A stretch of 64,000 nucleotides of DNA from Hypanus sabinus (Eukaryota), in NCBI RefSeq assembly GCF_030144855.1, contig NC_082728.1:33232001-33296000 (forward strand), in the 5' to 3' direction. Of this stretch, positions 1 through 64,000 are shown in pieces. Below the pieces are notes generated by a model, which did no database searches, was not told the origin of the DNA, and saw nothing but the letters and a program-made list of their open reading frames with translations. Each line of letters starts with the position of its first letter. The first letter of the stretch is position 1. Position numbers and translations under genes: made by a program.

Positions 1-236
1 ACAAACTCTAAACCATCCAGCCCTTTTACAGAATGAGCTTCCCAGTCCACGTGTGGAAAATTAAAATCTCCCACAATCACCACCTTGTGTTTACTACAAA
101 TATCTGCTATCTCCTTACACATTTGCTCTTCCAACTCACGCTCCCCATTAGGTGGCCTATAATACACTCCTATCAGTGTTACTGCACCTTTCCCATTCTT
201 CAATTCCATCCAAATAGCCTCCCTAGAGGAGCTCTC

Positions 237-662
237 TTATCTATCCTTCCAAAGCACCGCCATAAGATTTTCTCGGACAAGCAATGCAACACCTCCTCCT
301 CTGGCCCCTCCTACTCTATCACACCTGAAGCAACTAAATCCAGGAATATTTAGTTGCCAATCACACCCTTCCTGCAACCATGTTTCACTAATAGCTACAA
401 CATCATAATTCCAGGTATCAATCCATGCTTTAAGCTCATCCACCTTTCTTACAATGCTCCTAGCATTAAAATAGATACATTTAAGATACTCTCCACCTCC
501 TCCTCTCTTTTCATCCCTAACAATGCATTCAAATTTATTATCCTTTTCTTTCTTCTCCCCTACACCTTTGGGCTGAGCGCATCCCTTCTCCATCACCTGC
601 CTTTCCTCCCTCACACACTGTCTATTTACTTGCTCTACTGGTGAACTAACCTCCTCTCCCAT
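237..662 (-). pseudogene. CR1 ORF2 N-terminal APE endonuclease fragment
   Basis: YFNARSIVRKVDEL..YDVVAISETWL..FRCDR..GGGVALLV. Confidence 0.85.
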
Positions 663-697
663 AGTTTCCTCAAATTGATTCCCGTCCCCCCATCTTA

Positions 698-1642
698 CTA
701 GTTTAAAGTCTGCCCTGTAGCCCTAGCAAACCTCCCTGCTAGGATATTGGTCCCCCCAGGATTCAAGTGTAACCCATCCTTCTTGAACAGGTCACGCCTG
801 CCCCAGAAGAGGTCCCAATGATCCAGAAACTTAAATCCCTGCCCCCTGCTCCAATCCCACAGCCACACATTCATCCTCCACCTAATTCCATTCCTACTCT
901 CACTGTCGCGTGGCACAGGCAGTAATCCCGAGATTACTACCTTTGCGGTCCTTCTTCTTAACTGCCTTCCTAACTCCCTATACTCTTGTTTCAGGACCTC
1001 TTCCCCTTTCCTACCTATGTCATTGGTACCTACATGTACCACGACCTCTGGCTCCTCACCCTCCCACTTCAGGATATCTTGGGCGCGATCAGAAACGTCC
1101 CGAACCCTGGCACCAGGAAGGCAAATTACCATTTGGGACTCCCGATCACCTCCACCAAACTGCCTGTCTGAACCCCTGACTATCGAGTCCCCTATTACTA
1201 TGGTCCTCTTTCTTCTATCCCTAACCTTCTGAGCTCCAGGGCCATCCTCTGTGCCGGAGACCCGGCCACTGTCACTTCCACCAGGTAGGCTGTCCCCCCC
1301 CCCCCCAACAGTACTCAAACATGAGTACTTATTGACAAGGGGTAAAGCCACTGGGGTACTCTCTAGTACCTGCCTCTTCCCCTTCCTGACCGTGACCCAC
1401 CTATCTGCCTCCCGTGGCCCCGGAGTGACCACCTGCCTTTAGCTCCTCTCAATCACCTCCTCACTCTCCCTGACCAGGCGAAGGTCATCAAGCTGCAGCT
1501 CCAGTTCCCTAACTCGGTCCCTCAGGAGCTGCAGTTCAGTGCACCTGGCGCAGTTGTGGACGTCCGGGAGGCTTGGAGACTCCAGGATCTCCCACATCCG
1601 ACACCAAGAACAACAAGCTGCCCTCACACTCATACTTCCCAA
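698..1642 (-). pseudogene. CR1 ORF1 (zinc finger + SGNH esterase) with one in-frame stop at 1439-1441
   Basis: ORFs 1439..1642 and 698..1432 are in the same frame, separated by TAA AGG CAG. Confidence 0.85.
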
Positions 1643-2224
1643 ATAACTGAAAATAACAAGAACTAAAAGATAAGCCTACTGTGCCCTCTTCCGCCTAAAG
1701 CCCTCTGAGCCCAAGCCCTACACTCTGTTCCCGGCTCACTCCGCTGCCTGCAAACGAAGCGGAGGCTGCGTCCTTTTTATATCTTTCCTCCTTCCCAGGC
1801 CTCCTTCACGCGCCTGCGCAGTCCCGCCTCTCAGAACTCCGATCTGAGATACAAATGGACAATTTGAAAATGGCCGCCACCGCACTTCCTCTCAAAGCCT
1901 CGCTGCCCTCTTCCAAATATCGCAAATATTTACATTCATAATGAGCACAAAATAATCATTTCCACATTCTGAGCGTTGGTTTGGATTGCACCGATGATCT
2001 GTACTGGCAAGGAAAGCTCTTTGTGGTTAAGTGAGCCACACACACAAACAAAGCTGTAGACTGAACAGGCCTTATATTCGCTTGCAGAGCAAACATTAAG
2101 GGAGGGGGCTGGTGGGAGAATCTCTCAAAACTCAAAAGAATAAGATTTTAATTTTAAGTTAGTACAATGAAAGCAGTTGATCAATATCAACAATCAATAT
2201 ACAAGATTAACTCCCCTTTGCTTC

Positions 2225-2736
2225 TTTATAAGGTATCTCCGGTACCTGATGAAGTGACCACTGAGTGTATGCTTGTGGTCTTTTGCTGCTCCAGCCCATC
2301 AGCTTCAAGGTTTGATGTGTTGTGGGATCAGTAGTTCTGTAAACCACTGTTGCAGCACATTGTTTATTTGAGTTACTGTCACCTTCCTGTCAGCTTGAAC
2401 CAGTTTGGCCTTTCTCCTCTGACCTCTCTCATTAACAAAGCAATTTCACCCACTAAACTGCTGCTCACTGGATTTTTTAACTCAAGCTATTCTCTATAAT
2501 ATTTTGATGTGCATGAAAATCCCAGGGGATCAGCGGTTTCTGAGATACTGAAAGCCACTCTGTCTAGCACCAACAATCATTCCACGCTCAAAGGCACCTA
2601 GATCACATTTCTTCTCTATTTTAACATTCGGTCTGAACAGGAGCTTTGCATTGCATTCCAGTTACACAATTGGCTGATAAAATATTTACATTAATGAGGT
2701 GTACCTAATAAAGGGGTCATTATGTGTATGTCACTA
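2225..2736 (-). mobile_element. Tc1-derived non-autonomous DNA transposon
   Basis: Terminal motif related to TACACTCAGTGGCCACTTTATTAGGTAC near both ends; decayed paired-HTH coding remnant; related copies at 14577, 33625 and 36575. Confidence 0.7.
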
Positions 2737-2965
2737 TATTGGGTGTGAACAGATAGTTCAGTATAGTTATATATTTACACATCAAAATTGATACCTAGTT
2801 TTGAAAATTCAAACACCTTCGTCAAGACAAAGTCAACTGCACCATGTGTGTACCCCTGTATTCTCACATGCTACTCTTCAGCAATGTATGGGATGGACGA
2901 TGGGGACAGATCAAGAGAAGTTCTGACCCTTCCTAAATGCAGACCTGAACTGTGTTTTTTTCTTC

Positions 2966-3240
2966 TTTCATTCATTCATTCATTCATTCATTTATTCATT
3001 CATTCTTCAGGGCACTCTGTTCCCAGCTGCCCGTTCCATGCACTCACCACTCTCTGCGTAAAAATCTTACCCCTGACATCTTCACTGTACCAACTTCCAA
3101 GCACCTTGAAACTGTGCCCTCTCATGCTAGTCATTTAAGCATTGGGAAAAAGCCTCTGATTATCCACATGATCAATGCCTCTCATCATCTTATACACCTC
3201 TATCAGGTCACTTCTCATCCTCTCTCACTCCAAGGAGTAA
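2966..3240 (-). mobile_element. CR1 3' fragment with (TTCA)n microsatellite at 2967-3005
   Basis: Antisense of CR1 ORF2 C-terminus (GDLIEVYKM-like) next to a tetranucleotide repeat. Confidence 0.7.
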
Positions 3241-3269
3241 AGCAAAACAGTGGCTTGCCCTAATCAATA

Positions 3270-4460
3270 ATGAATGTCAACATATAAAGTAAGAGAAGGC
3301 CACATAAGAAGTCAAATACACGGTAAAGCAGAAATACATTTGACTGAGAGAGCTAGAAAAGGTAGTAATAGGGTACAAAATGAATTTGAAAGAGAGTTTA
3401 ATGTTATAAAAAAGGGATTTAACAGAGATGTTAAAACTGCAGATTTAATGTAAACATAACAAGAGCAAATGATTGGTGAAGGGAAAGTGACATGTATTGG
3501 AGATTCGTGAAAAATAATTTGCTTAATAGCCAACAGAAGGTAGAGGAACAGATACGTAGGCAGATTATGGAAATACCTAAAAACAACAGGGTTGTTGTAG
3601 AGGGTAATTTTAACTTCCTCAATATTGACCTGGACTTCCTCAGTGTAAAAAGGCTTAAACAGTGAAGAAATAGTAAGTTGCATCTGAGATGATTTCTTGA
3701 AACATTATGTGGATAGTTTAACTGCAGGAGGGACCTTATATTGGGAAGCTAGCCTGACCAGGTGACTGACATTTAAGTGGGAAAGCTTAATGTGTTTGTT
3801 TGTTTGTTTATTTATTCATTGAGGTACAGCATGAAGAAGACTAGCTCCCTGCCAAGAGGCAAAAAGGGGGGATTAAAAGAGGCCTTTTCTGATTGGCTGC
3901 CATTGATTGGTGGTGGTCTGCAATATTTGGTTTTGGGACTGCTTTTTATCACAATATATGTCAATGATGTAGATGATGGACTCGATGGGTTTGTGGCCAA
4001 GTGATGATACAAAGGTAGGTGGAGGGGAAGGGTATGTTGAGGAAGTAGGGAGTCTGCAGAAGAACCTGTACAGGTTAGGAGAATGGATGAAGAAGTGACA
4101 AATGGAGTACAGTGTAGGGATTGGTATTTTGTGCATCTTAGTTGAAGGAATAAAACTGTAGACTATTTTCTAAACAAAAAAATTCAGAAAGCTGAGGTGC
4201 AAAGAGACTTGGGAGTCCTTGTGCAGGATTCCCTAAAGGTTAACTTGTTGTTCAAGTTGTTGGTAAGGAAGGCAAATTAAATTTGGAGAGGATGAGACTA
4301 AAAGCAAGGATATAACGCTGAAACCATTTAAGGCATTGATCAGACTGCATTTGGAGCATTGTGAGCAGTTTTGTGTCTTATCTAAGAAAGGATAAGCTGG
4401 TATTGGAGAGGGTTCAGGGGAGGTTTGTGAGAATGCTCCTGGGAATGAAAGGGTTAATGG
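3270..4460 (+). mobile_element. Degraded CR1 ORF2 fragments
   Basis: RT remnants (LVLGLLFITIYVNDVDDGLDGFVAK), multiple stops and deletions. Confidence 0.7.
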
Positions 4461-5411
4461 CTCTGGCCACCAGGGAGAATCTTCCTTCTCCCCCTTCCAT
4501 CAGGCAAAAGATTTTTAAAAAAGCCTGAAAGCACTTACTACCAGGCTCAAGGACAACTTCCGTACTGCTGTTATAAGACAATTGCATGTTTCCCCAGTAT
4601 GATAAGATGAATCCTTGACCTCACAGTCTGCCTCATTATGACTTTGCAACTTGTAGTCTACCAGCACTGCACTGTCTCTGTAACACTTTATTATGCACAC
4701 TCTTACTGTTTTACATTGTAAAACCTCAATGCACTTCTGTAATCAACTGATTTGTATGAAATTTGTGCAAGGCAAATTTTTCACTGTACCTTGGTACACA
4801 TGATAGTAAACAGATTCCAATTCTAATTCTTCTCTATCGTATGCCAACCAGACCTTCAAACAAAGTTCCAGGTGCTGTCTTACCCACCATTCTATACCAG
4901 TGTACACATCATTATCCCTACCTGACACATATTTTGGTAGATGACTATTGCCCAGATTGTCTGTGTACCTACTTGCCCACTTTCTGGATAGTATACCTGA
5001 ACCATTGCCTTAATCATCAACCCTAACAGCCCTAACACACTGTAAGCATTGAATGAGACAATTCTTGGTCTTGTGCCCTGGGCTTCCACATCTGTTAAGA
5101 GTCTGAGCTTATATAGATTGTAGGATGGGTCTGAACATGGATTTTGGAATGAAGAAATAGCTTTCATGTTAAATTTCTGACTGAAAAACTGGTTGACCTG
5201 CCACTACAATAAAATCATTCTGAATACTGTCTGAAATTTTGAGTGTCTTTTTTATTTTAAAAGTTAATTATTAAAGATTTATTACATTTCCATGAAATTA
5301 AGTAATCAAACGGAAAGGATTTATTTTTCTTATTGACTTCAGCTGTTCTGTGCCTTGATCGTAATCTTCAGAAATTCAGATTTCATCCTGTCTGTGTCTT
5401 GGAAAATTCTC

Positions 5412-5519
5412 TTAAATTTTTCTGTTGGTATCTTTCAGTTCAGATTTCAGTTCATTTATTTGGATGCACAAAGAACAGCATGAATAGCTGATTAAACTAT
5501 GAGCTATAAACACAGGAAT
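5412..5519 (-). CDS. Candidate terminal exon of the B7-family gene (tentative)
   Basis: Acceptor tatattttcaccag|. Joined phase-1 to the TM exon it gives ...RKKFSK-DSCVYSS*; in phase 0 it gives IPVFIAHS...DTNRKI*. Three minus-strand AATAAA lie downstream (5251, 5278, 5320). Confidence 0.3.
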   Translation of the reverse strand: MPVFIAHSLISYSCCSLCIQINELKSELKDTNRKI

Positions 5520-5788
5520 CTGGTGAAAATATATTGACAATAGTGATTTTGCTAATTTACATGAAGAATTATGTTGACAAAGGTAGATTAATGACAGAAT
5601 CTGGCTCTTTTTTTGAGAATTAACTTGATACACATATTCAATTTTCTTTATCATCTGTTGGAGAAAAAAATAACTCATCAGTTGAAGGATGGAATTAAAG
5701 TAACCTCAGAGGAAACAAATTCTTTGCATTCAAAGAGAAGTACATGAAATATAGTGAGATCAGAGTGTGGTATGCTGAGATTCCATAT

Positions 5789-6586
5789 CAGGGATGGCCA
5801 ACCTATGGCACCTGTGCCAGAAGAGGCACATTGGCTGATTAGAAGTGATACAATGAACAGTGGGACAACGAATTCTTATTTATAGTGAGTCCGTCAGGAA
5901 ATCCATTGTGCATTATTTGTGAAAACACTTTCTCACATAATAGAAGATATGATCTTAATAGACACTATAAAACATCAGACTGAAATAGAAGGAAAACTGA
6001 AGCTACTGCTTGGGTCTGAGTTTCAGAAAGAACATGCGATTAAGAAAAAGGAAGAAATCAAAAGAAGACAAAATATATTTCTTAAAAGACTCATTAAGGT
6101 AAGTAATGTTTATTTTGTTTTTATATTAAATCAATATACCATGTAAAAATGCTAAATATGTCTACATTAACATTTTCACAAGAATTGAATGGGGCTACAA
6201 GAGTTGTATAGCGTGGTGTGTGGCCAAGTGGTTAAGGCATTGGACTAGAGACCTGAAGGTTGTGAATTCGAGCCCCAGCCCAAGGCAGAATGTTGTGTCC
6301 TTGAGCAAGGCACTTAACCACACATTGCTCCAGTCCACCCAGCTGAAAATGGGTGACGGCAAAATGCTGGGGGTTAACCTCGCAATAGACTGGCGTACTA
6401 TCTGGGGCAGGGGGGGGGGGAGTCTCATACTCTCAGTCGCTTCATACCATAGAAAGTGGCATAAGCACTGGCCTGATCAGCATATAAGGCTCGGAACAGA
6501 CTTTAACTTTAACTTAACGAGTTGTATGGCACATCTGAACTCGTGAAAAAATTGATGCATAGAATGTAAAAGGTTGGCCACCCCTT
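5789..6586 (+). mobile_element. Non-autonomous hAT (Charlie/SPIN-like) transposon
   Basis: TIRs CAGGGATGGCCAACCT / AGGTTGGCCACCCCTT (14/16); 8-bp flanks ttccatat / ttctagat; BED-like finger PLCIICENTFSHNRRYDLNRHYK. Confidence 0.75.
6209..6526 (+). mobile_element. tRNA-derived CORE-type SINE nested in the hAT element
   Basis: A box TGGCCAAGTGG, B-box-like AATTCGAGCC, MIR/CORE-like tgtgtccttgagcaaggcacttaacc...gaaaatggg, (TTAAC)-type tail. Confidence 0.7.
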
Positions 6587-6599
6587 TTCTAGATCATGT

Positions 6600-8120
6600 T
6601 AATACCAAACGGCAGGAGGAATTGGGGCTGCTGGAGAATATTATGTGAAATAAATCCCCAGAGCTTGATGTGATCTATCCCAAGTTACCGGGAGAGGCAA
6701 GACAGGAGATTGCTACAGCCTTGACAGAGTATCCTTTATATTGACAGGTCCAGGGGGAATGGAGAATACTCAATACTGTTCCTCTATTTTTGAGACAAAC
6801 CAGCAAATTAGAGGCCTGTGAGCCTTACACAAAATTATTGGAGAGAATTGTTATGGATACGACCAAATTGCATCTGGAAAAGCAAAGACTATAAGGCACA
6901 GGAGCAGAATTAGGCCAATTGGCACATCGAGTCTTCTCCATCATTCCATCCTTTGGAGGAGGACATGTATCACAAACTTTATTGTGCTTTTTGAGGTAAT
7001 TGATAATGGCAAGGCAGTAAATGCTATAGTAAACCTGTGGATAAGATTACTTGTGGTAGGTTAATCCAGAATACTAAGGCCCAACAGATCCATGGAGACT
7101 TGATAGGTTGGATGCAAAATTGGCTTGGCCATGAAAGAGAGAGTATAATTATGCAGGGGAGTTACTCTGGCTGGAGGTCTGTGGCCAGTGATGTTCCACA
7201 AGGGTCAATGCTGGGACCTCTATTATTTGTGATTTATATAACTGATTTGGATGGAAATAAGTGGCTGATGAATAAGTTTGTAAACAATGCAGAAACTGGG
7301 GGAGTTGCGAATAGTGTGGAAGGAATCAGTAGGATATACACCAATTGGAAATACGGGCAGAGAAATTGCAGATGGAGTTTAATCTGAATACATTTGAGGT
7401 GTTGTACTTTGGGAGGTCAAATGCACAAGGAATTTGTTCAGGAAATAGCAGGAAGTGAGGAGCATTATTGTACTTAGGGATATTGAGGAAGAAGTCAATA
7501 GCTCATTGAAAGTGGCAACACAAGTTATTAAGGTGGTAAGGAAGGGATTTGGCAGACATGCTTTCAGCATTTGGGCTGTTGAGTATAAGCATTGGGAAGT
7601 CATGTTGCAGTTGTATTAAACTTTGGTAAGGCCACATTTCGAGGACTGTTAGCAGTTCATGTTGCTGTATTATAGAAAGGACATGAAGGCTTTGAAGAAG
7701 GTCTGCTAGTATATCTCCTGAACTAAAGAGTAGTCACTGTAAGGAGAAGTTGGACAAACTTGGATTGTTTTTGCCTAAGCACAAGAGGCTGAGGGCTGAC
7801 CAGGTAGAAGCATCGTACATTATGAGAGGCACAGCTGTAGTTGATAAAATCTTGTTCCAGGTGGAAATATCATATACGAATCAGCGTAGCTTTAAGGTGA
7901 GACAGAAAAATTTAAAGGAGATTTACAAGGCATTTCTTGTACACAGTGTGTGGCAGGAACTTGGAACAAACAGAATGGCAATGTTCAAGAGGCATTTATA
8001 CAGTCACATAAATGGACAGGAACTGGAGGGGTATAGACCAGGTACAGGCAAATGGAAATACTTCATTTTCATTATGGCCATTGTAGGTCAAAGTGCCTGA
8101 TCCCACACTATACTGTGCTA
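6600..8120 (+). mobile_element. Degraded CR1 ORF2/3' fragments
   Basis: [26 protein letters not shown] and downstream RT C-terminal remnants. Confidence 0.75.
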
Positions 8121-8509
8121 TGCTCTATTTAAAGGTAAAATAACCCTTCCTTTTAGGAATTGTAAAGATATTCTTAAAAGTTACATACCTACAAAATTTA
8201 CCAGCGTTGCTGTAGATTGTTTCCAGAAGTGTGCTTTTGAGAAAATGACAACATTAATATTTCAAATAAAAATAGCATTATATTCAATCTGAAAAGAGTT
8301 TCTTGAAACAACTTTACATGATTTAATACTTTACCATGAACCATATCACACTTGGTTTGCTGCTGAACCTCTCTGCCTTTTTTAACCTCAAAATAAGCTC
8401 AGAGGGCAAATGCAAGGCTAATGCATTTTGATGTGAATCAATGTGAAAGGTATCTGTTTTGTTTCTGAAAACTGAAAGGCAGATTATTGCTTCTCTACTG
8501 ATGTCTATT

Positions 8510-9662
8510 TCTGACACCTCCCTCCCCTTTCTTGATCTTTCTGTCTCTATCTCTGGAGATGGCTTATCTACTGATGTCTACTATAAGCCTACAGACTCTC
8601 ACAGTTACCTGGACTATTTCTCTTTCCACCCTGTCTCTTGCAAAAATACCATCCCTTCTCGCAATTCCTTCATCTCCACCTCATCTGTTCTCAGGATGAG
8701 GCCTTTTATTTCAGGACAAAGGAGATGTCTTCCTTTTTTAAAGGGGAATCCCTTCCTCCAGCATCATCTCTGCTCTTAAACGCACCTCTCCCATTTCACA
8801 CACATCTGCTTTCACCCCATCCTCCAACCACCCCATTCGGATTAGGGTTCCCCTTGTCCTCACCTACCACCCCACCAGCCTCCAGGTCCAACAAATAATT
8901 CCCTGTATGTTCTGCAACCTCTAACGGGATCTCACCACCAAGCACATCTTTCCTTTCCCCACACTTTCTGCTTTCCACAGGGATAGTTCCCTACGTGACT
9001 CCCTTGTCCATTCGTCCCCCCCATCCTTTCCCACTGGTGACACCCGATGCAGACTGGGAGACCATTTCGCTGAACACCTACACTCTATCCACCAGAGAAA
9101 GCAGGAACTCCCAGTGCCACACATTTTAATTCCACATCCCATTCTCATTCTGATATGTCTATTCATGGCCTCCTCTATTGTCAAAATGGATCCAAACTCA
9201 GGTTGGAGGAACAACACCTTATATACCGTTTGGTAGCTGCCAACCTGATGGCATGAACATTGATTCCTCTAACTTCCATTAATGCCCCTCCTCCCCTGCT
9301 TACCCCATTTATTCCCCCTCCTCTTTCTTTTCTCTCTGTCCCTCTCACAATCACTCCTTGTCTGCTCCCCATTTCCCTCTGGTGCTCCCGTCCCCCTTTC
9401 TTTCTCTCTAGGCCTCCTGTCCATGATCCTCTCCCTTCTCCAGTGGTGTATCCCTTTTTACAATCAACTTTCCAGCACTTAGCTTCATCCCTCCCCCTCC
9501 TGCCTTCTCCTATCTTTTCGGATCTCCCCCTCCCCCTCTCAAATCTCTTACTATCTCTTCTTTCAGTTAGTCCTGACAAAAGGTCTCGGCCCAAAATGTC
9601 GACTGTACTTCTTCCTATAGATGCTGCCTGGCCAGCTGTGTCCCACCGGCATTTAGTGTGTG
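8510..9662 (+). mobile_element. 5'-truncated Penelope-like element with pLTR end; GIY-YIG core deleted
   Basis: LPFLDLSVSISGDGLSTDVYYKPTDSHSYLDY RT C-terminus, RLGDHFAEHL remnant, pLTR with hammerhead-like motif. Confidence 0.85.
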
Positions 9663-10154
9663 AGGCAGATTATTATCTAAGCAATGATAAATTGGGAAAA
9701 GGAAACGTGTTTCAAGTAGGTGCCTTTGTACGTTGAAAGTTGAAGCAAACAAGTATTCATATTAGACGATTTTTATTGCAAAAGCAATGTTGTCATCTTG
9801 GTGAAAGCCCAACTGGAGTTTTGGTCTCCTTATGTGAGAAAGAATCGGTTTGTCATGGGTGGAGTGAATAAATGTTAATAGAGAGATCTCTGAGATGGAA
9901 TGACTATTGTATGCAGGGAGATTGGGTCAGTTAGGCAAATATCGACTTCAATTCAGAAGAATGAAGTTGGATTTCCTAAAAGTCACACATTCAAAAAAGC
10001 TAACACGACTAAATAGAGGCTGAGGAGTGCAGAAAAAGGGGTCATGGCTCAAGATATGGTGTATACTATACCGAGATCAGGAGAATTATACACACAGGAG
10101 GGAGTAGAGGCCAAACCATTAAATATATTCAAGAGGGCAGGTAGATGTATAGAG

Positions 10155-10233
10155 CAGGGGTTCCCAACTCTTTTTCTGCCAGGGACACCTACCATTAACA
10201 AAGGAGTCTGTGGCTCCAGGTTGGGAATCCCTG
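10155..10233. mobile_element. 79-bp hAT-type MITE inside a CR1 3' fragment
   Basis: TIR CAGGGGTTCCCAAC / GTTGGGAATCCCTG (13/14). Confidence 0.65.
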
Positions 10234-11029
10234 GCTTAGAAGGATTAAGAGAAAAGGGAAGGCAGGAATACTGAAGTGAATGATCATCCATGATCATGCT
10301 AAATGGTGACACAAGCCCAAATGACTGGATGGCATATTTGTACCCTATGTTCTATGTTTCAAAGTTTTTATGTTAAGTGCGCCAAATCCCATTCAGTCAT
10401 TACTCCTTGCTGATCTAAATAGTTCATTTTTAAGCAATGCCTTGCATTTGTTATCCATGCATTTAAGTAGTTTCCTGAAGTTCTGTTTCTCTCATTTTAA
10501 GACCCTGCAACTTGCTGGAAACTTTTTGCTTCCTCCACCCTTGTCTTCCGGTACACATTTATTACAGATTTTATTCTTCCCAACTTCTTAACCCTCTCTC
10601 TTTCTCTCCTTCCAATACCTCTCAATATCCACCACTTTGCACCAGTTATTTCTTCACATGGGATATTGTCTCCATCTTTAGATGTGTCAGATTTCATTAT
10701 AATTCTGTCCATGTTGAGATGTTTTGCTGTTAAATTGCTTATATTGTGTAGTGAATATGTGATGGTATTGAGAGAGAACAGGACTGAGGTCAACAATGGC
10801 CACTTTTACATTATATTGCTTATAATTAATGCTCTTTAGACTCTTTTCTGAAAAATGGTCACTCAGTTAAGTGTGGTGGGTGCTGCAGTCTAACCCTGGC
10901 TAAACTTGGAATGGAGAAAGATGGATTGGTAAAAGTGTGAATGGGTCTTTATTGAATGGAATGAAGAATAGAACCTTCAAAAACTGCTATGTAACACCAG
11001 TTTTAGAGTCTTTGAAGTAGCATAGTCTG

Positions 11030-23629: not shown

Positions 23630-24360
23630 GATAAGCGGCGTGAGAGAGGAATCCCTTTAAATCACACACCCGGACTGAAAATACACACAGCAGCCGGGAT
23701 CTTGCCTGAAAAGGAAAGCTCCGCAGAGTAGCGATAAAGAATAGAAAGAAAGCGTCACTTTTCTGTTGCGCTCCCCGTTCCCCTGAACTCTGGGTCACCT
23801 GGAGAGGGGTCCCAAAAGCTGACGAAAGGGCTGATTTCAGAGAGGGCACCAAGCGCCATTAGGTGTATTGCAGCTGCTACGCGCTTCATTTAAGTTTGTT
23901 ATGAACCCTGTCCCAAGTCCAACAAGTTAATCTCGATCTGACACGTTGACAATTCCTTCCCCTCCGAACCGACCCCCGAAGTTCCTCCAGCAGTTCGCTT
24001 GTTGCTTAAGCGCCCAGCATTAACCCTTTCTTGTGCCTGAAACAAGCAGTTTATTCTGTCGAAGCGTTGCCGAGAGAGAAATGACCACTAACCGTCAACA
24101 AGGAGATGGTGTGTCCCGTAGTCCTGCAGACTTCACGCTGTTAATGCTCGTAGACAATATCCATTCTGACTGATAACGATGGGACTTCACATTCCCATTA
24201 AAACCAGGGCGGGGGAAGACCGCTTCAACTCTTCTGCACCACTCGCTAAATTAGCGTCCTGGTAGTTTCTCTTTCGCTGCAGAGAATCCGGAACAATTGG
24301 TAATTATAAATTCTTGCAAAGGAAAACAAATCATTCTCGGCGCAATCTGTAATCCGCCAC
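23630..24360 (-). promoter_or_regulatory. CpG-enriched candidate promoter/first exon of the B7-family gene
   Basis: Locally high CpG in non-repeat DNA; GC box GGGCGG at 24207; candidate donor CAG|gtgacc at 23799; IRF motifs. Confidence 0.5.
24264..24277 (+). promoter_or_regulatory. ISRE (IRF/ISGF3 site)
   Basis: AGTTTCTCTTTCGC is an exact match to AGTTTCNNTTTCNC. Confidence 0.6.
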
Positions 24361-24741
24361 TCAGAGACTTGATAAACTATCTTGTCGAAAGTATAAGTTT
24401 TGAACAATCCAAGTTATTGAAATAGTATTAAATGAGAATAATTTCAAAGAAGCATAACTACTTCTAACTTGTTAAATATGAAGTAATCTAATCAAACACA
24501 AAGTTCTCAGCAGCCTATTAATCACATTGCATTAGGGCTCAGCAATCACTTATTGGGTTGGGGAGCTTGGGTAAACCCCCGCTACACTAGCTACTTCACA
24601 CAGTGCGGACCAGCACAGCTCAGCTGTCCTGACGTCTGTAGTTAAACAGGAGAAAGATGTGTCTCTGCTCTCAGAAATAGCGCAATATTCCTTTCACATG
24701 AACTGCTCAGACAGATGGTATGACCACATTAATGGGACTTT

Positions 24742-27018
24742 ATAGACAGTAGACAATAGACAATAGGTGCAGAAGTAGACCATTCGGCCCTTCGAGCCTG
24801 CACCGCCATTCGGAGATCATGGCTGATCATCTACTATCAATACGTGGTTCCTGCCTTGTCCCCATATCCCTTGATTCCCCTATCCATAAGATACCTGTCT
24901 AGCTCCTTCTTGAAAGCATCCAGAGAATTGGCCTCCACTGCCTTCTGAGGCAGTGCATTCCACCCCCCCCCCCCACACAACTCTCTGGGAGAAGAAGATT
25001 TTCCTTAACTCTGTCCTAAATGACCTACCCCTTATTCTTAAACCATGCCCTCTGGTATTGGACTCTCCCAGCATCTGTAACATATTTCCTGCCTCTATCT
25101 TGTCCAGTCCCTTAATAATCTTATATGTTGCAATCAGATCCCATCTCAATCTCCTTAATTCCAGCGTGTACAAGCCCAGTCTCCCTAACCTCTCTGCGTA
25201 AGACAGTCCAGACATCCCAAGAATTAACCTCGTGAACCTACGCTGCACTTCCTCTACAGCCAGGATGTCCTTCCTTAACCCTGGAGACCAAAACTATACA
25301 CAATACTCCAGGTGTGGTCTCACCAGGGCTCTGTACAAATGCAAGAGGATTTCCTTTCTCTTGTACTCAATTCCCTTTGTAATACAGGCCAACATTTCAT
25401 TAGCCTTCTTCACTGCCTGCTGCACTTGCTCATTCACCTTCAGTGACTGATGAACAAGGACTCCTAGATCTCTTTGTATTTCTCCCTTACCTAACTCTAA
25501 ACCGTTCAGATAATAATCTGCCTTCCTGTTCTTACTCCCAAAGTGGATAACTTCACACTTATTCACATTAAACATCATCTGCCAAGTATCTGCCCACTTA
25601 CCCAGTCTATCCAAGTCACCCTGAATTCTCCTAACATCCTCATCACATGTCACACTGCCACCCAGCTTAGTATCATCAGCAAACTTGCTGATGTTATTCT
25701 CAATGCCTTCACCTAAATTGTTGATATAAATCGTAAACAGCTGTGGTCCCAATATCGAGCCCTGTGGCACCCCACTAGTCACCACCTGCCATTCCGAGAA
25801 ACACCCATTCACTGCTACCCTTTGCTTTCTATCTGCCAACCAGTTTTCTATCCATGTCAATATCTTCCCCCCAATGCCATGAGCTCTGATTTTACCCACC
25901 AATCTCCTATGTGGGACCTTATCAAATGCCTTCTGAAAATCGAGGTACACTACATCCACTGGATCTCCCTTGTCTAACTTCCTGGTTACAACCTCGAAAA
26001 TCTCCAATAGATTAGTTAAGCATGATTTGCCCTTGGTAAATCCATGCTGGCTCGGCCCAATCCTATCACTGCTATCTAGATATGCCACTATTTCATCTTT
26101 AATAATGGACTCTAGCATCTTTCCCACCACCGGTGTCAGGCTGAAAGGTCAATAGTTCTCTGTTTTCTCCCTCACTCCTTTCTTAAAAGGTGGGATAACA
26201 TTAGCCATTCTCCAATCCTCAGGAACTGATCCTGAATCTAAGGAACATTGAAAAATGATTACCAATGCATCCACAATTTCCAGAGCCACCTCCTTTAGTA
26301 CCCTAGGATGCAGACCATCTGGACCTGGGGATTTGTCAGCCTTCAGTCCCATCAGTCTACTCGTCACTGTTTCCTTCCTAATGTCAATATGTTTAATTTC
26401 CTCTGTTACCCTATGTCCTTGGCTCATCCATACATCTGGGAGATTGCGTGTGTCTTCCCGAGTGAAGACAGATCTAAAGTACTTATTAAATTCTTCTGCC
26501 ATTTCTCTGTTTCCCATAACAATTCCACCCAATTCATTCTTCAAGGGCCCAACATTGTTCTTAACTATCTTCTTTCTCTTCACATACCTAAAAAAGCTTT
26601 TGCTATCCTCCTTTATATTCCTGGCTAGCTTGCATTTGTACCTCATTTTTTCTCCCCGTATTGCCTTTATAGTTAAGTTCTGTTGTTCCTTAAAAATTTT
26701 CCAATCATCTGTCTTCCCACTCACCTTAGCTCTGTCATACTTCTTTTTTTCTAATACTATGCAATCTCTGACTTCCTTTGTCAACCACTGTGGCTCCTTC
26801 CCCCCTTTGAATTCTTCCTTCTCTGGGGGATGAACTGATTTTGCACCTTGTGCATTATTCCCAAGAATACCTGCCATTGCTGTTCCACTGTCTTTTCTGC
26901 TAGGATATCCGTCCATTTAACTTTGGCCAGCTCCTCCCTCATGGGTCCATAGTCTCCTTTGTTCAACTGCAACACTGACACCTCCAATCTGCCCTTATCC
27001 TTCTCAAATTGCAGATTT
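24742..27018 (-). mobile_element. Relatively young 5'-truncated CR1 (ORF2 RT, few disablements)
   Basis: ORFs 26149..26916, 25294..26130 and 24880..25248; (TAGACAA)n tail at 24744-24765. Confidence 0.93.
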
Positions 27019-27029
27019 ATTATAGAACA

Positions 27030-29410
27030 CTCAACAGTCCATGGGATTTAGAGGAAGAAGTTCATAGAGAGGTCACAGACAGTTGCAAGTAACAAGGTTG
27101 TGATAATAGGTAATTTAAACTTTCCACATATTTAATTGGTACATCGAAGTCCCAACTGTGCGTTACTACATCACCTATTAGGGAGTGATCAGTGCGGGTG
27201 ACAGAAATTTGTATAGAGAAACATGTTGTATCTAGTGTTCCTAATGACATCAGTTTCAAGGTAATTAATGGAAAAGCATTGGTCTGATCCTTGGGTTGAG
27301 ATTACAAACTGGAGAAAGGCCAATTTAGATGGTATCAGAACGAATCTGGCAAGTGTGGTAGGGACAGGCTGTTTTCTGACAAATTGTATACTTGGTAAGT
27401 GAGTGGCCTTCAAAAGTGAAATTTTGAGAGGAGAGTTTGTATGTTCCTGTCAGAATAAAATGCGAGGATAACAGCTTTAGGGAACCATGATTTTCTTGAG
27501 ATATTGAGCCCCAGGTAAAGATAAACAAGGAGGTACATAACAGACATAGGCAGGCAGGAACAAGGGAGATACTTGAGGAGTATAAGAAATGCAAAAGAAC
27601 ACTTAAGAAGGAAATTGGAGGGCTAAAAAGGACATGAAATTGCTCAAGCACACAAGGTGAAGGAGAATCCTGAGGGTGTCTATAGATATATTAAGAGCAA
27701 AAGGATCACAATGAACAAGATCAGAGTGGTAATCTATGTATGGAGCTGAAAGAGATGGGGGAGAATGTAAATGGAGTTTTTGAATCTGTATTTACTCAGA
27801 AGAGGGACACAAGGTCTATATAAGTTCATCAATGCAGCTGTGAGGCTACGCACTCTATACAGATAACAGAGGAGGAGGAGTCATGAGGCAAATTAAGATG
27901 GGTGAATCCCCAGGGCCTGACAAGGGAGGCCAGTGCAGAAACTGCAAGGGCCCTAGCTGAGACATTTAAACATCCTTAGTCACAGGTGAGGCGCTGGAGG
28001 ATTGGATAATAGCTAATGTTTTTCTGTTGTTTAAGAAAGGCTCTAAGAATATGATAGGGAATTAGATGCTGGTGAACCTGACGTCAGTAGTAGGAAAGAT
28101 ATTGGAAGGTATTCTGAGGGGTACCCTCAATATAAGTATTTGGATAGACAAGGACCGATTAGGAATAGTCAGCATGGCTTTGTGCATGGCAGGTCATGTC
28201 TAACCAATCTTACTTAAAGAATTTTTCGAGTAAGTTACCAGGAAAGTTGATGAAGGCAAAGCAAACCCTTTGACAAGGTCCTACATGGGAGGTTGGTCAA
28301 GAAGCTTGAATCACTTGCCATTCAAGATGAGGTAGTAAATTGGATTCAACATTATCTTTGCAGGAGAAGTCAGAGAGTGCTAGTAGATGGTTGCCTCTCT
28401 GACTCGAGGCCTGTGACCAGTGGACTGCCACTGGGACTGGTGCTGGGTCCATCGTTGTTTGTCATCTATATCAATGAACTGAATGATAATGTGGCAAATT
28501 GGATCATAAAATTTGCGATGGCACCAAAATTGCCAGTGTAGTGGAAAGCAAGGAATACTATCAAAGTTTGGAGTGGGACCAGGACCAGCTGGAAGAGTGA
28601 GTTGCAAAATGGCAGATGGAATTTAATACAGACAAGTGTGAGGTGTTGAACTTTGGGAAGTTCAAGCAGTGTTGGTCTTACACAGTGAGTGGCAGGACAG
28701 AGAGGAGTATAATAAAATAGTGAGATTTGGGAATACAGATTCATAATTCCTTGAATTCCTTTTCAAACGTTGATAAGGTCATAAATAAACATTTTGGAAC
28801 ATTGTCCTTCATAAATCAACACATTAGTGCAGGAGTTGAGAGGTAATGTTGAAATTGTATAAGATGTTGGTGACACCTAATTTGGTGTAATGTGTGTTGA
28901 TTTGGTCATCTACCCAAAGGAATACTGTAAATAAGGCTGAAAGAGTACAGAGAAAATTTACATAGATGTTACGGGGACTTGAGGATCTGGGTTATATGGA
29001 AAGGTTGAATAGGTTAGGATGTTATTCCTTAGAACACAGAAGGTTGAGAGGAGATTTGATAGAGGTGTACAAAATTATGAGGGGTATAGCTAGGGTAAAT
29101 GCAAGCAGGCTTTTTCAGCTGAGGTTGGGTGAGATGAGAACTAAAGAACATGGGCTAAGGGTGAAAGGTGAAAGGTTTAAAGGGAACATGAGAGGGAGCT
29201 GCTTCACTCAAAGGGTGGTGAGATTGTGGAGTGAGCTGCCAGTGCAAGTGATGGATGGGGCATTGATTACACCATTTTACATAAATTTGGATAAGTACAT
29301 GGATGGAAGGGGTATAGAGGACTGTGGGTTAATGGGGCTAGGGAAACTAATAGTTCAGCGTGGACTAGATGGGCCGAAGGGCCTGTTTCTGTGCTGTAGT
29401 GTTTTATGTG
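27030..29410 (+). mobile_element. Older CR1 ORF2 and 3' end, head-to-head with the previous copy
   Basis: Endonuclease end through RT (QHGFVHGRSCLTNL) to RRLRGDLIEVYKIMRG. Confidence 0.85.
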
Positions 29411-32400
29411 TCTATGCTCCATGTAGATCACAGGAAATGAAATGCATCAGTCAAGGCTGCATTGTGGAGGGCGTTGGGATGTAAGAAATTCATCCGTGAT
29501 CTTACTGATTAAGGGAGCACACTGGAGGAACACCTAGCCTATTATTTTTTGTAAGCTTTTCCTGTGTTGGTAGTTTATGTGTTTGGTAGTGAGGACTCCT
29601 AAAAGGAGATTTGCTGGAATCCTTAAGATTGGGCAAACATTGATTGGGAGCTCAGGTTGTTTGAACTGCATTACACAGGACGGCCATGAACAGATCACTT
29701 GCTAAGTACCGTGCAGAAGAAAACACTAGGCAGTGTTTCCTTACCCATGGATAAATTACTCATGGATAATTTATCCTAAACCAGAAGAGAATTTGAATCA
29801 CCATTGTGAGTCCAGGGCAGATGGAACCAAGATTCTTGCATTATAAACATCCCAGAGCACATGAACTATTTCACTGAGTAACTTTGAATAGAACTAAAAA
29901 TTTAAGTAAACAGCAACTCTTCTAAATTATTGGTTATGGAAAAGTCCTGGATGAAGTTGATTAGACTTGAAGCTGAGATTACTGACATTGCAATTGTTAG
30001 TTATATTTGACATAAAGTTCTCAGAGGTTTCAGTTGCAATGGAGTATCACAAATAATTTTTTTAAATAGTTCACTTTTCAAAATAAATTTATTATCAAAT
30101 TATTTTATATCACCATATGCTGCCTTGAAATTCATATTCTTGAAGGCATTCACTTTAAAACAAAAACTGTTGTATAACAGAATCAATGAAAAACTACACA
30201 TAAAGATTTACAAACAAAGAATGTACAAAAGAAGACAAATGGCAAAAATAAAAAAAGATTATAATGAATAAATAATACTGAGAACAGGAATTGGAGAGTT
30301 CTTGAAAGTGCGCCCATAGGTTGAGAGAAGTTATCCACACAGATTCAGGAGCCTGATGGTTGTAGGGTAATCCCTATTCCTGAACCTGTTGCTGCTGGAC
30401 CTATAGCTCTTGTACCTCCTTCCCATTGTCAACATAAAGAAGTGAGCATAGGCTGGACAGTGCAGATGATTAATGATGGCTGTGGTTTTTTTGTGGCAGT
30501 GCTACTTGTCGATGTGCTCAGTGGTGGGGAGAGCTTAGCCTGTGATGTATTAGGCTGTTATCCAACACTTTTTGCAGACTTTTCTGTTCTTGTAACTGAT
30601 TTTGTCATCCTTGCTTCTTCGTCAATAGGGTCTGAGTTAATTTCAGCACTCAGGATGAAAAGCCAAATGTGACATTTACACCACATAACCTCCTGCAGAG
30701 ATCCTCTCAGTAATTCCAAGTGCTCTACTGTCAACACTGATCAGAACATCAGAGATTTAAGACATAGCAGATGTTGGAATCTTAAGCAAAAACAAACCTC
30801 TGGAGGAAGTCAGTGAGTGAAGCTGCTTGACCCCATGAGTTCATCGGCAGATTTCTTTCTGATGAACACCTCGTCTGGATAAATCACTGGAGAGATGATT
30901 ATCAAAGCAGATCAAAGAGCAGAGGGCTTAGTATTTAATTTAAAGCTGGTAAATTTTTGAGAGCAGTAATTGGGAACAGATGTACTCTGGGAAATTTATA
31001 TTGGAAATATGGAGCTTGCATAAGGGGTATTTGCATGGGCTTCTGGATTAATTTTCTTGTTGAGACAAGGAAAGATTGGAAGGGAGAAGGAACTATAATT
31101 GACATGAGAGGTGGAGCATCTAGTCAAGAATTTTAGCAAGCAAAGATCAGATTTGGACACCCTTTATTCAGACAAGAGTCTTGAGAGTTACAAGGTAACA
31201 AGGAAAGAACAAAATAAACATAAGAGAGCTAAAAATGGACGTGAGAAAGCCTTGATGAATAGGATTAAGAAAAACCTTAAGGCTTCTACACATATATGAA
31301 GAACAGGAAGGTGAATACTTTGTTATAGGTCTTCAGAGATCTGTAACTGCTCCCTGATGTTAGTGAGGAGAATAAGTCATGCCCTCATGGTGAATGATGG
31401 ATGCCACGTTCTTAAATAACTGCCTTTTGAAGATGTCCTCAATAGCTGGGAGGGTTGTGCCTCTATCTGGAAATTTATTCAAGAGGGAGCAGTGTACATG
31501 AGAACAGTTTCTGTGGTGCCACAGAAAACAAGTGGCAGCTGTGAAAAGAGAGAATGAACAGCCGAAATACCTAACCACAAACCACAGCCACCATTTACTT
31601 TTGCCTACATTGCTCCGGAATAAGTGATTCCTTTATCAGCCTCTACAGCCATCTGAGGACCCAAAAATAGGCAACCCCTTGGAGAACATCATATTCAACT
31701 CAAGTGATTGCACTACTACTATGGATAGTAATCAATTTTGACTTTACTTTAGTGTAGGTAACAGGAGACAAATGATTGGAAATAAATTAGATTTGGACCC
31801 CCTTTATCCATAGATTTAAAACAAATTGAGAATGTGTTACCTGTAGGTTTTGATGGGAATAAATGCAGAACTTATTGCTAAAATCTTTACCAGCATGTCA
31901 ACTGTTTGACCTGTTTACTTGTTATACATTCTATGTTTTTTCTGGCTTTAGTGTTTGTAGATTTACATTCAGATCAGCTTCATTCAACAATATTTACCAT
32001 TGCTAAACAGGTCTAGGCACTTAGCTTATGGAAATTCCATCATTCTTTCCGTAGATCTGATCTGATGTTTCTCTTTTACATTCCTCTGATAAATTTATGT
32101 AATGCTGGTTACAAAATATTGCTATCGTTCTCTGAGTGGGTATGAATATCAAAATGATCTTACTAATAGTCATTTCTATTGATCGTGCATAGAGATTGCA
32201 AGTACAAATTCAGCTTTGTTACATGGTGAATAAAAATGTTTATCAAAAAGGCATAACTTTTTGGAGCTTTACTTCTTCATGGAAAAACAAAACTTCAGAC
32301 AAAATATGTTAATTTCTTTGAAATTCACTAATGTTAGGAAAATTGTTATTTAACAATAGTTAATGCATACATATGCAAGCTATCACAACTGAAATGAAAA

Positions 32401-32514
32401 AATTAATTAACAAAAACCAGTTTTGTTTTCATGACACTTTGAACCAGATTGTTCATGGCCTTGCATCATATTGAATTCTGCATGTTGCAGATCAAATGTT
32501 AACTGCATCATTAC

Positions 32515-32622
32515 CTTCAACTCCTTTGCCTTGCCTGCTTCTGGTCTGCTTAAACCACGTGTTGAAATTTCCACCTTTATTACTTTTACACTGTGTTTCT
32601 TGGTTGATATCCCTAATGCCAC
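32515..32622 (-). other. Exon-like 108-bp open segment (GGIRDINQETQCKSNKGGNFNTWFKQTRSRQGKGVEG)
   Basis: ttgcctattag| ... G|gtaatg, symmetric phase 1-1, no stop; no homology recognised. Confidence 0.25.
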
Positions 32623-32983
32623 CTAATAGGCAAACATGGTTTTATCTCATATCCTACCAACATATTTTAAAATCTCTACTCAGTCTGGACTTACTTAAAT
32701 TCTATAAATCGTTTCGGCCCAAAACGTCGACAGTGTTTCTCCCTATAGGTGCTGCCTGGCCTGCTGTGTTCCGCCAGCATTTTGTGTGTGTTGTTGTTTA
32801 ACTAATCCTTCCTTTTTTGTCTTCTTGAAAAGTCTGTTGCAAACCTGCATATTTACAGAAAATTTTCATCTGCTGTTGTAAAATATTTTTGTATTTAAGG
32901 GTGTTAAGTTTTGTTTAATAACACTGTTCCAGGGGAAGCTGGAGTCACTTCAATATGTTAAAGGATGAATATACTTAAAAGTA

Positions 32984-33175
32984 ACACAGACAAATGCTGG
33001 CGGAACTCAGCAAGTCAGGCAGCATCTGTGGAGGGAAATAAACAGTCAATGTTTCAGTTCAAAAGACACCTTACCAGGAGTCCTGATGAACGGTCTTTGC
33101 CCAAAATGTTGACTATTTATTTCCCACTATAGATGCTGCTTGAGTTGCTGAGTTCCTCCAGCATATTATGCATGT
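32984..33175. repeat. Inverted repeat built from two Penelope pLTR-derived arms
   Basis: Arms at about 32984-33056 and 33104-33175, roughly 80% complementary by eye; hammerhead core in the loop. Confidence 0.75.
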
Positions 33176-33624
33176 TGCTCAAAATTTCCACCATCTGCAG
33201 GATCTCTTGTGTCTGTAATATTCTGTGGTTACAATTTGCTGTGCTTGTTTCTATCCTTAATATGGTTTGCATATGGAAGCAAACAAGCATAGATTTTAAA
33301 TAGCGATTTCCAAAACACGTACAAAAATGAAAATACTGCTGATAAAATCATTAATTCTATCTCATTAAAATTAAAACAGGAAATAACTCTTAGAAGCTTC
33401 AATCATCAGGAAGCAAAGGACATAAAATTAATTGATAGCATTTTCATTCTAGAGGCATGGTCTAATAACACAGGTTATATCCCACTGAAGGAATTGGAAA
33501 AATTAATTGCGATTCATTATATAAAAAGTTACTAATGTGCTGATACAAGTGAAATTATCTGGCTCGCTTGCATCTTTTACTAAAGGATATTTGACATCTT
33601 TTTCTGTATTTATTTATGACAAAA

Positions 33625-34017
33625 GACCCACAATACGTCATCTTTCTGTCAGTGTAAGCCAGACTGGTCATTCTCCTCCGACCTCTCTCGTTCACTCACA
33701 AAACTGCGATTCACTGGATTTTTTTTTTGTTTTCCTCAACATTCTCTGTAAACTCTGCTGACTGTTGTACATGGAAATCACGGGAGATCAGCAGTTTCTG
33801 AGATACTCAAAGCCACCCCATCTGGCACCAACAATCATTCCACGGTCAGCCACTTTCTTCCCCATTCTGATGTTTGGTCTGAATAGCAACTAAACCTCTT
33901 CATCATATCTGCATGCTTTTAGCACTGAGTTGCTTGCTACCACATGATTAGCTGATTAGATATTTGCATTAATGAGCAGTGTACAGGTTTACCTGATAAA
34001 GTGGCTTCTGAGTGTAT
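33625..34017 (-). mobile_element. Tc1-derived non-autonomous element
   Basis: Terminal acctgataaagtggcttctgagtgta; GMIVGAR...SISETADL...TTVSRVYRE paired-HTH remnant. Confidence 0.75.
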
Positions 34018-34759
34018 GTTTCGTGATGCATTTCCTCTGTGAATTTCTAATTAAACAGTTCAAATGTATTGGCTTCAATGCCAAGTTAAGATTTAAACTT
34101 TGGAGCTAGCACTACCAAATATATTTAGATTTGCCACAGTAATTGGGAAAATTTTGCAATATAAACTTTAATATCAAGTATTGCTTCTCCAAAATTAACG
34201 TTCTCCTGCTATTGATTAACATAAACTATGGTTAAGTAGGAGAATAGCATGGTGTTGCTCTGAGGAGAAGCATTTCGCAAGACATAGATGACAGCTTCTG
34301 AAAAGGTACTGATTAAGAGGAATCAGTAGGTAAACTGACCTTATCCCACGAGAAGCATGACTCTGGGAGAATTAGCCAAAGTTATCACGTTGCTCAGTGG
34401 AGTGGATAAGGTCCTTTGCCATACTTGGCATTGACTTAAGTTATATGCTTGGAACCTTCATAAAACATTGGTTGATGTCATTCCAAGAATCACATAGAAG
34501 CAGTAATCAGTAGATATTTTGCTTGCTGAGAGCTGCAGTGGAGGGATGGCGATGGTGGTAAGGAATAGAGGCTAACTGAACCCATATTGATAGATGCCCC
34601 AATAACTAACCATTATTGAAAGCTAGCCAGCAATAAATGGAATATTAAAATAGATGCACTACAGATGAAGACTTTGTCATTACATTAGCCATTGTATCAC
34701 ACAATAAATGAATCCATGTAGATCTGGCTAATACTGTACTACTATCCATTAATTGCCCA

Positions 34760-35415
34760 GCAAAAAATAAATAGCATCTCCTTCTTGCTGACAGTCAACA
34801 CTGGCATACCCCAAGGATGAGTGTTTAGCCCACTGCTCTACTCTCCCTACACCCACGATCAAACAGCATCTATAAGTTTGCCAGTGACACAACCATTGTC
34901 GGCAAAATTTCAGATGGTGGCAAGGAGGTGTTCAGGAGTGAGAGAGAGATCAGCTGGCTGTGTGCTGTCGTAACAACAACCATGCACACAGTGCCAGTAA
35001 TATCAAGAATTGATTGTGAACTTCAAGAAGAAGAAGTTGAAGATCATACACCAGTTCTCACTGAGGGATGAGTAATGGAAAGGGTGAGGAGTTTCAAGTT
35101 CCTGGGTGTCAACATCCCTGAAGATTTATCCTGGAACCAACATATCAATGACAAAGAATGCACAGGAGTAGCTATATTTCATTAGGAGTTTGAGGAAACT
35201 TGGCATGTCACCAAAGATTCTAGCAAATGTTCACAGCTTCTTCACTCCACCCTCAGATTTCTGAATGGACTATGACCCCCATGTACTCCTCCTCACCATT
35301 TTTGCTCTTTTTTTGTGAATTGCTTACAGAATTTATTTTAATTATATGTACTGCTATCACAAAATAGCAAATTCCATGACATACGCCAGAGATTTTAAAC
35401 CTGACTCTGATTCAC
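34760..35415 (+). mobile_element. Degraded Rex1/Babar-like LINE 3' fragment
   Basis: TGIPQG..FSPLLYSPYTHD-like RT remnant. Confidence 0.6.
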
Positions 35416-36574
35416 TCTCTGAGATCAATCATAGTCCCTTGGGGTGAAAAATGATGGTGAAAGATCCAAGACTGGCTGAGTGAAGCCTTCCAAGAACAAA
35501 AGGAGATGTGTGAAGTTGCCTTCATTGACCTTCATTCCCGTCTCTTGGCTATCAGCATCTAAAAGAAAAGACAAGTTGTGTTATCTTCATCAGTTACTTT
35601 GAAGCTCTCTTCTGATGTTACTAATAGTCGTGGAAGTGATATAAAACCACAAAACAAATAAAGTAAGTTATACATGTTCTTACTCTGAACACATTGGAAG
35701 CCCAATCTTTCATCTTCAGCAATTTTAGAAACAAGTTATAGTCATGTATTTACAAGTACCTGATGCTATACTGTGGCATTATATCTGTTCTTGTCCTGAA
35801 GGAAAAATGCATTGTTTCTGATCCCATTGCCAAGGCCACAATGGTGCACTTGAAGTGGTAGGTTTGCAAACAAAATGGTCATTGTTGCACCATGCAGTGA
35901 GCAAACATTGCACCTACACTGCCATGCTATCTTTACAGGAAATGTTGCCTCACAATACCCTATTCTATCAACTGTTGTCCTCTTTTTCATCTCAAACTAC
36001 CCTTCAATCTGTCAATGTAGTGAGATCATAGGCATCCTTACACTGGAAGAAATTATGAAAGTAATATTCCTGGTAATTTTCTGATTCTGATTCTTATTCT
36101 GACATCTCGACTTTGTAACTGCTTCATTTCTCCCTTCTCAAATGGAAAAGTCAAATGCTTTCTTTCCTCCACTTTCAACAGCAGATATTTCACTTCCTCA
36201 TTGCAACTGCAATGGTGTCCTTATTAGTACAATTGTAAAGATTTCTCTTCCGACCCTGAATTTTCTATTACTGACTAAAGGAACTTGTTCCCCTGCAGTA
36301 GACCTCTTGCCGCAATCTTTTTGTGCTAATGATATGTTGAACAGGAAACAGCTGTATCATAACAGTAAATACAATGACAGAAATAATAAATATCACCACG
36401 TGTTCTTATATTCACATATGACTCACAGACAAGCATTCATTCTGACATCTATTTTTGCAGGTCTCATTCCACAAATGAGAAAGCTGGACATGGATAATGA
36501 TGTGTCACATTTTCACTATCTGTCCATTAGGTCATTTGGGGAGATATTTATTTTAAGAGTTTTGATGTGAAATA

Positions 36575-36965
36575 CACTCAGTGTCTACAGGAGGGGAACC
36601 TGGTGTGATCTTCTGCTGTTTGTGGCCCATTCACTTCAAGGTTCAACATGTTGTGCATTCAGAGACACTCTTCTGCACATCATTGTTGTAACACGTGGTT
36701 ATTTGGGTTACTGTCACCTTCCTGTCAACTTCAACCGGTCAGGTCATTGTCCTCTGACCTCTCTCATTAGCAAAGTGTTTTTGCCCACAGAACTGCTGTT
36801 CACTGGAATTTTTTTTCTTTGTTTCCTGCACTATTCTCTGTCAACCCTAGAGAGTGTTGTATATGAAAAGGCCAGGCAATCAGCATTTTCTGAGATTCTC
36901 AAACCTCCTGTCTGGCAACAACAAACGTTCCATGTTCAAAGTCACTTAAATCACATTGCTTCAGC
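36575..36965 (-). mobile_element. Tc1-derived element truncated by a Rex1 insertion
   Basis: Same family as 2225 and 33625. Confidence 0.65.
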
Positions 36966-36974
36966 ATTCTTAAC

Positions 36975-38180
36975 AGTGATTGGAAAACTGAGCCTACTGG
37001 GCCTGAACACCTCCCTCTGCAACTGGATCCTAGACTTCCTGACTGGGAAACCTCAGTCAGTCTGGATCGGGAGCAGCATCTCCAACACCATCACACTGAG
37101 CACGGGGGCTCCCCAGAGCTGTGTGCTCAGTCCACTGCTGTTCATTCTGCTGACCCACGACTGTGCTGCAACACACAGCTTGAACCACATCATCAAGCTC
37201 GCCGATGACATGACCGTGGTGGGTCTCATCAGCAAGAACGATGAGTCAGCATACAGAGAGGAGGTGCAGTGGCTAATGGACTGGTGCAGAGCCAACAACC
37301 CGTCTCTGAATGTGAACAAAACAAAAGAGATGGTTGTTGACTTCAGGAGGGCACGGAGCAACCACTCTCCACTGAACATCGATGGCTCCTCAGTATAGAT
37401 CATTAAAAGCACCAAATTTCTTGGTGTTCACCTGGTGGAGAATCTCACCTGGTCCCTCAACACCAGCTCCATAGCAAAGAAATCCCAGCAGCATCTCTAC
37501 TTTCTGTGAAGGCTGAGAAAAGTCCATCTCCCACCCCCCCATCCTAATCACATTCCTCAGAGGTTGTATTGAAAACATGCTGAGCAGCTGCATCACTGCC
37601 TGGTTCAGAAATTGCACCATCTCGGATCGCAAGTCCCTGCAGCGGATAGTGAGGTCAGCTGAGAGGTTCATTGGGGTCTCTCTTCCCACCATTACAGACA
37701 TTTACACTACACGCTGCATCCCCAAAGCAAACAGCATTATGAAGGACCCCACGCACCCCTCATACAAACTCTTCTCCCTCCTGCCATCTGGTAAAAGGCA
37801 CCAAAGCATTCGGGCTCTTATGACCAGACTATGTAACAGTTTCTACCCCCAAGCTATCAGACTCCTCAATACCCAGAGCCTGGACTGACATCAACTTACT
37901 GCCCTCTACTGTGCCTATTGTCTTGCTTATTATCTATTGTAATGCCTGCACTGTTTTGTGCACTTTATGCAGTCCTGGGTAGGTCTGTAGTCTAGTGTAG
38001 ATTTTTTTGTCTGTGTTGTTTTTACGTAGTTCATTGTCATTTTTATGTAGTTCAGTGTAGTTTTTGAACTGTTTCATGTAGCACCATGGTCCTGAAAAAT
38101 GTTGTCTCATTTTTACTGTGTACTGTACCAGCAGTTATGTTCAAAATGACAATAAAAAGTGACTTGACTTAACTTGACTC
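36975..38180 (+). mobile_element. Rex1/Babar LINE, 5'-truncated
   Basis: [51 protein letters not shown]; (GACTT)n tail. Confidence 0.88.
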
Positions 38181-38725
38181 TGAGAAATAGTTCTTTAGGC
38201 ACAAAATCACAGAAAAAATGTAATAATTAAGAAAAGTATGTAAAAGGATTTATTTGGTTAATACTTGTGTAAAATGGATCACATGAAATGTTAAGAAGAC
38301 ATGCATTGGATCAAGGAAGGAGAAGTGGAGACGGATAACACTTAACACTATGGCAGATTATGAGGGGGTATATCATATGTACTTGATGTTGTGGTGTTTG
38401 CTGAGCTTGTCAATTAGCTTGCAGAGGCTTCATCACCAGTCGAGCTGACATTTTCTGAGGATGTCTGCAAGCTAATTGCCAAGTTTGGCAAACACTGCAA
38501 CGTCAGGCACCTCAACCTGAGCTACCAATATTTTCCACCATTACATGCGCTCTTTGTGAATTGCTTATAAGGACGCTGGTGTGAGATGATGACATCAATT
38601 TTGGTTTAATGCAGACATAAAGTTAAATGAAGCAAATTATGAAAACAGTGCTCAGGATTTGGAATGCAATATATGGGCCCAACTGATTTTATTTTTAACT
38701 GCTCTAGTAGTAAGCCAGTCCTTAC

Positions 38726-38893
38726 CTGGGCTAGGTTCCTACATGTGAACTTCAAAAGATAACTTTTCTTTTGCTTCAGTAGGCACGAAAACATTCTCAC
38801 CAATATCTAGCATCATGTAGTCTGGCCTGATCAAATTCCTAGCTTTGAATTTACCAGCTGTTAGACAGTGAAAGCTGCTGGCATCCCTGACAT
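38726..38893 (-). other. Exon-like 168-bp segment with a YMML motif and one late in-frame stop
   Basis: atatttgcag| ... CAG|gtaagg; only the phase-1 frame is open (50 codons): DVRDASSFHCLTAGKFKARNLIRPDYMMLDIG...EVHM*EPSP. Confidence 0.3.
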
Positions 38894-39394
38894 CTGCAAA
38901 TATTCATAAACAACAATAAAGTTTATTAAAGATTCAGAAACAAATATTTTAAATAATAAACAAATGACATTCTTCAGAGCTGTAAATCTAGATAGACCCA
39001 AACAAACTGCTGGAGGAACTCAGCAGGTCAGACAGCATCTATAAAAATGAATAAAGAAGCAATTTTTAGGCTGAGATCCTTCATCAGTTCTTGATTTTTT
39101 TTCAAGGATTTGCATAGAGTAAAACACAGGGTTTACAATTTATATGGCTTTTCCCACACCTATTTTAACCTCTTGCAAAACCAACTGATGAGCTTATTAG
39201 TTCTCCGCTGAACCACAACAGTACCATGAGAAGCAATCAGTAAGTTTTGAGATTGGAATCACAAACTGCTATAAGTGGAAGAGTGGAGTGATCTTTCCAA
39301 ACTTTGTAGAGTTAGGGTAGAGTCAGACAGGGTGTTCTGTAACGGATGTTTGGAGACCAAGCATCCTTTTTGGTTTTGTGGGAGGGAAATGAAC

Positions 39395-41150
39395 CATCAT
39401 AGAGTGGACAGCTATGTGTGGAGCCAAAAGAGATTGGGTGAGATTTTGAACAATTTATTTTCTTCGGTATTCACTAAGGAGAAGGATATTGAAATGTGTA
39501 AGGTAAGGGAAACAAGTAGGTAGTTATGGAAACTATGATGATTATAGAAAAGGAAGTACTGGTGCTTTTAAAGAATATAAAAGCGGATAAGTCTCCGGAT
39601 CCTGACAGGATATTCCCTAGGACCTTGAGGGAAGTTAGTGTAGAAATAGCAGGGGTTCTGACAGAAATATTTCTAATGTCATTGGAAATGGGGATAGTGC
39701 TGGAGTATTGGCGTATTGCTCATGTGGTTCCATTGTTTAAAAAGGGCTCTAACCTAGCAGTTATCGGTCTGTAAGTTAGACGTCAGTGATGGGTAAATTA
39801 ATGGAAAGCATTCTTAGAGATGGTATATATAATTATCTGGATAGACAAGGTCTGATTAGAAACAGTCAACATGGATTTGTGCGTGGAAGGTTATGTTTGA
39901 CAAACCTTATTGAGTTTTTTGAAGAGCTTACTAGGAAAGTTGACGAGGGTAAAGCAGTGGATGTTGTCAATATGAGCTTCAGTAAGGCCTTTGACAAGGT
40001 TCCACATGGAAGGTTAGTTAGGAAGGTTCAATCGTAAGGTATTCACATTGAAGTAGTAAAATGGATTCAACAATGGCTGGATGGGAGATGCCAGAAAGTA
40101 GTGGTGGGTAACTGTTTGTCAGGTTGGAGGCCGGTGACTAGTGGTGTGCCTCAGGGATCTGTACTGGGTCCAATGTTGTTTGTCATATGCATTAATGATC
40201 TGGATGATGGGGTGGTAAATTGGATTAGCAAGTATGCAGATGATACTAAGATAGGTGGTGTTGTGAATAATGAAGTAAGTTTTCAAAGCTTGCAGAGAGA
40301 TTTATGCCAGTTAGAAGAGTGAGCTGAAAGATGGCAGATGGAGTTTAATGCTGATAAGTGTGAGGTGCTACATTTTGGTAGGACTAATCAAGGTAGGACA
40401 TACATGGTAAATGGTAGGGCATTGAGGAATGCAGTAGAACAGAGTTATCTAGGAATAATGGTGCATAGTTCCCTGAAGGTGGAATCTCATGTAGATAGGG
40501 TAGTGAAGAAAGGGTTTTGGTATGCTGGCCTTTATATATCAGAGCATTGAGTATAAGAGTTGGGATGTAATGTTAAAATTGTACAAGGCATTGGTGAGGC
40601 CAAATTTGGAGTATTGTGTACAGTTCTGGTCACCAAATTATAGGAAAGATGTCAACAAAATAGAGAGAGTACAGAGGAGATTTACTAGAATGTTACTTGG
40701 GTTTCAGCACCTAGGTTACAGAGAAAGGTTGAACAAGTTAGGTCTTTATTTTTTGGAGCGTAGAAGGTTGAGGGGGGACTTGATAGAGGTATTTAAAATT
40801 ATGGGGGGAATAGATAGAGTTGACGTGGATAGGCTTTTTCCATTGAGAGTAGGAGAGATTCAAACAAGAGGACATGTGTTGAGAGTTAAGGGGCAAAAGT
40901 TTAGGGGTAACATGAGGGGGAACATCTTTACACAGAGAGTGGTAGCTGTGTGGAACGAGCTTCCAGTAGAAGTGGTTGAGGCAGGTTTGATTTTGTCATT
41001 AAAAAAAAATTGGATTGGTATATGAACAGGAAATGAATGGAGGGTTATGGGCTGAGAGCAGGTAGATGGGACTAGGTGAGAGTAAACGTTCAGCATGGAC
41101 TAGAAGGACCGAGATGGCCTGTTTCTGTGCTGTAATTGTTATATGGTTAT
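39395..41150 (+). mobile_element. CR1 ORF2 3' half with 3'UTR
   Basis: QHGFVRGRLCLTNL, VPQGSVLGP, YADDTK, RPNLEYCVQFWSP. Confidence 0.9.
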
Positions 41151-42054
41151 ATCATATCATCATTGAGGGGTGGGGGGGGGGTCTGGTGTCAACTGGAGAA
41201 GAATCAGGAGTTTGGAGAAAAGAAGGGAGCATGCAATTAAAAATCTGGATCAAGAACTCTGATGTTTGAATTGACTTTATTACTTACATGCTTCATATAC
41301 ATGGGGAGTAAAAATCTTTACATTTCTGTCTAAATGTGCAATGTGCAAGTTATAGTAATTTATAACATAGTGTAACATAGAAATACAATTATATTAGCAA
41401 GAATTAATCAGTCTGGTGGCCTGGTGGAAGAAGCTGTCCTGGAGCCTGATGGTTCTGGATTTTATGCTGCAGTACTGTTTCCCGGATGGTAGCAGCTGGA
41501 ACTGTTTAGCGTGCGTAGGAATTTGAAGGCCAAGTGATTAGCTGGTGGTGCTTATAGTATGTTCAATGGATCAGGTAATGTCACCAGCAGGTTCAGAAAC
41601 AGCCTTTTTCCTACAACCAACATAGTACTGGCCCAACGATAACCCTACCTCAAAGGAGCTCTATGGACAACCTCTTACATGATTACAGACGTGTCACTGA
41701 TTATGTTACCTTTTGCACAAATGTCTTACTTGATTAGAGTTTTTCTTCATTGTCTTTCACACAATGCATGTATAACTTATTTTCTTGTGCTCTCTGAATT
41801 TATAGGCCTGAGATGCGGCTGCAAATAATCGTTTATTGCACCTAATTCTCACTTTACTTATCCATATGACAATAAACTCAACTGCTGCTAAAACAATAAA
41901 TTTCATATCATACACTGTATGTCAGTGATATTAAACTTGATTCAGATTATGGTAACTTGACTATTTCAGGCAGTGTTAGAGATGTAGTTTTAACACTTGG
42001 TGGGAAAGTAAGGGTTGGTGAGGGAGGTCTGCAAGGATTTAGGTAAATATTTCA

Positions 42055-43310
42055 AGTCAAGTCACTTTTATTGTCATTTCGACCATAACTGCTGGTACAG
42101 TACACAGTAAAAATGAGAAAATGTTTTTTTCAGGACCATGGTGTTACATGACACAGTACAAAAACTAGACTGAACTACATAAAAAACAACACAGAAGAAA
42201 ACTACACGGGATTACAGACCTACCCAGGACTGCATAAAGTGCACAAAACACTGCAGGGGTTACAATAAATAATGAACAAGACAATAGGGCAGTAAAGTGT
42301 CAGTCCAGGCTCTGGGTATTGAGGAGTCTGATAGCTTGGGAGAAGAAACTGTTACATAGTCTGGTCGAGAGAGCTCAAATGCTTTGGTGCCTTTTCCCAG
42401 ATGGCAGGAGGGAGAAGAGTTTGTATGAGGGGTACGTGGAGTCCTTCATAATGCTGTTTGCTTTGCAGATGCAGCGTGTAGTGTAAATGTCTGTGATGGC
42501 GGGAAGAGAGATCCCGATGATCTTCTCAGCTGACCTCACTATCCACTGCAGTGTCTTGCGATCCGAGATGGTGCAATTTCCAAACCAGGCAGTGATGCAG
42601 CTGCTCAGGATACTCTCACTAGAACCCCTGTAGAATGTGATGAGGATGGGGGGTGGGAGATAGACTTTCCTCAGCCTTTTCAGAAAGTAGAGATGCTGCT
42701 GGGATTTCTTTGCTATGGAGCTAGTGTTGAGGGACCAGGTGAGATTCTCTGCCAGGTGAATACCAAGAAATTTGGTACTCTTAACGATCTCTCCCGAGGA
42801 GCTGTCGACGTTCAGCGGGGAGTGGTCGCTCCGTGCCCTCCTAAAGTCAACAACCGTCTCTTTTATTTTGTTGACATTCAGAGACTGTTGGCTCTGCAAC
42901 AGTCCATTAGCCACTGCACCTCCTCTCTGTATGCTGTCTCATCGTTCTTGCTGATGAGACCCACCATGGTCATTTCATCGGCGAACTTGATGATGTGGTT
43001 CGAGCTGTGTGTTTCAGTACAGTCATGGGTCAGCAGAATGAACAGCAGTGGACTGAGCACGCAACTCTGGGGAGCCCCCGTGCTCAGTGTGATGGTGTTG
43101 GAGATGCTGCTCCCGATCCGGACTGACTGAGGTCTCCCAGTCAGGAAGTCTAGGATCCAGTTGCAGAGGGAGGTGTTCAGGCCCAGTAGGCTCAGCTTTC
43201 CAGTCAGTTTCTGAGGGATGATTGTGTTGAATGCTGAACTGAAGTCTATGAACAACATCCAAGTGTACGTGTCTTTTTTGTCCACGTGGAGGGTGATGGC
43301 AATGGTGTTG
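42055..43310 (-). mobile_element. Rex1/Babar LINE, 5'-truncated; inverted relative to the 36975 copy
   Basis: [32 protein letters not shown]; (GACTT)n tail. Confidence 0.9.
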
Positions 43311-43944
43311 TCTGTTGAGCGGTTGGGACGGTTACTGACCTGGCAGAAATTCCAGGCCGCTGTTGTAGGAGTGAGATTGTGCTAATCTGGGAAACTCCAT
43401 TCATGAACAACTGGAGAGAAGTGCTGCCAATGATATTGTCCTTGATCCAGAAATCGCTTCGGGAGTCTTGTATTTGTCTCATGATAGAAGATGTCAATTA
43501 TATTTTCTCACTGAAGCAAAAATTAAAGATAAGCTTTGTGTTACTCAAAAAAACTTGATTTTCCTGAAAAAATGGCATCTCATTTACAAGAAACTGAAGT
43601 TTCTGAAAATTTATCAATGATAAACCTTTCAAAATAATAAGATCATTCTACCCAGCTCTACAGCAAGACCATAAGCAGGTTCGGAATGAATACATTTGCA
43701 AGTTTCCTACATTTTGAAATCAGAACGACTCTGTGTGGAGGAAATGATAAACCGATAGCTAGGAATGAATTTGCCATTCCTTAACAAGATGTGGAATCAA
43801 CTTGAATCGTTTATAAAATAATTGTAAAATAAAAGTGAGGAAGAAATCCAAGTGTGTTTGACTGGCATCTCGGATAGCTTGCATGCCTTGACATTTTATT
43901 TTTTATTTAGAGATATAGCACAGTGCATCTAAGTGACTGACAAA

Positions 43945-44110
43945 ACTACTATCCTGTATGTCTTTGAAATATGGGAGGAAACTTTAGCACCCAGAGCAAA
44001 CCCATGCAGTCACAGGGAGAATGTATGAACTCCTTGTAGACAGTAGCAGGAATTTAACCCAGGTCACAGACATTGTAAAGCATTACATTAATGACTACAG
44101 TACTGTGCCA
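43945..44110 (-). mobile_element. V-domain (HE1/DANA-like) tRNA SINE
   Basis: Antisense of ggagttc..ttctccctgtgactgcatgggtttgc...tttcctccca. Confidence 0.55.
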
Positions 44111-45389
44111 CACCTTGAAAGTAAATTTCTTGAATAGATCCTTCCTTAAACAATCTTAGGACTCAAATTACTGTACATCTGCACGGATAATGTGGGGGAA
44201 GGAATACCAACAAAACATGTACAAACTGCCTTCAAATCAAATGGTCTTGGTTGTTTTTTTTCTTTTGTTCTGGATTCCCAGCAGCTGCAACTTCATTATT
44301 TGCCTTTTTACTTTTTGAACTCTCTGAACTGGAGCTTCAAGCAAGCAAAACCTTCATTTGGAGCAGTGACCTTCAAGTGAACTGCCAAAATGTTTTTGCA
44401 GCATGTCAATGAGTGTTATAGGTAGAGCAAGGGAGGTGTTGAGTGAAGAATGGGTCATGCATGGCGTTATGGAGAGTGGGAAAAATTCATGAGCGACAGA
44501 GATTTTAAAGTCAATACAAACTTTATTCATAATATAAATATTTACAAAAGTATGCCGTGCAATGCCTTTTCATTCGTTCATTCATAGTCAATGCTTTGAG
44601 TACTGTTCTGTTACATTCCTACGTACCAACAGTAAAAAAGACGCTCATGCGGTATTCCATCTTGAGAGGTGCCCTCACCCAACCCAGTCCCTCTGCTTCT
44701 AACCACAAGACCTCTACTTATATTTGTTTACCATTGTACATAATCCAGAAGTGTGCAGGCTGAGCGCAAAGACGAAAAGAGGATGATGTGTCTGGTGAAC
44801 TTTTATTCCGAGATAGAAGATATTTATTTAGTTGTGAGTATTGTCATTCATGCAAAGGTGTGAATCTGCATTGATCGTTAGACATGTGCAGGTGTATGTC
44901 AGTATACTGTGTAGAGCCCCGGGGCAGGCTGTCACCTGCTAGTCATGATTTTATTGTGTGAGCTTTGCATGCACGCTTGATCTTAAAGGCACGTAGACAA
45001 ACAAGAAAGATTTTTATCAATGCAACCTTGTATGATTTCACTATTACAAGCTAATTGATACTTATCCCATTCAATTGATAGCACGGTAAACATTCCAAAT
45101 AAGGTTATCTCCAACTTCGTGTTCCATTCAAAATTACCTTTTCTTATCAGACACACTGAACAGCTGCGGAAGAAGATCCAATGATCCTCTTCCAAACCTC
45201 TAGTTAATCAATATGAGAGATAAATCTTCCCTTTCCTGACCATACCACGACTCAAACCAATGAGAATAAGAAATTTCACACTAAACTTATGTGTCTTTAT
45301 CCTTCATTTTTAGATTTGCCAGCTCTCTCACGCTAAAGTGAGCCCTGTTGCACTCACCTCAATAATAAGCAAGTGCTTAGAGAGGCTGT

Positions 45390-46545
45390 TTAAAGATTAC
45401 ATCTGCAGCTTGCTATCACCCACACTGGACCCCCTGCAATTCGCCTACCGACAGAACCGGTCTACACATGACACCATACCACAGGTCTACACACTGTCAT
45501 CACTCACATGGTAAGAGGGATGCACATGTTAGAATGCTGTTCCTGAGTATTCGACACCATAATTCTCTCCAGAGTTGTCAGGAAGCCCAGAGACCTCGGC
45601 CTGCACCCTGCCATGTGCAGCTGGCTCCTAAACTTCCTATTGCTGACAGGTGGTAAGGGTGGGCTCCCTCTCCTCTACCCCTCTGACCCTCAACAATGTG
45701 CCACCCAGGATTGTGTTCTGTCCCTTTCGCTACTCCCTTTACACCCACAACTGTGCTGCCTCACACATCTCCAATCTGCCGATCAAATTTCCAGGTGACA
45801 CGACGTTGATTGGCCTTATTTCTAGCAGTGACGAGACAGCCTACGGAGGAATGGTTAACACCCTGACACAGTGGTGCCAAGATACCAACCTCTTCCTCAA
45901 TGTCCAAAAAACAAAAAAGCTGATCGTGGATTACAGGAGGAACAGAGATAGGCTCACCCATGATCAATATCAATGGGACTGCAGTTAAGAGGGTGAGTAG
46001 TTTTAAGTTCCTCAGTGTACACATCACTGAAGATCGTAACTGGACTGTACACACCGTCTGTGTGGCAAAAAAAGCATAGCAGCGTCTCTTCCACCTCTGG
46101 CGACTGAAGATATTTGGCATAATCCCCTAAATCCTTAGGACTTTCTACAGGGGCACTATTGAGAGCATCCTGATTGGCTGTATCACCACCTGATATGGGA
46201 ACTGCACCAACCTTGATCACTGGGCACTGCAGAGCATGGTACGGACAATCCAGTGCATCTGTGGATGTGAACCTCCCTCCATTGAGGACATTTACGGCAG
46301 CAGGTGCATAAAGAAGGCCTGGAAGATCATCGGGACACCAGTCATAAACTGTTTCAGCTGCTTCCATCTGGTAAACAGTAACGCAGCATTAAAGCCAGGA
46401 CCAACAGGCTACAGGACAGCTTCTTTCTACAAGCCATTAGACATATAAATTCATTTGTCTGAACATTGCGATGGAGTCATAACACAAAGATTTTTACTCC
46501 TTCATATTGTGGGGTAGATGTAAGATTTAAATAAATTCAAATTCA
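45390..46545 (+). mobile_element. Rex1/Babar LINE (different subfamily), degraded
   Basis: LDPLQFAYRQNRST, KF..DTTLIGLIS..DETAY, LNVQKTKKLIVDYRR; (AATTC)n tail. Confidence 0.82.
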
Positions 46546-47524
46546 AATATTTCAGTGATTATTAAGATATTTTGGTGGTTAGCATACATAACTTCACACA
46601 TAAGACATCTTTAGGGAGCAGTGTCTCAGAAAGTCAGTGTCCATTATTAAGGACCTCTAGCACCCAGGGCATGCTCTTTTCTCACTGCTACCATCACATA
46701 GGTGGTATAGAAGCCTGAAGGTACAAACTCAGCGATTCAGGAACAGCTTCTTCCCGACTGCCATCTGATTCCTAAATTGACTTTGAATCTTTGCACACTA
46801 CCTCACCTTTTTTAATATACAGTATTTCTGCTTTTGTAATTTTTAAAAATCTATTCAATATTCGTAATTGATTTACTTGTCTATTTGTTATTATGTTTTA
46901 TTTTATTTATTTATTTTTTCTCTCTGCTAGATTATGTATTGTATTGAACCGCTGCTGCTAAGTTACCAAATTTCATGTCACATGCCGGTGATAATAAACC
47001 TGATTCTGTTAACTTCAGCAACTGACTTCCACCACCAATCTTCAAATATGAACATAGACAACAGATTAAATTTAAAATGCTGCTCTGAACAATGGGATCC
47101 TAAAAACCCTGAAAAACCAATGCTGATTAAAATGCCTTTAGATGTCAGCAGTGTGGGTGCGAATGAGTAGATTTGAAGTTTGTGTGTAGTTCAAAGTAAG
47201 CATTGTGGATGCATTGCAATTACGGAATTGTCCTTTTGATCTATAGGTCATAAAATGTTGTGTAGTGATAAGTCAAGCAGGTCTTTTCCTCTGAAAGGAT
47301 CTCTGAATGATGCCTGCTATGCCTCATTTTGATCTTCCTATCTTGTCCATTGACAGTCTATACATGGCCCAGCCAGAACTGGACACATTTTTGTGCCTTG
47401 TTGTTGAATTTGGCAAGATCTGCCAACAGTACAGGGTTCCTCTAGCAAGGGGCATTGCAGGAGATGTTACATAGTTTGTGGCTCAGTTGCACATTCACAA
47501 GTTTTTGGGCTGGTTGCATATCCC

Positions 47525-47975
47525 CATTTATTTAGTGACACCTTTGAATGACCTACACCAGTCCTAACTTAACAGTCCTAAGTCTGCTAAGGCACTTCCA
47601 GGTTGCCCAGTTGCAATTAGCTCCTGGGGGAGGCTTTCATCCGTTGGGGGTTTGAGACTGGTGAGCCGGTCTTCCCACAAGGCGATGCGGGCTTCAGATG
47701 GGGCTGATTGTAATGGAACAACACTGTTCATGAAGCTCCTCCTTGGTGTAGGTGTACGACCGTGTAGAGGGTGCTTCTCATCTGATGTTTGACAGAGTCA
47801 TCCTATCTTGCTGGCTACCATTCTTCTTATATCAGGGGGAGCGATACCCACCAGGATATATAGGCTGTTGGTGTTTGTTGGTTTTAAGCAACGTGTGATA
47901 AGTCGGCAGCTTGCATTCAGAATGGCATCCATCTTCTTAGCATGAGTAGATCTTTCCCATGCAGGGCAGGCATTT
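47525..47975 (-). mobile_element. Non-LTR retrotransposon ORF2 C-terminal fragment (RTE-X/I-like, clade uncertain)
   Basis: LYILVGIAPPDIRR...WKCLSRLR motif on the minus strand. Confidence 0.5.
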
Positions 47976-49790
47976 TGATAAATAAAGAGACTGCTTCATA
48001 GCGATCAGTACTTCTCTCTGGTGACTTTGCTCACACAACGATATTGGGGGTTCGTCCGTGAGGCCTTTGTGACCCATTGTGTGGCTAGCAATTTCGGCAG
48101 TCTAAGTGGGTGAGTATTTTTAATAAACACTTGGACCTGTTCAGGTTGGTGGATGCAGGATTGTCAGGTAATATGAACGTGGTGGGAGTTGAAATGGTGT
48201 GTGTGTGTACATATATGAGGAAGGATTCATGTGTACATGTATGAGGAAGGGTTGGATAATCCAAGGAGGGAAGACCCCGTCTTCCTGAAGATACTGAAGG
48301 AAGATCTGGGACCTGAGCACAGCCAGCAGAAAGTTTTAGATTTCGGGATAGTGGTGACCTGGTGTCACGGACCAGTTAAATAGACTGGAGGAGGGGCAGA
48401 GGGAGTTGTAAAGAGGCTGTGCTGAATGTAGCTGTTGAGAATTTGCTTTGTGTGCCAGCAGCCAGGGCATGTTTCAGGGAACTGCTGGAATAGACGTGGG
48501 AGGATAAAAGAGATGATTTGTTACAGCTGTGGCTTCTCAGATGAAGATTAGACGTAATGCTCTGAGGAACAGTGTAAGTATGTAAGTCACTTACCAAAGC
48601 AGGCAGAATCCATAGCAACGCCCTCTCTTTTCAATTTGACTGCTGACCAGATTATAGAGCTGATGAGATCAAACAAACGGGCTGATGGCAGCCTCTGTTG
48701 CCAGTGATGATCATTCATGGATGTACACAAGAGGCTTATTAGGGGCAAGTAACGTGAAATGTCAGTGAACACAGGGTCGTCAGTATCAATAACTGATCTA
48801 CCCTTGCCCAAGACTAGAGAGGCAATTTACATTACCAGTGCAGGAGGTGAAACAATGAGGGTGGAGGGGACTCAGCCCAGGTACTTGAGATTGAGGGAGT
48901 GTAGCTTGCTGTAGATTTCTGGGTGTGCCCAAACATTAAAAGCAACATCCTGGGAATCGAGGCACTGAGTAAAGCAGGTGCGATCATAGACTTAGGAAAA
49001 GGAGAAATAACATGGACAAGAGAGGGAGAGCAAAGTTCGTGACCTGCAAAGCAGCTAACTTGGCCCACAGAGAGAGAGCAGCACCAAGCAGGGAGGAGAG
49101 AAAAGGCAACATGAGGGAATCATGTCAGGAGGTCCCCAGGGGAGCATCCAAGCACAGTCAGGAGCTTTTTGACGTAGTGCAGCTGCCTGAGGAGATTACA
49201 GTAAAAGCTTGCCAGAAAGGAGACAGTAAGGAGCCAAAAGTGAGCGAGTGGGTAGACTTCAGTGTGAGGAGAGCAGCGGACAAACAAGAAGCAACAGAAA
49301 TTACAAGTATATAGAAAGAAACCACAACTCCCAATTTAATAAGATTACATGGGGAAGGACCACTGAAACCAGGGTAAAGTGTTGAAGGACCGAGCAAAAC
49401 AACAGTAGCACATTACAGATCAGAGAGAGAGCCAGAGGGAGAGGAGATAGTCATCCCATAGCTTGGCGACCAAATCCTGGTGATGGTGCAGCCTGAAAAG
49501 GCAGAGTTTGCTCTCAGATTGATAGGACCACAGACAGTAGTCTTAAAAAATGACTCTTAGTCTGTGTGCAGGGTTGGCAAGTTAATCATTGAAAACACTG
49601 GACTCAAATTAAACCGTACAACTCACCTTCTTGTGGCCCGCCCAGTCAGAGTGGGACATCAGTGTAGTTACAGAGAACCTAAGAGATGAACACCAGCTAG
49701 CTGCACCAGACCTGACCACGGTTAATGTGAACGCGAAGTTAGAGGACATTGAGGGTGCAACAGAAGGCCGAGAATAGCATGCTAAAGTGT
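47976..49790 (+). mobile_element. Internally deleted endogenous retrovirus relic
   Basis: AATAAA 47981; PBS-Pro-like 48045-48062; CCHC knuckle 48444-48485; protease VNTGSSVS...NILGIEALSKAGAII; RNase H-like and integrase C-terminal remnants. Confidence 0.75.
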
Positions 49791-50039
49791 AATGGTAATT
49801 GTACTTGGTAAGGAAGGCTGGTTGCTGAAGGTACTATACATGATTGATTGTGTAGCATAGTATAGAAAAGGTATTAGGGAAAATAGATGGGAAGGGATGC
49901 AACTTACATCAGAGACATCAGGTTCCACAACATCGAGGGTGTGGCAGATAAAGAGTGTGATTAAACTGCAATTGGCCAGCTGGGAGGGAGGCAACAGGCA
50001 TACAAATAACAAAGCTGCATCTTTAAAGAGCGTTACTCA

Positions 50040-50830
50040 AGTTTCAGCTTAGTATCTGATGGCTGAGGTATAATAACTGTTCCCAAACCTGATGGTCTGG
50101 AACTTAAGGTCCCTTTGCCTTCTGACCAATGGCGGCAGCAAGAGGAGAGCATGTCCTTGATGGCAGGGGTTCCTGAAGATGGACGCTGCTTTCAAGTGAC
50201 AGCACTCCTTGGTGGTCAGTGGTGGGGAGGGCTTTACCTGTGAAAGACTGGGTTGTGCCACTACTTTTTGTAGGATTTTCCATTCAAGGGCATTCGTGTT
50301 TCCATATCAGGCTGTGATGTAACCAGTCAGTATACACTCCACCACATATCTATCGAAGTTTGTCAAAGTTTCACATAGGTAGATATACAGAGAGAAAAAA
50401 TGAATACCATTAAGTATAGATATGGAAATTAAATAGCTAAATTAAGAATAGTAGTGCAAAAAGAGAAAAAAAATGATAAAAGATAAAACGGAGTAGAGTT
50501 CATGGGTTTAATGTCTGTTTAGACATCTGATGGTAGAGGGGAAGAAGATGTTCCTGAATTGCTGAAAGTGTGCCTGCAGGCTTCTGTACCTCCTTCCTCA
50601 TGGTAACAATGAGAAGAGGGCATATCTTGGGTGATGGGGATCCTTCCTAATGGACATTTAATAATCCATTGTTTTATGGCAGAAGTACAGTGTAAACCAT
50701 GCAAAACTATAACTTACAATAATAAATAAATAGATAGATAGATGGATGAATAGTGCAGAAGACAAATATTGATGCAATGTTCATGGATTCAGAAATCTGA
50801 TACCAGAGGGGTGGAAGTAGAAGGTTCAGT
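50040..50830 (-). mobile_element. Cluster of Rex1/L2-like 3' fragments
   Basis: AASIFRNPCHQGHALL..PP..RR and QDMPSSHCYHEEGGTEA reading frames. Confidence 0.6.
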
Positions 50831-53560
50831 AGACCTTTTTGCATTCCAGTGACAGTTCAGAGTATATTTTTTCCATTTCACTTCATTTGACTCCCATGTT
50901 CACTTAAAATTACTTCTTTTATATCTACTTTTCCATTCTTGGGCATACTTGAATCTGTCATGAGTATCTGAGAAAGTTTTCCATCAGCTAAAGAATAAGT
51001 GAAGAGTTAGTTTAATCATCACTGCAGCTCCCATTTACAGATTGAATGGCACAGTTCCCAAAATGGTCATTATTTATGTTCTGAGCCAATGTCAAGTTTT
51101 AGGTCAGAAGAAATTGGCTAGAATGAAAGTTGCCTCTGCCAGAAGTCACACTATGTACATTTTCTGAATTTCATCTGGAGCACAGATTCTGGAAGTTTTG
51201 CAAACAATGGCCCAAGATGCATTTGACACAATGAAGGAATGTATTTCTAAATTATGAAATCACATGGGCATTCACAATTAGATAAATAGTTCCTGTGATC
51301 TCAGCTCATACATTTCTGTTCTTGTATTCATTCTGATTTGATAGCTTGTGATATAAACTCCTATTTGAATTTTTGTCTTTTACATTTATGACATTATACA
51401 ATCAACTTATCTCAACCATTCTGACCAATATATTTAGATTAATCTTATTACTTCATGGCTCTTTCTTGCAATGACAGACTCAAGTTCGGCAGCTGGAAGT
51501 TAAACACTTCCGGCATTCAACTTGGTGTATCTTAAAAATGATTTGTATAATTCATTGGCCCTGATGTTAATCTTGTTCCACAAAGGAAACTGTTTATTGA
51601 AACAGTTTATATGAGTCTGGTAAATTATACTTAATTATAAATGGGATCAAAATAGCTGAGGATAACGTCAGGTTTTCCCTTCATTTTTGGAAAAAGCATC
51701 AACATTTGCCTTATAACTGACCCATTGAGTCTTTACTGACTCGAAGTTCATTTGAAATAAATTTGGGGTGTAAAATCCTGAGAGGTATAACACAACCAGA
51801 ATAAAAGCACAGTGCTCTTCGATAAGCTTGGTAGGAACTGGACAAAAGATCAAAGGTGAGTGGTTAAAATGGAAATAAAACGGCACAACTAGATACTTGT
51901 GTACAGACACTACAAATTGAATTCAAATTAGAAATCAAAGGATATAATCTGCATGGCTACAAGTAAATAACCTTGATTGCAGGTACTAATGGAAATAAAG
52001 ATATAGTATATAGTCATTTATATATAAATACAGTCAAAAGAGAATTGATGGGCATGTGTAAGCAGAATAATTTTCATGTCTGTGGAAAAATAAGGAAAGG
52101 GGTCAAAATAAAAAGAGGATTGCTCCTCAGGGGAATAAGCATGGACTTAATGGTTCCATTCAATAGAAGTGCAAGCCTTTTGTTATCGTTTTACCTGAAA
52201 GAGAGAAGAGTAACAGTGTTTTGTTCAGCTCTATTGACACAGGTTATAATTGAATAGAGTTTAATATAAACAGTTAAGCAGCATGAATACACATTTCCCC
52301 TTGTGTAGTAAGACTGGAATCAGGCCTAAAGAATGTACAGGTTGCACATAGAATGAACATAGATTGCACTTCATTTAGTCTATCTGAATGCACTCTAACT
52401 TTTATGATTATGTTAACCTGACATACAAATGCCATAAATTCATCTGATGTTTGAGGACAAGAATTGGACTTCAGGTCTTCTTCTCTCCTCAGCTTTGGCT
52501 CTCATCCAAGTCACTTGTCCAAAGTTCAAAGCAAATGCCTTATCAAAGTACTGTATGTATATGTCACCATATTGTATCCTGAGATTCATTTTCTTGTAGC
52601 CACTCACTGTAGAGCAAAGAATACAATAAAATCAATGAAAATCCACACACCAGGACTGACAAACAACCAATGTGCAAAAGAAGACAATCTGCACAAATCA
52701 AAAAAAAACTTAAGTTATTAATACTGAGAAATGGAGCTGTAGAATCCTTGAAAGTGAGTCCATAGGTTCTGGGATCACTTCAGAGTTGAGATGAGTGACA
52801 TAATCCACACTGTCTCAGGCACCTGATGGTTCAAGGTTAATAACTGTTCCTGAAGCCAGTGGTGTGGGACTTATGGCTCCTGTATCTCCTTCCTAATGGC
52901 ACCAGTGAGAAGCGAACAAGGCCTGGATGGATGGGGTCCTTGATGATGGATGCTGTTTTATTTTGTGGCAGTGCTTCATCTAAAAGTGCTCAATGGCTGC
53001 TCTGAGTGAATTAGAAGATATTGAAAATCATTGAAGGCACATGTCATTGCTTTAGCATACAGTTATAAATTGCTTTGGTTTGGTGACTGCATTCTCAACC
53101 ATAGATCAAATTGATGCAATTTATGAAGATCAAGAAAATGCCACTATAAAACAGAGAGAAAAAACATATCTGAGTTGAATAATGTGCAAGTGTAAAGGGG
53201 TTAATTGTGAGCAGCACTGAGGATTAATTCAGTAAAAAATCAACAATGCGTCAGACACTTGACAGAAATCCATCAACTTGCAAATTTAAAAACCTAACAA
53301 ACCCTCTTCACTCCACCCAGACAGAGGCAAGCCATGAATTGACATGTTTTGTTCTCGTTAAATTATATAATAATTTTGACAGTAAGGAAAAACAGATGGA
53401 AATGTTTGACAGCATTCTTTCATGTGGAGGATACTGGCAGTATGCCAGGAGCTCAAGAGTGCTAGGAGCAGAAGTGACTTTAGCTGCTATTACTAGGAAA
53501 CCTGGGTTACTAGTTAACTTGGTTGACAATTACTAGGTGCTTGGGAAACTGAAAGTCCTG

Positions 53561-54520
53561 AATTGAATTGAATTAAATTGAATTGAGTTGAATTTCGGTT
53601 ATTTTGTCATTTAGACACCACAACTGCAATGCAGTTGAAAAATGAAACAACGTCCCTCCAGAATGATATCACAAAAGCACACGACAAAACAGACTACACC
53701 AGAAAATCCACATAATGTTTGGCAATCTCCAAATCCAGAGTCCGGAGAGACTGCTGCGTATTAATATCGCGCTACCATCTTATCGTGTTCCCTGGAAAGG
53801 AGCTCCAAATCCACCAGACAAAACAAGACTACCCAGACGCACCAAGTCAGGAGACCTACTCTACCACCCAACAAACCAAAAACTAAAGCTACAAGACCTA
53901 CAGAAAACCTCATAGTTGCAATGTATAGTTACAACTGTGCAAACAATACCATAATTGATAAAAAAAAGACCATGGGCACAGTAAGAATATTCCAAAGATG
54001 TTAAAAGACTGTAAGTTCGAAAGAAACCACCACACGGTTTCCACAAGTCCTCAGGGTCCCGATAGACTCGTCATCCCACGCAGGCAGCAGAAGGGAATAC
54101 CCCTGCTATGGACTTCCACAGCGCTGCCGGACTCAGCCTCACAGACGCAGCACACAATGAAAGTGCCCCGACCATAATGGACTCTGAGTCCATCGAACCT
54201 CTGAGCCTCCGACCATCCCCTCTGGCACAGCCTCTCCGAGCACCATCCTCTGCCGAGTACACTACGATGCCCCCGCCACCGGCCACCACAAACACAACCC
54301 CATGGACTGGGGGACTGTTCTTCCCAGCAGAGACCCGGACCTCACAACAGCAGCAGCAATGAAGAAGGCCTTCCTGGAAATTTCCAGATGTTCCTCCGTG
54401 CTCCCATGTCTGTTTTTCATCAGATTAGGATTGTGCACGGCACCCCGCTTGACAAATAACAGATATCAACTCTGGAGAGGCTACTGCAAACAGCGTCGCG
54501 CCGCCGTCATGAAGCCATCT
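53561..54520 (-). mobile_element. LINE-type 3' element with a GC-rich segment and (TTGAA)n tail, inserted next to a CR1 fragment
   Basis: Pentanucleotide tail 53561-53593 and a 3'UTR architecture like the Rex1 copies. Confidence 0.55.
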
Positions 54521-55094
54521 GAAGGTATATAAGTCATCCAGACCAGATGGACTACAACCCATGGTTCTGAAAAAGGTGGCTGTAGAGATTGTGGAGGCAT
54601 TAGTAATAATCAATGGATTCTGGCATAGTTCTGGAGGATTGGAGAAATGCAAATATCACTCCACTCTTCAAGGGAGAGAGGCAGAAGAAAGGAAACTGTA
54701 AGCCAGTTAGTCGGACTTCAGTGCTTGGGAAGTTGTTGGAGTCAATTGTTCAGGATGTGATTTTGGGTACTTAGAGGCAAGAATAGGCCAAAGGAATGCA
54801 GGGAGAAGGCAAGAGGTTGGGGCTGAGAGGGAAATGGATCAGCCATGAAGAAATGGTAAAGCAGATTAGATGGGCAAAATGGCCTACATCTGCTCCTATA
54901 TCTTATAGTCTTATATAGATTAGTTTATATTTATCATTTAACAGTATTATCCATCTATCTACCTATTTATTTATTTATTCATCCATCTATTTATTTATTT
55001 ATTTATTATTTGTTCCATTTTTAGTATTTGCACAGTCTTTTACACTTCTGTCTTTGTTAGTCTTTGCTTGGCTTCATTTTTATTTCGAGGTACA

Positions 55095-55345
55095 GTGTGG
55101 AACAGGCCCTGTTGGCTCAGCAGGCTACACTGCCCAGCAACCCAACTATTTAATCCCAGTCTAATCACAGGACAATTTACAATGACAGATTGACCTACTA
55201 ACCAGTATATCACTCGACTGTGGGAGGAAACTGAGCACACGGACAAAACCCATGTGTTCGCAGGGAGGAAGTACAAACTCCTTACAGAGGATGCTGGAAT
55301 TGAACTCTAAACTCTGATGCATCAAAATGTAATAGTTTTACATTA
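55095..55345 (-). mobile_element. V-domain tRNA SINE
   Basis: gggaggaaactgagcac...gtacaaactcc...ggaattgaac (antisense V domain and B box). Confidence 0.55.
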
Positions 55346-55739
55346 ACTTCTACACTACTCTGGTTTGTGTGTAGTTCTTCAATTCTATTGTATTTCTTTG
55401 TTCTTCTGTGAATGGCTGCAAGCTAATTAATCACAAGGCGTTATACAATGACATGTAAGTACAATAATAAATTTACTTTGAACTTTTGAACTTTGAGGTT
55501 TTTCAGCTTCCTGGAATTAAACAGCAAAACCATTGTAAGAGTACTTGGCATTGGACAGCACTGTAAAACTAAATGGTAAATGGTTTCCTTTCTTTTTCTA
55601 TTCTCTTGCATACTTATTTGAAAAAAAAATTCTTCCTAGCTGTTACGTTAATTTTATCTTTGGAATAGCAGGGGAAAGTTTTTGAGAATTTATGCCAATT
55701 TTGTGAAAGGTGCTGTTCAGATTTAACATTCAACATTTA

Positions 55740-56930
55740 ACATGGGGAGTATTATAGAACAGAGGGATCTAGAATTACAAATACATCGTGTCACAGGACA
55801 ACAGAGTGGTGTGGAAGGCTTTTGGCACTCTTCATCAGTCAGGGCACTGAGTATGGTAGATGACACTGTAGAAGGTGTTGGTGAGACTGCTTTGGATATT
55901 GAATTGAGTTTTTTCAGTCTCTTGTAGGGAAGATACCACCAAACTTAATGTTGCCATATCTCAAGGGATGGAGTCATGGAGAGAAGCTGAACAGGTTGGG
56001 ACTCTATTCGTTGTAGTATAGGAGAATGAGATGTACAGTATATAAAATCATGAGAGGGATAGATCGGGTGAATCTACCCAGAGTTGGTGAATCAAGAACT
56101 AATGGATATAGATTCAAGGTGAGAGCGAAGGCAGTCAACTGAATCTTGAGGGGCCACTTTTTAACCCAGAGGGTAGTATGTATATGGAATAAGTTGCCAG
56201 AGCAAGTGGTGGAGGCAGGTATATTAATAACATCTAAAAGGAACTTGGACTGGTATATCAACAGGAAAAATTTAAAGGGATATGGACCAAATATAGGCAG
56301 CTGGGGCTGGCTGAGATAAGAATCACGGTTAGCACGGATCAGTGGAACATGGTTACTTAATAACTCTATGCTCAATAGTAAATCAGGAAAACACTTGCTG
56401 ATCCTAATGGATGTGCTCCGTCAACAGTTATGAAAATGACCATTTCCATCAGAGCCTACAGCTTGGAATTTTTCCGGGATTCAGCTGGAGAGGTTTGTAG
56501 ATTTTGCTTTAGGCCACTTTTGGACATACATGGCAGTCAATGGTTATATTACTCTCACCTACGGAATGCTGAAAGAACTAGATAGGGTGGATGTGGAGAG
56601 GATGTTTCCTGTGGTGTGGGTATCCAAAGCTAGAGTACACAGCCTCAAAATTGAGGAGTGACCCTCTAGAACAGAGGGAAGAAGGAAATTTTTAGCCAGA
56701 GAGCAGTAAATCTGTGAAATGCTCTGCCACAGACTGCAGTGGAGGTCAGGTCCGTGTCTATATTTAAGGCAAAAGTTGATCATTTCCTGATTGGTCAGGG
56801 CATCAAAGGGTTTGGCAAGAAGGTAGATGTATGGGGTTGAATGGGATCCAGGATCTGCCATGATGGAGTGACAGAGCAGACTTGATGGTCTGAATGGCCT
56901 AATTCTGCTCCTATGTCTTATGGTCTTAGG
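55740..56930 (+). mobile_element. Two CR1 3' fragments
   Basis: RT C-terminal remnants and CR1 3'UTR ggcctaattctgctcctatgtcttatggtc. Confidence 0.7.
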
Positions 56931-57024
56931 ATGATTGAGCTCTCAGGCTGCTGCTCTGGCTGGCATCCCTATTTCCAGGACATTACAGGTATCACACACA
57001 CTCACATCATACAAGAGTTTGAAG

Positions 57025-58342
57025 AAGGTTCAAGTTCAAGTTTATTGTCATTCGCCCATACACATGTACATAGCTGAAAAAAGGTGTTTCTCAGGGACCA
57101 AGGTGCAAAACACAGTGGATACATCACATACAGCACAAAAAATAATATTAACACAATCATTTTAACAGATAAAAAAAGTATTTTGTAGATGTGCCTGTTG
57201 AAAAATATGTATCCATGACATATAGTTAAACCAGCAGGGACAGTGGACTGTTTCAGAGTGTTGTTAAAGATATCTGAGAGAACATTTGCTAGCTGGGCCA
57301 CACAGCACGCAACCAGATGCACTGTCAGAGCCCACACACAGCTTTGCGTGGGTTGACCTTGTCTAGGGTCTTCCACACATCAGCTGTGGCCAGGGAAAAT
57401 GCCCGCTCCTCAGTGTGAGAGCTGTCTTCTTTGCCAGCACCTTGTTCAGTGCATCAAACCCTGCATAGAAGACATTTAACCCAACAGGAAGAGAGGCATT
57501 GACATGCAGAGTGATCTCATCGTTCATTATGGCCTGAATATTCTGTCACATCTGTCATGTGACCCTGGTAATCCCGACATGCTGTAGGTTCTCTGCGTGC
57601 AGTCCCGTTTCGCTGGTCTTGCTAACCTGACAGCTGCCTTATCTCCTGAACTGAAGGCGGCATCCTGTTCTTTCAGCAGCGGCTGGCCCTCTGCCATTAG
57701 CTTTGGCTTCTGATTGTTCTGAATGGTGATGGATTTAATGGTGTCTTTGCTGCACTTCACAATACAGCCAGTCACATATTGTGTATATTCATCAATGTTT
57801 ATATGAGGATCATAGCTTGCAAACTCCTTGACCATGTTCCAGTCCGCGCTTTGAAAAGGGTCCTGCATTGCTGAGGATTCTCCCACCGGCCAGACCCTGA
57901 TTTCCTTGTGTACTGCTTTGGCTCACTTTAGCAGTGGTCTGTATCGACTAGATAATAGATAAGTCATCAGAGTATCCTCATCAGAGGAAGAGGGCAGCTT
58001 TGTAGCCCCCCAGATGTTGCTGAAAACTGGGTCTAATGTGTTCTCTCCTCTGGTGGCAAAGTCCACATGTTGATAAAATGTAGGTCAGGCTGTTTTAAAG
58101 TTTGCATGATTAAAATCCCCAGCACAATAAAGAAGCCATTGGGGTGTGCGGTGTGTAGGTCACTCCTGGCATTGTAGAGCTCATGCAGTGCTTCCCCAAC
58201 ATTCGCAGAAGTGGGGATATTAAAAACCACAATCACAATGGCTGCAAACTCTCTTGGTATGTAGTAGGGCCTGCACGTCACCATTAAAAACTCTACCAAT
58301 GGTGAGCAGTGGGTTGCATTCATAGACCAATTCTTGTTAATG
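57025..58342 (-). mobile_element. Rex1/Babar element with endonuclease region and internal deletion
   Basis: CSPLVEFLMVTCRPYYIPREFAAIVIVVF..P; DPFQSADWN; QLANVLSDIFN; (TTGAAC)n tail. Confidence 0.75.
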
Positions 58343-58344
58343 TA

Positions 58345-58660
58345 CGAGGGGTGATTGATAAGTTCGTGACCTAAGGTAGAAGGAGTTGATTTTAGAAAAC
58401 CTAGCACATTTATTTTTCAACATAGTCCCCTCCTACATTTACACACTTAGTCCAGCGGTCGTGGAGCATATGGATCTTGGATCTCTAGAAAGTGTCCCAG
58501 CAGGGGTGATTGATAAGTTTGTGGCCTAAGGTAGAAGGAGATGAGTTATACAGCTCTGGTTGCACGCGCATGCAGGTCAACTCTTTGAGTGGTTATGCAG
58601 AAAGTCTGAAGTTAATAACTCATCTCCTTCTACCGAGGCCACAAACTTATCAATCACCCC
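58345..58660. mobile_element. Mariner-type MITE with three TIR copies
   Basis: TA|CGAGGGGTGATTGATAAG at 58345, direct copy at about 58502, inverted copy ending 58660. Confidence 0.7.
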
Positions 58661-58979
58661 CACTGAGTTATTAACTGATGAGTTACCATGCTTACCATGC
58701 TTCTGTTTTCTCGTACACCTCTTTCAGCACCTTCCTTCCTGGGTGGGTGTCAGAGGAAACTCTGTGGTTTGAGGGTCTGGTACATGCAATAACCCGAGGC
58801 TATGCAGCTCCACTCTTATCAGACTTGTTAATAAGGTAAACTCACTTTTTGTATATTTGATGTCCAAGAGGGTCTTACACCATCTGTTGGACCCCAAGTG
58901 GCCACTGCAATTGGGTGCTCTGTCATCTTAGCGGATTCCCAATGGAAAACCAATGTGAACATTCTTTTCCAGAGGACCA

Positions 58980-59530
58980 GAATATAAAGCAAGCCTTATA
59001 AGGCAATAGTCAGACCACACTTGGAATATTGTGATCAACTTGGGTCCCATATCTAAGATGTGCTGCCCTGGACAGTGTCCAGAGAAGATTCACAATATTA
59101 ATCCTGGGAAGGAATAGCTTTACATATGAGGAGTGTTTGATAGCTCTGGGTCTGTACAGAGAAATGATGAAACCTGCTGAATACTGACAGGCCTCGATAA
59201 AGCGGATGCAGAGATGATATTTGTATTAGTTGGAGAAGCTGTGATCCAAGGACACAACTACAGAGTGAAGGAATAGCTGTTTAGAACTGGGATGAGGCAG
59301 ACATTTTTCATCCAGAAGGTCGTGAATCTATGGAATATTTTCCACAGAGGGCTGTGGAGGCCTAACGATTGGGTATATTTAATGTAGAGAATGATAGGTT
59401 CTTGAGGTTAAGGGTTATGTGAGTAGGAGGTAGAACAAGGTTGAGTAAAGCAAAAAAATACTATGGTGATTGAATGGTGGAGTAGACTTGATGGCTGATT
59501 TGCCTTATTCTGCTGCTATATTTAATGGTC
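58980..59530 (+). mobile_element. Degraded CR1 3' fragment
   Basis: YKAIVRPHLEYC-like remnant and CR1 3' end. Confidence 0.7.
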
Positions 59531-61404
59531 TTAGGAGGTTTCATTAATTGGAAAGACTTCCATTCCATTAACTTAAGATGCATGGTACCATACAAGATGA
59601 TTATTGTCCAGTTATGTGTTTGATTCCTGGGCAGCTGCTGCAAATAATTTAGTCCACATTGATATTGAAGAAGAAAGAAGAATGAAAACACAGACGTCAC
59701 ACTGCATTAAATACACGGCTGTGTAGATAGTAAATATAGGAGTCACTGTGTGCTGAATGGGTATCTGACTACACTAATGAAGGAATGATCTTTATTGTCA
59801 TTATACATAGATGCAATGAAACTCTGATGGGCTTCCACTCAGGCAATTAAATAAAGTGGTAGATAAAAACAAGACAGTAATAGAAAAACAGTATTAAATA
59901 ACTAAGTAGTCAGAAAATAAGTTGTAGCAGCACCAGAATATCGCAGTAATGCACAAAGTGCCATTAGTGCAAGTATTTGAGTCCTTGTGTGTGCATGTGT
60001 GTTCTCACAGTTTCAGTCATATATTTGCTTGCAGTATAGATTTATCAGGAATTCATCCTGGAGATCAAGGGACAAATTACAAAGAGAGATTGCTCAGGAT
60101 GGGGTTCTATTCCATTCAATTATAAAAAAAATTAAGGTGTAATTTAATTACATTTTTAGGCAGTGAGAGGAAATGGTAGGAGGGTCTGAGGAAGGATCTC
60201 GACCCTAAACATTTCTGTAGATGCTGCCTGACCTGCTGAGTTCCTCCAGAATTTTGTGTGTGTTGTTTTGAATTTCTTGCATCTGCAGACTTTCTTGTGT
60301 TTAGGAACTGGTAGGATATCCTTTCCACTAGAGCACAGTCTAATGTTGTGAGTCAAAACTTTCAAGAATTAAGATATGAAGCACTTTCACACGTAAAGTA
60401 ACGTAGAACTTTGTAATTCCCTTTAACAAATGTGAGTTAATGTTAGATCAATTGTTAATTTTAAATCTAAATTTGTTTGCATTTTAATAATAAAATATAT
60501 TGATGTTAGTTAAAGGCACAAATATGAAGTTACTGAAAGTCACAGATCAATGATAGGAATACAAAAACAGCAGAGATCTCACAGCTTTAAAGGATGGAGA
60601 CAGAGGGCAAAAGTAGCAGCAGAAGTTGTACAAAGAAGATGCAGTATTGAAGGAATATATACATTGCTTCCTGTTTTTGGATGTACTGTTATGGTTGTGA
60701 GATTCAAACTGACTTTAGGAAGGTAAGAAGACAGATAGCCCATTTAAAAAGATATTACTTCTTTGCCTAATCCATTACATCAAAATAATCAATTCTGCAC
60801 ACGGCCACAGTGGCTTTGTCCATTCTTCATTCCGTGACATTCATCTGGGTGAAACTGCCCACTTAACATTTAAATATTATTGACTTTTTGACAAATAATT
60901 CTTTTGAATACTTAGAAATGAAATTTGACAATTTAAAACTTGGCGAATTACCCTTGCAAAATCATTTTAGGACTCTACCTCTTCCCAAACTGGGTACGGT
61001 CCCTGTACTTTCATAAGTGGTGGAGACAGACTGCACACATCCCAGTCCATATAGCTGAGCTAACTTTGTCTTACATTCTCTTAGTTTTGCAAACACTACT
61101 TTCTCTGCTGCAAGTACTTCCATTATCTCCACATCTCTGCAACTATGTAAGGCAGAGTTTGTTATCAGGTTTTATGCAGAACTTTGGCTTTTAATCAACT
61201 AGGGAACAATAGATGAAAAAGTGAACTTCTCTGACCAGCTCAAGTCATGCATCCTGTTTCCATTTTAGTAGGCCTCCCACACAAGCCACAGAGCACTTTA
61301 CTGCAGTTAAGCGTAGCCAAGGCTAGGATACCCATTATAGAAGTACGGCTGGCATCTACTGTGTGCAAACCATCCGTGAAAGGCAACTTGCACTTTAGTA
61401 AACA

Positions 61405-62674
61405 CAAAGTACACTGCAGATGCTGTGGTCAAATCAAGACGTACAAAAAAGCTGGAGGAACTCAGCCGGTCGAGCAGCATCCGTTGAAAGAAGCAGTCAA
61501 CGTTTTGGGTCGAGACCCTTCGTCAGGAAGGAGGGGGCAGGAGCCCTATAAAGAAGGTGGGGGGAGGGAGGAAAACCAATCAGAGGAAAGATCAAGGGGT
61601 GGGGGAGGGGAAGCAGGGAGGGGATAGGCAGGAGAGGTGAAGAAGGAATCTAAGGGTAGTATGGGTAGTAGAAGAAGGCAGAGTCATGAGAGGTGATAGG
61701 CAGCTAGAAGAGAGACAGAGTGAAGGTGGGATGGGGGAAGGGAGAGGGAAAGAATTACCAGAAGTTGGAGAATTCGATGTTCATACCAAGGGGCTGGAGA
61801 CTACCCGAACGGTATATGAGATGTTGTTCCTCAAACTGAAGTTTAGCCTCATCATGGCAGTAGAGGAGGCCAGGTATGGACATATCCGAATGGGAATGTG
61901 AAGGAGAATTGAACTGAGTGGCAACCAGGATATCCTGTCAGTTGTGGCGGATGGAGCGTAGGTGCTCGACGAAGCAGTCCCCCAATCTGTGTCGGGTCTC
62001 GCCGATGTAGAGGAGGCCACACCGGGAGCACCGAATGCAATAGATTACTCCAACAGACTCACAAGTGAAGTGTTGCCTCCCCTTGAAGGACTGTTTGGGG
62101 CCCTGAATGGTGGTAAGAGATGAGGTGTAGGGACAGGTGTAGCACTTACGCTTGCAGAGATAAGTGCCAGGTGGGAGATCTGTGGGGAGGGATGTGTGGA
62201 CCAGGCAGTCGTGGAGGGAATGATCCCTGCAAAAAGCAGAGAAGGGTAGAGAGGGAAAGATGTCCTTAGTAGTGGGGTCCTGTTGAAGGTGGTGGAAGTT
62301 GCGGAGGATAATATGCTGGATCCGGAGGCTGGTGGGGTGATAGGTGAGGACAAGGGGGACGGTCCATGTTGTGGTGACAAGAGGATGGGGTGAGGGCCGA
62401 AGTGCGGGAAATGGAGGAGATGCGGGTGAGGGCATCATTGATGACGGCAGAAGGGAAACCACGATTCTTAAAGAAAGAGGACATTTGGGATGACCTGGAA
62501 CGGAAAGCCTCATCCTTGGAGCAGATGCGGTGGAGACAGAGGAACTGGGAATAGGGAATAGAGTTTTTGCATTTGCCAGGGTGGGAAGAGGTATAATCAA
62601 GGTAGTTATGGGAGTCAGTGTGTTTATAGAAGATGTCAGTGGACAGTCTAACTCCAGAAATGGAGACCGAAAGT
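61405..62674 (-). mobile_element. 5'-truncated Penelope-like element (RT C-terminus + GIY-YIG endonuclease + pLTR)
   Basis: STDIFYKHTDSHNYLDY; FTCESVGVIYCIRCSRCGLLYIGETRHRLGDCFVEHL; hammerhead-like motif at 61495-61526. Confidence 0.9.
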
Positions 62675-63300
62675 AATTGCACTTTAGTAAGTTCTCCAAT
62701 TATGTATGCATTCTTTACCTGGGTGAAATTAATGGTTTGACAAAGTCTAACATCATGCTTCTGTTGATTAAGATAGGTGCACAGTGTTGCCAGAAGCATG
62801 TCAGTAAGCTGCTCCTTCATTGCTAATTCTCTAGAAGTTTTTTGTTCACGAGATCCAACACATGCATCCAGATGAATAAAGCTTAACTTTCTATCTTCTT
62901 CAGTGCAAGTTACCAACTGCTATCTTGCTACCTATTATCTGCTCTTCTCTTCGGGCTGTGAAATCTCTCTTACCAGGCTGTGGGTGGCTGAGCTGGTGTT
63001 ATGTGCAATGATAGTGAACCCTCTGAATGAGTAAATGCTTCTGAGGAGACACCCTCCCTGATCCACATAAAGTCATAGGGATGAAAGCTACATGGGAGAT
63101 TACAGTAATGAATGAGAACCAACGATGTATGAATGTTAAAGTGCAGAGCTGGGCTGAGAAGTGGCAGATGGAGTTCAATCTGGAAAAGTGTGAAATGATT
63201 CACTTTGGAAGTCCAAACTTGAAGAGACTGTACAGGGCGAATGGTAGGACTCTTAGCAGTGTGGAGGACCAGCGGGATCTTAGGGTCTACGATCTATAGA

Positions 63301-64000
63301 TGTCAGGGTCCGGTCCTGTTCCGGAATCCGCGTTCCAGGTCTCGATCCGGTTCGAGGGCTCCGGACTCCGGGTCCTGCAGTTGTCCCTCCTGTCACCCAT
63401 GATCTAGTTAGGACCCTCCTGGCTCAAGGAGGCACACCTGTGACTCATTGAACTGCAGGTGTTTATAAGGGGCCTTGGGACTGGGACCAGGCGGGTGGTG
63501 GTTTTGTTCTGTTTCCTGTTTCTCCGCTGGCTCCCAACTCTTCTCTGCATTCTGCTATCCTGCCCGGGCTCAGATCTACTCCTCATCATGCTTCTCTGCC
63601 CCATACCAGTACTGCCAGGTTGGTCCTCTCCCCCACCTTTCTTCCCATGCGCTGGTCCCACTTCTCCGCTCGTTTGTTTCGTTCACGTGGTCGCACTGTC
63701 TGCTGGCCTTTCCCAATTTTCCTGCTATTATGGCTGTTGTGTTGGTCACCCTGGACCTATGCCCATTCCTACCCCTTGCCTCCATCGGGCAGATCCGGCC
63801 AACCTGCCGCTGCCCGGCGGTGGTACTGCCTGTTCCTACCCCTTGCCTCCGTCGGGCAGGCCTGGCCGTTCTTCCGCTGCCCGGTGGGGGTTCTGCCCCG
63901 TCCTCCTCTTCCGCCCGGACCCTGGGATTGTGCCCCGCCTAGGGGCCTGCGTCGTGCCCGGCCTCCGGTGTTTCCACCTGGAAGGCGGCCCTACCCGGGG
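63301..64000 (+). mobile_element. GC-rich LTR-like element starting TGTCA, inserted in a CR1 fragment; runs off the window end
   Basis: TGTCA start, TTTATAAG at about 63461, blocks homologous to 16538-17258, 67-bp tandem duplication 63768-63901. Confidence 0.65.

Follow-up and report, generated by a model that had tools for sequence, protein, structure and literature searches.

A short endogenous retrovirus relic without reverse transcriptase in the ray Hypanus sabinus, probably a dead copy of a non-autonomous multicopy family

A 64-kb stretch of the Hypanus sabinus genome, referred to here as the window, contains a broken retrovirus relic of about 2 kb on its forward strand (47976-50030). 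The locus raises two questions: from which retroviruses does it descend, and did it lose its missing parts where it lies or spread in this short form? The primer-binding site (PBS), the end of capsid, two zinc knuckles, the protease and the end of RNase H follow one another in the retroviral order (Table 1). The locus has no reverse transcriptase (RT, about 1.7 kb), integrase core or env, and little of gag is left. The relic is a real retroviral fossil. It very probably belongs to the Retroviridae, as the order PBS-gag-protease-(RT)-RNase H-integrase is seen together with a protease and an RNase H of retroviral type, the integrase tail being weak. The explanation we consider probable is that the locus is a dead copy of a multicopy endogenous retrovirus (ERV) family lacking RT, integrase core and env, likely a non-autonomous passenger of a class I-like ray retrovirus.

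Table 1. Features of the element and its left flank (window coordinates)
Feature	Position	Strand	Basis
LINE 3' fragment, flanking, not part of the element	47333..47976	-	translation; multicopy
Putative R/U5 remnant of the 5' LTR, with AATAAA at 47981-47986	47976..48044	+	sequence; multicopy
PBS, 15/18 to tRNA-Pro	48045..48062	+	shuffle test; other copies
Splice-donor-like 8-mer in the leader	48108..48115	+	position only
Remnant of the capsid C-terminus; small indels, and at the start a duplication with 26-nt spacing	48222..48433	+	match to P0007
First CCHC zinc knuckle, motif whole	48444..48485	+	motif; Pfam zf-CCHC
Second zinc knuckle, decayed	48519..48560	+	spacing kept; histidine gone; two stops
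Retroviral protease, dead	48694..49021	+	matches P0007; C-half best against epsilon L028
TGA TGA; stops of a shifted frame, not of gag	48705..48710	+	frame comparison with P0007
Retroviral RNase H, C-terminal end; the bulk of RNase H, the tether and RT missing upstream	49135..49332	+	Pol profile, tblastn
Probable C-terminal tail of integrase, split over two frames; no zinc finger or catalytic core	49462..49625	+	weak
Purine-rich stretch and end of the multicopy region	49870..50030	+	13/15 purines at best; depth

Both ends of the element abut other repeats, and no LTR pair was found in the window. The left edge is truncated by a LINE fragment, which we take from its motifs to be RTE-like and for which a Pfam search gave no match. 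The segment between this fragment and the PBS is a putative LTR remnant, judging by its place before the PBS. It contains the AATAAA reported in the initial annotation of this DNA, has a raw-read depth of 73 reads at 48003 in sequencing run X12, and no second copy of it was found in the window. The proposed tRNA-Pro-type PBS also stands: the 18-mer is the one place in the window where no more than three bases differ from the tRNA-Pro PBS, a closeness reached in one of 100 shuffles. Where the 18-mer departs from tRNA-Pro, all of the contig depth from runs X1, X2 and X4 matches tRNA-Pro at two of the three positions, so that the other copies support the primer call. No tRNA gene for comparison was found in the 64-kb window, and the comparison with other tRNAs relies on known tRNA sequences and on this agreement of the other copies. 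The PBS had further been read as a pointer to class I retroviruses, which does not hold. Nine of 24 viral loci with the exact tRNA-Pro 18-mer are of other types, eight having a deltaretrovirus-type layout and one (L007) a Gypsy-type layout, and we rejected the PBS as a class I marker. The GG|GTGAGT 8-mer of the leader is present as described, and its position would suit a splice donor, but the window has three instances of it where 2.2 are expected. As this is chance frequency, the 8-mer adds nothing alone and was discarded as evidence.

The region from capsid to protease was compared with 1.84 billion representative proteins, using 48228-48902 with stops read as X as the query. Nine matches were obtained at E values up to 0.001, only one of them strong. 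This best relative is XP_062926799.1 of Mobula hypostoma (P0007), which is colinear with the element and identical at 92 of 237 positions (E 2.9e-36). It contains the C-terminal part of capsid, two whole knuckles and a protease that passes the Pfam RVP threshold (24.3 bits, cut-off 20.7). A protein from the Chinese sturgeon, Acipenser sinensis (P0012, MGH0161627.1; 246 residues, E 2.7e-4), shares the capsid C-terminal motif, also has two knuckles and stops short of any protease; it may represent a related lineage of ray-finned fish. The other seven are generic knuckle matches (all but P0008 were scanned). A word-index protein search for relatives longer than about 390-480 residues found none for the gag-protease or the RNase H/integrase reading, and the same search with alignment A1 returned four unrelated knuckle proteins only. 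No relatives were found in viral or metagenome contigs, and neither a helper element nor an RT-bearing relative was recovered in the protein and contig searches.

The recognisable gag includes a capsid C-terminal remnant that the initial annotation had missed. Its first segment is identical to residues 20-54 of P0007 at 18 of 35 positions, further segments match as well, and it also matches the sturgeon protein. Only 160 nt separate the PBS from the start of the capsid match, too little for matrix or for the N-terminal domain of capsid. Within the remnant, at 48299-48409, depth drops to single-copy level in all four runs that were aligned; this copy has small deletions there relative to P0007. 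Both knuckles are as first described. The first is whole, although its Pfam zf-CCHC match (E 0.0034, 17.9 bits) lies below the cut-off of 20.8, and the second is correctly spaced but decayed; its counterpart in P0007 is whole. Two knuckles had been considered odd for class I. In the available text of Jern et al. 2005 (PMC1224870), two nucleocapsid (NC) knuckles are reported for epsilonretroviruses and the HERV-H group, and the pair is thus ordinary for class I and no novelty. Class I elements have one or two, and the two found here are compatible with class I and not diagnostic of it.

The protease was correctly recognised as two retropepsin halves in different frames. It is dead, having lost the catalytic aspartate and acquired stops and frame breaks near 48680, 48745 and 48880. 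Pfam and PDB searches with the halves and with the 3' part of the element gave nothing; the best match of the C-terminal half is the epsilon reference L028 (E 0.002). Our reading of the Gag-protease junction differs from the initial one, in which TGA TGA ended gag in frame and argued for a class I element with stop readthrough. The gag frame matches P0007 as far as 48686 and resumes doing so at about 48735. From 48694 to about 48745 a different frame matches P0007, with a score of 33 against 10 and 13, and 2 of 2000 shuffles reach 33. The TGA TGA therefore falls in a short shifted stretch. It is present, but outside the homologous frame, and P0007 is open from capsid through protease. We thus rejected it as a gag stop, and the readthrough argument for class I falls with it. 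At our locus two matching frames are open across the break between NC and protease, where about four codons are missing compared with P0007. Diverged copies align over the junction with two or three gaps and a near-identical piece from X2 with none, which fits lesions private to the Hypanus sabinus locus.

In P0007, an automated gene model, Gag and protease share one frame with no stop between them, and in the references examined (two gamma, one epsilon and the snakehead retrovirus, SnRV) a gag stop lies 26-39 codons before the protease active site. A stop-free junction in both of the two copies seen is a mild oddity and, as both copies are decayed and one is an automated model, we regard it as a lead only. 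The last residues of P0007 (257-274) match 48900-48956 of the window in a frame that is not that of the protease, and the Mobula copy thus appears to be frameshifted and decayed as well.

Downstream of the protease, an RNase H C-terminal-like segment had been proposed, and the gammaretroviral Pol profile supports it. The segment maps to positions 741-795 of the profile, with 9 of 1000 shuffles as good, and the top four tblastn matches all correspond to it. The protease active site and the RNase H end motif are separated by 484 nt, whereas three reference Pol proteins have about 2,220 nt there, and neither the retroviral RT profile nor the 165 reference ORFs gave an RT or env match in register. 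The RT profile is narrow, since it missed the window's LINE RTs, which Pfam detected. The absence of RT, already noted from the sequence, is supported mainly by length. A weak match at 49658-49759 to a gammaretroviral protease-RT linker (E 0.024 among 165 queries) was rejected.

The proposed integrase tail fared less evenly. It has no Pfam, PDB or homologue match, and against whole Pol proteins its score is within the null (82 of 300 shuffles). Against the profile it falls at the integrase end, with 43 of 1000 shuffles as good. Better values came only from a test restricted to the last 130 residues of 14 gamma and epsilon Pol proteins and allowing one hand-chosen frame break (15/2000 by mean score, 55/2000 by best score). 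The end motif of the tail follows the RNase H motif after 341 nt, compared with about 1,110-1,180 nt in three references. About 350-400 nt remain from the tail to the point where the multicopy region ends. This leaves no room for env, whose absence is expected for a deleted derivative. The purine-rich stretch and what follows it may be the polypurine tract and the first part of a truncated 3' LTR; at 50031-50041 the depth is down to that of a single copy.

We then asked which retroviruses the surviving parts resemble. Six segments were scored against 65 reference loci, taking the best local score in each group. The groups, labelled from layout, length and recall, are of unequal size (18 gamma, 3 epsilon, 1 SnRV and two Gypsy controls), and shuffled queries reached at most 47-56 in a null that takes the best of 8 loci, not 65. 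The capsid end scores 72 with gamma, 50 with SnRV and 36 with Gypsy. For the N-terminal half of the protease the values are 75 (gamma), 74 (SnRV), 67 (epsilon), 66 (lenti/beta) and 32 (Gypsy), and for the C-terminal half 64 (epsilon) and 43 (SnRV). The RNase H end scores 69 with gamma, 53 with epsilon, 36 with SnRV and 30 with Gypsy. The sturgeon capsid piece and the integrase tail score within the null. In a protease tree of 28 rows, 26 of them references picked by a motif filter and none of these Gypsy, the window and P0007 group with gamma, epsilon and SnRV at 80/93. The order among these is not separated: no strongly supported set holds the window sequence, and its protease branches separately, outside the three epsilon sequences.

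The element is retroviral rather than Gypsy, as the initial annotation had held. Both Gypsy controls are at background for all six segments (the second, P0013, at 26-31), the control set being small and unrepresented in the tree; the RNase H end is of retroviral type; and P0007, which passes Pfam RVP, fails both retrotransposon-type protease cut-offs. A remnant of a Ty3/Gypsy LTR retrotransposon is accordingly highly improbable, even though two observations lean that way. L007 combines an exact tRNA-Pro PBS with Gag and protease in one stop-free frame, and the top Atlas feature matches of P0007 (0.94 and 0.92) are to unnamed Gag/protease clusters, those at 0.94 carrying Asp_protease_2 or Retrotrans_gag on a minority of their members; structure matches were under threshold. 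L007 itself (IMGVR_UViG_3300009142_000002, segments 2967-5658 and 1-2330) is filed among viral contigs, has integrase before RT and a knuckle within its open Gag-protease frame, and is presumably Gmr1-like.

A more serious competitor is a non-autonomous relic of the same kind whose parent was snakehead-retrovirus-like (clade Huo) and not class I. The best colinear match to capsid, NC and protease by tblastn is to SnRV, ahead of gamma (E 2e-5): the SnRV-length locus L031 matches P0007 over 236 residues at E 7e-7. SnRV also ties with gamma for the N-terminal half of the protease, the sturgeon protein scores best with SnRV, though within the null, and the available text of PMC4422223 places SnRV-like ERVs in cartilaginous fish too (CmiERV lineage I of the elephant shark). 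Against such a parent, the RNase H end finds no match in SnRV, where its score is at background, the C-terminal half of the protease scores far better with epsilon, and SnRV has one knuckle and a gag stop where our element has two knuckles and, in its matching frames, no stop. Only one reference of the SnRV clade was compared. We consider a parent of this type unlikely, and an SnRV-like assignment of the element itself is similarly doubtful.

We instead favour, with some confidence, a class I-like (clade Mu) affiliation, without assigning the element to any genus. The C-terminal half of the protease and the RNase H end match gamma and epsilon best. Clade Mu is preferred to gamma proper because, in the available text of PMC6001957, clade Mu occurs in nearly all jawed vertebrates and the gamma-type clade Jin is restricted to amniotes. 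Two NC knuckles likewise occur among the clade Mu class I ERVs (CmiERV II/III of the elephant shark, WDSV/WEHV; PMC1224870). The element departs from them in lacking RT, integrase core and env, and, in its matching frames and together with P0007, in lacking the stop that the gamma and epsilon references examined have before the protease.

Lokiretroviruses have an RT that is sister to those of other retroviruses, and a paramyxovirus-like Env. No cartilaginous fish is among their hosts as listed in the available part of PMC7947760.

Whether the short form spread was examined in sequencing runs. Eleven runs from 8 studies contained 5-21% of the sampled words, and four of them (X1, X2, X4 and X12) were aligned at 80% likeness. 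In the raw reads of X12 every one of the 14 bins between 48410 and 49963 has a depth of 21-106, compared with 0.9 in the bin 48299-48409. Related copies therefore number tens or more, a magnitude and not an exact count, given a Hi-C library and one baseline bin. Among the 24 pieces listed of more than 55,000, ten show about 2-5% divergence from the element and the other 14 show 15-20%. X1, X2 and X4 each contribute one close piece that continues past the end of the element into the repeat on its 3' side, as would fit a single insertion common to three differently labelled organisms.

The pieces from X4 bear most directly on the missing RT. Beside a near-identical contig (48906-49404, 14 differences), this run contains a separate contig (48963-49193) with 44 differences and one gap, or 19% divergence, which spans 49016-49135 and extends more than 50 nt beyond the protease-RNase H interval on each side. 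At least one paralogue thus also lacks RT. Of the 24 pieces listed, it is the only diverged copy that spans the RT junction fully; X1 record 5 (49039-49329, 53 differences) covers most of the interval and X2 record 12 part of it. In all three contig runs there are also joints from 49034 to about 49115 with undetermined sequence between, which could derive from copies holding more sequence at this point.

These data weigh on a third alternative, in which an ordinary full-length ERV family inserted here, the locus lost its parts afterwards and the short form never spread alone. The heavy decay of the copy and the different internal joints of other copies are compatible with it, and depth on both sides of a junction is no proof that the junction is shared. 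It is opposed by the diverged X4 contig crossing the interval next to a near-identical one, and four big losses that spare the PBS and both ends seem better suited to a selected satellite. We judge loss after insertion distinctly unlikely, and the element is probably the non-autonomous derivative suggested at the outset. By this account, an internally deleted provirus would have kept its LTR, tRNA-Pro PBS, leader and polypurine tract, and its shortened RNA would have been packaged, reverse-transcribed and integrated by the Gag and Pol of a helper, as MusD serves ETn. With pol gone, there would have been no selection for a read-through stop. The insertion at this locus would predate the split of several species; the copy would later have decayed, with LINEs and neighbouring repeats removing most of both LTRs.

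A protein in which Gag and protease are joined without a stop is the alpharetrovirus arrangement and otherwise foreign to class I. It is tempting, if speculative, to see here an unnamed ray lineage with its own protease branch next to gamma, epsilon and SnRV, a tRNA-Pro primer, two knuckles and a stop-free Gag-protease, outgrown by an RT-less satellite that reached tens or hundreds of copies before several species of rays diverged. Translation strategy separates the gamma and beta branches in the available text of PMC1224870, and an autonomous parent with a stop-free Gag-protease, if it truly existed, would be an exception to that rule.

Non-autonomous ERVs without RT are a known kind of genome parasite, and the ray family is most likely a further member. 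ETn, BHIKHARI-2 and chicken ENS-1 have likewise kept LTR and PBS, lost pol and reached many copies, an analogy of lifestyle only. According to the available parts of the respective sources, mouse ETn uses the enzymes of MusD (PMC12283350), zebrafish Bik-2 encodes gag and neither pol nor env (bioRxiv 10.1101/2024.03.25.586437), and non-autonomous elements are an ordinary class of zebrafish ERVs (PMC8672886). Unlike the ETn-type satellites, our element still has remains of capsid, NC, protease and RNase H, and probably of integrase; there is no open gag in this copy.

No description of the ray family was found in the literature searched; repeat libraries and the supplements of pan-vertebrate ERV screens may hold it. 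Both PBS-Pro words are absent from the text supplements of Han 2015 (PMC4422223; 28,503 characters), which may lack full proviruses. The retroviruses of cartilaginous fish are thinly catalogued, the available text of PMC4422223 and PMC10699275 covering elephant shark, catshark and a few genomes, and because ERV screens such as these start from Pol or RT, a family without RT is easily missed. The family could serve batoid genomics as an old marker, and it points to a helper lineage worth placing. As regards its age, no LTR pair was found, and the rate given for sharks in PMC4422223 is an assumption. The copy described here is a single dead locus without sign of function.

The window is otherwise rich in repeats, and no clear host gene was seen in it. 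LINE debris at 701-1438 (-), 25297-26148 (-), 36571-37395 and 42881-43381 (-) includes three Pfam RVT_1 matches and one GDSL-esterase reading, which we take to be of LINE ORF1 type. The last part of the window (61941-64000), from which three frames tried against Pfam gave no match, is purine-skewed and then GC-rich; it contains long frames without stops that overlap one another, and a tandem pair of 67 nt at 63766-63897.
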